Shown here: positions 1 to 64,000 of the stretch, one piece after another
How positions within the stretch are numbered: position 1 is the first letter of the stretch
How the letters are laid out: the number at the start of each line of letters is the position of its first letter
Source of the DNA: Paramoeba atlantica
Lineage: Eukaryota > Protista > Discosea
Reading direction: 5' to 3'
Length of the DNA: 64,000 bases
Assembly (NCBI GenBank): GCA_977017575.1
Contig: CDRNVI010000201.1
Span: 1 to 64,000 of the forward strand
Notes under the pieces: generated by a model
Seen by the model: the letters and a program-made list of their open reading frames with translations, nothing else
Databases searched by the model: none
What the model was told of the DNA's origin: nothing
Made by a program: the position numbers and the translations under genes

Positions 1-133
1 AAAAAACAATATTTCAAATCCAACAACAATCAAAAGCTTTTGTCTCAGAATAAATCAACACCAAAAAATGGGGACAACACAGCAACAGAAAAACAGAATG
101 AGTCACAATAAAAAGAAAGAAAGAAAGAAATAC

Positions 134-1545
134 CTTTGTCAACTCTTCAACTTGCTCCAAATTAAAATCAATTCGATCCAAAATTGTACCTTGATCAAGA
201 ACAAGAACCCTCAAATCTTCCATAATTTCTGCCAAGTCCTGAATTGATTTCACAATCTCTTGAATCTCTTGTGATTTGCGTCTTCGTTCATCTTCTTGAA
301 TTACGACAATATCCATTTGAGCGTCTGTGAATCCCTTGTCCATATACTCTTCTGGGACCTATTTTTAAACAAAGTAAAAAGAGAGAAAAGAAAGATCAAG
401 AAGAAAAAGAAAAGAGTGGTATCAAAAGGAGAAATAGGAAAAGGGAATGAAAAAAGGAGACCTTATTTTTTTGCTCGACATAAAAAAGGTCACTTTGGTC
501 ATCATGCCTTCCTTCGACTTTCTTTAAATACTCTAAAATTAAATTTGAACATTAAAAGTTAATTTTTCTTCTTTTCTTTCTTTTCATTTTCTCAACAAAA
601 TCACCAAATAAAAAATAATTGACTCAGTGAGTCAACGAATAACCAAACAACCAAAAAAAAATATCAAGACCACAACCTCTCAAGACCACAACAGCAAGTT
701 TCCAATCAAAAAAGAAAAAGTTTTCAAAAACAAAAAAAAAACCTCTTTGCTTTCTTCGAAAATCAAAAGAAAGCTGTTGAAGTTGATTAGCGAGTGTAGC
801 ACGAACGTTTTTTTTCATTTGTTCATCTTTACTTGACACAGGAGCCCCCATCTCTTTTGTTGTTAATTTTTTCAATTTTCGATTGTTTTGTTGAAATCGA
901 TGTGTAATTTCCGACTGAGAGGGAATTCATTTTAAAAAATTAAAAAGAAAAAGGGAGAAAAGAAGAAAGAAGAGAAAAGGAAAGAAGAAAGAAAGAAAGA
1001 AAGTAAGAAAGAAAGAAGAGAAATCAAAAAACCGTCAAGATTTGGATTTGTTGTTCTTGTTCATATTCATCGCCAAAACCAACCAAAAGATGATCAGAAT
1101 GTAACCCCTCCAACTTTTGCATTTGTTTTTCAATGTTCATAATTTCCAATTTAATTTCATCAACAAGTGGCATCCATTTTGGAGGAGGAGATGCTTCCAT
1201 GCTCACAGAAACTTCTCCAGATTGTAGTAAATGATCTCCTGAGTGTGTCTCTGGGCTGTGTGAGAAAGAAGAAGAAAAAGAGAAAAGGGGGTTTGGTGAG
1301 AAGAAAAAAGAGATTTGAAAAAGAGAGTAGAGAGAGCAGAGAGAGAGAAATTCGTTGTTAGATTGTGGTGTGTCTCTTTTTCTTGAATAATGTTGTCAAA
1401 AAACTTGATGTGATTGGTACAACACAACACAATCTAACAACCTGAGATAAGGTTGTTTGAAATCTCGAGCATACCTCCGAGGGGCGTTGAGTTTGCATTC
1501 TTCTCGCAACTCCAAGAATCTTTTGGTGCGATTACGTGAGGCCAT
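134..1545 (-). CDS. STX16: Syntaxin-16/Tlg2-like Qa-SNARE, multi-exon; the TM-encoding 3' exon lies beyond position 1
   Basis: N-peptide MASRNRTKRFLELR (ATG 1545); Habc exons PPPKWMPLVDEIK and MKKNVRATLANQLQQLSFDFRRKQR; SNARE motif EIQEIVKSIQDLAEIMEDLRVLVLDQGTILDRIDFN. Confidence 0.9.
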
Positions 1546-1984
1546 TGAGTCTCTCCAATATTTTGATGATGTGTTTTTCTTTCTCTTAAGAAGTTTTTTT
1601 TTTCCAAACAAAAAAAAAGTGTTCAGTCTTTGGAAGAAAGAAAGACTGAAACAAAAAGAGAGAAAAGGAAAAGAACAATCGCACGTTTCACAAAAAAAAA
1701 TGAAGGCGAAAAAGAGTTGAGAGGCTAAAAAAAATTGGCTATTTTCTTTCGAATGCGAAAAAAGTTTATTTTTAATAATTTGAAGTATATTTATTATTCG
1801 GTTATCAAAAAATGAAATTGAAAAACTTTGAGGTATATAAAAAATAGAACACTATTTTTTGAAACAGGTTTTTTCCCGCCTTTTTTTATCCAAAAAATAG
1901 GGTTTATTCAAAAGGATCCTTTTTTTTAGTGAATCATTTTATTCTTTTAGTTTTTCGAAAAACAAGCAACCCCCAATCGACAAA

Positions 1985-2569
1985 ATGGTTCGTCTTTATT
2001 TGAACTTTCTTTGTTTTCTTTTGTTGATTCCCATCCTTCTAAAATCTCCATCAAACTGACGAAATTGTTTCTTTTAAATCCAGAGTGGCAAAGGAGGAAA
2101 AGGAGGAAAAGGAGGAAAATCTGCAGTCGAAAAGAAGGGTGGAAAAAAAGTCCCCACATCTCGATCTGCAAAAGCCGGCCTTCAAGTTAGTAGTCAAGAG
2201 CTCATTCTTAAACTTCAGTTTTTATCTAAAGAATATTGAGTCTCACAATCTCTTTTTCAGTTTCCGGTGGGAAGAATTCACAAATCCATGAAAGCTCGTG
2301 TGAATCGAGGTGGTCGTGTGAGTGCGAAGGCTGCTGTTTATGCTGCCGCAATCCTCGAATATTTAACAGCTGAAGTGCTTGAGTTGGCTGGAAATGCAGC
2401 GAAAGATTTGAAGATGAAACGTGTTTCTCCTCGTCATTTACAACTCGCGATTCGTGGAGATGAAGAATTAGATACTCTCATCAAGGCGACGATTGCCGGA
2501 GGTGGTGTGATTCCACATATCCACAAGTCTCTCATTCCTAAAAAAACAAGTAAGAAAAATCAGGAGTGA
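1985..2569 (+). CDS. H2AZ: Histone H2A.Z; exons 1985-1987 (ATG only), 2084-2185, 2261-2569
   Basis: Spliced product contains SRSAKAGLQ|[30 protein letters not shown] and [27 protein letters not shown], which are H2A.Z-diagnostic; GT-AG introns keep the frame. Confidence 0.97.
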
Positions 2570-2676
2570 TGAAAATAAATTATTTTACTATTTTTATTGA
2601 AAGAAGTTCGATTTTTTTATTATTTGGTTTTCGCACAAAAAGAGAGAGAGGAGAGGAGAGGAGAGAGAGAAAAAGT

Positions 2677-3106
2677 TCATGAAGGAGGGGTTGGAAGACG
2701 TTCCCAGGTAATGGAAGGATAATCAGGGTTGGTTGTTTGCCACTCGATGCAAAACCCTGGTGTTGTGAGCAGCTGAGGATCAACATCCGTATTTGTTGTT
2801 TGAACCGTCTGATCAGACCACACAAATTTTGGACGACGTGGATTTGACAAATCCAAACAATATACAAAACCAAAGAGAACCCAAGATGAATCCTCGATTT
2901 TGAAGGTAGCACTCTGACCACTTAACCATTTAACCTTTTTTGAGATGGTGAAGAACGAGAAGAGAAGGAAGCGCGTTTAGTTGCATGACGAAGAAAGAAA
3001 ATAAAAAACTGGGAAAAAGAAAGAAACAAAGACTAAATTGAAAGAAAACCTTCCAGTGACCATCAAATCTTGAAACAGCTTGCGGAGAACCAGTTCCATG
3101 TCCCAT
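2677..3106 (-). CDS. Hypothetical 104-aa protein; exons 3106-3050 and 2934-2677
   Basis: MGHGTGSPQAVSRFDGHWK joins VKWLSGQSATFKIEDSSWVLFGFVYCLDLSNPRRPKFVWSDQTVQTTNTDVDPQLLTTPGFCIEWQTTNPDYPSITWERLPTPPS* across a phase-0 GT..AAG intron; non-repetitive, coding-like composition. Confidence 0.6.
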
Positions 3107-3317
3107 CTTTTTTCCACACCACAAACAATAAAGTTTTTTGAAGCGAAAATAAAAACTCAAAAAATTCGCGTAATTTTCTCTCTGATTCTCGCAGAACAAA
3201 AAAAAAAACACAACAAACACCACAACAACAAACACCACAACAAACACCACAACAACAAACACCACAGCAAACCCAACGTTGAACAACAACCAAAAAGCAA
3301 AACTTTGGTTTTTGAGA

Positions 3318-4585
3318 ATGGGGTTCCTCGAAGTTCTTATTTTGAACTTTGTGGCTTTGGGCCCTGCACTTGTGCTTTTCTTATCTGTTGTCGCTCAGAG
3401 TTCAGTTCTTGTCATTCTCTCGATCGCTGGGTTTCTGCTTTACCTTTTCTTTTCTTGTTTTTTGTTGTTATTTTAAAAACTGAAAAAACTTCTCCCTTCC
3501 TTCTCACCCTTCGAACAACAACACACACACAGATCGTTTTTGTGGACCTTAGGGTTTATGGTCACTTCGCTCACTGGTTGGGCTACATTATCGACCATTG
3601 GAAAATTCGAATATCTGTACGTCATCCCCCTTTCCATCTTTATTACAGAAATCTTTCGAATCTTTTGTGTTTTTCAATACAGGTTTTTCTTGGGGGACTC
3701 TTTTCCTCATTTTTATTCTTTTTTCGAAAAAGAAAACAAAAAGCACACACACACAACACAAATATTGTTGATTGAAGAATTAATTTTATAGACTTGTTCA
3801 CAATCAACTGAGCCCAAAACATAAGATTCCCACAAAGCTCTCAGGTGCAATTGCTCTTGGTTGGGGAATGGGGATCATGCAGGTTTCTTTTTTTTGACAA
3901 AATACTCCTTTCACACATCTTTCAGTCTCAACTCAAAAACAAAATCATTTCCTTTGTATGTGTCTATAGATTTTGGTCACTTTTCAAGGAGTTTTAATTG
4001 AAGCAACTGGTCCAGGTTCTTCTCTCTTCCTTTTTTCTCTTTTCCTTTTCAAATCTCAGGAACCAATAAAAAAATCTTTTGATATTTTTTTTTGATAAAT
4101 AATTAGGAACTCTTGTTCAAGACGAGTGTCCCCTCTCGACTTTCAACTTGACAGCTCTTTTGTCATCTTCTGTCTTTCTTACCCACATTGCACTGACAAT
4201 CATCGCAATGCAAGCGGTCAGTGCATCTGATGATGAAGAGGAAGGAAAAGCGATAAAACGAGAAGGAAAAGAAGAACAAGAACAAGAACAAGAACAAGAA
4301 GCACGCGAAAAAGAAGAAAGAACTCAACAAGAAGAGCAACAGGAAGGTGGGATTATTTCCGGGAGAGTTTTCGCATTTTGGGAACAAAAAGGGTCTTTTG
4401 ATCACCAAAAAATTTGCGCTCTCTTTCTCTTTCACTTTGTCGCTTCCTTCTCTTCTCTTCTGACTTTAGTACCAATCGACTATGCATGCCTTCTTTCAGT
4501 ACTTATCAATTATTCTGTTACAATTGGCGCGTTTTTGTTTTCCTCCTCTTCTAATCGGAGAAAAACGTATGACATTGTTGGTTGA
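3318..4585 (+). CDS. APH1: Gamma-secretase subunit APH-1, multi-exon
   Basis: FVALGPALVLFLSVVA in TM1; GAIALGWGMGIMQ (GxxxG-type TM4); EATGPG; conserved His in TM5 (FLTHIAL) and TM6 (LFHFVAS). Confidence 0.85.
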
Positions 4586-4729
4586 AAAAGAAAAACCCCA
4601 AAAAAACATCCACACAAAATGAAATTGAAGAAAAATAATAAGAAATAAGAAAAAAAAATAACTTTTTTTATATTAGAAACCAGGAAATCCAAAATTGATT
4701 TTTTCTTTTTGAGGGATTTCAAAGTTATG

Positions 4730-5425
4730 TTAACCAGGGACTCCAAAGAGATCAATTTCAACCTCGATATCAGCGTTTACAACATCAGTGCAGTCTACAG
4801 AACTACAAGAACAACAATCACAAGAAATCAAAAGATCCCCACGAGTAGCACCATCACCACGAATAATCATTTGACGATTTTCTCCAAAGAAATCACTCTC
4901 AAGAAAATTGTCCACATCACAACAATGAACTTCAGAACATCCCTCAACTCCATTACAATTACATTCTTGGGTGACATCATAACAACCACGAACTTCGACT
5001 GGATCATGATACAATTCACGATGTTTGTCAGCAAGAGTTTTTCCTTGTGGTTTTTGTTTTGAGGTGGTTTCTTCTCGTTGATTGTTGAATGAAATAAAAG
5101 GTTTTGAACTTCCAGTTCTGTCTTGGAGGTCAGACTCGAAGTCACCTTCGAATTGCAAATGAAATGAGTTTGTGCAAGTCACATTAGCACAACTACAACA
5201 CATACAACGAGTAGCGACAGTGGTGTCATCGAATGTGAGGGTGCGAAGAGGGGGAACAGCTCCAACATTTCGACCTCCAACATTGTCGATTTCGCAACAT
5301 TCCATTGTGTCACAAGGACCAACTCCTCGTTTAGAATCACTCTCAAAATCACAATCGCAAGTCTGGAGAATAGAACAAGAGAGAGTGAAGGAAACAAGAG
5401 CGAACAAACAGAACAAACGTAACAT
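4730..5425 (-). CDS. Secreted cysteine-rich protein, copy 1 (231 aa, two internal Cys repeats)
   Basis: Intact ORF with hydrophobic N-terminal signal (MLRLFCLFALVSFTLSC) and two CxC...C-x4-CC...CxCCxC-x4-C units. Confidence 0.75.
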   Translation of the reverse strand: MLRLFCLFALVSFTLSCSILQTCDCDFESDSKRGVGPCDTMECCEIDNVGGRNVGAVPPLRTLTFDDTTVATRCMCCSCANVTCTNSFHLQFEGDFESDLQDRTGSSKPFISFNNQREETTSKQKPQGKTLADKHRELYHDPVEVRGCYDVTQECNCNGVEGCSEVHCCDVDNFLESDFFGENRQMIIRGDGATRGDLLISCDCCSCSSVDCTDVVNADIEVEIDLFGVPG

Positions 5426-5793
5426 GATTGCCCTCTTCAGTCGAGCAACGAAAGAGAGAGAAAAACTAAAAAAGAAAACTGAAAAAAAAACACCCTTTTT
5501 TTTGGACCACTATCTTTGGTTCAAAAATAAAACTTTTCACATTTTTGAATAATAATTCTCGAAATGAGTGTTGTTTCTTTTTTTTGGGTCTTGTGGAAGA
5601 AAAGAAATTTGCTTCCCATGCTAAAGTTATCATTCAGAGTGGTTTGAAATTTTGAAAGTTTCAAGGTTCCTGTTATGTTGCAATCGTCTTGCAAAATTCC
5701 TCAACAAACCCGCAATCGAAGGTTCGAAACACAAAAATCCACATTCTTTTCGATCCATTCTACATTGCCATTTATTAATTATTTTTTCCTCTT

Positions 5794-6489
5794 TTAACCA
5801 GGGACTCCAAAGAGATCAATTTCAACCTCAATATCAGCGTTTACAACATCAGTGCAGTCTACAGAACTACAAGAACAACAATCACAAGAAATCAAAAGAT
5901 CCCCACGAGTAACACCATCACCACGAATAATCATTTGACGATTTTCTCCAAAGAAATCACTCTCAAGAAAATTGTCCACATCACAACAATGAACTCCAGA
6001 ACATCCCTCAACTCCATTACAATTACATTCTTGGGTGACATCATAACAACCACGAACTTCGACTGGATCATGATACAATTCACGATGTTTGTCAGCAAGA
6101 GTTTTTCCTTGTGGTTTTTGTTTTGAGGTGGTTTCTTCTCGTTGATTGTTAAATGAAATAGAAGGTTTTGAACTTCCAGTTCTGTCTTGGAGGTCAGACT
6201 CGAAGTCACCTTCGAATTGCAAATGAAATGAGTTTGTGCAAGTCACATTAGCACAACTACAACACATACAACGAGTAGCGACAGTGGTGTCATCGAATGT
6301 GAGGGTGCGAAGAGGGGGAACAGCTCCAACATTTCGACCTCCAACATTGTCGATTTCGCAACATTCCATTGTGTCACAAGGACCAACTCCTCGTTTAGAA
6401 TCACTCTCAAAATCACAATCGCAAGTCTGGAGAATAGAACAAGAGAGAGAGAAGGAAACAAGAGCGAACAAACAGAACAAACGTAACAT
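5794..6489 (-). CDS. Secreted cysteine-rich protein, copy 2 (231 aa)
   Basis: Differs from copy 1 at 4 residues by eye (T/S, F/S, E/G, A/V); ATG at 6489. Confidence 0.75.
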   Translation of the reverse strand: MLRLFCLFALVSFSLSCSILQTCDCDFESDSKRGVGPCDTMECCEIDNVGGRNVGAVPPLRTLTFDDTTVATRCMCCSCANVTCTNSFHLQFEGDFESDLQDRTGSSKPSISFNNQREETTSKQKPQGKTLADKHRELYHDPVEVRGCYDVTQECNCNGVEGCSGVHCCDVDNFLESDFFGENRQMIIRGDGVTRGDLLISCDCCSCSSVDCTDVVNADIEVEIDLFGVPG

Positions 6490-6788
6490 GATTGTTCTCC
6501 TTGTGATCTCGAAGTGAGAAAAACTAAGAAAAACTGAAGACCTAAAAAAAACAGGCGGAACGCCAGGAAACAAACCAATTTTTTCCAAATTAGGTTTGAA
6601 TGGGTTGTTTGAATTTTGGATTCTAAATTTGGTTCGAAATGGTGTTGTTCGCGATTTGTGTTGTTTTTTTTTGTCAGTTTTTTGGTCCAAACTCAGATCA
6701 TCTGGACCCAGAGTGTTTGTCTTTGAACGGATTGATTTTGAACTACAACAACAACAAAGGGAAAAGAGAGGATATTTGGTAGAAAAAG

Positions 6789-9450
6789 ATGTCGTGGTTT
6801 GAGGGTTTGTGTTCAAAACCTTTTTTTTTTCTCTCTCTCTCTCTTTTGTTTTTTGTGTCAGGTGCATCTGAAAACAAAAAAAAGAATCGGCGATTCTCAT
6901 TTTTCTCTCTCTTTTTTCGATTCTTTCTTTTTCTTTGTTTCTGAGATTGTCTTTTGAACAACATTGTTCTTTGAACAACATTGTTCTTTGAACAACAGGC
7001 TCCCCAATGGGAATAGCCCCAAAGCCACGATATGGTGTTGTATCAGCTGTTCTTGATGAAAAGCGAATTTTGGTTGTTGGTGGTCGGAATTTGTCTGCTG
7101 ACTTCTTCTCTGATTGTTGGTTGTTGACTTATGAGACAATCACTTGGAATCAGGTTTTTCTTTCTTTGTTGTTGAGAAAAGTTATTGTTTGATAAAAGTT
7201 GTTGTTGTGAGAAAAAAAGACCCTCCTATTTTTGCTCCTTTCATTTTCATCTGAGGAAAACATCATTTTTTAAAAAAGAAAAAAGAAAAAAATCAATGAA
7301 AATCAATGAAAAAGAAAATTGATTTTTTTTTTTCGATTGGGTAGGTGGAAAGTTCAGGGCCTTTACCTCCAGTTGTTTTTAGTTCTGGAGATGTTGTTGG
7401 TTCTCGTATTTATATGTTTGGAGGTCATTTTTTGTTTTTATTTTTTGTTGTTTTTTTTTTGGAAGGGGGAGTTTATTTTTTTTTTTTTGGTATTCTTCTG
7501 CCCTTCAAATCTTTTTTTTAATCTTTTTTGTGTTCCCTGTTCAAATTGTTATGGTTTTATGTTTTGAAATTTGGGCAAGATATTCTTTGTTATGGAGCCT
7601 AAATGACTCCAAATTCATTGGTTTACTCCAATCAAACATTCACATTAAAAAAAAATAGGAAAAATGAAAGATGGGTGTTTTGGAGAGATATTGTCTGCTT
7701 CCATTGATTGTCTCTTGTCCACAAATGTTAAAAAAAGTATTCAATGGGAATTAATTGAGTCAAAAGGTTTTGCTTTTTCATTCTTCTTCTCCTCTTTTTT
7801 CCTTTTTTGATTTATTTTTTTTCTCTTTCTTTTGGAAAATAGGTCCCAAGCCAACTCCACGATATGGTCACACATGTAACAGGTACACATTTTCTTCTTC
7901 TTTTTGTGTGATGAATTGTAGTTTTTATTGAAATGTTTTCAATTTTTATTATTATTTCCAAACACATGATTGTGTGTATGAGTGGTAGAATGGTAATTGA
8001 CAGAATTGATTTCTTCAATTAAACAATGAAAATAGTGTGGATGGAAAGAGACTTATTTTCTATGGTGGAGCACAAGGATCGAATTTTTATTCTGATATTT
8101 ATTACTTCTTCCCTGAAACCAACACGTTTCTTTTTCTTTTCTTTTCTTTTTTCATTTTCATGTGTGTTTCTATTTTTTTTTTCTTTGTTAATTTCGATTG
8201 GAAAATAGATGGAAGAAACCAAATTGCAGTGGTATAGGACCTGAAGGACGTTGTTACCACACTTCAACTCTTATTGGTTCATTTTTTTTGTTGTTGTTGT
8301 GACCGAGTCAAAAAGAAAGAAAAGAGAGAAGAATATTCAATAGAATCCAAATATTTAGAAGAATACAATTATTGATTGAATTCCTTTCTCTATTTCCCCC
8401 CCTCTAAAAAAAACAAAAAACAAAAAAAACAAAAATCAATAGGAAGGAATTTGTATATTTTTGGAGGGATGGGAAAATCAAAAATTCTTGCGGATGTGTA
8501 TGTTTTTAATGTTGATACTGATAATTGGACCAAAGTTATGCTTCCTGGTACTCCTCAAGCTCGTTTTGGTCATACTGCTACTGCTATTGGCAATAGGTTT
8601 TTTTTTTTTTTTTGTTTTTTTTGTTTTTTTTTTTTTTTTTGTTGTTGTTTTTTTGTTGTTTTTGTTGTTTTTTTTTTGTTGTTTTTTTTTGTTGTTTTTT
8701 GTTGTTGTTGTTTTTTGTTGTTGTTTTTTGTTGTTGTTTTTTGTTGTTGTTTTTTGTTGTTGTTTTTTGTTTTGTTTCTCTCATCTCTTCCTTTTTTCCT
8801 TTTCTATTTCTTTGAATAGCATTATCATGTATGGAGGAAGAGCAATGCCATCTGAGCCAAGTGATGGCGAAGGAGGAGGGGGTGATTTAATTGATAGTTT
8901 TGCGAGTGGTGTTCCTGTTCTTGATACTGAAAATCGGTTTGGGTTTTTTTGAGTGTAGTTTTTAAAGAGGAGAGGATAGAGAGAGAGAGAGGGAGAGAGG
9001 GAGAGAGAGAGGGAGGGAGAGAGGTAGAGAGGTTGTGTGAGATAAGATGGAGAGTTGTTGGGTGGTGTTTTGTGTGTTGTGTTTTTTTTGTTCTTTATTC
9101 TTGTTCTTGTTCTTGTTGTTCTTGTCGTTCTTCCTCATGTTTATGCTCATGTTTAAGTGATTCTGGTGGTTCCTTTGTAAAAGAGCAAAGGAAAAGAAGA
9201 AAGAAAAATCAGAGTGAGAGTGGACTTGAAAGGCGTGTTTCTGACAAGAAAAAGAGAGAGAAAGAAAAGAAAAGAAAAGAAAAGAAAAGAAAAGAAAAGA
9301 AAAAGAAAAGAAAAGAAAGTGAAATATGCTAAATATGAAACAGGGGATGGGTGTCAAATAATTTGGAAAATAAAGTGACAGATGAAGACGTTGCCCATCA
9401 ATCTGCTGTTGGTATTTCTAGCAAAGTTGTCTTTTTGTTTGGTTTGAAGC
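6789..9450 (+). CDS. Kelch-repeat region
   Basis: Repeated GG...W and PR(Y/F)GH signatures over several exons, starting MSWFE|GSPMGIAPKPRYG. Confidence 0.85.
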
Positions 9451-12400
9451 TTGTTATTAAGGTTTTTTATTTTTTTTTTATTTATTTTTATTTATTTATT
9501 ATTATTTTTTATTTTTTATTTTTTATTTTTTATTTTTTTATTTTTTTATTTTTTTATTTTTTTATTTTTTTATTTTTTTATTTTTTTATTTTTTTATTTT
9601 TTTATTTTTTTATTTTTTTATTTTTTTATTTTTTATTTTGTGGGATTTTTTTTTGACAATTTTGGGGTCTTATTGTTTGTTAGTTTGTTTGGAAATTTGG
9701 AAATTGATTGTTGATTGATTGTTAATCATTATTCATTGATTGCCAATTGTTGATTGTTGTTGTTTTGATGAATGATTTATTTTGTTGTTTGGTCCTCATA
9801 AAAAAATTATTTGGAATAAAAAGACAAAAAAAAATAAATAATAAATAATAAAAATGTTGCACAACAGAAAAGTGGGCGAAAATTAAATCCTCAATTGGAA
9901 ATAACAAACAAACATCGAATTCTTTATCATCTTGAATCTATTTCTCTTCAATTTCATCATGATGGTTATTTTCTCTCTTTTTTTCTTTCTCTTTCTCTTT
10001 CTCTTTCTCTTTTCTTGAATCTATTTCTCTTCAATTTCATCATGATGGTTATTTTCTCTTTTTTTTTTTCTTTTTCTTTTTCTTTTTTTTTTTCTTTTTC
10101 TTTTTCTTTCTCTTTCTCTCTTTCTCTTTTCTTGAATCTATTTCTCTTCAATTTCACTATGATGGTTATTTTCTCTCTTTTTTTCTTTTTTTTTCTTCCT
10201 TTTTCTTTTTCTTTTTCTTTCTCTTTTTTTCTTTTTTTCTTTTTCTCTCTTTCTCTTTCTCTCTTTCTTTCTTTCTCTTTCTCTCTTACCTTTTTCCAAA
10301 AGAACTGAGAGACTGAAATGAAAATAAAATAGGATCACAAACAAAAGGGGAAAGAGGGGTTGAGAATAAGAGAATAGGGAAGAGAAAGAGTCAACATTTT
10401 TTAAATCGATTGTATGTGTTTTTCTACTGGATGATTATTTATTAGCTTTTTTTTTTCTTTTTTTTTCTTTTTTCTTTTTCTTTTTTTCTTTTTCTTTTTT
10501 CTTTTTTCTTTTTCTTTTTTTGTTTTTCTTTTTCTTTTTCTTTTTCTTTTTTTTTCTTTTCTTTTTTTTTGTTATTTTTTCGACCGCTTTCATTTTATTT
10601 CAAGTTAAAAAAACGAAATTTAAATGATCTCTCTTTCTTTTTCTTCTTCCCTATTCTCTCCCTCTCTCTCCCTCTTCTCTCCCTCTCTCTCCCTCTTTCC
10701 TTCTCTTTTCCAATAAAACAGAGAAAAGAGAAAATCAGGGGGACATCAGGGGGCGATTATTGCAAGAGATTCGAGTCCGAGTATCACTCGACGCAAAGAT
10801 GCTGCTGCTCAGAAAAAACCTGTTTTTTATTTTTTTATTATTTTTTTTATTATTTTTTTTATTATTTTTTTATTATTTTTTTTTTTGTTTTTATTTTGTT
10901 TTTTTTATTTTTTTTTTGTTTTTTGTTTTTTCTTTTCTTTTTTGTTTTTTTTTTTTGTTTTTTTCTATTTCTTTTTTCTTTTCTTTTTTTTTCTTTCTAT
11001 CTTCCACCTCTCTCTTTCTTCCTCCTTTTCTCTCCTCTCTCTCCCCTCTCTCTCTAATCTCGACAAAACAAAAACAAAACAGAAAAAAGAGAAGAGCGCA
11101 GGATCAATTGGATTACCATATAATATTGTTCATCGTGCTCATGTTGATGTTGATTTTAATTGGACGGTTTTTTTTTTTTTCTATTTTTTTTTTTCTATTT
11201 TTTTTTTTTTTTTTTTTTTATTTTTTTCCTTTTCTTTTTTTCTTTTTTTTATTTTTCTTTTTTCCTTTTTTATTTCTCTTTTTCTCTTCTGTTCTCTTTC
11301 CCTCTCTTTCTTTTATCTTCTTGAATGAAATAAAAATTTATTTATTTATTTTTAATTATTGTTTAATAAAGGGAGGAAAAGCTGGAGAAATGTTTACAAT
11401 GCAAGAGAAATTGGGAAAGGGTGCTTATGCTACTGTTTATAAAGGTAAAACCTTCTTCTTTCTCTCTCTTTCTCTCTTCTCTCTCTTCCTCTCTCTCTTC
11501 CTCTCTTTCCTCTTTCTTTCTTTCTTTGTCTTCTTCCTTTCTTCCATTTTTTCCTTTTTCTTCTTCTTTTTCTTGTTCTTGTTCTTTCTCTCTTTTGTTC
11601 TCTTCTCCCCTCATTTCCCTTTCTCCTTTCTTCTCCTTTCTTTCTCTCTCTCTCTTTCTCTTTCTCTAATTAATCTTTTCAAAGGGATACACAAAGAAAG
11701 TGGATTTATTTTGGCGATAAAAGAAATTGAAGATATTGATGATGATGAAGATTTGAAAAAAGAAATTGATATTTTGAAAGGTTTTATTTTTATTTCTTTT
11801 CTTTTCTTTTCTTTTCTTTTCTTTTCTTTTCTTTTCTTTTCTTTTCTTTTCTTTTCTTTTAAATAAATTTCCCTCACTTCTTCTCTTTCCTTTCTCTTTC
11901 CTCTCTTTCCTCTCTTTCCTCTCTTTCCTCCCTCTCTCTTCTCCCCCCCATTAGCATGTCGACATCCAAATATTGTATGTTATTATGGAACTTGCGATAC
12001 ACAGAAGAGTTTATGGATTTTAATGGATTATTGCGGAATGGTAATTTTTTGATTTTAGAGACAGAGAGGAAAGAAAAAGAGAGAGAGGAGAGGAAAGAGA
12101 AAGAAGAGAGAGGGAAAAAAAAAGAAAGATGAGAGAGAAATGAAATAAGTTAGCTAAATAAAAGGGATTTGTGAGAGATATGATTGAATTAAGACAAAAA
12201 GTATTACCAAGAGAAAAAAGGAGAAGAGAGAGAAGAGAGAGAGAAGAGAGAGAGAGAGAGAGAAGAGAAAGAGAGAGAAACTAACTCAAATAAAAGGGAT
12301 CTGTGAGAGATATGATTGAATCAAGACAAAAAGTATTACAAGATGCAGAAATTCGATATATTTTGAAGCAATCTTTGAAGGGTCTTTCTTATCTTCATGT

Positions 12401-12755
12401 CAAGGGTATTATTCATAGGTTTTTTTTTATTTGTTTTTTCGAAAAGGAAAAGAAATTGAGAAAAGGAAAAGAAATTGAGAAAAGGAAAAGAAAAGCTTAG
12501 AAAAGAAAAAAAGAAAAAGAAAGAAATAAAAAGAAAGAAAAGAAGAAAGAAGAAGAGGAAAAAAAGAAAAGAAAACTAATAAACAAAAAAAAAAGGGATA
12601 TCAAAGCGGCAAACATTTTAATGAACAAAGAAGGTGATATTAAATTGGCTGATTTTGGTGTTTCTGAACAATTATGTGGAGCTGGTTTTTTATTTTATTT
12701 GTTTATTTATTATTATTTATTGTTATTTATTATTATTTATTATTATTTATTATTA

Positions 12756-12806
<51 letters not shown>

Positions 12807-15800
12807 GTTATTTATTATTATTGTTATCATGATGGTGATATTAAATTGGCTGATTTTGTATTTATTTTATTTATTTATTGAATTATTATTTATTTATAAT
12901 TAATAATAATAATTAATAATAATAATAATGAATGAATGATTAATTTGTGTGTTATTTTAGTGCACGCGGATGATATTGCTGGGAGTCCACATTGGATGGC
13001 TCCTGAAGTTGTTCTTGAAAAAGTTTTTCATTTTCTTTTTTTTTTTTTCCTTTTTTTCTTTTTTCTTTTTTTTCTTTTTCTTTTTTTTCCTTTTTTTTTT
13101 CTTTATTTTTTCTCTCTCTTATTTCTTTCTTTCTTTCTCAAGGATTACGATGCACGATGTGATATTTGGTCAATGGGAGTCACAGCCATTGAAATGGCTG
13201 AGGTTTTTTTTTCTCTCTCTAATGAAAGAAATCAAATTCAATTCAAAAATGAAATAAAATTGAATAAAGAACAAAATAGTAAATAAAATAAATTATAAAA
13301 TAAATTATAAAATAAAGTAATGAAATAGGGATTACCACCAAAAGCACATATGAATCCTGTTCTGGCAATGAAATCTGTTCCAAAAGGTTTTTTCTTTTTT
13401 TTTTTCTTTTTTTCTTTTTCTTTTTCTTTTTTGTTTGTTTTTGTTTGTTTTTTTTTCTTGTCTCTTTGTCTGTTGTTTATGTATAAAATTCTCTTTTTCT
13501 TATCGTCAATCTAACAAAAAAATAGATCCACCACCAAAGTTAAAAGAAGAAGAAAAACACGTTCCAGAATTTCCTGCTTTTTTGCTAAAGTAATTTCTTG
13601 ACTTTTCTTCTCTCCTCTTCTCTCCTCTTCTCTTCCTCTCTCTTTATTGATGTGGCTTTGAAAGACTCACCTTTCTAATTCTTTTTCCTTCCTCCCTCTC
13701 CTTTCTTCCTTCTCTCTCCTCTCTCCTCTTTTCTCTTTTCTCTTTTCTCCTCTCTCCTCTCTCCTCTTTCTCTCCTCTCTCCCCTCTCTCCCCTCTCTCT
13801 CCCTCTCTCTCTCCCCTCTCTCTCTCCCCTCTCTCTCCCCTCTCTCTCCCCCCCCCCTCTCTCTCTCTCTCTCTCTCCCCTCTTCTCTTACCAAGATGTC
13901 TGGTAAAAGAACCAACAGATAGACCATCATCAATCGATATGTTAATGGACCCATTTATTAATGACGCTGGTACTCACGAGGTTTTGAGATCTACTGTTAC
14001 TGAGATGTTGAAGATTCGTAAAGCAAAACAACAAGTTTCTCTTCTCTCTTCTCTCTTCTCTCTTCTCTTCTTTTCTCTTCTTTTCTCTTCTTTTCTCTTC
14101 TTTTCTCTTCTTTTCTCTTCTTTTCTCTTCTTTTCTCTTCTTTTCTCTTCTTTTCTCTCTTCTCTCTCTTCTCTCTCTTCTCTCTCTTCTCTCTCTTCTC
14201 TCTTCTCTTCTCTCTTTTCAATCATGAGTTGAATCAATGGACCCATTTATTAATGGGGCTGGGACTCATGAGGTTTTGAGTTTCCTGTGGCTGGAATGTA
14301 AAAGATCTTTCTTTTCTCTCTTTCTTTTCTCTCTTTCTTCTCTTTTCTCTCTTCGTCTTTCTTCTTTCCTCTTTCTCTTCTTGTTTCTGAAATGTTAAAG
14401 ATTTGCAAGACAAAGCGTTTCTTTTTCTTTTTCTTTCTTTTCTTCTCTTTTTTCTTCTCTCCTCTCATACTAACTTCTCTTTTCTCAAAAGGAAAAAGAA
14501 CGACAACAAATAGAAAAAGAGAAACAAGAAAAAGAGAAAAAAGAGAAAGAGAAAGAGAGAGAGAAAGAGAAAGAGAAAGATAAGGGGAGGCAGAGATCTG
14601 GTGCGAGTGTTCTTCCTCCTCCTCTTTCTTCTCGTTGTAATTTTTTATTTTTTATTTTTTATTTTTTATTTTTTATTTTTTATTTTTTATTTTTTATTTT
14701 TTATTTTTTATTTTTTATTTTTTATTTTTTATTTTTTATTTTTTATTTTTTATTTTTTATTTTTTATTTTTTATTTTTTATTTTTTATTTTTTATTTTTG
14801 TTTAATTTTGTTTTATTTTTTTGTTTTGTTTTTTTGTTTTTTTTGTTTCTTTTTTGTTTTTTTTGTTTCTTTTTCTTTTTCTTTTTTCTTTTTCTCTTCT
14901 TTTTTCCTTTTCTCTTTCTTTTTTTGTGTTTTATTTTGAGTTTCCCCTTTATTTCTCTTTTCTCTCTCTCTCTCTTCTCTCTCTGACTCATCTTCTTAGC
15001 TGGGGGGATTGGAATTCTGGATTATATTCAAGGTTCCTTTTCTTTTCTTTTCTCTTTTTTTCTTTTTTCTTTTCTTTTTCTCTTTTACTCTTTTCTTCTT
15101 CTTTCTCTTTTCTTTTCTTTTTCTCTTTTCTTCTTTCTCTTTTTTCTTTTTCATCTTCTCATTTTTTTTTTGAAGGTCCGAATCCACCTGCCACTCCTGG
15201 TTTTCTTTTTGTTTTTCTCTTTTCTTTCTTTTTTTCTTTCTTTTTTCTTTCTTTTTTTCTTTTTTGTTTTTTCTTTCTCTTTTTTCTTTCTTTCTTTCTT
15301 TTTTTCTTTTTTTTTTTTTTTTGTTTCTTTCCTCAAATATTTTGATTAATTTCTTTTTAGAACAAAATTTTGGGACTTTTGTTCAAAATGATGGTTTTTT
15401 TTTTCAATCAAAGAAAAGAGAGAGAAAAGAGAGAGAAAAGAGAAGGGAAAAGAGAAAGGTTTTCAAAGAAGAGAAAGAAAAGATAAAAGAGAGAAGATGA
15501 AAAAAAAAACCATTCTTCATTATTTTTTTAAATTATTTATTTTAAAATGAATTTCTTATTTCTTGTGATTTAGAACCAAATTTAGGAACATTTATTGCCA
15601 CAGGTAAAGAATTCTCTCTTTCTCTTTCTCTTTCTTTCTTCTCTTTTTTGTTTTTTCTATTATGACAATTCTAATTCTTCTTGCTCTCTTTTCTCTCCTT
15701 TCTCTCCTTTCTCTCTCCTTTCCCTTTTTCCCTCCTTTCTCTCTCCTTTCTCTCTCCTTTTTCTCCTCTCAGATGAAGGAAACTTCGGAACATTTGTATC

Positions 15801-17026
15801 AAAAGATGAAGACACATCTAGCGCCCCAGATTCTTCAGCATTTGGAACATTTGTTGCAAAAGATGATGAACCCTCTTCTAATTTTGGTACTTTTGTTGTC
15901 TCTGATTCTCCTGGTAGTTCTGGTAGTTCTGAGGAGGTTTTTTTTTCTTTTTCTTTTTTCTTTTTTCTTTTTCTTTTTTCTTTTTTTTCTTTTCTTTTTT
16001 TTTCTTTAATTTCCTTCTTTTTTTTCTTTTTAATTTCCTTCTTTTTTTTTTGTAATTACTTTGGATTTTGTTGTTCTGTTTTTATTGAACTTCTCTCCTT
16101 CTTTCTTTCTCCCCTAGAATTTTGGCACCTTCATCGCAAGAAGTGAAGAATCCGTTTCCCAAAATCTCGGAACCTTTGTTACAAAAGGAGAGGAAGATTC
16201 CTCCCCAAACCTGGGAACATTCGTCACAAAAAGTAACGACCCACCACCATTTGGGACTTTCGTTTCCAAATCTGATGTTTCGGCTTCAGCTCCAAATCTT
16301 TCCGCTCTCTCAAAAGGAGGAGGAGGAGGGAATGAATTTGATTCGCCCCAATTTGGGACCTTTGTGACGAAAGGGCCCCCTCCATCGCCAAAAGTACCCT
16401 TTTTTTCGGGAGGTGCACCGTCACCATCACCTCGGACACCTCGGACACCGAAAGATTTTCCTCCCCCGCCAAGAAGTTATTCATCTCCCAGGGTTGAGGA
16501 GGGGAAGTTGAGTGATAGTGGTGGTGATTTTAGTGATGGTTCTGAGAATTTGGGGACTTTTATTATTTTTAGTGAGGATCCTGCTTCTTTTGCCACTCTT
16601 CAAAAGACAGTTTTGTGTTTTTTTTATTTATTATTTTTTTTTTTTTTAAAAAAATTCTCCTCAGATATTTCTTTTCTTTTTTAACAATATTTAAATATCT
16701 TCTCTCCCTCTTCTCTCTCTCTCTCTCTAGCCCAAAACAAACAGAAGAGCACCTCTTCCTCCCCCACTCTTACCAGATTTACCACCACCACCACCAACAC
16801 CAACACCACCAGCAGCACCGCCACTCCCACTCCCTCGAAATATAGTACCAGAAGTTTTGCCTGAGAATGCTGATGGTTTTGATCTTTCTGATGCTTTTAA
16901 TTTGATCCGCCAGTTGAGAGCTGAGATTGAATTGGTTTTTTTTTCTTTTTTTTTTTTTCTTTTCTTTTTCTTTTTTTTTTCTTTTTTTTTTCTTTTTTTT
17001 TCTTTTTCTTTTTTTTTTTCTTTTTC

Positions 17027-17058
<32 letters not shown>

Positions 17059-17139
17059 TTTCTTTTTCTTTTTCTTTTTTTAAACCTTCTCTTTTTCAAC
17101 TAGTTGAGACAAACCTCAAGAACCTCGCAACAATGGTAA
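6789..17139 (+). CDS. Probable single multi-exon gene: Kelch propeller + CRIB + STE20-family kinase + (F/L)GTF-repeat and Pro-rich tail
   Basis: Kelch blades (PRYGVVS..VGG, PRYGHTC, YIFGG..W, ARFGHTA); CRIB IGLPYNIVHRAHV; kinase GKGAYATV, LAIK, HR|DIKAAN, DFG, GSPHWMAPE. Exon phases are compatible from about 9870 through the kinase; the junction near 9460-9870 is the least certain link. Confidence 0.7.
11083..11166 (+). CDS. CRIB/PBD exon (Rac/Cdc42-binding motif)
   Basis: KKEKSAGSIGLPYNIVHRAHVDVDFNWT fits the CRIB consensus ISxPxxFxHxxHV; phase-0 joins on both sides lead into the kinase. Confidence 0.75.
11372..14033 (+). CDS. STE20-family (MST/PAK-like) Ser/Thr kinase domain
   Basis: Subdomains I-XI traceable across about ten exons: HPNIVCYYG, LWILMDYCG, CDIWSMGVTAIEMAEGLPP, CLVKEPTDRPS. 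Confidence 0.93.
12700..12830. repeat. (TAT/TTA)n microsatellite in a kinase intron
   Basis: Direct reading. Confidence 0.9.
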
Positions 17140-17546
17140 AAGTGAGCTGTTGTTTTACTCTTGAAAAAAATGAAATGGTCAAGTTGAATGAAGTACGAGG
17201 CTTTTGTGATATTAAAATTTGAGCTTTGTTCTAAATAGTGGCGATTGCTGAGACCAATTTTATTTGGTTTGTTTGTTTGTTTGTTGTTTGTAAATCTACT
17301 TTTAAAGTTTTAAAGATTAATGGAATAAAACTCCAACTTTTACCAAAAAGAAAAACCTCTTTCATTCATGGTATTATTGTCACCAACAACAAGGAGGGGC
17401 TGCTTCCATGGATCAATTTTAGACAACTTTAGAAAAGGTGTCCCGTAATTTTTAAAAGACACCATTTTTTTTTGTTGTTTTGCTTTTTGTTTTTGTTTGT
17501 TTTGTTTGTTTTGCTTTGCCAAACTTTTGTTTGTGTTTGTTTTGGG

Positions 17547-18557
17547 ATGGATGAACGTTTTGTTGTTGTTTTTTCTGAATGGCCAACAGGATCTCGTTGG
17601 AAACTCCAATTCCCTCAAGATATTTTGTTTTCTGAGTTTGTTTCTCGAGTGTCTCTTCACCTTTCAACAAAGAAAAGGAAGAGCCAAGAAGAGAAAGGAG
17701 AAGAGAAAGGAGAAGAGAAGTATCTTTTTTTCTACAATGATGCTGTGACCGGAAGGAAATGTGACCTTTCTTCGAAAGTGGAGCTTCTATCTCTTATTTC
17801 AAAATCTGAAAAATTCACTTTTTATGACGAGGGGAAAATTGGAGAAGAGGGGATGGAAGAAGACATAGAGAAAGACAACGAGAAGGATGATGAAGAGGGG
17901 GTTTTCTATCGATCCATTCGAATTTTTGGACAAACAGAACACGAATTCAGAAAAAGAAAGAAACAAGAAGAACTATCCTCGCCAAATGAAGAGTGGAATC
18001 AATTGAGGCACAATTTAATGCGCTGTGATGAAAGAAAGATTTCCCTTCTCTGCCAATCTTATTCTTCTTTGATTCTCCAGAGTGGCTTTTCTCCCTTTTG
18101 GTACCACCAAAGTGAAGAGAAAAAAAGAGAAGAGAGGCAAAAAAGAGAGGGAGGAAAAGAAGAAATAGAAACAAAACCAGCCAAACAACAGACACCAAAT
18201 GCCCAAGATGAACATGGCCACACACTCCTCCACATTCTCTGCAGTTGCGATCTCCACGCAGCAATCCCCCACCTCCTTCCTCTTGTCTCTCCTCTCATCA
18301 CAGACCATAATGGCCTCTCTCCCCTCCACCTTTCTCTCACACTTGGAAACACTGACTCTGCTTTTTCTCTTCTTTCCACTTTAAAAAAGGAATCTCCTTC
18401 TCTTTTTCAATTCGTAGCAAGACAAGAAGTTGGAATCACTTCAACCACCAGACTCACGAAGATCTCAACAGCTGGACAAACTCCCCTCCAGCTGGCAAAG
18501 GAGAACATTTCTCCTTTCCCAGAAGAGATCGTTCAACTGTTGTCAGCAGAGATTTAA
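17547..18557 (+). CDS. PB1-like N-terminal domain plus ankyrin repeats, single exon
   Basis: Ankyrin motifs DEHGHTLLHIL, DHNGLSPLHLS, AGQTPLQLA; N-terminal FSEFVSRV..LFFYND..CDLSSKVEL resembles the PB1/ubiquitin fold (weaker evidence). Confidence 0.65.
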   Translation: MDERFVVVFSEWPTGSRWKLQFPQDILFSEFVSRVSLHLSTKKRKSQEEKGEEKGEEKYLFFYNDAVTGRKCDLSSKVELLSLISKSEKFTFYDEGKIGEEGMEEDIEKDNEKDDEEGVFYRSIRIFGQTEHEFRKRKKQEELSSPNEEWNQLRHNLMRCDERKISLLCQSYSSLILQSGFSPFWYHQSEEKKREERQKREGGKEEIETKPAKQQTPNAQDEHGHTLLHILCSCDLHAAIPHLLPLVSPLITDHNGLSPLHLSLTLGNTDSAFSLLSTLKKESPSLFQFVARQEVGITSTTRLTKISTAGQTPLQLAKENISPFPEEIVQLLSAEI

Positions 18558-18667
18558 AACCATTAAACCAACACAAAAGAGGGAGAATAAATAATAATAA
18601 AAATCGTCTTCAATGTTTATTCAAGGATATTAGAGAATTCTCTTTTTATTGAGATTCCTCTCCAAAT

Positions 18668-20677
18668 CTACAAATTAACACGAAGAATATAGAGACCTCG
18701 CTCAATACTGGACACTGCAACAATTTGTCCACCATTATTCTGGGGGTGATTAGGGTAATAAGGAAAATTACTCCAAGTTCCTTGAAAAGTGGGTCCATCA
18801 CAATAAGGAGCCACATCGAAATAAGCAATCTCTCGAATATTGAGAGGATCCTCAACATCCAACACTCTCAAACCACCACAATAGTTTGATTGATACCCGA
18901 TGTTATTCTGAATGTACAAATTATGATCAATTACAGTCTGGGTGGAAAAGAAGGAAGTCGCCCAAAAGGGGTTCTGAAGGTCTTCCACATTCCAAATCAT
19001 TGTACGTGTTCGTGCACCAAATTCGACATCGGAGGTTTCGGATTCATAAGTGGTCCCCTGTTTCACATTATTTTAGAAAACGAGATAAAAAAAGGAAATA
19101 TGAATATTAAATTAATGAAAAAGAGATTCCAAATAATAGATGAATGAACAAACCTGCATTTCATCAAGTTCATCATCCAAGAGCAAATATCGACCATCTT
19201 CAGTCAACCATCCTTGATGAGTGTATTGACTTCCCTTGTATTCGGTTCGAGAAACAAGAACGATGTCTGTATCAACAAAAAAGAGAGAAAAGAAAAAGAA
19301 AAAGAAAAAGAGAAAAAATTGTAAGTAAGTGAATCAAGGAGGAGAGGGGGGAAAAAAGATCTTTCAAAGATTTTTTTTCTTTTCTCTTCTCTTCTCTCAA
19401 TAAAAAATAAAGAAAAACAAAAAAAAAACCATCTTTGTCAGTCACATCAACAATTGTCAAAGTATCTTCGTTGTAGTTGAAACAGATCTCGTGACCATGA
19501 TAACGAGAATCAGGAAAAGAAGACGAATAAACAACACATTGACAATCATGGGTATATCCATCATCAGCATAACATCCAGCGTAAATAGGTTCTTCTTCAG
19601 TAACATCAACAATGTAAAGACCACCACTAAAAAAATAAATTGCCCATGAATAAAAGAAGAGAGAGAGAGAGAAAAAAAAAAAAGAGTAAAAAAAGAATAA
19701 AAGGAAGAACAACGAACTTGCACATGTTACTTCCAATCACATAAGCGTAACCAGTCTCTTCATTCAGAGCAATATTGTGAGATTTTCCAAAACCATCAAA
19801 GTCATAATCAGCAGTCAAAATAGTAACTTCATCTTTCAATTTAAAGTCTTGTTGTCGAGCCTCTTCCACAAGTGTGGCCATATTGACGACTTGCATTCCA
19901 TGTCCATAATTCTCAGAAACTGGAATGGACCAAGGTTATTTTCATAGAAAAAAAAAAGAGACACAACACGACACGACACAACACAACACAACACAACACA
20001 AGCGCAAGAGAGTGCACTCTCACAAAAAGAGAGGAAAAGAGGAAATTCATACTAATGTATGCTCGGTTATTGTAGACTTTAATGTCCCTCCAAGTTCGAG
20101 TCTTCGCACATCTTCCAACTCGGACTTCTCCGCAATCAAAAGTGGGAAGATAACCCAAGACAATCGGGTTCAGGGCATCAGTGATATCCACAAAAGTTGT
20201 TCCATCTGTTTGTTTTGCACCGTGTGAGTCACATTTTCACAAAAAGAGAAAAAAGAAAAAAGAGATTAGATGGTCATCCAAACCTCCATGTCCAACAATT
20301 GCAAGCTCTCGACCATTCACAGTCGCACCCCAAATATCGCTGGTGTCGACACTGGTTCCCATGGCAGCCCCGGAAATATAAGACATCAAGTCAACGGAAC
20401 TGCAGCGATAAGTTCCATCATGGATACCGCTTGAATGAACAGTCACCTCACCATTCACGCATGCTTCGACGCTTCCTGTGACTGCTTTCAAGTTCATGGG
20501 AGAGAGACCAGCCCCTCGCATGTAATCCCATTGGACTTCTTTCAAGGGCATGCCTCGGTTCATCCCGAGGGAGTGTAAGTTCTCCAGTTGGCAGACACCA
20601 TCGCAGACTTTGCTTGTGTTGCGGAATCGACAAGAGACTGCCAAGATGAGAGTGGCAAGAACAAAAAAGGAACGCAT
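18668..20677 (-). CDS. Secreted choice-of-anchor B family (LVIVD-repeat) protein, paralog 1
   Basis: Signal peptide; SDIWG, WRDIKVY, SHNIALNEETGYAY, GYTHDCQC, YTHQGWLTED, IDHNLYI, YQSNYCGGLRVLD, GTWSNFPY, SSIERGLY motifs of TIGR04312-type proteins. Confidence 0.88.
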
Positions 20678-21172
20678 AACTCTGCTTATTCCGAATCGGC
20701 AAGACGGAAAAAGAGCAAACAACGAGGAACCAATCCCTTTCATTTTTGGGACTTCAGTTTTTTTGATTTCGTACAATTAATTTTTTAATTGATTTTGAAG
20801 CCAAAAAAAAGGGAAAATAAAATAAAAAGACCAACGAAAATCCTTAGCAGGGAACTTTTTCAAGTTTTATTTCGGTGTTTTGAGGTGATGTCATTTGTTC
20901 AAAAAAACCCGACAGAGTCGTAAAAAACAAAAAAGAGGTTCAAAAAGACTAGAATTTTTTTTTGAACGGTTCAAAAAAAGAAAGAAGAAAATTCAAAATG
21001 GGACTTGGATTTTAGACGCAAAATTCCAAAAAAAGAAGTGCGTTTTGTCCTCTCATTTTTTTGTCACAAAACGTTTTTTTTTTTTTTTTCTGTTTGTTTG
21101 ACTTTTTCTGTTTGGTTGTCTCGTTCTCTCTCTCTCTCTTTTTCGTTCTTTCTCTGTTTTTTTGATCAGAGT

Positions 21173-23310
21173 ATGAATGAACAAGGAAAGAGAAAGAGAG
21201 AAGAAGTGGAAAAGGGGAATGAGAGGAAAAGAGAAGGAGTCGAAGTGATGAAGAAGGAGAAGGAGAAGGAGGAAGAAGGAGAAGAAGAAGTGGTGAGGAA
21301 AAGAAAAGAAGAAGAGATGAAAAAGAAGAGATTTGAATGCGGAATATGTTTAGAGTTGATGAGTTGGGAGAAAGAACCAAGAATGTTATATTGTTGTGGG
21401 CTTTCGTTTTGTTCTCTTTGCCTCAACAAGCTCTTTCTTCTTCAAAATCCATCCGCAACTTCTTCTTCCTCTTTCTCTTCTTCTTCTTCTTCCGAGAAGA
21501 AGAAAGGAGTGAAATGCCCAGTTTGTGGACAAGTGAATGAATGTGAAACAATCGAAACACTTGAAATGAATTCTTTAATTCCAGAAACGATTGATATTCT
21601 TTCTTCTTCCAATCTATTTCCGTTGTTTTCGCATTCTCTACCCAATCATTCAGGTTTTTTTTTTTTCACCCTTTTAATTTTTTGCTTTCTCCCTTTCTCT
21701 CTCTTTTTCATGAAATCAAAACTTATTTTTAAGAATTTCAAGGGAAGAGAGTAAAAGAAAAAGAATGTGCGAATTTTGAAATGTGTGGAGAACGAACGCA
21801 AATGTTTTGTCCCAATTGTAAGATGTTCGTTTGTGATACTTGTGATCCGTCTCACACTTCAACTGTTTTTACTCGAAATCACAAACGATCTGAACAACGA
21901 AATATTCGAAATGGCGATGAACAATGTGAAGATTGGGGGAATGGAGGATTGGTGGCGGTGGGATTGGAGGAACTGAAGAAGAAAGAATGTTCTCAACACC
22001 CCTTTGAAACAATTAGTGGATATTGTTTTCAATGCTCTCTTTTTGTTTGTCTTTGTTGTGCTCTTGATACCCACACTGAACACAAAGAGAAAGTGAAATC
22101 AATTAAAGGGAGCATTTTGCAGAAAAGAAGTGAAGTCGTGGAGATTGGAGGTGGATTAGAGAAAAGATTAATTGTGGTTGAAGAGAAAAGAAAAAAAATT
22201 GAAAAAGAAATGAAAGAATTGGAAGAGAAATTAGAAAAGAAGAAAATTGAAAAAAAAGAAATCGAATTGGAAAAAGAAGATTTGAGAATAAGACAAGATT
22301 CAATTATTCGACTTTCCAACACGCCAACTGATATTTCTCTTTTTGATGATCAACTTTTTTCAACTCTTCTTCAAACTGCAAATGATATTGTTTCTGAAGA
22401 AGGACTCGAATCCGGATTTCTCTCGCTCTCAAATTCAAGAACGAAAGGAGTAATTGGTTGTGATGATCCTGATGATCCGTTTCGTTGTATTTCTTCATTT
22501 CCTTTAAAGAAATTACCTTCTGCTGTGAGTGTGAATAGTAAGGGGAATATTTTTGTTTGTGTTTTTGGCGGATTGAGTGTGCGAGATAAAGATGGAAATG
22601 TACTTGAATCAATTCAGAAAACAATTGATTCATTTCATTTCGCTCCTGTTGATGTTACAATTGGATTGAATGATCAAATCGTTGTTCTTGATTGGTCTCG
22701 ATCTGAAAGAAGAGTTGTGATATTAAGCAAAGAAGGAGAATTAATGAAATCGTTTGGATCAAATGGTTCTCAAGATGGTCAGTTTAACGCCCCGTTGGGA
22801 GTGGATGTGGATGGGGAAGGTCGGATTATTGTTGCTGACTCTGATAATCATCGAATTCAAGTGTTTGATAATGATGGATCTTTTATTCGTTCTTTTGGTT
22901 CGAAAGGTTCTCCCAAAGGTCAATTTAACGAACCTCGTGGTGTTGCGGTTGATGGAGATGGCAATATTGTTGTTTGTGATTATGCCAATCATCGAATTGA
23001 AATGATGGATATTGAAGGGAATTTTATTCGATGTTTTGGGACACAAGGTTCACTTCATTCTCAATTCGAGTATCCAACAAGTGTTGATGTGGATGGGAAA
23101 GGGAGAATTGTTGTTTGCGATTCGGGAAATAGGAGAGTGAGTGTGTTTGAGAAAGATGGAACTTTTCTTTTTTCGTTTGGTAAAGATCGAATGAAGAATC
23201 CTTGTGGGGTTGTTGTTGATTCATTTGGATCCGTTCTTGTTTCTGATGGAGAGAAAAATTCAATTGTGTTGTGGAGCAATTTATTCTCATACTCGCTCTT
23301 CCTTTTTTAA
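21173..23310 (+). CDS. TRIM-NHL-like protein: RING, B-box1, B-box2, coiled coil, NHL repeats; one intron at about 21654-21732
   Basis: RING CGIC..CCGLSFCSLC..CPVC; B-boxes C..C..CPNC..CDTC..H..H and CSQH..CFQC..CLCC..H..H; K/E-rich coiled coil; NHL repeats GQFNAPLGVDVDGEGRIIVADSDNHRIQVF. Confidence 0.9.
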
Positions 23311-23535
23311 TAAAACCTCTTTCTCTTTCTTCTCTTGGATTTCAATTGGATTGAGCAGATCAATACGGTAAGGGTTGGTTTCTGAAATCTTGGATAAAGA
23401 ACAAAAGTTCATTTTCAAAAGTTCCTTTTTCCGTCCCAAGACTCTCAGGAACTTTCGAGTTCTTTCATTTTTGGATTTCTTGTTTGTTTTTTTGGTTTTC
23501 TGTCTTGACAAAGAAGGTGGGGAGGGGGGAGAAAA

Positions 23536-24117
23536 ATGAACTCTTTTTCGTTGTTGTTTTCTTTCATTACCTTTGCAAGTCTCGTTTCTTTTTCTTTGGA
23601 AGAGGATCTGCCGCCTCAAAATTCTTGTCCTATCTATGCTTGTGGGTTTGTCATCAACACTTGTTTCGTGGAATTGCATTCTGTCCAATACGCAACAGGA
23701 ACATCCAAGATCGATTTCCGTTCTGTGACAAATATCAATCCATGGAATCTTGATTCCAATCTTGGGAATGGTATTGCTGGGCCAGCTCCAACTGATGGTG
23801 TAACTTTCCCTCTGGTTAGTTGGAGCTTTGTCGCCATCCCACTCAATAATGAGTCAAGTATTGATTGTGCAGAGATTATCAAACCTTCTCAACAAGACAG
23901 CTCAACTTGGATGGTTGCAAACAAATGCCATCGCCAAATTATTGTTCAAGTTCTGTGTGGATGTTCAGAGAAGAGAGTTGTTGCATTTCCAATCGATGTG
24001 TGGCCACACGAAGGAGGAAGTCCAATCAATGTCGTTTCTTGGAATGATATTTGTCTTGATAATCCGAATGATGGTGGTGCTCTTGGTGCTGTCTACTACA
24101 ATGACACTTCGAGGTAA
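23536..24117 (+). CDS. Secreted orphan protein (193 aa)
   Basis: Intact ORF, signal-peptide-like N-terminus, several Cys and N-glycosylation sequons; no family recognised. Confidence 0.65.
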   Translation: MNSFSLLFSFITFASLVSFSLEEDLPPQNSCPIYACGFVINTCFVELHSVQYATGTSKIDFRSVTNINPWNLDSNLGNGIAGPAPTDGVTFPLVSWSFVAIPLNNESSIDCAEIIKPSQQDSSTWMVANKCHRQIIVQVLCGCSEKRVVAFPIDVWPHEGGSPINVVSWNDICLDNPNDGGALGAVYYNDTSR

Positions 24118-24492
24118 AAGAAGCACCTCCTTTCTAATAGTAGATGAACACTTCGAAGAGAATGATGGACCGGTCCATTACAAATCTTTTCTCTTTTTTG
24201 AGTTTGAAATAAACACCTAAATATGCATAACACAATCTTCTTAGAACTGAACACCAGAAAATGTTCAAAAAAAGTTTTTTAATTTTCATTGGAATTAATA
24301 TTAATTTTGTACATATTCTTCATCCTTCAATTATGAGAAATTTTTTCCTCAATAATCGAAAGGCCTTTTTCACAGCATTGTTTTGTAGAGTTTTTTTTTT
24401 TGATGAACCAATATCTTTGATTGCATGAAAGTTATTTGTTTCTTTCTACACAAGACCTCCTTTCCTAACTTCCTAATAACCTCTTACATTCT

Positions 24493-26394
24493 TTACTCTG
24501 TCCCCACTTGATAGACTTTGAAAGTTGACTCAACTTTTTTCCGACAAAAAGGACAATCACTCACAGAACTAGAAGAGAAAAAGTCAGAAAAGAAGAAAAA
24601 AAAAGAAAGAAGAAAAGGAAAAAATGATTACACTGAACACTCTCCGCATGTACCGAGATGGCCACAAGGAATCATGACAGTATCCACCGGGTTCTACAAC
24701 AACAGAAAAATTAATCTTCTTCATTCAAGAAGTGAAAGGAGAGAGAGAGAGAGAGAAAGAGAGAAAACAAACATCAAAACAGACAGCGCAAAGAGAGGGT
24801 TTGGAAGCTCGATCAGCAGCAGGAGGAGCAGCAGGAGGAGCAGCAGCAGAAAGTGGTGCGGGAGCCAATTCTTCTTGGGATTCTTCTTCCTGTGTTTTTC
24901 ATTTTCAATTTCAAGCAAAATAAAAAAGAAAGAAAAACCTGGCTGATTTTTTGGAAAAATATTGGGAAAAATATTGGGAAAATATTGGGAAAATAATAAT
25001 AATAAAAAATAAAAACCTTTTCTCTTTCTTTTGAGATTGGCTGAGAATGCCCATTCTGCATGTTGAGAGGAGGAGAAGAAGAAGAAGAAGAACCAGAAGC
25101 AGGAAGTGGGGAAGAGATTGAACCAATCACAGAAGAAGGAGGAATATAAAAACTGGGGAAACTTCCACTCTCTAATTTCTTTTTCTTGAGATAAGAAAGA
25201 TGGAGAGTGAGATCATTTGGATCGGTTGTGACGGGTGGGGGATTTACCAGGAGTTCCAAATAATCAATTACAATTTCCTTTGTTTTTCAATAAATAAATA
25301 AATTATTATTATTATTATTGCTTGAATAAAAAAAAGAAGTCTCATCTCTTTCTCCTTCTTTGAGAGACTTAAAAAAAAAAAAAAAGTATAAAATAAATAT
25401 AAAATAATAAATAAATAAATATAAAATAAAAAATAAATAAATAAAAAATAAAAAAAAAAAAAGAAAAAAAAAAGAAAAAAAAAAAAATAAAAAAAAAAAA
25501 AAAAGAAATGGAACCTGTTCAGTTTGAGCAGTGGCCAAGACCCAAAGAGGCTTGTCGAGTCCCATGACAACACGGAAAGGATGATCGCCATGTACATCTC
25601 TTTTTATTGACTTTCGATACCATCCTGTTCCATGATTTTGTGAGTGAGTTCTTCTTTTTTTGAGTTTGATTTTTTTTTTTTTTTTTGGATTTAAAGCATT
25701 TTGCCAATTTATTTCTCTTTTTCAAGTTTGACTTTTTGGATTTTTTTTTTCTTTCACTTTCTTTTTTTTCTTGAGAATGGTAAAAACAAAAGAAAAGAAC
25801 AAACCAACTGCACTTGAGAAAGATGATGACATGTGAGATTGTACAGAATGGCTGATGAGTTCAAATATTAGAGACCCTTCCCCCAAAATTTAAAAACAAC
25901 AATCTTACAAAAAGGAATAATAAAGAGAAAAGAGAGAAAAGAGAGAAGGAGAGAGAAGAGAGAGAAGAGAGAGAAGAGAGAGGAGTAAAAGAGTTGGGGT
26001 ACCGTTGAACTTGGAGAAGATAATGTGGTTTTGGAGTTTCATTCAAGATTTGGAGAAAGTTTGGTGGACAACTTGGTCGAGGGTCTATTTCATGCCTATT
26101 TTTTATTTATTTATTTATTTATTTATTTGTTATTTATTATTATTTATTCTTCAGAATAATTATTGTTTTTTATTTGTTTTTTAAAAATAATAATTAATTT
26201 TGTTTGTTTTTTTTTTCATTTTCATTTTTTCGAAAATCATTTTTTCTTTTTTGTGAAGATTTACTTTTTTTTTTTGGAGGGGGGGGATTTGTTTTTGTTT
26301 TTGGGGTTGGTTGAACAAGAAAGGGAAAATGGTCCTACCAGTACATCGACCCTCTCATAAACCCGACCCGGGTTGGTTCAGTCAGGAGTGGCAT
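24493..26394 (-). CDS. Unrecognised N-terminal domain plus C-terminal C3HC4 RING (IAP/MGRN-type), putative E3 ligase
   Basis: Spliced CAVCFD|NPVDTVMIPCGHLGTCGECS..DCPFCRKKVESTFKVY; N-terminal exons are homologous to the gene at 41436. Confidence 0.8.
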
Positions 26395-26770
26395 GTCAGA
26401 AACAAAAATACAATAAAAAAGTTCTTTTTGAAATGAATTATTTAAAAAAAGGTACAAAAAGAAGAAAGAAAAACACCAAAAACAAATGAGAAAAGAAGAA
26501 AAGAAATCAAAAAAGTGGAACTTCCAAAAGAGGAGAACGACGTCAGAGACAGAGCAACGATCAGTGAAATGGATTTTGGGTAGTATTTCTCTTTTTGTTT
26601 TTTTTTCTATTTGTTTTTCTTATCTTGATAATTTAAAAAATCCTCCGCTTTTATCGAAGATTTTCAGAGAAGAAAGAGAAAAGAGAAAAAAGAAAAAAAA
26701 AGAAAAGAGAAGAGGAAAGAGAGGAAGAAGAGGAAAGAAAGAAAGAAAGAGAAGGGAGAGAGAGAGAGAG

Positions 26771-26872
26771 ATGTCGAAAAGGAAGGATTACTCTGCATCA
26801 GATGTGGGGGATTTTTTAAATCCACCTCGTCATTTTCAACCTCATTCTACTGATTTGGATGTTCTCTTTCTC

Positions 26873-26911
<39 letters not shown>

Positions 26912-29900
26912 CTCTTTCTTTCTTTCTTTTCTCTTTCTCCTTTCTCTTTCTTCTTCTTCTTTCTCTTTCTCTTTTTCTTTTTCTTCCTCACCCCCTTTGA
27001 TAAATTCTACTCTCCTCTCCCCTCTCTCCCCCTCTCTCCCCCTCTCTCTCAACACTTTCAAATCAAACAAACAAACAAAAAAAACAGTTGAGAGTAAAAT
27101 TAACAGCAGCAGAACATGTTTTGAGAGAAGAATGGGGAATGGATCAACAATCCAATTCCAAATCTGATTCCAAATCTGATTCCAATTCTGATTCCAAATC
27201 TGATTTGAAATCTGATTCCAAACCTGATTTGAAGAAAAGAAAAATAGGTTTTTTTTGTTTATTATTTTCTTTTATTTTTCATTGAATCTTGGTTCCAAAT
27301 CTGATTCCAAATAAACCAATAATTAATAATAAGAAATGAAAATGAATTGAAATAAAAATTAAAATAAAAATAAAAAGTAAAGCCATTTTTTTTTTTTTTA
27401 AATCAGGTTTAGAATCAGATTTGTTTCTTTTTTTCTCTTTTCTAATTGACTGCAACAGAGATTGATTCTTCTTCTTCTTCGAGAGGTGGTTTGTTTTTGT
27501 TTTTGTTTTTGTTTTTATTTTTGTTTTTATTTTTGTTTTTTTTTTGTTTTTTTTTTGTTTTTTTTTTTGTTTTTTTCTCACTTTTTCCTTGTTTTTTTCA
27601 CTAAAAAAGGAATGGAACTTCCGCCTGAATTGGCAGCACGATTAAAAAAGAAAGGAATTAATTTGGAATCTTCTTCTTCTTCATCTTCTTCTCTTTCTTC
27701 TTCATCATCATCTTCTTCTTCTTCTTCTTCATCTTCTTCTTCTTCTTCTTCTTCTTTGTCGTGTTTATCTGGAGGTTTCTCCTTTCTTTTCTCCCTTTTC
27801 CCCCTTTTTTTGGTTCATTTATTTTGAAATGAAAATCATTTAAAATATTTTTCAGTTTCAGACAAAACACAAAATCAAACATCTGGTTCTTTAACTTTTT
27901 CTCGCTCTTTTTCTGGTAATTTCTCTTTATGTTTTCTCTTTTTTGAAATCTTTCTTTTAATTTCAAAAAAAAAAATCAGTGAATGCAACACCACAACTTG
28001 GCCAAACCGAAACCAAAAAACAGTCTTCTTCTTCTTCTTCTTCTTCTTCTCCTTCTCCTTCTCCTTCTTCCTCTCTTTCTTCTTTGTTTGGAACATATGA
28101 AGACGATGATGATGAAGAAGAAACTCCCAAAGAATCTGCAGGTATTTTCTCTTCTTTCTTTCTCCCTTTTCTCCCCTTCTCTCACTCCCTCTTTTCTCTT
28201 TTTTACCGAATTTTTCAGTGATTCAAACAACTGTATCAGTGGCAGCCTCTTCTGCTGTAACACTCTCTTCCTCCTCCTCCTCTCTCTCTTCTTCTTCTTC
28301 TTCTTCCTCTCTCTCTTCTTCTTCTTCTTCAAGTGGAGAAGAAAGGCCCTTGAGTTCTGGATGGGAAGCTGTTAAAGATCAAAATGTTTTTCTTTTATTT
28401 TCGAAAAAAAAGAAAATATTTTCCTTTTTAATTCTTTTGTGTTTCATTAATTCTCCCTTTTGATAATAATAGACTGGAGCGACTTATTATTGGAATATAA
28501 CTACAAATGAAGTTACTTGGGAGAGACCAACAGTTATTTTTTCTTTCTTTTTCTCTTCTCTTTTCTTTTTCTCACACAATATCTTTAGGCTCCTCCTTCT
28601 CCTAAAACTAAACCTTCTCCTTCCTCTTCTCTTCCTAAACCTTCTCCTTTCCCACACCTCCCAAGATGTTTGGGATGTGGTGGTTGGGGAGTGAGTTTGG
28701 TTAATGTAAATGGTTTTTGTGATCATTGTACTCAAACTGGGTATTATTTTCTTGACTGATTTAATTCAATAATATTCTTTTTGAAGGCAAATAAGGAATT
28801 TCTAATATTTTTTCACCAGGACAACACCACACCAAAACCCACAGCAGCAACCACAACCACAACAACCATCACAACCACAACAACCACTACAACCACAACA
28901 ACCACAACACACTGGTATGCCAATCAATTATTCTGGAGGAGTACCACAACAACAACAACCACCCTCACAACCACAATTTACACCTCAACCATTCTACCAA
29001 CAACCACCACCATACCAACAACCCCAATACCAACAACAACAGCCACAATACCAACCACCACAATACCAACCACCACCACAATATCCACATCAACCTTCAC
29101 AATTTGTTCCAGGAGGACAGAGTCAATTTTTCCCACCACAACAGGTTTTTCTTTTTTCTTTTTCTTTTTTTTTCCCTCATTATTTAAACAATATATCCAC
29201 AAAATAAAACACAAACACAAACTCCTGCGTATCTCTTCCTCCAACTTTTCTTCTGAGAAAGATCATCATAGCATGATGTGAAAAAGAGAGATGGTACACT
29301 TGAACTGCTGACCTCTTTTTCTTCCTCTTTCTCTTCTTTTCTACCTAATTCTTTCTATTCTTCCTGTTTGTTTTGATGAAACAAACCATTTAAGTTTGAT
29401 AATTCAACTTATGATGACAAATTATGATATGTCTTCATTAAAAGATCAACTTGAAAAGGGGTGCAAATGGAGGAGAAGGGTTTCTCTTGCCTCTTCCCGA
29501 TCAAACACAACCTCAATTACAATCTCAACAACCACAAATCCAAACACAAGAAATCTATCCACCAATACCAACAAACCAACAATTTAATAATACATATTCA
29601 ACTTTGATTAATTCTCACTCTAATTTTTCCTTTCTTTCATCCCAATCTTCTTTGAACTCTTCTCCCTTGCCATCAACCCCCTTTTCTCAACAACAACCCC
29701 TTGGATCACAATCCTCAAATCAACATTTTTTGTTACCAAATCAACAACAATCTCCAATTCTGAACCAACAACCTCCATCCCCAAACCAATTGAATCATGA
29801 ACAACTTCCACAACAACAATACTTCTCTACCAATCAAACTTCTTCTCATTTCCTTTCACTCTCCTCCTTTCCAATCCCCACCCAATCCAATATCCTCCTA

Positions 29901-30420
29901 TCTCTTACCCACTCCCACTTCTCCCGCTTTCTCTTCTTTTTTTTTTAATACAGGGCATGAGAGGGAGAGGGGAGGGAGGGAGAGGGAGAGGGGGAAGAGG
30001 GGGGAGAGGGGGGAGAGGGGGAAGAGGAGGGAGAGGAGGGAGAGGAAGGAGAGGAGATGATGATGATGGAGTTGATCCTATGGATCCTTCCTCTTATAGT
30101 GATGCTCCTCGAGGTATTTTGTTCATTTTGTTTATTTCTCAATTGATTTAGTGTTTCAGTAAAAGAAAGAAAGCAAAGAACAGTTTATAATTTGTTCCTT
30201 AGGTGGTTGGATAAAAGGTGTATCAGACAAACATTCAGGAACAAAGGTCCATTTTCACCCTTCTCGCGCTTCATTTCTTTGTTCTTTCACTCATATTCTT
30301 CTCTTTTCTCCTTTTCTCCAACAGGGGGTTGACACAACAGCAAGTGGGACACTGTTCCAACAACGACCTTACCCATCTCCTGGGAGTGTTCTTCGCCTCA
30401 ATAAAGAATCAGAAAATTAA
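26771..30420 (+). CDS. PQBP1: Polyglutamine-binding protein 1 homolog (WW domain splicing factor)
   Basis: [15 protein letters not shown]-motif; WW domain GWEAVKDQN|[19 protein letters not shown]; C-terminal [40 protein letters not shown] including the YxxPxxVL motif that binds U5-15kD. Confidence 0.92.
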
Positions 30421-30645
30421 AAATGGAGAAAATGAGATTCATCTTTTCTCTTTACCCCCCAAAATGAAAGGAAAGAACACCACTTCTGAACACACTTCAT
30501 AATTTTTAGGGTGAAAACTACATTATTTCAGGATCTGAAGGAGAGAGAGAAAAAAAAGAGATATCACAATGTTATTAGCCCAAATAAAAGAAATTTAATT
30601 TTGGGGTTCCTTTTCACAAGAAAATTGTGAGGACTTCATCATTCT

Positions 30646-31776
30646 TCACCTTAATAGAGCCGAGTATCGGAAATTATCATTCATACAATTCGTATCAGCA
30701 GAATAGAGGTAGACAGCGCTGGAAGTACACGAAACACATTGAGCATCCCCACCAGATTCTCGCGCATGATTTTTATCAAAATAAGGCCCAAAAAACGAAA
30801 AAGTGGAATCCTCACAATAGATCCCACCCCCATTCAACCCAACACATTCCGAAAAACCCACATTCATTGTATTCAAATTTGCATTGTTGATCAATCGAAT
30901 ACCTCCTCCATTCTCACTCTTACTTCCACATTGACTAAAACCCATATACGAAAGGAAGGCATCAGTTCCATTGAGAATTAACGCAGTGCCGTCAGTATTC
31001 CCCATTGAACTAGATACCATTGTCAATTTCCCTCCAATAACAACCATGGAGGAAGAAGAAAAATATCCATTCAACGCAGTGAATTGCGCTTCATCATCCA
31101 GGTCAATCAAGAAAGATGAATAGGAATACCCAGTCGCAGCAGTCATTCCCCCAATTGCAGTGATGGAAACATTCGACATAAAGGTCGAAATGATCACGTA
31201 TTTCGCACGGCCAAGACTTCCCTCCACAATACGTGAGGCCTCGATGACAACAACCAAACCAGTTTTTTTCTGATTTGTGGTGCTCACAACCTCATTGGCA
31301 GAGTTAAGATTAGATATTCCAATTTGAACTCTTTGAGGAGATTCATCATCATCAACTCTGACAATAGTAGGACAATTCTCAACTAGTAACCCTTGCAATG
31401 TCAGATCTGCTCCAGAAAGAAGATCAAAGGCAACTGAACAATTTCGAATTGCCATAAACGCGATTGACATGTTCACAAAAGGACCTTTGGCTGTGAAACA
31501 AGGTTCTGAACTCAAACCAAGAACAGTCGCGTTGGCTCCTTCATAAGTGATATTGGCAGTCACAGTTGGATGGTTTTCACTTCCACTGTAATCCCCAGCC
31601 AACAGAAACACGATATCTCCGTCGGTGGCTTGCGTTGTTGCGAATGTGAGAGTTAACCAAGGATCTTCTTCAGACCCATTTCCGAAACTGTCAGTTCCAT
31701 TGGGGCTGACATACCACTTCGTACTGACAACAAAAGGTACAAAAACAAAAACAAACAAAACAGAAGACACCTTCAT
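30646..31776 (-). CDS. Secreted right-handed beta-helix (pectin-lyase-like / DUF1565-like) protein, single exon
   Basis: Signal peptide; WYVSPNGTD..GNGSEEDPWLTL..GDIVFLLAGDY cap motif; GGGI repeats (NGGGIRL, NGGGIYC). Confidence 0.75.
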   Translation of the reverse strand: MKVSSVLFVFVFVPFVVSTKWYVSPNGTDSFGNGSEEDPWLTLTFATTQATDGDIVFLLAGDYSGSENHPTVTANITYEGANATVLGLSSEPCFTAKGPFVNMSIAFMAIRNCSVAFDLLSGADLTLQGLLVENCPTIVRVDDDESPQRVQIGISNLNSANEVVSTTNQKKTGLVVVIEASRIVEGSLGRAKYVIISTFMSNVSITAIGGMTAATGYSYSSFLIDLDDEAQFTALNGYFSSSSMVVIGGKLTMVSSSMGNTDGTALILNGTDAFLSYMGFSQCGSKSENGGGIRLINNANLNTMNVGFSECVGLNGGGIYCEDSTFSFFGPYFDKNHARESGGDAQCVSCTSSAVYLYSADTNCMNDNFRYSALLR

Positions 31777-32082
31777 TCCCAAAAACAAAGAGAAGAGAGA
31801 GAGAGGGGGAGGAAATAACAACGAAGAGGGAAAAAAACAAGGAAGAGGGAAAGAGCGAAGAAAAAGAAAGAGTTTTGATAGCAACGCATTTTTGCTAAAT
31901 AAGAATAAAACGAGTATAGGGACTAATTATTTTGAAAGTTTGGGTCTATTTTATCCAATTTTGTTGGTTGCCGTCGCAAAGCATTCTTCAGTTTTTCAAT
32001 CCGAGATCATCAAAATCAAAAATCATCTCTCCTTTTTCTCTCTTGAGCTTCAATTTTTGTTTTTTTTCCTTTCCTCAAAGAT

Positions 32083-33800
32083 ATGTTTTTGAAGGTGTTT
32101 GGTCTCATTCTTTTGGTTGTGATCAACACGACCTTGCTTGGTTCCCTCTTTTCCTTTTCCTTTCCCCCTTTTAAATTAATAATCTCACTCCATAATTATG
32201 AAAATCAAAAGAAGCACAAGCCTTCCCACAAGAGCAACTAAGTGCTCTGGAGGCGTTCTACAATGCCACAGGGGGAAAAGATTGGGATGACAATCAAGGT
32301 TGGATGGGTTCTCAACCTCCTTGTGGTTCCGGGAGCACTTATTGGTATGGCACTTCTTGTTCTGGGAATGGCGTCAGTTACATGTTTTGTTTTCTTTTTT
32401 TTTTTTTGTTTTTAATTTTTTTTTTTGTTTTTGGTTTCGAATTTTTCTGATTTGGGGGGTTGGTACACAGAGGTTTGACATCAAATAATTTGGTTGGGAC
32501 TCTGACATCAACACTCTTTAGTGATATGACAACTCTCGCTCAACTGTTAGTTTTTTCTTCTTCTCTTTTTCCCCACACAAACGTGCGACTTCAGAAGGAT
32601 TGATTGTCAAAAATTGATTTTAATTTCTTTTTTTTTTTCAAAGGGTACTTTCCAATAATTTATTGTCAGGAACAATCCCTCCTTCAATTGGAAACTCTAC
32701 TGCAAAAGCGTACATGTTCTTTTGTTTTCTTTCTCCTTTCTCTCTCTCTCTCTCTTTAATCTTTAAGTTTTCAGCGACATGGAGAACAATCAGTTCAGTG
32801 GACCCCTTCCAGATACATTTGTGTCTGATTTGGATCTCTATCAACAACTGTTTTTTGTCTTTTTTTTTTCTTTTTAAAATTCCATCTTTTTTTTTTCTGA
32901 TTTCTCAGATTGAGTTTGTTTCATGAATAGGTTTTTGGATAACAATCAATTGACTGGGACTATCCCCCATCTCTTGCTCAAATTGCTGAAAATGGGTACT
33001 TTGATGTGTCAGGAAATACGTTATTGTGTCCTTTCCCAGAAGAGTGTAGTACTGGATGTGATTGTGGGACTTGTTTTCAACCTGTTAAACAAGATGAAGT
33101 TGATTCTTTGACCAGTTTCTATAAAGACACAAATGGAGGGCAATGGGAACAATCAACAAATTGGTTGCAAGGAAGTAACCCTTGCAACCAATCAGCTCTT
33201 TGGTTTGGTGTTGAGTGTGGTTACGAGAATGACCAACAATTTGTCAGTTCTTTGGTTTTGGATGACAATGCGCTTTCTGGACAAATCAGCCTCGATATGT
33301 TGTCTCATTTGACAACGTTAAGCCTTAATGGAAATAATTTTGATCCAAACCCACTCCCTGATTTGTCTGGGGCTCCCAAACTTGTAAGTCCTTCTCTCTT
33401 CCTTTTTGTTTTTTCTTTCGTTTTCTCAAATATTATTAAAATTAACTTGAAAAATAACAGAATTTCTTGGGACTTTCTCATAATGCTTTTACGGGGACAA
33501 TTCCTTCATCTTATCAACATATTACGAGTACACTTGATTTGGACTCCAATTCATTGAGTGGAACTGTTCCATCATTTGTTTGTAGTGTCCAAAATCTCAA
33601 TATCACAGTTTTGTTTTCTTTTGTTTTCTTTTGTTGTGGCAGAAATTTAATTTGAAAAACTGAGTGAATCTGATTTGTTTTGATTTGATATGATTTGACT
33701 TGATTTGGGAACTGATATGATGTGAACACAACAGGGAAATAATTGGTCTTGTCCATTGCCATCATGTTGTAGTCAAAACACTTGTGGTTCTTGCAATTAA
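32083..33800 (+). CDS. Secreted plant-type LRR protein with two LRRNT+LRR modules; apparent 1-nt frameshift at about 32964-32968
   Basis: Signal peptide; two caps (ALEAFYNATGGKDW..C..WYGTSC and SLTSFYKDTNGGQW..PC..WFGVEC); LxxNxL(S/T)GxIP repeats; Cys-rich end; no TM helix seen. Confidence 0.85.
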
Positions 33801-33888
33801 AATTCAAAGAATAACAGAAAAAACGACTTTTTTTTGGGATTTCTTTTCTTTTTTTTTATTTTCCTTTCTCTTTTTCTTTTCTCAAGCT

Positions 33889-36800
33889 TCACTTCCCTCC
33901 TCCTTTCTTTTTTGGAAGAGAATTCGAATGAGATTTGAGAAAAAAACGAGGAGATGGAGCTTTTGAGTTTCGGGGAGATTTTGGAGCTGTCTTTGGAGAG
34001 AGTGATTTTGATGCCTGTACTCGAGGAGAGGGGATGATTGAGAATGGTGAGAATGATGACGAAGGAGATGGAGATGGAGATGGAGATGGAGATGGAGATG
34101 GAGATGGTGATGGTGATGGTGATGGAGATGGTGATGGAGATGGCGATGGAGATGGTGATGTCGATGGCGAGAAAGATGAGGAAGTTGAAGATGGTAAAAT
34201 TGAAGATAAAGAAGAGGGGGAGGGGGAGGGAGAGAGGAAAATTGGAGTACGATTTGTTGGAGATGAGTAGGAGAGGTGTGACGGAGTAGGGTGATGAGAA
34301 GAGGAGAGAAGAGAAGGAGGAAGTGAAGAAGAGAGGGAACAGAGAAGAGGAGAAGAAGAAATATTTGATTTTCCCCAAAAAATGTTTCTCATATCTGTTG
34401 AAATGACAGACAGCGCCTCATCATCTTCTCCAATAGTGTGAATATTAATAATTTTTGAAGGAGAAGAAGAAGAAGAAGAAGGAAAAGAAGCGAATGAAGA
34501 AATATTTTTTGAGTGATCAAGGAGAGAATCAATTTTTAATGCTCGTTTTTTGATATCAATTCCAAATCCAAAACCACTATTTGTTCCACACCAAACCTAA
34601 TCAGAAAAGTGAGAGAGGGAGAGTGAGAAGGGGTTTTCTTTCAAAAAAAGGGAGAAAAAAAGAGTAAAAAGAAAGAGAAAAAAGAAGTACCATTTCATGT
34701 CCAAGAGAAAGAGAAGTTATATCAAATGTACCAGAGGGGAGATTTACATTCCATCTGGCGTAATCGTCACACACTTCTATACATTTTAAAAGGCTAGCAA
34801 AGGAAAGAGAGAAAAAGAGAAATTTCTCAGTTTATTTATTATTGATTCTTTTTTCAGAATATTAATAATATTCTTTTTCTTTCTTTCTCTCTTTTCTTTT
34901 CTTTCTTTCTCTTTTCTTAAAAGGATAATAATAATAAAAAGAAGAATAAAAACCTATTTCCCTCTTCAAATTGAGAATCACTCTCATCAAACTCATCATC
35001 AGACTCTTCAAAAACACCAATCATAATACAATAAACCATCTCTCTCTTTTTCACATCCCAAATCTCAATCTTTGGATCATCAAAAGTTTTGTCTACAACC
35101 CATACCTCTCTCTCTCTCAAATCTTTCTCTTCTTTCTCTTCTACTTCCTCTTCTTCTTTCTCTTCTTCTTTCTCTTCTTCTTTCTTTTCTTCTTCCGCTT
35201 CTTCTTCCTCTTCCTCTTCCTTCTCTTTCTCTTTTTTTTTCTCTTCAACTTCTTCCTCTCCTACTTCCTCTCCTACTTCCTCTTTTTCTTTCCCCCCTCT
35301 CCTCTCCTCCTCTCTCCCCTCTCCCACTTCTTCTCTCCCTTCCCTCTCAACAACAACTGCAAATCTCCCCAATTCTCCTCTCTCTTCTCCTCTTTCCTTT
35401 CTCAAAACATGGGAGATGGAGAGTGAAGATAAATGGAGAACAAATATATATTTTTTGATGAGAATCCAACATTCTGAGCTTGAAACTTGCATTATTGGAC
35501 CCCAATCTCCACTTTTTATCTCTTTTTCCTTGAGGAAATGAAATATTAGAAAAGAGAAAGAAGAAATGAAAGAGAGAAAGAGAGGGAGAAAATATTTCAT
35601 TGAAGAAATAAGAAAAGAGAAAAGAGAGGAGAGAGAAAAGAGAGAAAAAACGAAACTAGACTCAAAGGGATCTCTTGTTCTTTCAAACAAACAAGAGTTT
35701 GTTCTTCAGAAAGAGAAAGAGTTCTCTGATCTTGGTCCATTTCCCAAACACAAAAATAAGAATTTGAATCTAAACTCCAAATCTCTCCTTTTTCAAGACG
35801 AATAAAATAATTCATTGTAGAAGAGGGAGAGAGAGAAGGAAAAGAAGAAGAAGAAGAAGAAGAAGAAGAAGAAGAGAGAGAACTACTTCCTTTCTCTCTC
35901 TCACCCCCTCCTTTCTTTTCTTTCTTCCTCTCAAGAAACTCAAAATACGAATCAAATTCGCCAATTTTTTGTATTTCTTGATTTTCGATATTTGAAAAAC
36001 AGTCAAGACAATAATTAAGTATAGAAACCCACCTATTTTTCTCTCTTTCTGTCTCGAATTTCACTAAGATTTCTCCTTTTCCTTGATAAAGAAGTGTGAG
36101 AGGAAGAGAAAGAAAAAAGAAAAGAAAAAGAAAAGAGAAAGAGAAAGAGAAAGAGAAAGAGAAAGAGAAAGAGAAAGAGAAAAATAAAAAATAAAAAAAT
36201 AAAAAAAACCTTTGACAGAAAGAAGAATTCTCTTCTTCAACAAAACAGAAACACTTTCAATCTCAGAAACAAGGATTTGTTTTCTTCCATAAAAAAGAGT
36301 TTTGTTCACAAGTTCCATTTTTTGGAGCAAAGAAGATTTTTTTTTTATTGTTAAAACCACTTTTGAATTGTATGTTAATTCTTGTAGGGTTCTTGTCCTC
36401 GGTCTTAGAATCCATGCCTGTTTTGTTTTGTTTTGTTTTGTTTTGTTTTTAATGAATTTGATTATTTAAACTTTATTTTATTTTGTTTTCTTGGATTTAT
36501 TTTAATTTATTTTAATGAATTAATTTTTCTTTATTATATTTTGTAAAAAATAAATATTCTTCATTTTATTCCTTTAAATTAAATTAAAAATAATAATAAT
36601 AATTTAAAAAACCTGAACTAAACCAGAAGCAGTAACACTCCAAACACAACAACCTCCAAGTTCCCCCCAAGGCAACATATCCCCTTCAACAAGACAAACA
36701 ATCTCTTCTTCTCTTTCCCCCTCCTCTCTCTCCCTCTCTCCCCCTCCTCTCTCTCCTCCTCTCTCTCCTCTCTCTCCTTTCTCTCCTTTCTCTCTCCCTC

Positions 36801-39800
36801 TCTCTCTCTTTCCCGGAGACCAAAAAGAATTTGCCCAATAAAAATTAATTTTCTTTCCATCTTCAAAATGAATCATTCCAATTTTCCCTTTTTTTGTACC
36901 AAACCAAATCGTATTTGTTTTCTGAATAAATAAACTTGTGCTGATATTTTCGTTTTTTTCTGCAAAGAAGTGGGAGAGAGAGAGAGAGAAAGGAAAAAGA
37001 GATGGAGAGGGAGCATAGACAGAAGGAGAAGAATCTTTCTCCCTCTCTTCTTCCTTTCTCTCCCCTCCCTCTTCAAAAGAAGAAAGAGAAGAAAGAGAAG
37101 GAAAAGAAATATTTTTTTGGGTTTGTTTGTCGATAAAAAAGGGGTGTTCGAGAGCTTTTGAGGCGCTTATTCCTTTCTTTTTTATCAGTTCGGAAACAAA
37201 ATCTTGTGCTTCTTTTGAAACACTGTTCCAAATTGGATCCTGTGAGAGAATTAAATTAATTAAATCATTCAATTAAAATTATATCATTGTTAAAATTTTA
37301 TTTTTAAAAAATAAAAAATCAATAATAATTATCCATCAAATAAAAAATAAATTAAAAATAAAAGTATTTGAATCATTTCAAATAAAAGAGGAAAAAAAAA
37401 ACAAACATCAAAAAGAACTGAAAAAGGATCATTTGAAGGACAAAAAGGGCGAACTCCGGATAACAACATAAATAAAATCATTCCCATTGACCACATATCA
37501 TTCTTTTTACAAAAGAGAATTAGAAAAGAAAGACATAAAGAAAAATCAAATATGAGAAAGATGGAGAGAGAGAGAAAGGAAAGACCATTCCCAAAAAAAT
37601 GGAGAAAAAAAAGAAAAAAATTCAAAAAAAACCAAAAAAAAACCAAAAAAAAAACAAAAAAAAAACAAAACAAAACAAAACAAAACCTGAGGAGAATCAC
37701 TCGAAAAAGAAGGAGGATCAATATCACAAAAAAAGAAAGAATCCGAAACTTGACTTCGATCAATATATTGCCAACAAATTGCGTCCAATAAAACTACATC
37801 CCAGACTGGAGAATTTTTTGTTTTTTGTACAACGTTTCCTTGTGAAATGAAAAAGGGAAATTTGTTAATTTGAGACGAATATAAAAAGAAATCAAAAAAA
37901 AGAACAAAAAAAAGAACAAAAAAGAATAAATAAAAGAATAAATAAATAAATAAAAAAAAAAAGAAAAAATAATACAAATCACAACCAAAAAAAAATCAAT
38001 ACCCAAATCCAACTGCCCATGGATCATATTTTTGGAGTGTAGAAAATCCAAAGTTTGACAAATTCGCAGTAAAATAAATCGAACTTCTCTTTCTGATAAT
38101 CCTCGATTTACAAAAACTGTGAGAGGTTCTCCTGTTATTTCCTGTTTTTATTTTGGTTCAGAGACAAGAGAGAAAGAGAAAGAGAGAGAGAAAGAGAAAG
38201 AGAAAGAGAAAGAGAAGAGAAAGAGAAAGAGAAAGGAGAAAAAGAAAAGAGAAAAAAAAAGAGGAGAAAAAAGATACTTCAGAGACAAAATCAAAAGTAG
38301 ATTCAGATTCAAAAACATCCAAAATTGGCCACAATCCTTCATGTCTTAACATTTGTTGATTTGAAACCTCAAATTGGAAAAGAAAATTTGAATTTTTGGA
38401 TAAACAAAAAAACTGATTTAAATGATAGAGAAAGGGAACAATTTCAAACAAGGAAATTAAAAACAAAAATTAAAAAAACCAAAAAAAAAAATCAAAAAAA
38501 AAATCAAAAAAAAATCAAAAAAAAATCAAAAAAAAATCAAAAAAAAATCAAAAAAAAATCAAAAAAAAATCAAAAAAAAATCAAAAAAAAACAAAAAAAA
38601 AACCTCCTCCTCAAGCTTGACCCTCCCATGAGAAGAAAAAAGAGTCTTCTTAATTCTCATAACAATAAAATCTTTTTTCGATTCTTTGTGCGCCCATTTT
38701 GATTCGGTTCCCAGTGTTGTTGTTCTTTGAGTTTTTTCAATTTCGTAATATTCTTTTGTGAATGTTGTTTTTAATTTTGGCTGATTTTATTTTTGGTTTT
38801 TTGGTTTTTTGGTTTTTTGGTTTTTTGGTTTTGGAATTTAGGGAAGGAAAAGAGGGGAAGTGAGAAAGAAAGAGAAAGGAAGTGAGAAAGTGAGAAAGTG
38901 AGAAAAAGAAAAGAAAAGAAAAGAGAAAGAAAAGAAAGAAAGAAAAGAAAGAAAGAAAAAGAGACAAAACTGTATGTTTAATAACTTGAAAAAGAGTAGA
39001 AGAAACAGGCTCAAGACGTTTTAACCAATTATGTTCCAAAGCTTCTCGAATGGACAATCTCTTTTTTGGTTCAAATTGTAAGAGAGAATTGACAAATCTT
39101 TTTGCTTCTGGTGTTACTTTTCTCCAATCTTCGTCCTTAAAAGAAAATGTTTTATTTATTTTATTTTATTTATTTTATTTTATTTTTTTATTTTAATTTT
39201 AAGGAAAAAAAGGGAAAAGGGAAAAGGGAAAAGGAAAAGGAAAAGAAAAAGAATCTTCTTTCCTTTCTCCCTTATCTTTTCAGATATTTTCTCTCTCCAT
39301 CCTTTCTTCCTCTCCTTCTTTTCTTTCTTTTCTCCCTCTCTTTTCTTTCTTCTTTCCAAACAAACCTTAAAAACAAGATTAGGGCCACTCGTAATCATTT
39401 TAATCTTTTGTCCAATCGGCAGATTTTGGAGATGGTAAAAGGGTGTCTTTGTTGTTAATAAAAAATATGCGATTGCTCCAATCGCCCACATGTCTCCCTG
39501 AAAAGAGAGAAAGAAGAGAGAGATCAAAGAAGATGACAGAAGAGAGAAGAGAAGAGAGAGAGAGAGAGAGAGAGAAAAGAGAGGGGGAAAAAGAGAGAAA
39601 AGAAAGAAAAGTGAGAAAAAAAAGAGAAGAAGAGAAAGAAGAGAACAGAGAAGAAAGAGAGAGAGAGAAAGAGAGAGAGAGAAAGAGAGAAAGAGAAGAG
39701 GGAAAAAAAAACTTTCAAATCATAAATTTCATCACTCAATATTTCAGGAGCAGTAAAACTGCAATCATAATTTGTTATTTTTTCGTTTATAATTAATTGT

Positions 39801-41111
39801 TCAATTCCATATTCGTCGATCCAGACGGTTGGTGACGCCCAGTCGAGATATATGTTTTCTTTTTTTTGGGGGATGAGAGGGATGGAGAAGAGGAGAATGA
39901 AGAGGGAGAAAGGGAGAAGGGAAAGAGAGAGAGATAATAAAGAAGAAAGAAAGAAGAAAGAAGAAGAAAGAAAGAAGAAGAAAGAAAGAAGAAGAAGAAA
40001 GAAAGAAGAAGAAAGAAAAAGAAACAGAAAAAGAAAACAGAAAAAGAAAACAGAAAAGATAAAGAAAAGAAAAAGAAAAATAGTCAAACCTGGAGAAAGA
40101 TTCGAATGAGAAATGCCAAAAGAATGCAATTTATGAATAGAATAACAAATCGTTCGAATCAATTCTCGAATTTCATTTTCTCTTTCTAATAATCTTTCTT
40201 CTAATCTTACTCCGCTTGTACACTATTGAAAATATTATTAAAAATATTATTATTTTATTGTTTTCAAATTACTTTCTCTTTCAATTTCATTTCTTTTCTC
40301 TTTCTAATAACCTTTCTTCTAATCTTACTCCACTTGTACACTCTTAAAAAAAGACTTATCTTATGCAACTTATCACAACTGCAAATTTCTTCATCATTTC
40401 CTTTTCTTTTCTTCTTTTTCTCTCATTCCTCAAATCATTTCACTTCCAACAAACAAAATCAAAATATTGTTTTAAAATTCATAAAATTCTTCAACTCAAA
40501 AATAAATTAATCTCAAAAAAAATTCTCAAAAAATGAATTAAATATTTTGAAAAAAAATTGTCTTCACCTTTTTCAGAATTGAAATTGAATTTTCTGAATC
40601 AACAATATCAAGAATTGGAACAAGATGTTTGTCGTGAATCTTTTGCAATTCTTCTAATTTTCTCTTTCATTTGAAAAAAAAGAAAAAAAAGAAAAAAAAG
40701 TTAAAGAAAGAAAAGGAAAAAGGAAAAGAAAGAAAAAAATGAGAAAGAGAAAAGAAAAGAAACCAAATAATTTTTCTCTCGGAATTGAGTTTTCTTAATT
40801 GATTTCAAACAACAAGTTTGATCTTTTCAATTGTTATTAGAAAATGAAAGAAAAAAGAAAAGAGAAAAGAGAAAGAAAAAGAGAAAAAGAGAATAAAAAT
40901 ATTTTGAAAAACTCTTTTTATTCAAAGAAAAGAAAGAGAGAAGAAAAGAAAAAGAAAAAAGAGAAAAAACTTGTCGATAATTGGATGAAAAGAGAGTCTT
41001 TGTTGGAGTAAAGTTTTCGAAATTTCTGTCATCTTGAATCAGAAAAGAAAAAAGAAAAAGAAAAAGAAAAAAACGCAAAACCTGAACAGTCAAAATCTCT
41101 TTTCTTTCCAT
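33889..41111 (-). CDS. Large multi-exon protein: two degenerate CaMK-like kinase domains, beta-propeller-like and PH-like region, Ser/Pro-rich tail
   Basis: Domain 1: CLKSI, HSNLSPEN, EYG, APE, DMWAIG, KRLSIREALEHNW. Domain 2: IVMRI, HEGLWPILDVFE, HGQLDLGN, DMWSMGMILFMLLSG..PF, SASKALEHPF. PH-like end FETEREKNRWVSIL. Single-gene status is inferred. Confidence 0.7.
34060..34160 (-). repeat. Hexamer tandem repeat (GATGG[A/T] on the + strand) encoding (SP)n in the pseudokinase tail
   Basis: Direct reading; lies in ORF 33889..34392 on the minus strand. Confidence 0.85.
38480..38590. repeat. (A6-8TC)n tandem repeat in a pseudokinase intron
   Basis: Direct reading of repeated aaaaaaatc units. Confidence 0.85.
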
Positions 41112-41315
41112 CTCCAAAAATAGAGAAGACAGAAAAGAGACAGAAGAGAGGCGTGAGGAAAGAGAGAGAGAGAGAGAGAAGAGAGAAGAGAAGAGAGAAG
41201 AGAGGAAAGAAAAAAAGAAATTACAAAAAAAAAACAGAAAAAGAGTTTCAGTGCAAAAAACACACAAAAATAAATTCAGTGACCAAACAATACCAAAAAA
41301 CACACAAAATAAAAT

Positions 41316-41339
41316 ATGACGTGTAATAATGACGTGGCA
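41316..41339. promoter_or_regulatory. Tandem ATGACGTG (CRE/bZIP-like) motifs in a divergent promoter
   Basis: ATGACGTG at 41316 and ATGACGTGGCA at 41329, between head-to-head starts at 41111(-) and 41436(+). Confidence 0.3.
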
Positions 41340-41435
41340 CTTTTTTTCCATTCCATTTTCACTTTGACTTTTTCACCGTTTTCTCTTGTCTGCTCTTCTC
41401 TCTCTTTGTTTGTCTGGGTTTCTTTTGGATTTCTG

Positions 41436-42802
41436 ATGATTTTGGAAATTCCCTTTCTTCCGGAAGAGACTCTTTTCTGGTTTGAAAAACAAAAATTTAA
41501 AGGGGAGAGAAAAAAAAAAGAAATCAAAAGTTTAAACTTTAAAAGTAACAGAAATAACCTTTTTTAAAATTCGGTTCATCGGCAGATCATTTTTTTTGAA
41601 GAATTCTATTTTTTTAAAATGAAGAATAATAATTAATAATTAATAATTAATAATCATTTTAAATCACTAATCCGCATTCATAAAAGGAATGAAATTGACA
41701 TAAAGAAAAAATGTTCAGCAAAAGCATGGCAAAAGATCTCTTCTTTACCGTCATCTCCTTATCACATGGAAATTCAATAGTTTCTCTTTTTTTCTTTTTT
41801 CTTTTTCTTTTTTCTTTTTTCTAACTTTTTGAATTTATTTTTTAGCCATTCAATTCAATCCTTCGCTCCTGATCTTGTTGGTATTATTCTCTTTTCCTTT
41901 TCTTTTCTTCTCTCCTTTATTCTTTTTTTTGAAATTAATTTTTTTTTCTTTTGAAAAGGATGGTTCAGAAAAAGTGTAAAAGAAGATCGAACTGGCGCAG
42001 ATCATTTTCGAATTGTTAATCCAATTTGGATACTAGCGACAGCAAAAACCGAACATGTTCTCTTTTTTTCTTTCTTTTTAAAATTATTTTTTTTTTCGAT
42101 TTTTTTATTCATTTTTTTTTTAAAAAAAAGGAAATAATTCGAAACTTTATCGATCTTTTAGAAGACCCACCACCTCTTACAAATGATATTAAAGAAGTGT
42201 CACGCCACTTATCAAACATAAGACAAAAAAATCTCGAAAGTGGTTTTATTTTTCTTTCTGCACCAGTTCCTTCTGTTTCAACTCCCTCTTTTCCTCCTCA
42301 TTCTTCTTCTTCTTCTTCTTCTTTCTCTTCTTCTCCGTCTTCTTCTCATCCTGCTAATATTTTAACTTGTTCTGCTGATCCTGTGTATAATCCTCCTTCT
42401 CCTCCCACTGTCTCTTTTCACTCTCTCCCTCGAGATAAAGAAGAAGAAAATGTGCCCCCCTCTTCCCCCCTCGCTTCTCTTCTTCTTCTCGAATCTCCTC
42501 CACATTCTCCTCTTTCTCCTCTTTCTCCTCCCTCTTCTTCTTCTTCTTCTCTCTCTCCTTGTTCTTCGATCTCTCCTCCCTCCTCCTCCTCCTCTTCTTC
42601 CTCTCTTGCCTCCCCTTCTTTCACATCGTACCAATTACCTCCACCCTCTTCATTAACACATCGCCCTCTCACTCCAACCCAAAAGGAAGAAGAGATGGAG
42701 CAATTTACCAAAAAAATACAAGAGGAAGAGAAAGAGAGAGAGGAGATAAGAAGAGAGAATGAAGTGATGAGAATGGAGAAGACAGAGAAAGAGATGGAGT
42801 GA
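41436..42802 (+). CDS. Paralog of the 24493-26394 gene: same N-terminal domain, Ser/Pro linker and coiled-coil end, no RING
   Basis: MILEIPFLPEETLFW|NEIDIKKKC..; GWFRKSVKED..PIWILATAKTEH|EIIRNFIDLLEDPPPLTND..NLESG. Confidence 0.75.
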
Positions 42803-43159
42803 ACCAAGAGAAGTCATATTTTATCTATTTTTTTGTCTTTCGTCTGGTTGTGAGATTGTTTTTCTAATTTTGAAGAGAAAAAAGTTGAGAAAGGAAGAAA
42901 GAAAAAAGAGTATATTCCAAGGACATAGGATGGCCATTTGGAGTTGTGATCATTTTCTTTTACTCAAAAAAACCTTTCTCGATCTCCAATAAAACAGCCA
43001 CTTTTCTTCTCAACAATAATTTCTGAAGTTTGGCAAAGGACTTTTGGAATACAAAATTTAGGTTTCTTTTTTTAGAGAATTTTGCTAAAAAAAAGGAAAG
43101 AAAAGAGAAAGAAAAGAGGAAAGAAAAGAAAGAGAAGAGAAGAGAAACAGAAAGAAAGA

Positions 43160-45237
43160 ATGGACATGGACATGGGAGGAGAGAAAAGAAAACTGAGTGC
43201 CGAGGAAGAGAAGATCGCCAGAGATTTTCCAAGTATTATTTGTCAGATTGAAGATCGTGCGTTTCGATTACATGAATTTGAAAGGATGTTTGATGGGAGG
43301 TTGTTGTGTTCTGATAACCCTCATTCTCGAGAGTTGTTGTCCATTTGGATTTCGAAGTATTGTTTTTTCTTTTTCTTTTTCTTTTTTTTTTTGTTGTTTT
43401 TTGTTTTTTGTTTTTTGTTTTTTGTTTTTTGTTTTTTGTTTGATGGGAGGTTGTTGTGTTCTGATAACCCTCATTCTCGAGAGTTGTTGTCCATTTGGAT
43501 TTCGAAGTATTGTTTTTTCTTTTTTCTTTTTCTTTTTTTTTTTGTTTTTTCTTTTTGTTTTTTTTTTTTGTTGTTTTTTTGTTTTTTGTTTTTTGTTTTT
43601 TGTTTTTTGTTTTTTGTTTTTTGTTTTTTGTTTTTTCTTTTTTCTTTTTTCTTTTTTGTTTTTTTAGTTTTCGATATGTATTCAAAGAAATAATGGCCAT
43701 TGAAAAAAAGAATTTAAATCGGTTGAGAAAGAAGTTCGAATAAAGTTGAATAAATTTGAATAAAATCGAATAAAATCGAATAAATTTGAATAAAATCAAT
43801 AAAATCAAATAAATTCGAATAAATTCAAATAAAATCGAATAAAATCGAATTTGAAAGACCTTTCTTTCAAATGTCATCATCTTGGAAGAGAAGAAGAGAG
43901 AAGGAGAAGAGAGAAGGAGAAGAGAGAAGGAGAAGAGAGAAGGAGAAGAAGAAGAAGAAAAATAATAATTCAATATTCATTTTCACAAACTCGACTTTCT
44001 TGGAAATATTTTTCTCTCTTTTCTTCTTTCTCTCCTTTCCTTTTCTTTTTCCTTTTCCTTTTTTTCATTCTTTTTCTTTTTCTTTTTCTTTCTTTTGTAT
44101 TACTCTTTTGATAAGGAAACATGCAGAATTCATACTGTTGCCTCTCAAGATGCTGGAGCCAAAAAACAAAATGATGTTTTCTTTTCTTTTTCTTTCTTTT
44201 TCTTTTTCTTTTTTCTTTTTCTTTTTCTCTCTTTTTGTTTCTCTTCTCTCAACAATCTTTCTTTTCGTTTTTTTAGTTTATTGAAGAGATGGTTGATTGT
44301 GGGTTGGTTGAAAAACTGTTAATTCCTTGTATGGATAGTACAATCCCACTCATTGCTTCTCGTACTCTCGATATTTTACAAGGTATAATTGAAAAAGAAA
44401 AAGAAAAAAGAAAAAGAAAAAAGAAAGAAGAAAGAAGAAAAAGAAAAGAAAGAAGAAAGAAGGAAAAGAAAGAAGGAAAAGAAAAAGAAAGAGAATAGAA
44501 AGGAGAGCGAAAATTTTTAAATAAAGAGAAGAAAAGTAAAAGGATAAAAAGAAAGACGAGAGAGTTGTTTTTGAATCTTTTTTTTTCTTTTTCTCCTTCT
44601 CTTTTTTCTCCTCTTCTCTTCTCCTCTTCTTTTCTTCTCCTCTCCTCTCCTCTCCTCTCCTCTCCTCTCTTTCTTCTCCTCTCTTCTCCTCTCTTTCTTC
44701 TCTTCTCTTCTCTTCTCTTCTCCTCTCTTCTCCTCTCCTCTCCTCTCTTTTCTCCTCCTCTCTCTTCTCCTCTCTTTCTTCTTCTATTCTCTTCTCTTCT
44801 CTTCTCTTCTCCTCTCTTCTCTAATCCAAAACACAGCAATCTGTCCATGCAAAGATGTAGGAGTTCGATTAATTTCTTGTCGTAATCACTGGCTTTTTTC
44901 CCTTCTTGATATCTTGGAAAATGGTTTAATTTCTGAGAAGTTTTATGGAAGGTTCTTTCTTTCTTTCTCTTTTTTCTTTTTCTTTCTTTCTCTCTTTCTC
45001 TCTCTCTCTTCCTTTTTCTTTCTTTCTCTTTTTTCTTTCTTCTTTCTTTCTATTCCTTTCTTCTTGTTCTTTATCTCTTTTCTCTTTCTCTTTCTTTCCT
45101 GTTTTTCTCCTCTCACTTTCTCTAATACAAAATGATAAAATAGTAATTTTCTGTGCACATTATTCTGTCCTTTTCCTGGGATTGTTCCATCTTTCTTTGA
45201 TTCTCAATTAATTTTTCAACTTATTCAGGTTTTTTTG

Positions 45238-45268
<31 letters not shown>

Positions 45269-47717
45269 AGAAAAGAAAGAAAGGAAATTAGTAGGGAAAA
45301 CAGTTTTCTGTAAATTATTTATTGAAATCAACTTTTTTTCTTTTTCTTTTTCAAGATCTGATATTTTTTTCTTTCTTTCTTCTTTTCTTCTCTTTTCCTT
45401 TTTTTTTAAAAAAAAAAAGATTACAAGCAAAATATTAAAGTGCAATGAGGAAGATTTCGAACAAGAAATTAATTCACTTCCTTCGAATCCAAAATTTGTG
45501 CGACCAAATGGTGATTTCCTCTTTCCTGATCAACAAGTTTGTTATTTGATTCAAAAAGAAATTGAATATGAAATTAAATAAGTTATCTTAAGAAATAAGA
45601 TTAAAAATTTAAAAAAAAAATGAAAAAAATGTTCGATTGTTGATTAGTTTCCATTCTTCTTTCATGACACATGAAGAAGAACAAAGAAATAAAGTATTAA
45701 ATGGGGATTATAATACGAGTAATAATAAATGCTAATAAATGCTAATAAATACTAATAAATAATAATAATAAATAATAATAAATAATAATAAATAATAATA
45801 AATAATAATAAAAATAAATAATATTAATAAAACAACCCCCCAAAAAAAAATACAGACAGAAATGTTAAAACCAGAAACCGCAAGCATGAAACTCTACCAA
45901 ACAAGATTCCTATCACGAGTACACGAAATGGCCCAAATTTCTCTCTTTTATCTCTTTAATTCTTTAATACAATCGAGAAGTTGGTTGGGAAATTTGAGAA
46001 ATTTTGGGGGAGAGAGAGAGGGGAGAGAGAGGGAGAGAGAGAGAAGAGAGAGAGAGAAGGGTGGGGTTAGGTTGTTGGGGGAGTCTTTTTGGGTTTGTGT
46101 GCGAGATCCGGGGGTTAATCGCTCTTATTGTGATGATAAGAGGTTTTTTTTTGTTTTTTTTTGTTTTTGTTTTTTGTTTTTGTTTTTTGTTTTTGTTTTT
46201 TTTTTTTAATCTGAAATGGTTTTATTTTTATTTTTATTTTATTTTATTTTTATTTTCTTTTATTTTTCTTTTATTTTTCTTTTTTCTTTTATTTTTCTTT
46301 TATTTTTCTTTTTCTTTTCTTTATTTATTTCTTCTCATTTTTCTCATTTTCTCTCTCTCTTTCTCCTTCTTTTTCTCTCTTCACCAGCTTATCTTATGTG
46401 TGTCTCTCAATGTATATTCTTTTATCTCCTTCTTTCGAGGTTCTTGGAGAACTTGTAGGTGTAAAGAGAGAAGAGCCTCTTTCTGAAGAATGTCAACAGA
46501 ATTTGACTGATTTTGAAGAGAAGATTAATGAATTCATTACAAGTTCTTCTTTTTCTTTTTCTTTTTCTTTTTCGAAAATCTTTCTCATTTTCTCTCTTTA
46601 GCAAAAGATCAAGTTGAAGCTCTCGTAAATTGTTTTTCAGTCCTTATTTTTGAACATCCTCGAGATTGGAATGGGATTATCGGAACACACCCATTGTATA
46701 AAAAGAAAATGATCAGGTTTGAAAAGAAAAGAAATTTAATAGAAAAAGTGAAAGAAAACACAACACACAAAGAAAAGAAGAAGTAAAAAAAAGAAATGTA
46801 TGATTAAATCTCAAAAAAAAAAAATAGCTTCACAAAAGAAGATCTCACTGATTTGGTCAATTCTCGCGGTGAAGCTGCTGTTCAGATTTTTTTATTATTT
46901 TGATATTATTTTTTTTTTTTATTTTTTTTTCAATTTTTTTTTTCAATTCTTTTTTATATTCTTATTATTCTTTTTTCTTCTCTCACACATTTTTCCCTTT
47001 TCTTTCTTCTCTTCTTTTTTTTTTAGTCTCGAATATCACAAATTCTCTGTTACCTCACCATGTCCGAAAGAACAGCAAAAATGGTCATCGAAACAAAACT
47101 GCTTGAAGTGATGAAAAAAATTCTTTCTGATCCAGTTTCTTATGAATGTGGAGGGGGGTGGCAAGGGTGGTCAGCCACTCAAGTTCCAAAAGGAGAGAAG
47201 AAAAGGAAAGAAGTTGTTTATTGTAATTTTGAATTTGGTGTTGTGACGAATTGTTTGATCATTTATTTGAATTTGGAGAGGCTTGGACTCTTGGAAAAAG
47301 CACCTGAAAGGGTATCTTTCTTTTTTTCTTTCTTTTTTTTTGGTTCAATTTTTTGTTTTGTTTTTTTTTCTGTTTTCAAAGCGAAACTCACCACACTTTC
47401 GAAAGGTATTTGAACTTGCTGGTTACAGAGCAAAAGATCTCAAAGAAGAAGGGAACAAGCATATTTCAGAAAACCCCCACAGTGCCGCAGATGCATACAT
47501 TGGAAGTATTTGTTTGACACAACATGATCTCTCAAAAGAAAATCAAGTTCATATTTATTTGTCAAACCGAGCGGAGGCGCTAATTCGGTTGAAGCACTTT
47601 GGCGAGGCTGTCAGGTGTTGTGAGAGTGCTTTAAAATATGACCCAACTTTTGAAAAGACACATCGAAGGTTGGAAAGGGCAAAACAAGGGCTTGAAGAAC
47701 TAAAAAAGGATTGTTGA
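43160..47717 (+). CDS. Helical-repeat (ARM-like) protein with C-terminal TPR domain, multi-exon
   Basis: TPR: AKDLKEEGNK..AADAY..YLSNRAEALIRLKHFGEAVRCCESALKYDPTFEKTHRRLERA; upstream exons are ARM-like (MVDCGLVEKLL, IETKLLEVMKKIL). Internal exon chain only partly resolved. Confidence 0.65.
43735..43850. repeat. Degenerate ~10-bp tandem repeat (aataaaatcg-like) in an intron
   Basis: Direct reading. Confidence 0.75.
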
Positions 47718-47845
47718 AGGTAATAAAAAAAAATAATATAACACTAAAAACAGAGAAAAAAATATGGAAAGATAAATTCATCTCATACAATTTTTATGAA
47801 ATAAAAATGGATCAAGAACAAACATCCCAAAAAGAGTGAGCATCC

Positions 47846-49970
47846 TTATCCTTTTGGACCACGCCTAAAATTAACACGAAGAACATAGAGACCTCGCTCA
47901 ATACTAGACACTGCAACAATTTGTCCCCCTCTATTCTGGCGATGATTAGGATAATAAGGATAATTACTCCAACTCCCTTCAAAAGTGGGTCCATCACAAT
48001 AAGGAGCCACATCGAAATAGGCAAGCTCTCGAATATTGAGAGGATCCGCAACATCCAACACTCTCAAACCACCACAATAGTTTGATTGATACGCAATGTT
48101 ATTCTGAATGTACAAATTATGATCAATTACAGTCTGGGTAGAAAAGAAGGAAGTCGCCCAAGTGGGGTTCTGAAGGTCTTCCACACTCCAAATCATTGTA
48201 CGTGTTCGTGCACCAAAGTTGGCACTGGAAGTATTGGATTCATAAGTGGTCCCCTGTTTCACATTATTTTAGAAGACGAGATAAAAAAAGGAAATATGAA
48301 TATTAAATTAATGAAAAAGAGATTCCAAATATTAGATAGTATTCCAAGTCAATTTGAATGAACAAACCTGCATTTCATCAAGTTCATCATCCATGAGCAA
48401 ATATCGACCATCTTCAGTCATCCATCCTTGATGAGTGTATTGACTTCCCTTGTATGGGGTTCGAGAAATAAGAACGATGTCTGTATCAATAAAAAAGAGA
48501 GAGCAAAAAAGAGAAGAAAAAGAGAAAAAATTGTAAGTAAGTGAATCAATGAGGAGAGGGGAAAAAAGAGGGGGAAGAGGGGAAAAATTTCTTTCAAGTA
48601 TTTTTTTCTCTTTTTTTTTTCTATTTTTTCTCTTCTCTTCTCTCAATAAAAAAATAAAGAAAAACAAAAAAAAAACCATCTTTGTCAGTCACATCAACAA
48701 TTGTCAAAGTATCTTCATTGTAGTTGAAACAGATCTCCTGACCATGATAACGGGAATCAGGATAAGAATCATCATAAACAATACATTGACAATCATGGGT
48801 ATATCCATCATCAGCATAACATCCAGCGTAAATAGGTTCTTCTTCAGTAACATCCATGATGTAAAGGCCACCACTAAAAAAATAAATTCAAAATATTACT
48901 CAGAAAATTGCCCATGAATAAAAGAAGAGGAGAGAGAGAGAAAAAAAAGAGTAAAAAGAGAATAAAAGGAAGAACAACGAACTTGCACTTGCTACTTCCA
49001 ATGATATAAGCGTAACCAGTCTCTTCATTCAGAGCAATATTGTGAGAATGACCAAAACCATCATAATGATAATCAGCAGTCAAAATAGGAACATGATCAT
49101 GTTTCAATTGAAAGTCTTCTTGTCGAGCCTCTTCCACAAGTCTTTCAAGATTGAGCACTTGCATTCCGTGGTTTGTATTCTCAGAGACTAAAAAATAATA
49201 ATCAAAGTTTGAAACAAACAAAAAGGAGCGAATGATCAAAAAAGAAAAGAAAAAAGGAAAGAAAAAAAAATTCATACTAATGTATGCTCGATTCTCATAG
49301 ACCTTAATATCTCTCCAAATTTGATTCTTTGTACAAACTGAAGGATCACCAATATCCCCACAATCAAAAGTGGGAAGAAAACCCAAGACAATCGGGTTCA
49401 CAGCATCGGTGATATCCACAACACTTGTTCCATCTGTTTGTTTGTTTTTTGGGTGTGTTGTTTGTTTTTTGGGTGTGTTGTTTGTTAGTACCAGAATTTA
49501 TTTATTTACTTTTTGTTTGTATTTCTGAAAAATACAAAATCACAAGAAAAAAAAGAAAAGAGAAAAAAGAAACCTGAATGCCCAACAATAGCAATCTCTC
49601 GACCATTGACAGTAGCCCCCCAAATATCACTGGTCTCCCCAGCACTCCCCAAATCCTTATTCGAAACATAAGACATCAAATCCGTTTTTCGACAACGATA
49701 AACTCCATCATTTTGGTCATGGGAATGGACACCAACATGACCAAAAAGACAACGCTCAGGATTTCCTCTCACTGGTTTCAAGTTCATGGGAGATTTTCCT
49801 GATTGTTTCAGATATGCCCATTCAACTTCTTTGAGTGGCATGAGTTTGCTTCTGCCGAGGGAGTTGAAGTTTTCGAGCTGGCATTTTCCTTCACAGACTT
49901 TGGTTGGGTCTCGAACTCGGCAAGAGACTGCTAAGAAAAGAACAGAAAGAACAAAGAACAAACGCATCAT
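47846..49970 (-). CDS. Secreted choice-of-anchor B family protein, paralog 2
   Basis: Same motifs and matching intron positions as 18668-20677. Confidence 0.88.
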
Positions 49971-50214
49971 AAAAAAGTTTCTCTTTGTCTGTTCAAAACG
50001 GAGAAGACAAAGGAAGAAAGAAGGACCTTGTCCTTTGGATAAGGGCTTTTTTTGAAAAAATAGATTTTTTTTTTTGCGGAAAGTCAGACTGAATAAAAAA
50101 TTCTCAAAAGTTCAAAAGAATTCGGAATTTATTTTTCTCGAATTTTCTCAAAGAAAATTCCAAAGAATTTTTCTTTAAAACACATAAAATATCATGAAAG
50201 TTTTCAAAACAAAT

Positions 50215-51343
50215 CACTCAAACCACCGTGGCAACTCATCAATTTTCATGATACAAAATGTCTGTCGCTCTCTCAATCCCTGAGCATTCTCATTTGTCAC
50301 AAAAAAAAAAATGACTGTTCCCACTCCGACCAATCCTTGATCAAGATAATCCTCTCGATCACCAACTGAGTGATTTTATGAAAAACAACATAATGAGGAA
50401 AGAGGGGTGAATGTTAATGGCTTGTTGATCAAGAGGATTATCTTGATCTTCAGTGAGACAAGAAACAGGGAAATGTCGATTTCTGAGCTGTTCAGTGACA
50501 CAGTTAAACTATGTCATTGAACTTTCGGAGGTGAAGGGGGTTGACTGTGACCTTTGAAGCCATCTCAGCAACTTCACAAGGAAAAGTCACAGAACAAACA
50601 ACAACTTGAGGTCGGGAAGGAGGATAATTGATCGTTGTTGGTTTTGTTGTTTCTGTTGTGGTGGTTGTTGGGAAATTCCAACTAAAGGAAAATATATCAT
50701 CAAGTTGTTCTTTAAAACCACGAGAGAGAAGCTCGTCTGCTTCGTTGAGAACAATGACTTTGGTGTTTGAAAGATCAAAAACTTTTCTCCGCAAAAAATC
50801 AATCACACGTCCAGGAGCCCCAACCATTATATGTGGATTTTCTTTTACACTCTCAATCTGTTCTCTCATTGGGAAACTACCAACCAGAAGTAAAGAACGA
50901 ACTCGAAGATAAATGCCAATTGAACAAACCTTGTGATGGACCAAATGAGCAACTCCTCTACAGGGACAAAGGATCAGAGCTTGAGGAGAAGGAAGACAAA
51001 GAGAAGATGACGAAGAAGAAGAAGACGAAGAAGAAGAATCAAAACTGGTTCGGTGTAAAACCCCAATGACAAATGAAGCAGTTTGCCCTGTCTCCCACGG
51101 AGCTTGAGAGATCACATGACGCCCATCCATGATTGGAAGAATGATCTTTTGTTCAACCCAAGACGGTCTTTCGAAACCACAACTGTAGATACCGCGTAAA
51201 AGATCATCAGAAACAAAAAGATCCTCGAAGAGGGTGATGTCTGGGTATGTGATCTCAGTAATCTTTTTCCCTTTCAATGGCCTGATATTTCTGTCTTTGT
51301 TTTTGACGTTTTCTTCATGAACATTTTGAGAGGGAGCTGCCAT
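50215..51343 (-). pseudogene. Intronless eIF4A-derived copy: open N-terminal RecA1 ORF (51343-50504) with degenerate motifs, followed by frameshifted RecA2 remnants
   Basis: LLRGIYSCGFERPS, APWETGQT, PCRGVA, APGRV, NEADELLSRGFKEQ, SVT; after the stop, TEQLRNRHFPVSCL, REDYL..RIGRSG and FVTNENAQGLRERQTFCIMKIDELP in shifted frames. Confidence 0.75.
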
Positions 51344-51561
51344 GTGGACAAAGAGTTGGAGAGAAACGATCTTTTTTTTTGAATTCCCAAACCTCTTCTT
51401 CCTCAAAAAAATAATTGGTGAAGGGAAAGCTTTTTTTAGCGCCCTTTTTTTTTGAAATCAATTCAAAAATTTCGTTTGTTGACCTTTCTGGAACTCACCT
51501 CTGGGAGAAATTTGAGTTGTTCAAAAAGAGTTTCATCCCCCCCAAGGCTTTGATCCTATGC

Positions 51562-53484
51562 ATGAGGTGCCAATTCACTCTTCTTTTCCTCCTTTTCTTC
51601 TCCTTCATCTCTTCTTCTTCTTCTTCGAACAACAACGATTTGTGTTTTGAATACATTCTTCAAAATGAGTGTACACCTGTGTTGGGAGAAGTTTCGATCA
51701 ACCAAAACGAACAACAAGACTTCTTTGACGAAAATGTTTCTTTGATTGTTTCAAATGTTCGAATGTTTGGCTCGAATTGTCGAAGACCATTTCTATCTTA
51801 TTATTGCCAGTTGATGTTTGGTGGTTTTTTTTGTTCTTCTTCATCACCAGAAGAACAATATTGTTTGGAAGATCAATTTTGTGTTCAAGTTTCTGATTTT
51901 TGTTCTGATGATTTCTCTTTGAATTGTTCTTCTTCTCTTTCTTCACCTTCACCTTCACCATCACCATTGTTATTATCTTGTGAAGAGAAAGTAACAAAAG
52001 AGATTGAAGAAGTTGTTGAAACACCAATTAAAGTTCAAACTTGTTTGGATAATTCGAAAGAAGAAATTGAATGTTGTATTGGGCCTTATGTTTTTGATGA
52101 TAATGATGAATGTGTTGTTCAATGTCCTCAATATATTTATGACAAGAATTTGGAACGTTGGATTCGACTTGTTGTCTTTACCTTATTCTTTGTTATGGTT
52201 CTTCTTTTTTTGATTGCGATCATCCCTTTTTACATGACAGACAATTTAAGGTTTTTCAATTTTTTAATCTTTGAGTTTAATCAGAGAAAATAGAAAGAAA
52301 AAAGATTGAAGAGAAGAGAAAAGGAACCTTGATAACATTAAAATTGTGATGAGAATAGGTACCCAAAGAGCATTTTTTTCATCTTTTTTGCTTTTTATCT
52401 TCTCTCTTTTACACCAAATACATGGATGATATTTAGTGGTATTTTTTTTCTCATTATTTTTTCTTCCTTCCTGTCTTAATTTTTTTGTCAAAGGAGGATT
52501 TGATTTCTATATTTGTGGAGATGAAACAAACTTTTGGAAAGCGATTGATCGTTATGGAAACTCAACTCAAACCATTCTTCAATTTTCTTTTTGGATTCTC
52601 TTTGCGAACTGTGCTGCTTGCTTTTGGGCTCTCTTTTCGTTCAATTTGTTCTGTACTTCAGTAAGGTTGTTTTCTTTTTTGTTAAAACACAAAATTTTGA
52701 TCCTTCAAAAACATACAAAGAGATTTTACATGAAAGATTCATATTTTTGTATCTTGCACAGACCTTTTACTACATACTTTGAGAAGTTCATCATGGAACC
52801 GGTCAATCCATTGATCAGTCTTTTCTTGCTTGGGTTTTGTCTTAGCTTTTCAGTTTCGGTCTTTCTGGGATGTGTTCTCTTTGCTTTTTTGGTGAACAAT
52901 GATTCAAAACTCTTTACCCCTTCATCGGTGTATGCATTTCCGATTCCTGTTGACAGTACTTTCAATGTGTTTCAATATACATGCCTTGCCTTTGGTTTAC
53001 TTGGGATAGCCATTTTTTTTTTGGTTATTTTCTTCTTTCTCAAACGAGGGAGACAAATTTTTTATTTTCAATGGTAAGGGGACTATTTTTGTTTTCGAGA
53101 CATCTTTTTTTTTTTGTTCTTTTTTTTCTTCCTTCTTACCCTTGTTTTTATTTTGAAAGGAGGGCTGTTTTAGCTGGGTGTTTCTGGGTGATAGCATTAG
53201 TACTTTATGGATTAGATATCTTTCTTCCTGAGCCTTCAGATTCAATCATTGTTGATTATACAAAATGTGTTGCTTCTCACCCACAAATCACCCCAACATC
53301 ATGTTCACGAGAATATGAATCAGTAGATTTCAATCTTCTTGTTGACTTTCTTTTTGTGTTTTTGTTTCTGTTGTTGCTTGTGATTTCTTTTTTGACAAAT
53401 GACCAAATGGTTGGTTGGTGGAAAGATTTGATCTTTCGAAAGTGCTTTTCAAAGTATGAACAGTTAGAAGGTGAGAATCTTTAA
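51562..53484 (+). CDS. Frizzled/Smoothened-like (class F, Fsl-like) GPCR, copy A
   Basis: Signal peptide, Cys-rich domain, CCIGPY..CVVQCP linker, seven hydrophobic segments, ECL3 DYTKCVASHPQ..C, TM7 followed by T...WW, tail YEQL. Confidence 0.82.
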
Positions 53485-53943
53485 ATTGGAAAAGACCCCA
53501 AATAATTTAATGAAAAACTTTGTTCAAAACAAACAAACAAAAACATAAAAATTGAAAAAAAATAACTTTTTTTCCAAACCACACGAAAAGGAAAATGGGA
53601 TTTGGGGGTCAAGTTTTTGGCACAACTTTGAATTTCAATTCACCAGATTTTGATTTTTGGTGTTTGGCTCTGAAAAGATATTTTGGTTAAAATGAAAATG
53701 TTGGGAGAAGAGAAAGAGGAGATGAGGGGAGGGAAAAAACCAAAGAAAAAGAAAAGAAAAAGAAAAGAGCTTAAGAGAGAAGAGAGACAAGGAAAAAGGA
53801 GAAAGAACCTTTGGGCCTCTTTCAAATTCCAATAAATACAAACAAAAAAATGATTTCTTCTTCTTTCCTATTTCTTTATTTCTTTTAAATACTTCTTTTC
53901 TCTCAAGTCAAAAGAGAGAAAAAGGGAGAAAATAAAAGAGAAA

Positions 53944-55162
53944 TTATCTCTTTGCAGGTTTGATTCCCAATCCAGCGCCTTCATATTCCTTCAAAGAAAA
54001 AATGTCAAAAAGAAACAGAAGAGAGAGAGAGAAAACAAGGAGAGAAAGAGAGGTAATAAAGGAGAAGAGAGAATAGAGAGAAAGAAAACCAAAATTTTCT
54101 CAGCTATTTCTAGATGTGGACCAAGGCTATTTCCTTCTTTTGCCAATTCAGCTGCTGTCTTTTAAATAAAAATGATTATTAAATAAATAAATTGAAATTA
54201 TTCTTTTTCAAGAAGAAAGAGAAAGAAAAAAAGAAAGAGAAAAAATAGAAAAGAAGAACCTTTCTTTTGGCCCCTGGTTTCCCTTCGATCCCTGTTTTCA
54301 AGGAGGGATCTGCTCCTGTTTTTTTTAAAGAAAAAGAAATCAAAAGAAAAAGATAAAAAAGAAAGGAAAAATAATAAAAAAAAAGGAAATAAATAAAAGA
54401 AAAGATCCTCTCTCTCTCTTCTTAATGAACACTTGTTTCTCATTCTTTTTCTCTTTCTTTTTTTCTCAACCTGCATCTAACAGAACAATTGTTGTTTCTT
54501 CATGACCATTGAAAGCAGCAAGATGAAGAGGAGACCACCCATCCTGAGAGAAAAGAGAGAAGAGAGAAAAGAGAAAAGAGAAAAGAAAAGAGAGAAGAAA
54601 AAGAGAATGATTTTTGTTCAATTTCATTTTTCGAACAAAAATGTGAACCTCCTGTGGAAAAGATATTAGACAAAAAAATGTTTCTCTTTTTTTTCTTTTC
54701 TTCTCTCTTTCTCTTTCTCTTTCTCTTTCTTTTTCTTCTCTTCCCTTCCTTCTTCATTTCATTTAAAATAGACACTCACAAAAAAAAAACCTTTTGAATG
54801 TTGACATTGGCTCCTTCTGCAAGCAAAAATCGAACCATTGCTACATTTCCATGGATTGCTGCTCTGTGCAATGGAGACTTTTTTGTTTTGTTTTTTTGTG
54901 TTTTATGTTTTGTTTTCAGAATTTGAATTTCATTTTGGTTCATTTTAGTGATATTATTTGAAAGAAAGTGAAAGTGAAAAACAAACATTCACTCCATTTT
55001 GCTACCAAAAAAACAAAAATGAGAGCGAGAACAAAGGCAAAAAGAGAAATCTCTGAAAAAAAAAAACACCTCAATTGGAGAGCCTTCATCGAGCAGTTTC
55101 TTGGCATCCTCAGGAGAGCCATCATAAGCAACGCTGCTCAGCGCGTTCAACTGGGCCATCAT
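53944..55162 (-). CDS. Small ankyrin-repeat protein, multi-exon
   Basis: SPLHRAAIHGNVAMVRFLLAEGANVN, DGWSPLHLAAFNGHEETTIVLLDAG, KTAAELA; predicted end EYEGAGLGIKPAKR*. Confidence 0.8.
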
Positions 55163-55373
55163 TTCCAAAAGTCTGTTCAAAAACAGAAAAGGGAGAAAAA
55201 GACAAATATTTCAGCATTTAAAAGGGGACACCACAAAAGGGACACCATAATTAACGCTGCTGTTGGGTGAGTTCTGTTGTTGTTTGGTTTTTGGGTTTGT
55301 TTTTTTTCTTTCCTGGTTTGACCCCCTTTGGAATCCGCCTGATGTGAATGAGGTGTAAAAATTGGTCTTTTGG

Positions 55374-57358
55374 ATGAGGTGCCAATTCACTCTTCTTTTC
55401 CTCTTTTTTTTCTCCTTCATCATCTCTTCTTCTTCTTCCAACAACAACGATTTGTGTTTTGAATACATTCTTCAAAATGAGTGTACGACTGTGTTGGGGG
55501 AGGTTTCGATCAACCAAAACGAACAACAAGACTTCTTTGACGAAAATGTTTCTTTGATTGTTTCAAATGTTCGAATGTTTGGATCGAATTGTCGAAGACC
55601 ATTTCTATCTTATTATTGCCAGTTGATGTTTGGTGGCTTTTTTTGTTCTTCTTCATCATCAGAAGAACAATATTGTTTGGAAGATCAATTTTGTGTTCAA
55701 GTTTCTGATTCTTGTTCTGATGATTTCCCTTTGAATTGTTCTTCTTCTCTTTCTTCACCTTCTCTTTCTTCACCTTCACTTTCTTCACCATCACTTTCTT
55801 CACCATCACCATTGTTATTATCTTGTGAAGAGAAAGTAACAAAAGAGATTGAAGAAGTTGTTGAAACACCAATTAAAGTTCAAACTTGTTTGGGGAATTC
55901 GAAAGAAGAAATTGAATGTTGTATTGGGCCTTATGTTTTTGATGATAATGATGAATGTGTTGTTCAATGTCCTCAATATGTCTATGGTGAGAAATTGGAG
56001 AAGATTCTCCGAATTGTTTCTGCTGTTTTTATTTTTATTACAATCATTATTTATGTGGTTTTGCTCACTCCTTTTTACATGACAGACAATTTAAGGTTTT
56101 TCTTTTTCTTTATTTTTGAGGGAGAAAAAGAAAAAAGAGAAACAAGAAATTGTTTTCAAGAGAAAAACGAAAATAGAATTGAGATTCAAAATTAAAAACA
56201 AAACAGATATCCAAATAATGTTCTTTTTATCTTATATGCATTTTACGTTCTCATGACTACTGTCTTTATGTGGGCGTTTTTCGATGGTAAAAAATATTTT
56301 AATATTTTGTTTGATCTCATTTTTTTAATCCTGATTCATGCAGGTGGGCCTAAGAATTTCATTTGTGGAGATGAAACAAACTTTTGGAAAGTAATTGAAC
56401 ATTATGGAAACTCAACTCGATCTATTGTTCAATATTCTCTCTGGATTCTCTTCTCAACTTGTTGTAGTAGCTCTTTTTGTCTCTTCTCATTCAATTTGTT
56501 TTGTAATTCAACAAGGTTTTTCCATTTTTCAACAATGAGTGCTCCAAGAAGTGTTTGCGGTGCTTGTGAAATTACAAATTGGATTTATATTTTTATTTTT
56601 TTTTTCACAGACCTTATACTTCACTTTTCGAAAAGTTTATCACCCCACCAGTTGACCCATTGATTATTCGCTTGATAGTTGCCTTCTTTTTCTCCTTTTC
56701 AGTTTTGATGGTTTTGGGGTTTGTTCTTTTTGCTTATTTATTGCATGATGATTCGCAATTACTTCTTCCACTCCCAGTTTTTTGGCTTCCCAATCCCACG
56801 AGTAAACGAGTTTTTTTTGTCTTTCAATCTTTCTTTCTCTTCACTTCTGTGATGGGGATTGTTTCCCTTTTAGTTGCGATCATTTTGTTTCTGAATCGAG
56901 GAAGACAGATTATTTATTTTCAATGGTAAGGATCTTTTTATTATTATTTTTTGATTCTTGGAAATTTCTAATTTTTTGTTATTTTTGACCCACCATCTTT
57001 TTTTTTTTTTGATAACAGGAGGTCGATTTTAGTTGGGTGTTTCTGGTTAACCATTTTTGTGCTCTATTTAACCACAATGATTCTTCCTGTCCCTTCAGGT
57101 CAAAAGATTGAAGATTATACAAAATGTGTTGCTTCTCACCCTCAAACAAACCCAACTTTATGTTCTCGAGATTATGACCAACCGGGTTTCTTATTTGTTA
57201 CTTACACATTGATTGGGTCTTTATTTACATTGTTTCTTCTTCATTCCATTTGGACAAATGATCTTGTGATTGGTTGGTGGAAAAAACTTTTCTCAAGTCT
57301 AAATTCAAATTCAAAGTATGAACAATTAGATGATGGTGATGAGTTATCTTTGAATTAA
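55374..57358 (+). CDS. Fsl-like class F GPCR, copy B
   Basis: Same architecture and exon layout as copy A. Confidence 0.82.
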
Positions 57359-57572
57359 AAATCTATAGTCTATGATGATTTTTCTTTAAATGAAAAAGAT
57401 TTGTTTCTGGTCTGATTTTGAAAAAAATAAAGACAATTCACCAAAAACATGGTGTCCCCTTGTGGTGTCTTTTGACCTTTTCAAGAAATTCTTGTTTCTT
57501 TTTTTCTTTTTTTTCTCTGTTTTGCCGTTCTTTTCTCTCCGTTTTCTCCCCTTTGGAACCCACCCGATGTGA

Positions 57573-59502
57573 ATGAGGTGCCAATTCACTCTTCTTTTCC
57601 TCTTTTTCTTCTCCTTCATCATCTCTTCTTCTTCTTTTGGAAACAACAATTTGTGTTTTGAATACATTCTTCAAAATGAGTGTACACCTGTGTTGGGGGA
57701 GGTTTCGATCGACCAAAACGAACAACAAGACTTCTTTGACGAAAATGTTTCTTTGATTGTTTCAAATGTTCGAATGTTTGGGTCGAATTGTCGAAGACCA
57801 TTTCTATCTTATTATTGCCAGTTGATGTTTGGTGGCTTTTTTTGTTCTTCTTCATCATCAGAAGAACAATATTGTTTGGAAGATCAGTTTTGTATTCAAG
57901 TTTCTGATTCTTGTTCTGATGATTTCTCTTTGAATTGTTCTTCTTCTCTTTCTTCACCTTCACTTTCTTCACCTTCACCATCACCACTGTTATTATCTTG
58001 TGAAGAGAAAGTAACAAAAGAGATTGAAGAAGTTGTTGAAACACCAATTAAAGTTCAAACTTGTTTGGATAATTCGAAAGAAGAAATTGAATGTTGTATT
58101 GGGCCTTATGTTTTTGATGATAATGATGAATGTGTTGTTCAATGTCCTCAATCTATTTATGGTGACAATTGGGAGAAGGGACTCAGAATCACAGCCTTTG
58201 TCTCGATTTCTTTTACGATTGTTATTTATGTGGTTTTGCTCACCCCTTTTTACATGACAGACAATTTAAGGTTTTTCTTTTTCTTTATTTTTGAGGGAGA
58301 AAAAGAAAAAAGAGAAACAAGAAATTGTTTGAAAGAGAAAATTGAATTGAGATTCAAAATTAAAAACAAAACAGGTATCCAAATAATGTTCTTTTTATTT
58401 TATATGGGTTCTTCCTTATCCTCTGTACATTTTTTATGTGGGTGGTATTTGCTGGTAAACTTTGAAACTGCCCTTTTCTTTTCATTTTGATCAATATTTT
58501 TTTGTTTGGTCTCGTTTTTTAAAATTGGTTAATGCAGGTGGGCCTAAGAATTTCATTTGTGGAGATGAAACAAACTTTTGGAAAGTAATTGAACATTATG
58601 GAAACTCAACTCAATCTGTTATTCAATATTCTCTCTGGATTTTCTTTCTGAGTTGTTGGGGTAGCTCTTTTTGTCTCTTCTCATTTAATCTGTTTTGTAA
58701 TTCAACAAGGTTTTTTTGTTTCTTCCCAAAATTAAAATGAAAGAGTTTTTCTGATTTCTATTTCATTTCATCACAGACCTTATACTTCATATTTCGAAAA
58801 GTTTATCACCCAACCAGTTGATCCATTGATTATTCGCTTGATATTTGCCTTCTTTTTCTCCTTTTCAGTTTTGATGGTTTTGGGGTTTCTTCTTTTTGCT
58901 TATTTATTGCATGATGATTCGCAATTATTTCTTCCACTCCCAGTTTATTGGCTTCCCAATCCCATAAGTAAGCGAGTCTTTTTTGTCTTTCAATCTTTCT
59001 TGATCATAACTCTTGTGGCTGGGATTGTTTTTCTTTTTCTTGCGATCATTTTGTTTCTGAAACGAGGAAGACAGATTTTGTATTTTCAATGGTAATGATC
59101 CTTTTATTATTTTAATCTTTAATTTTTTGTTATTCTGACCCACCATCTTTTCAATGACACAGGAGGTCGATTTTTATTGGGTTTTTCTGGTTTACCTGTT
59201 CTGTGATCTATTCATTCACAATAATTCTTCCTGAGCCTTCAGGTCAAAAGATTGAAGATTATACAAAATGTGTTGCTTCTCACCCTCAAACAAACCCAAC
59301 TTTATGTTCTCGAGAGTATGAACAACTGGGTTTCTTATTTGTTAGTTACTTTTTGTTGGGAAATTTTTTTATGTTGTTGCTTCTTCATTCCATTTGGACA
59401 AATGATCTTGTGATTGGTTGGTGGAAAAAACTTTTCTCAAGTCTAAATTCAAATTCAAAGTATGAACAATTAAATGATGGTGATGGGTATTCTTTGAATT
59501 AA
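57573..59502 (+). CDS. Fsl-like class F GPCR, copy C
   Basis: Same architecture and exon layout. Confidence 0.82.
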
Positions 59503-59813
59503 AAATCTATAGTCTACCCATCTATCCATCTTCGCTCATCTTTTCCAAACATGTTGGTGAAAAAAACTTTGGCAAACAAAATAACAGTTATTTCAATTAT
59601 TTCTGAAAATTTAATTCGAATTAATTCTTAAAATAAATTTATTTTGGGAGGCAAACTGACCGAGACAGAAGGAGAAAAGAGTATTTTTTCGAAGAAATTT
59701 CCCTCAGTTTTCGAAAGCGGAATTTTCTTTTGTGTTTCTCTTTTCTTTTGTGTTTGGTTGTTTTGCCGTTCTTTTCCTTGTTTTTTCCCCCTATTGGAAC
59801 CCACCCGATGTGA

Positions 59814-61754
59814 ATGAGGTGCCAATTCAATTTCCTTTTCCTCTTTTTCTTCTCCTTCATCATCTCTTCTTCTTTCGGAAACAACAATTTGTGTTTTGAA
59901 TACATTCTCAAAAATGAGTGTACGACTGTGTTGGGGGATGTAACAATCAATCAAAACGAACAACAAGACTTCTTTGACAAGAATGTTTCTTTGATTGTTT
60001 CAAATGTTCGAATGTTTGGATCGAATTGTCGAAGACCATTTCTATCTTATTATTGCCAGTTGATGTTTGGTGGCTTTTTTTGTTCTTCTTCATCATCAGA
60101 AGAACAACATTGTTTGGAAGATCAATTTTGTATTCAAGTTTCTGATTTTTGTTCTGATGATTTCCCTTTGAATTGTTCTTCTTCTCTTTCTTCACTTTCA
60201 CCCTCTTCACCATCACCATCACCATCACCATTGTTATTATCTTGTGAAGAGAAAGTAACAAAAGAGATTGAAGAAGTTGTTGAAACACCGATTAAAGTTC
60301 AAACTTGTTTGGATAATTCGAAAGAAGAGATTGAATGTTGTATTGGGCCTTATGTTTTTGATGATAATGATGAATGTGTTGTTCAATGTCCTCAATATGT
60401 CTATGGCGAGGTTTTTGAGAAGGTACTCAGAATCATTTCTTCTGTCTTTGTTTTGATTACAATCATTATTTATGTGGTTTTGCTCACTCCTTTTTACATG
60501 ACAGACAATTTAAGGTTTTTCTTTTCTTTATTTTTGAGGGAGAAAAAGAAAAAAGAGAAACAAGAAATCGTTTGAAAGAAAATTGAAAGAAAAATAGAAT
60601 TGAGATTCAAAATTAAAAACAAAACAGATATCCAAATGTTGTTCTTTTTATCTTATATGCATTTTTCATTCTCATGACTACTCTCTTTATGTGGGCGTTT
60701 TTCGATGGTAAACAATATTTTAATATTTTGTTTGATCTCATTTTTTTAATCCTGATTCATGCAGGTGGGCCTAAGAATTTCATTTGTGGAGATGAAACAA
60801 ACTTTTGGAAAGTAATTGAACATTATGGAAACTCAACTCGATCTATTGTTCAATATTCTCTCTGGATTCTCTTCTCAACTTGTTGTAGTAGCTTTTTTTG
60901 TCTCTTCTCATTCAATTTGTTTTGTAATTCAACAAGGTTCTTTTGTTTTTCAATCATTCCCAAAATTAAAATTAATTTTAATTTTTTTGATTTCTATTTC
61001 ATTTTATCACAGACCTTACACTTCATATTTCGAAAAGTTTATCACCCCACCAGTTGATCCATTGATTATTCGCTTGCTATTTGCCTTCTTTTTCTCCTTT
61101 TCAGTTTTGATGGTTTTGGGGTTTCTTCTTTTTGCTTATTTATTGCATGATGATTCGCAATTACTTCTTCCACTCCCAGTTTTTTGGCTTCCCAATCCCA
61201 GAAGTAAGCGAGTCTTTTTTGTCTTTCAATCCTTCTTTGCCTTCACTTCTGTGATGGGGATTGTGTTCCTTTTAGTTGCGATCATTTTGTTTCTGAAACG
61301 AGGAAGACAGATTATTTATTTTCAGTGGTAAGGATCTTTTTTATTATTATTTTTTGATTCTTTTGGAAATTTCTAATTTTTTGTTATTTTTAACCCACCA
61401 TCTTTTTTTTTTTTTGATAACAGGAGGTCGATTTTAGTTGGGTGTTTCTGGTTAACCATTTTTGTGCTCTATTCAATCACAATGGTTCTTCCTGAACCTC
61501 AAGGTCAAAAGATTGAAGATTATACAAAATGTGTTGCTTCTCACCCTCAAACAAACCCAACTTTATGTTCTCGAGATTATGAACAACTGGGTTATCAGTG
61601 TGTCAGTTACTCTTTGTTGGGATTTTTATTTCTGTTGTTGCTTCTTCATTCCATTTGGACAAATGATCTCGTGATTGATTGGTGGAAAGAACTTTTCTCA
61701 AGTCTAACTTCAAATTCAAAGTATGAACAATTAGATGATTTTTCTTTAAATTAA
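59814..61754 (+). CDS. Fsl-like class F GPCR, copy D
   Basis: Same architecture and exon layout. Confidence 0.82.
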
Positions 61755-61976
61755 AAAGATTTGTTTCTGGTCTGATTTTGAAAAAAATGAAGACAATGGA
61801 TCAACTATCTCATCCTGTCGAAATGTTGGTGTCCCTTGTTGGTGTATTTTTGGGAGAACAAATAAGGAAACTCGTTTTTTTGGTTGTTTCTCTTTTTCTG
61901 GATCGTTCTTATTGCCCGTTTCGTCTTTCGTTTGTTTTGTAATTGTTTCCCCCCCTTTGGAACCCACCCGATGTGA

Positions 61977-63952
61977 ATGAGGTGCCAATTCACTCTTCCA
62001 TCTTTTTCCATCTTTTTCTTCTCCTTCATCATCTCTTCTTCTTCTTCCAACAACAACGATTTGTGTTTTGAATACATTCTTCAAAATGAGTGTACGACTG
62101 TGTTGGGAGAAGTTTCGATTAACCAAAACGAACAACAAGACTTCTTTGACGAAAATGTTTCTTTGATTGTTTCAAATGTTCGAATGTTTGGGTCGAATTG
62201 TCGAAGACCATTTCTATCTTATTATTGCCAGTTGATGTTTGGTGGTTTTTTTTGTTCTTCTTCATCACCAGAAGAACAATATTGTTTGGAAGATCAGTTT
62301 TGTATTCAAGTTTCTGATTCTTGTTCTGATGATTTCCCTTTGAATTGTTCTTCTTCTCTTTCTTCACCATCACCATCACCATCACCACTGTTATTATCTT
62401 GTGAAGAGAAAGTAACAAAAGAGATTGAAGAAGTTGTTGAAACACCAATTAAAGTTCAAACTTGTTTGGGTAATTCGAAAGAAGAGATTGAATGTTGTAT
62501 TGGGCCTTATGTTTTTGATGATAATGATGAATGTGTTGTTCAATGTCCTCAATATCTTTATAATCAGCAAGTTGAACATTGGATTCGAAACACTTCATCA
62601 ATTTTAGTTTGTTTCATGATCATTGTTTACATTGTCACCCTGATTCCTTTTTACATGACAGACAATTTAAAGTTTTTCTTTTTTTTTTTTTTCTATTTTC
62701 TCTTTTCTTTTGTCAACAAATATTTGTCGAGTTTGAAAGGAAAGGAGAGTGAAAAAAGATCCAGAAAAGAGAGAAAGAAACTTTCTTTGGTTTTTTGATT
62801 AACGAAAGAAATGAACAGGTACCCAAATGTTGTTCTTTTTCTCTTTTATGCTTCTTTCATTCTCGCTTTTACACCAAATTCTTGGATGTTTTTTGCAGGT
62901 AATCTTCTCTTTTTTATTTTTTTTTTCAAGATTATTAACTTTTAATTGATTTTTATTGAAGGAGGGATTGATGCATTTGTTTGTGGAGATAAAACAAACT
63001 TTTGGGAAGCAGTTGACCATTATGGAAATTCAACTCGCTCCATTCTTCAATATTCTTCTCAGGTCTTCTTTGCAAGTTGCGCTGCTTCATTTTGGGTGCT
63101 TTTTTCATTCAATTTGTTTTGTAATTCAACAAGGTTCTTTTTTTTGGATTGCATAATTTTTTATTTTTCCAAGGATGTTTTCTTTGCAATTCTTGTTGAA
63201 AGTTTTTTTTTTTGACTTCCACACACACAGACCATTCACGTCGCTCTTTGAAAAGTTTATCATACAACCTGTCCCGCCCTTGATTGTCTTTTTGATGATT
63301 GGGAGCTGCCTTTTTCTCTCAACTCTGATTTTTTTTGGGTTTCTTCTCTATGCTTTTTTGCATAACGATACACGGCTATTTATCCCTGGGTCAATCACTG
63401 CATTTCCTATCCCAATCAATGATGTGATTGCAAAACTTTATCAATTTCCAGTTGTTTTCGTTGGTGGATCTGGAAATGTATTTTTTTTTCTTTCGATTGT
63501 CCTATTTCTCAAACGAGGAAGACAGATTTTTTATTTTCAGTGGTAAAAACTCTCTTTTTTTTTTGATTGGGTTTTTAGATTTGACCAAAGGAATTTCTAT
63601 CAATAGGAGGTCAATTTTAGTTGGATGCTTCTCAATCTTGGTCTCTGTTATTCTTGGGATGTCATTCTTTCTCTCTGGTCCTTCACATGCAAGTATTATT
63701 GATTATACAAATTGTGTTGCTTCTCACCCACAAACTATTCCAACCTTGTGTTCCCAAAATTATGAACCACCAAGTTTCTTTCTTGTTGTGGATTTGTTAA
63801 TCCTCGGTGTGTGGTTATTGCTTCTTGTGATTTCTTTTTTAACCAATAATCAAGTGGTTGATTGGTGGAAAGAACTTTTCTGCTCAAGTCTTTCTTCAAA
63901 ATATGAACAATTAGATGATGATCCTGATGTGGGAAATACTAATTCCCTTTAA
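61977..63952 (+). CDS. Fsl-like class F GPCR, copy E
   Basis: Same architecture and exon layout. Confidence 0.82.
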
Positions 63953-64000
63953 CCTTTTCAGCTCTTCAAATTTTATTTAAACAAAAGACATAAACTGTCA

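What the first reader, a model, noticed from the sequence alone, without database searches (positions are those of the whole stretch)
15362..16570. Eleven (F/L)GTF(V/I) motifs arrayed in the kinase tail
Seen across four exons: NFGTFVQ, NLGTFIA, NFGTFVS, AFGTFVA, NFGTFVV, NFGTFIA, NLGTFVT (twice), PFGTFVS, QFGTFVT, NLGTFII. Peptide motifs are conserved while codons and spacers vary, which implies protein-level selection. Established: MST1/2 (Hippo) linkers carry repeated autophosphorylated Thr-Met sites that dock MOB1 and the SLMAP FHA domain. Inference: an amplified multivalent phospho-docking array, making this a PAK/Hippo-like hybrid.
Basis: partly seen in the sequence, partly recalled or inferred. 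Interest (0 to 1): 0.7.

Follow-up and report, generated by a model that had tools for sequence, protein, structure and literature searches.

The report
Repeated threonine motif in kinase tail
An amoeba's Hippo-type signalling kinase carries eleven copies of a short threonine motif in its floppy tail, an enlarged version of the sites that the human relatives phosphorylate on themselves to dock the partner protein MOB1, so this docking device probably predates animals.

Summary
Eleven [FL]GTF[VI] motifs lie on the + strand at 15369-16564, in four exons of one reading frame, and a spliced transcript contig carries all of them. Shuffles give 0.26.

The gene is an MST/Hippo-like STE20 kinase of a paramoebid amoeba. 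A weak CRIB-like exon sits just before the catalytic domain. Asp replaces the activation-loop Thr.

The tail is predicted to be disordered. Two partial orthologs (Paramoeba aestuarina and a marine metagenome contig) keep 11 and 9 copies. Spacers and codons drift.

The consensus from 36 copies is [NQ]-[FL]-G-T-F-V-[AS]-[KR] in acidic flanks, with Thr never Ser. It matches the human MST1 T367 MOB1-docking site (QLG-pT-MVI).

GT[FM][VI] is also about 60-fold enriched in the tails of 86 related kinases from other eukaryotes. The array is therefore an amplified old motif.

The genome encodes a canonical MOB1 with an intact phosphate-binding triad. The only other array in the assembly (5 copies) lies in a gene whose upstream exons look MOB-like.

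Best reading (0.55): an array of autophosphorylation and phospho-docking sites. Phosphorylation itself is untested.

Main rival: the motif also fits the WIRS ligand of the WAVE complex exactly (Toxoplasma TgWIP uses FGTFVK).

This is a new variant of a known kind.

The parts
11083..11166 (+). CRIB-like exon (reads I-G-L-P-Y-N-I-V-H-R-A-H-V-D), immediately upstream of the kinase glycine-loop exon and phase-compatible with it
   Evidence: Pfam PBD PF00786, E 0.016, profile positions 2-18, below the cut-off. Splice phases were read from the sequence. No transcript evidence.
11372..14034 (+). Catalytic-domain exons of an MST-like STE20 kinase. Predicted exons: 11372-11445, 11685-11780, 11955-12040, 12297-12418, 12596-12684, 12961-13022, 13143-13202, 13329-13386, 13526-13589 and 13896-14034. 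The HRDIKAAN, DFG and APE motifs are intact.
   Evidence: Exon-wise Pfam Pkinase hits at collinear profile positions. The ortholog P0002 hits STK3/STK4 best in the PDB. Boundaries were read from GT-AG sites and phases and are not confirmed by transcript.
12963..13022 (+). Activation-segment exon (HADDIAGSPHWMAPEVVLEK). Asp occupies the position of the activating phospho-Thr of MST and PAK kinases.
   Evidence: The Asp aligns with the Glu that stands at this activation-loop position in the PAK1 crystal chains (EMVGTPYWMAPEVV; from memory these are T423E constructs). In ortholog P0002 a Glu aligns with the Thr of MST2 KRNTVIGTP (T180 from memory).
14492..14636 (+). Lys/Glu-rich exon that opens the tail and ends ...RQRSGASVLPPPLSSR
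   Evidence: Matches transcript contig L026 720-873 at 89%; the low-complexity length differs.
15000..15032 (+). Mini-exon (S-GGIGILDYIQ)
   Evidence: Present in spliced contig L026.
15176..15199 (+). Mini-exon (GPNPPATP)
   Evidence: Present in spliced contig L026.
15361..15393 (+). Tail exon with motif copy 1 (NFGTFVQ, 15369-15383)
15574..15603 (+). Tail exon with motif copy 2 (NLGTFIA, 15582-15596)
15773..15936 (+). Tail exon with motif copies 3-5 (cores at 15784, 15841 and 15883)
   Evidence: No Pfam family.
16118..16609 (+). Tail exon with motif copies 6-11 (cores at 16121, 16166, 16211, 16250, 16352 and 16550). The last copy is followed by the conserved block EDPASFATL.
   Evidence: No Pfam family. 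The splice to the next exon is confirmed by protein P0001.
16731..16934 (+). Proline-rich stretch followed by the start of a C-terminal amphipathic helix (GFDLSDAFNLIRQLRAEIEL)
   Evidence: Spliced in L026 and P0001. AlphaFold predicts a helix at tail residues 322-348 with pLDDT about 90. The block is conserved in P0003. No SARAH hit.
17104..17139 (+). Last coding exon (LRQTSRTSQQW, stop TAA at 17137-17139). The 3' UTR continues to at least 17253.
   Evidence: L026 and P0001.

Best explanation
The tail is an intrinsically disordered linker carrying an amplified array of the old GCK/MST-kinase tail motif G-T-[F/M]-[V/I]. In this lineage the motif is sharpened to [NQ]-[FL]-G-T-F-V-[AS]-[KR] within acidic and serine-rich spacers.

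By analogy with human MST1/2, the kinase would phosphorylate these threonines, in cis or in trans within a dimer held by the C-terminal helix. Each pT-F-V would then be a docking site for a MOB-type phosphopeptide reader. Eleven sites would give high avidity or allow several readers to bind at once.

Shown:
- The motif array exists, is expressed and is spliced as described.
- It is under protein-level conservation in three species.
- The region is predicted to be disordered.
- The kinase is MST-like.
- The motif fits the published MST substrate consensus and MOB1-binding consensus.
- A canonical MOB1 reader is encoded in the genome.

Inferred:
- That the threonines are phosphorylated.
- Which kinase does it.
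For: 1. Kinase class. Ortholog P0002 is closest to STK3/STK4 in the PDB, and the alignment runs on into the helix after the catalytic domain.

2. Position. The array lies between the catalytic domain and a C-terminal helix, as the MST1/2 linker does.

3. Consensus from 36 copies in four proteins: G 36/36; T 36/36, never S; +1 F35/M1; +2 V32/I4; -2 F22/L14; -3 N14/Q11.

4. Published consensus. MOB1 prefers pT strongly over pS and wants hydrophobic residues at +1 to +3. MST1/2 prefer Thr with a hydrophobic +1. The best MST1 site is QLG(p)TMVI (PMC5461540). MST2 autophosphorylates seven TM motifs (PMC5663475).

5. Age of the motif. Strict GT[FM][VI] occurs 13 times in 10 of 86 tails of related kinases from other eukaryotes, against 0.22 in shuffles (max 3 of 500). 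One of these kinases has a SARAH domain.

6. Conservation. Aligned motif columns are invariant while spacers differ. Codons differ between copies.

7. Disorder. pLDDT is below 50 over tail residues 1-278 apart from two short stretches (90-92, 109-111).

8. Reader. The canonical MOB1 at C148:13930-14635 keeps ILKRLFRV, which contains K153, R154 and R157.

9. Second array. The only other array in the 45.7-Mb assembly lies in a gene whose upstream exons give two collinear Mob1_phocein hits and keep K-K-x-x-R.
Against: - There are no phosphorylation data.
- MOB1 binding is reported to be permissive N-terminal to pT. The absolute conservation of [FL] at -2, G at -1 and N/Q at -3 is therefore not explained by MOB1 alone. 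In other lineages position -2 varies.
- Position +3 is mostly small (A or S) rather than hydrophobic, and K/R at +4 has no counterpart in the published consensus.
- No SARAH domain is detected.
- The activation-loop Thr is replaced by Asp or Glu, so the regulatory logic differs from MST1/2.
- The same hexamer fits the WIRS motif.
- Tail-level relatives were found in only three proteins among 1.8 billion cluster representatives, so the amplified form is narrow in distribution.
Confidence: 0.55

Rival explanations
1. WIRS-type ligand array. [quoted passage not shown] This would tether a Rac/Cdc42-binding (CRIB) kinase to, or cluster, the actin-nucleation machinery. Phosphorylation of the Thr could switch binding off.
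For: - Thirty-five of 36 copies fit the WIRS consensus PHI-x-T/S-F-x-x.
- The experimentally validated WIRS of Toxoplasma TgWIP is literally FGTFVK and binds purified WAVE complex; an alanine mutant loses most of the binding (bioRxiv 10.1101/2025.06.22.660983).
- This reading explains the invariant hydrophobic -2 and F at +1, which the MOB1 model does not.
- The context fits actin signalling: a CRIB-like exon and a proline-rich stretch next to the array, as in TgWIP.
- Nap1 of the WAVE complex is encoded in the genome.
Against: - WIRS accepts Ser, yet Ser never occurs in 36 copies.
- G at -1 and V/I at +2 are not WIRS requirements.
- One ortholog copy has Met at the essential Phe position.
- In related kinases from other eukaryotes the motif is mostly GTMV with a variable -2, which is not WIRS. 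The WIRS fit therefore looks secondary.
- Most known WIRS ligands are tails of animal membrane receptors.
- CYFIP, its N-terminal CYRI-type domain and Abi were not found in the assembly by Pfam family scans, so the pocket could not be examined.
- The second array sits in a gene with MOB-like exons, which this reading does not predict.
Confidence: 0.15
2. A short linear motif for some other reader. Candidates are an appendage or ear domain of a clathrin adaptor (FGxF-type) or an NTF2-like domain (FGDF-type). The Thr would act only as a contact residue.
For: - Arrays of short aromatic motifs in acidic disordered regions are typical of such ligands.
- The motif occurs in two otherwise different proteins of the same genome.
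- The comparisons with the adaptor-ear and FGDF motifs are from my own knowledge and were not tested.
Against: - Four of the 11 copies here, and 14 of 36 overall, have Leu instead of an aromatic residue at the first position.
- Thr stands where those motifs want Asp, Glu or Pro.
- The motif is tied to the MST-like kinase clade across eukaryotes.
- The protein-atlas feature search on the largest tail exon gave no usable hit and Pfam gave no family.
Confidence: 0.1
3. Pseudosubstrate or substrate-decoy array. The T-F-V copies mimic the activation-loop sequence of sister kinases (N-T-F-V-G-T-P in GCK-III, from my own knowledge). They would occupy the kinase's own substrate groove and so autoinhibit or buffer activity, rather than recruit a reader.
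For: - The kinase has lost its own activation-loop Thr, which is Asp here and Glu in the ortholog, while the tail multiplies a Thr-Phe-Val site.
- Published work reports that truncating the MST1/2 linker raises activity in cells (PMC5663475).
Against: - The same paper attributes that effect to SLMAP-PP2A recruitment, not to pseudosubstrate action.
- Eleven copies are more than an intramolecular inhibitor needs.
- A second array in a non-kinase gene is not explained.
Confidence: 0.07
4. The repeats are strands of a folded beta-rich repeat domain, not linear motifs.
For: AlphaFold places short strands on several motif copies.
Against: - Those strands have pLDDT below 50.
- Spacers range from 11 to 66 residues here and differ in length and sequence between orthologs.
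- The composition is Ser/Pro/Gly/Asp/Glu-rich with no Cys, His or Met.
- There is no Pfam or PDB relative.
Confidence: 0.02

Closest known systems
Autophosphorylated Thr-Met linker motifs of human MST1/MST2 (Hippo kinases) that dock MOB1 and the SLMAP FHA domain
   Same: - The kinase clade is the same by best PDB hits.
- The position is the same: a disordered acidic linker after the catalytic domain.
- The core G-T-hydrophobic-V/I is the same. The human MST1 T367 site QLG-T-MVI matches positions -3 to +2 of this consensus.
- Thr is exclusive, in line with the Thr preference of both the kinase and MOB1.
   Different: - There are 9-11 near-identical copies instead of 6-7 loose ones.
- Phe replaces Met at +1.
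- Positions -2 [FL] and -3 [NQ] are fixed, and K/R stands at +4.
- There is no detectable SARAH domain.
- The activation-loop Thr is replaced by Asp or Glu.
- A CRIB-like exon and a proline-rich stretch are present.
- Phosphorylation is not shown.
WIRS motif (WAVE regulatory complex interacting receptor sequence, PHI-x-T/S-F-x-x), for example Toxoplasma TgWIP FGTFVK
   Same: The hexamer fits the consensus exactly, and several copies in the orthologs and in the C148 gene differ from the validated TgWIP ligand by a single inserted residue (FGTFVAK, FGTFVVK). The motif lies in a disordered region next to proline-rich sequence.
   Different: - This is a soluble kinase of an amoeba, not an animal receptor tail or a parasite effector.
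- It is an array of 11 copies rather than one or two.
- Ser is never used.
- Positions that WIRS leaves free are invariant here.
- The pocket-forming subunits could not be found for inspection.
p21-activated kinases (PAK), CRIB-bearing STE20 kinases
   Same: A CRIB-like sequence precedes a STE20-group catalytic domain, and a proline-rich stretch is present.
   Different: - The CRIB hit is below Pfam's threshold and lies only about 10 residues before the glycine loop.
- The catalytic domain scores better against MST1/2, MAP4K4 and GCK-III kinases than against PAK4.
- From my own knowledge, PAKs lack a C-terminal tail of this kind.

Membership tests
MST/Hippo (GCK-II) kinases | Catalytic domain most similar to STK3/STK4 | tested here: met
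   Ortholog P0002 gives STK3/STK4 as its top PDB hits (E about 5e-39 and 2e-36), ahead of MAP4K4, STK24/25/26 and PAK4. The window exons hit Pkinase at collinear positions. The window's own catalytic exons were not joined for a search.
MST/Hippo (GCK-II) kinases | Activation-loop Thr that is autophosphorylated (MST1 T183, MST2 T180) | tested here: not met
   The window has Asp (HADDIAGSP) and P0002 has Glu at the aligned position.
MST/Hippo (GCK-II) kinases | Linker with multiple Thr-hydrophobic autophosphorylation motifs | tested here: met
   Met at the sequence level only: 11 copies of G-T-F-[VI] in a disordered linker. Phosphorylation itself is not testable here.
MST/Hippo (GCK-II) kinases | C-terminal SARAH coiled-coil domain | tested here: inconclusive
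   No PF11629 hit for the tail, the last exons or P0003 at E up to 1. A confident C-terminal helix stands at the equivalent position.
PAK kinases | CRIB/PBD domain that binds Rac or Cdc42 | tested here: inconclusive
   PF00786 E 0.016, 15.9 bits against a cut-off of 21.3, on a 28-residue exon covering the core CRIB positions 2-18. No transcript links this exon to the kinase.
PAK kinases | PAK-type catalytic domain | tested here: not met
   PAK4 and PAK6 score about ten orders of magnitude worse than MST1/2 for P0002.
MOB1 phosphopeptide ligands | pThr (not pSer) followed by hydrophobic residues at +1 to +3 | tested here: met
   T 36/36, +1 F35/M1 and +2 V32/I4, against the consensus in PMC5461540. 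Position +3 is mostly A or S, a partial mismatch.
MOB1 phosphopeptide ligands | The Thr is actually phosphorylated and binding depends on it | not testable with these tools
   This needs phosphoproteomics or binding assays.
MOB1 phosphopeptide ligands | A MOB reader with the K153/R154/R157 phosphate-binding triad in the same organism | tested here: met
   An exon of the canonical MOB1 at C148:13930-14635 aligns to human MOB1A residues 92-165 (E about 1e-28) with ILKRLFRV identical.
WIRS ligands of the WAVE regulatory complex | Motif PHI-x-T/S-F-x-x in an unstructured region | tested here: met
   35 of 36 copies fit. The region is predicted to be disordered. The consensus is quoted from PMC8209697 and PMC10318009.
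WIRS ligands of the WAVE regulatory complex | A conserved Sra1/CYFIP-Abi pocket (for example Sra1 Y923 and E1084) in the same organism | not testable with these tools
   Pfam scans of the 45.7-Mb assembly found Nap1 but no CYFIP, CYRI-type domain or Abi_HHR. The tool warns that a blank does not show absence.
WIRS ligands of the WAVE regulatory complex | Ligand is the cytoplasmic tail of a membrane receptor | tested here: not met
   The carrier is a soluble kinase; no membrane segment appears in the tail. TgWIP shows that this feature is not absolute.

The most novel reading that the evidence does not exclude
The motif is a two-state switch that couples a Rac/Cdc42-sensing Hippo-like kinase to actin assembly. 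Unphosphorylated, each [FL]GTFV copy would be a WIRS-type ligand that gathers SCAR/WAVE complexes. Once the kinase phosphorylates the Thr, the same copy would release WAVE and become a MOB-type docking site. The lineage-specific fixing of a hydrophobic residue at -2 and Phe at +1, on top of the old GT[FM]V core, would be the trace of this second reader. It would be the first WIRS-type ligand system outside animals and their parasites.
Probability: 0.1. Interest if true: 0.8.

Novelty: new variant of a known kind. Interest (0 to 1): 0.5.

Why it matters
MST-to-MOB1 phospho-docking is the first step of the animal Hippo cascade and has been worked out in human cells. Here an amoebozoan MST-like kinase keeps the same core site, down to the Q/N-L/F-G-T-hydrophobic-V of human MST1 T367. 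The core motif is also enriched in tails of related kinases from an oomycete, a green alga and other protists. This points to a docking device that is far older than animals.

The paramoebid version is extreme: 9-11 near-identical copies. It is paired with a second array in a gene with MOB-like exons. That makes it a clean natural system for testing how multivalency, phosphorylation and reader binding work together.

Paramoebid amoebae include the agent of amoebic gill disease of farmed salmon (my own knowledge), so their motility and signalling kinases have some applied interest.

The exact overlap with the WIRS motif is a concrete and cheap hypothesis to test.

Tried and rejected
1. Pfam on every tail exon and on the spliced tail gave no family. 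The hits reported for window:15773-15936 are void because I gave the wrong frame; the correct frame, 15775-15936, has none.

2. The protein-atlas feature search on the largest tail exon gave no usable hit.

3. A PDB sequence search with the tail gave only a chance-level hit (E 1.1) to the NUP50 N-terminus, which happens to contain MGTFSV.

4. The search for related loci in metagenome contigs with the C148 array exon found nothing. The word search with that exon found only an ORF fragment of the same locus.

5. I guessed by eye that the middle of the C148 gene is RhoGAP-like. Neither exon-wise Pfam nor a genome-wide RhoGAP scan supports this, so I do not claim it.

6. CYFIP, CYRI-type domain and Abi family scans of the assembly were blank, so the WIRS pocket could not be inspected.

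7. The Chen et al. 2014 WIRS paper (PMC4059610) is not held. My recollection that the pocket is conserved mainly in animals is unverified.

8. A folded repeat domain is rejected on low pLDDT and variable spacers.

9. A recent DNA-level tandem duplication is rejected.

For the tail I used the natural spliced contig L026 by reference. The catalytic exons were searched one by one, and the full-length joined protein was never searched or folded.
Full report
OBSERVATION

A six-frame scan of the window finds 11 matches to [FL]GTF[VI]. All lie on the + strand between 15369 and 16564, and none lies elsewhere in the 64 kb. Block shuffles give a mean of 0.26 and a maximum of 2.

The copies lie in four exons: 15361-15393, 15574-15603, 15773-15936 and 16118-16609. 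The splice phases, read from the sequence, put all copies in one frame.

A 2,003-nt contig from a JGI sample, L026, was found through protein P0001. From exon 14492-14636 onward it is a spliced copy of this gene. It continues through two mini-exons (15000-15032 and 15176-15199), the four motif exons and 16731-16934, to the stop at 17137 and into the 3' UTR. Its first 600 nt or so belong to another gene, joined through a GA-rich low-complexity stretch. It therefore says nothing about the 5' part of this gene.

Codons differ between copies. All four Gly codons and three Thr codons are used, and 60% of same-residue codon pairs differ. The flanks are 38% identical at the DNA level. Tandem Repeats Finder sees no unit-spanning repeat.

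THE GENE

Upstream exons give collinear Pkinase hits and keep HRDIKAAN, DFG and APE. The catalytic exons were searched one by one, and the natural contig L026 was used by reference for the tail.

An HMMER search of 1.8 billion cluster representatives with the largest tail exon found only three proteins:
- P0001, from this same gene.
- P0002, a partial protein of Paramoeba aestuarina (EukProt).
- P0003, on Tara-type marine metagenome contigs.

P0002 and P0003 carry the same catalytic C-lobe followed by 11 and 9 motif copies. Earlier notes of this scan place Perkinsela-related contigs in the same assembly. Together with the P. aestuarina ortholog, this points to a paramoebid amoeba as the host genome.

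P0002's best PDB matches are STK3 and STK4 (MST2 and MST1), at E about 5e-39 and 2e-36. MAP4K4, GCK-III kinases and PAK4 (6e-29) come behind.

A 28-residue exon just before the glycine-loop exon has a sub-threshold PBD/CRIB hit (E 0.016).

The activation-loop Thr of MST and PAK kinases is Asp here and Glu in P0002.

No SARAH domain is detected. AlphaFold does place one confident helix at the very C-terminus, at tail residues 322-348.

THE MOTIF

Thirty-six copies were tabulated: 11 from the window, 11 from P0002, 9 from P0003 and 5 from the C148 gene described below.

| Position | Residues |
|---|---|
| -3 | N14, Q11 |
| -2 | F22, L14 |
| -1 | G36 |
| 0 | T36, never S |
| +1 | F35, M1 |
| +2 | V32, I4 |
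| +3 | mostly A or S |
| +4 | K17, R5 |
| flanks | D, E, S, P |

In a three-species alignment the G-T-F-V columns are invariant while spacer length and sequence drift. The last copy is followed in all three species by [ED]DPA[ST]FAT[LMV], then a proline-rich stretch. In the two sequences that reach the C-terminus (the window gene and P0003) the C-terminal helix follows as well; P0002 ends before it.

The tail has pLDDT below 50 over residues 1-278 apart from two short stretches. Its composition is Ser/Pro/Gly/Asp/Glu-rich. This is an array of short linear motifs in a disordered linker.

WHAT IT MOST LIKELY DOES

Published work gives the following.
- Human MST2 autophosphorylates seven Thr-Met motifs in its linker. 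pT378-M docks MOB1, and several of the sites bind the SLMAP FHA domain (PMC5663475).
- MOB1 prefers pThr strongly over pSer and wants hydrophobic residues at +1 to +3. It is permissive N-terminal to pT.
- MST1/2 themselves prefer Thr with a hydrophobic +1.
- The two best MST1 sites are GAN(p)TMIE and QLG(p)TMVI.
- A nearby unphosphorylated PSFLEYF element adds a second contact (PMC5461540).

The consensus here, [NQ][FL]GT[FM][VI], equals the MST1 T367 site from -3 to +2. The conserved PA[ST]FAT block after the last copy loosely recalls PSFLEYF. That comparison is only a resemblance.

The core motif is not a local invention. Among 86 related STE20 kinases from other eukaryotes with a tail of at least 30 residues, strict GT[FM][VI] occurs 13 times in 10 tails, against 0.22 in shuffles. 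The carriers include an oomycete kinase, a Closterium kinase and a SARAH-bearing kinase. The paramoebid array is therefore an amplified and sharpened version of an old tail motif of this kinase clade.

The genome encodes a canonical MOB1 whose ILKRLFRV segment, holding K153, R154 and R157, is identical to the human one.

I therefore read the array as multivalent autophosphorylation and phospho-docking sites. That it is phosphorylated and bound is inferred.

A SECOND ARRAY

A paired-motif DNA pattern finds coding arrays at only two places in the 45.7-Mb assembly: this gene and C148:344004-344311; its other matches are non-coding repeat units. The single-motif pattern is otherwise at control level, with 90 matches against 85.

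The C148 exon carries five copies of [ANQP]FGTFV[VI]. No kinase exon lies within about 10 kb upstream or within the 2.7 kb downstream to the end of the contig.

Contigs of a probable RNA run splice this exon to three exons upstream and three downstream. Further upstream, a chain of phase-compatible exons with 57-91-nt GT-AG introns leads back to exons that give two weak but collinear Mob1_phocein hits (E 0.0057 at profile positions 42-69, and E 0.025 at 107-135). One of these exons aligns to the canonical MOB1 at IFKKLLRILAHI (E 3e-4) and keeps K-K-x-x-R.

That the MOB-like exons and the array belong to one transcript is likely from the phases and spacing but is not shown by RNA. A MOB-like protein carrying the kinase's own docking motif fits a Hippo-type module better than any other reading. 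It is also the least secure part of this report.

THE MAIN RIVAL

A literature search for the pentamer led to Toxoplasma TgWIP. Its FGTFVK is a validated WIRS motif (PHI-x-T/S-F-x-x) that binds purified WAVE complex (consensus also).

Thirty-five of the 36 copies fit WIRS. WIRS also explains the invariant hydrophobic -2 and Phe +1, which MOB1 binding does not. In other lineages position -2 varies and +1 is usually Met. The CRIB-like exon and the proline-rich stretch suit an actin-signalling role, and Nap1 is present in the genome.

Several points count against WIRS as the primary function:
- Ser is never used.
- G at -1 and V/I at +2 are fixed although WIRS leaves them free.
- One copy has Met at the Phe position.
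- The motif's wider history is GTMV.

CYFIP and Abi were not found by family scans. The pocket residues, Sra1 Y923 and E1084 (PMC6264382), could therefore not be checked. A dual-use switch remains possible.

VERDICT

The 'PAK' half is weak.

The array is a new variant of a known kind: an amplified, Phe-type, lineage-restricted form of the MST linker motifs, in a kinase that has replaced its activation-loop Thr with an acidic residue.

Noticed in passing
G000:C148:341600-345000 (L023:2639-6007): A second gene carries five copies of [ANQP]FGTFV[VI] (L023:5005-5313). Spliced contigs of a probable RNA run cover L023:4240-6007. Upstream exons give two weak, collinear Mob1_phocein hits and keep a K-K-x-x-R phosphate-binding triad. 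Whether they belong to one transcript with the array is not shown by RNA.
   Followed up: partly
window 12963-13022: The activating Thr of the kinase activation loop is replaced by Asp (Glu in the Paramoeba aestuarina ortholog). This is a built-in phosphomimetic, so the kinase probably does not depend on activation-loop phosphorylation.
   Followed up: partly
window 12171-12230, 12821-12860, 14237-14290, 14380-14410: Introns of the kinase gene hold near-copies of the start or middle of the neighbouring exon: echoes of the exons at 12303, 12631, 13945 and 14000. This is the same thing another first-stage note calls 'exon echoes'.
   Followed up: no
window 9931-10180: A unit of about 60 nt (cttgaatctatttctcttcaatttca...gatggttattttctc) occurs three times, separated by CT-rich low complexity, upstream of the kinase exons.
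   Followed up: no
window 10400-17100 (introns): The introns of this gene are long runs of pyrimidine-rich (CT and T) microsatellite on the coding strand. By contrast, the C148 gene of the same assembly has short introns of 57-118 nt with ordinary composition.
   Followed up: no
L026:1-600: The public transcript contig that confirms the tail splicing is a chimera. Its first 600 nt or so encode parts of another gene, joined through the GA-rich Lys/Glu-coding stretch.
   Followed up: partly
G000 (whole assembly): Pfam family scans find Nap1/Nckap1 (C140:30155-33779) but not its obligate partner CYFIP, nor the Abi homology region. This is either an assembly gap or a failure of the tool's first-look filter.
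   Followed up: partly
window 16731-16840: A proline-rich stretch (PLPPPLLPDLPPPPPTPTPPAAPPLPLP) follows the array and is conserved in P0003. It is a likely SH3, profilin or EVH1 ligand and has no counterpart in MST1/2.
   Followed up: no
L024/L025 (metagenome contigs with P0003): The marine ortholog encodes its whole tail and the end of the catalytic domain in one 495-codon open frame without introns. The same region in the window is split into 13 predicted exons.
   Followed up: no
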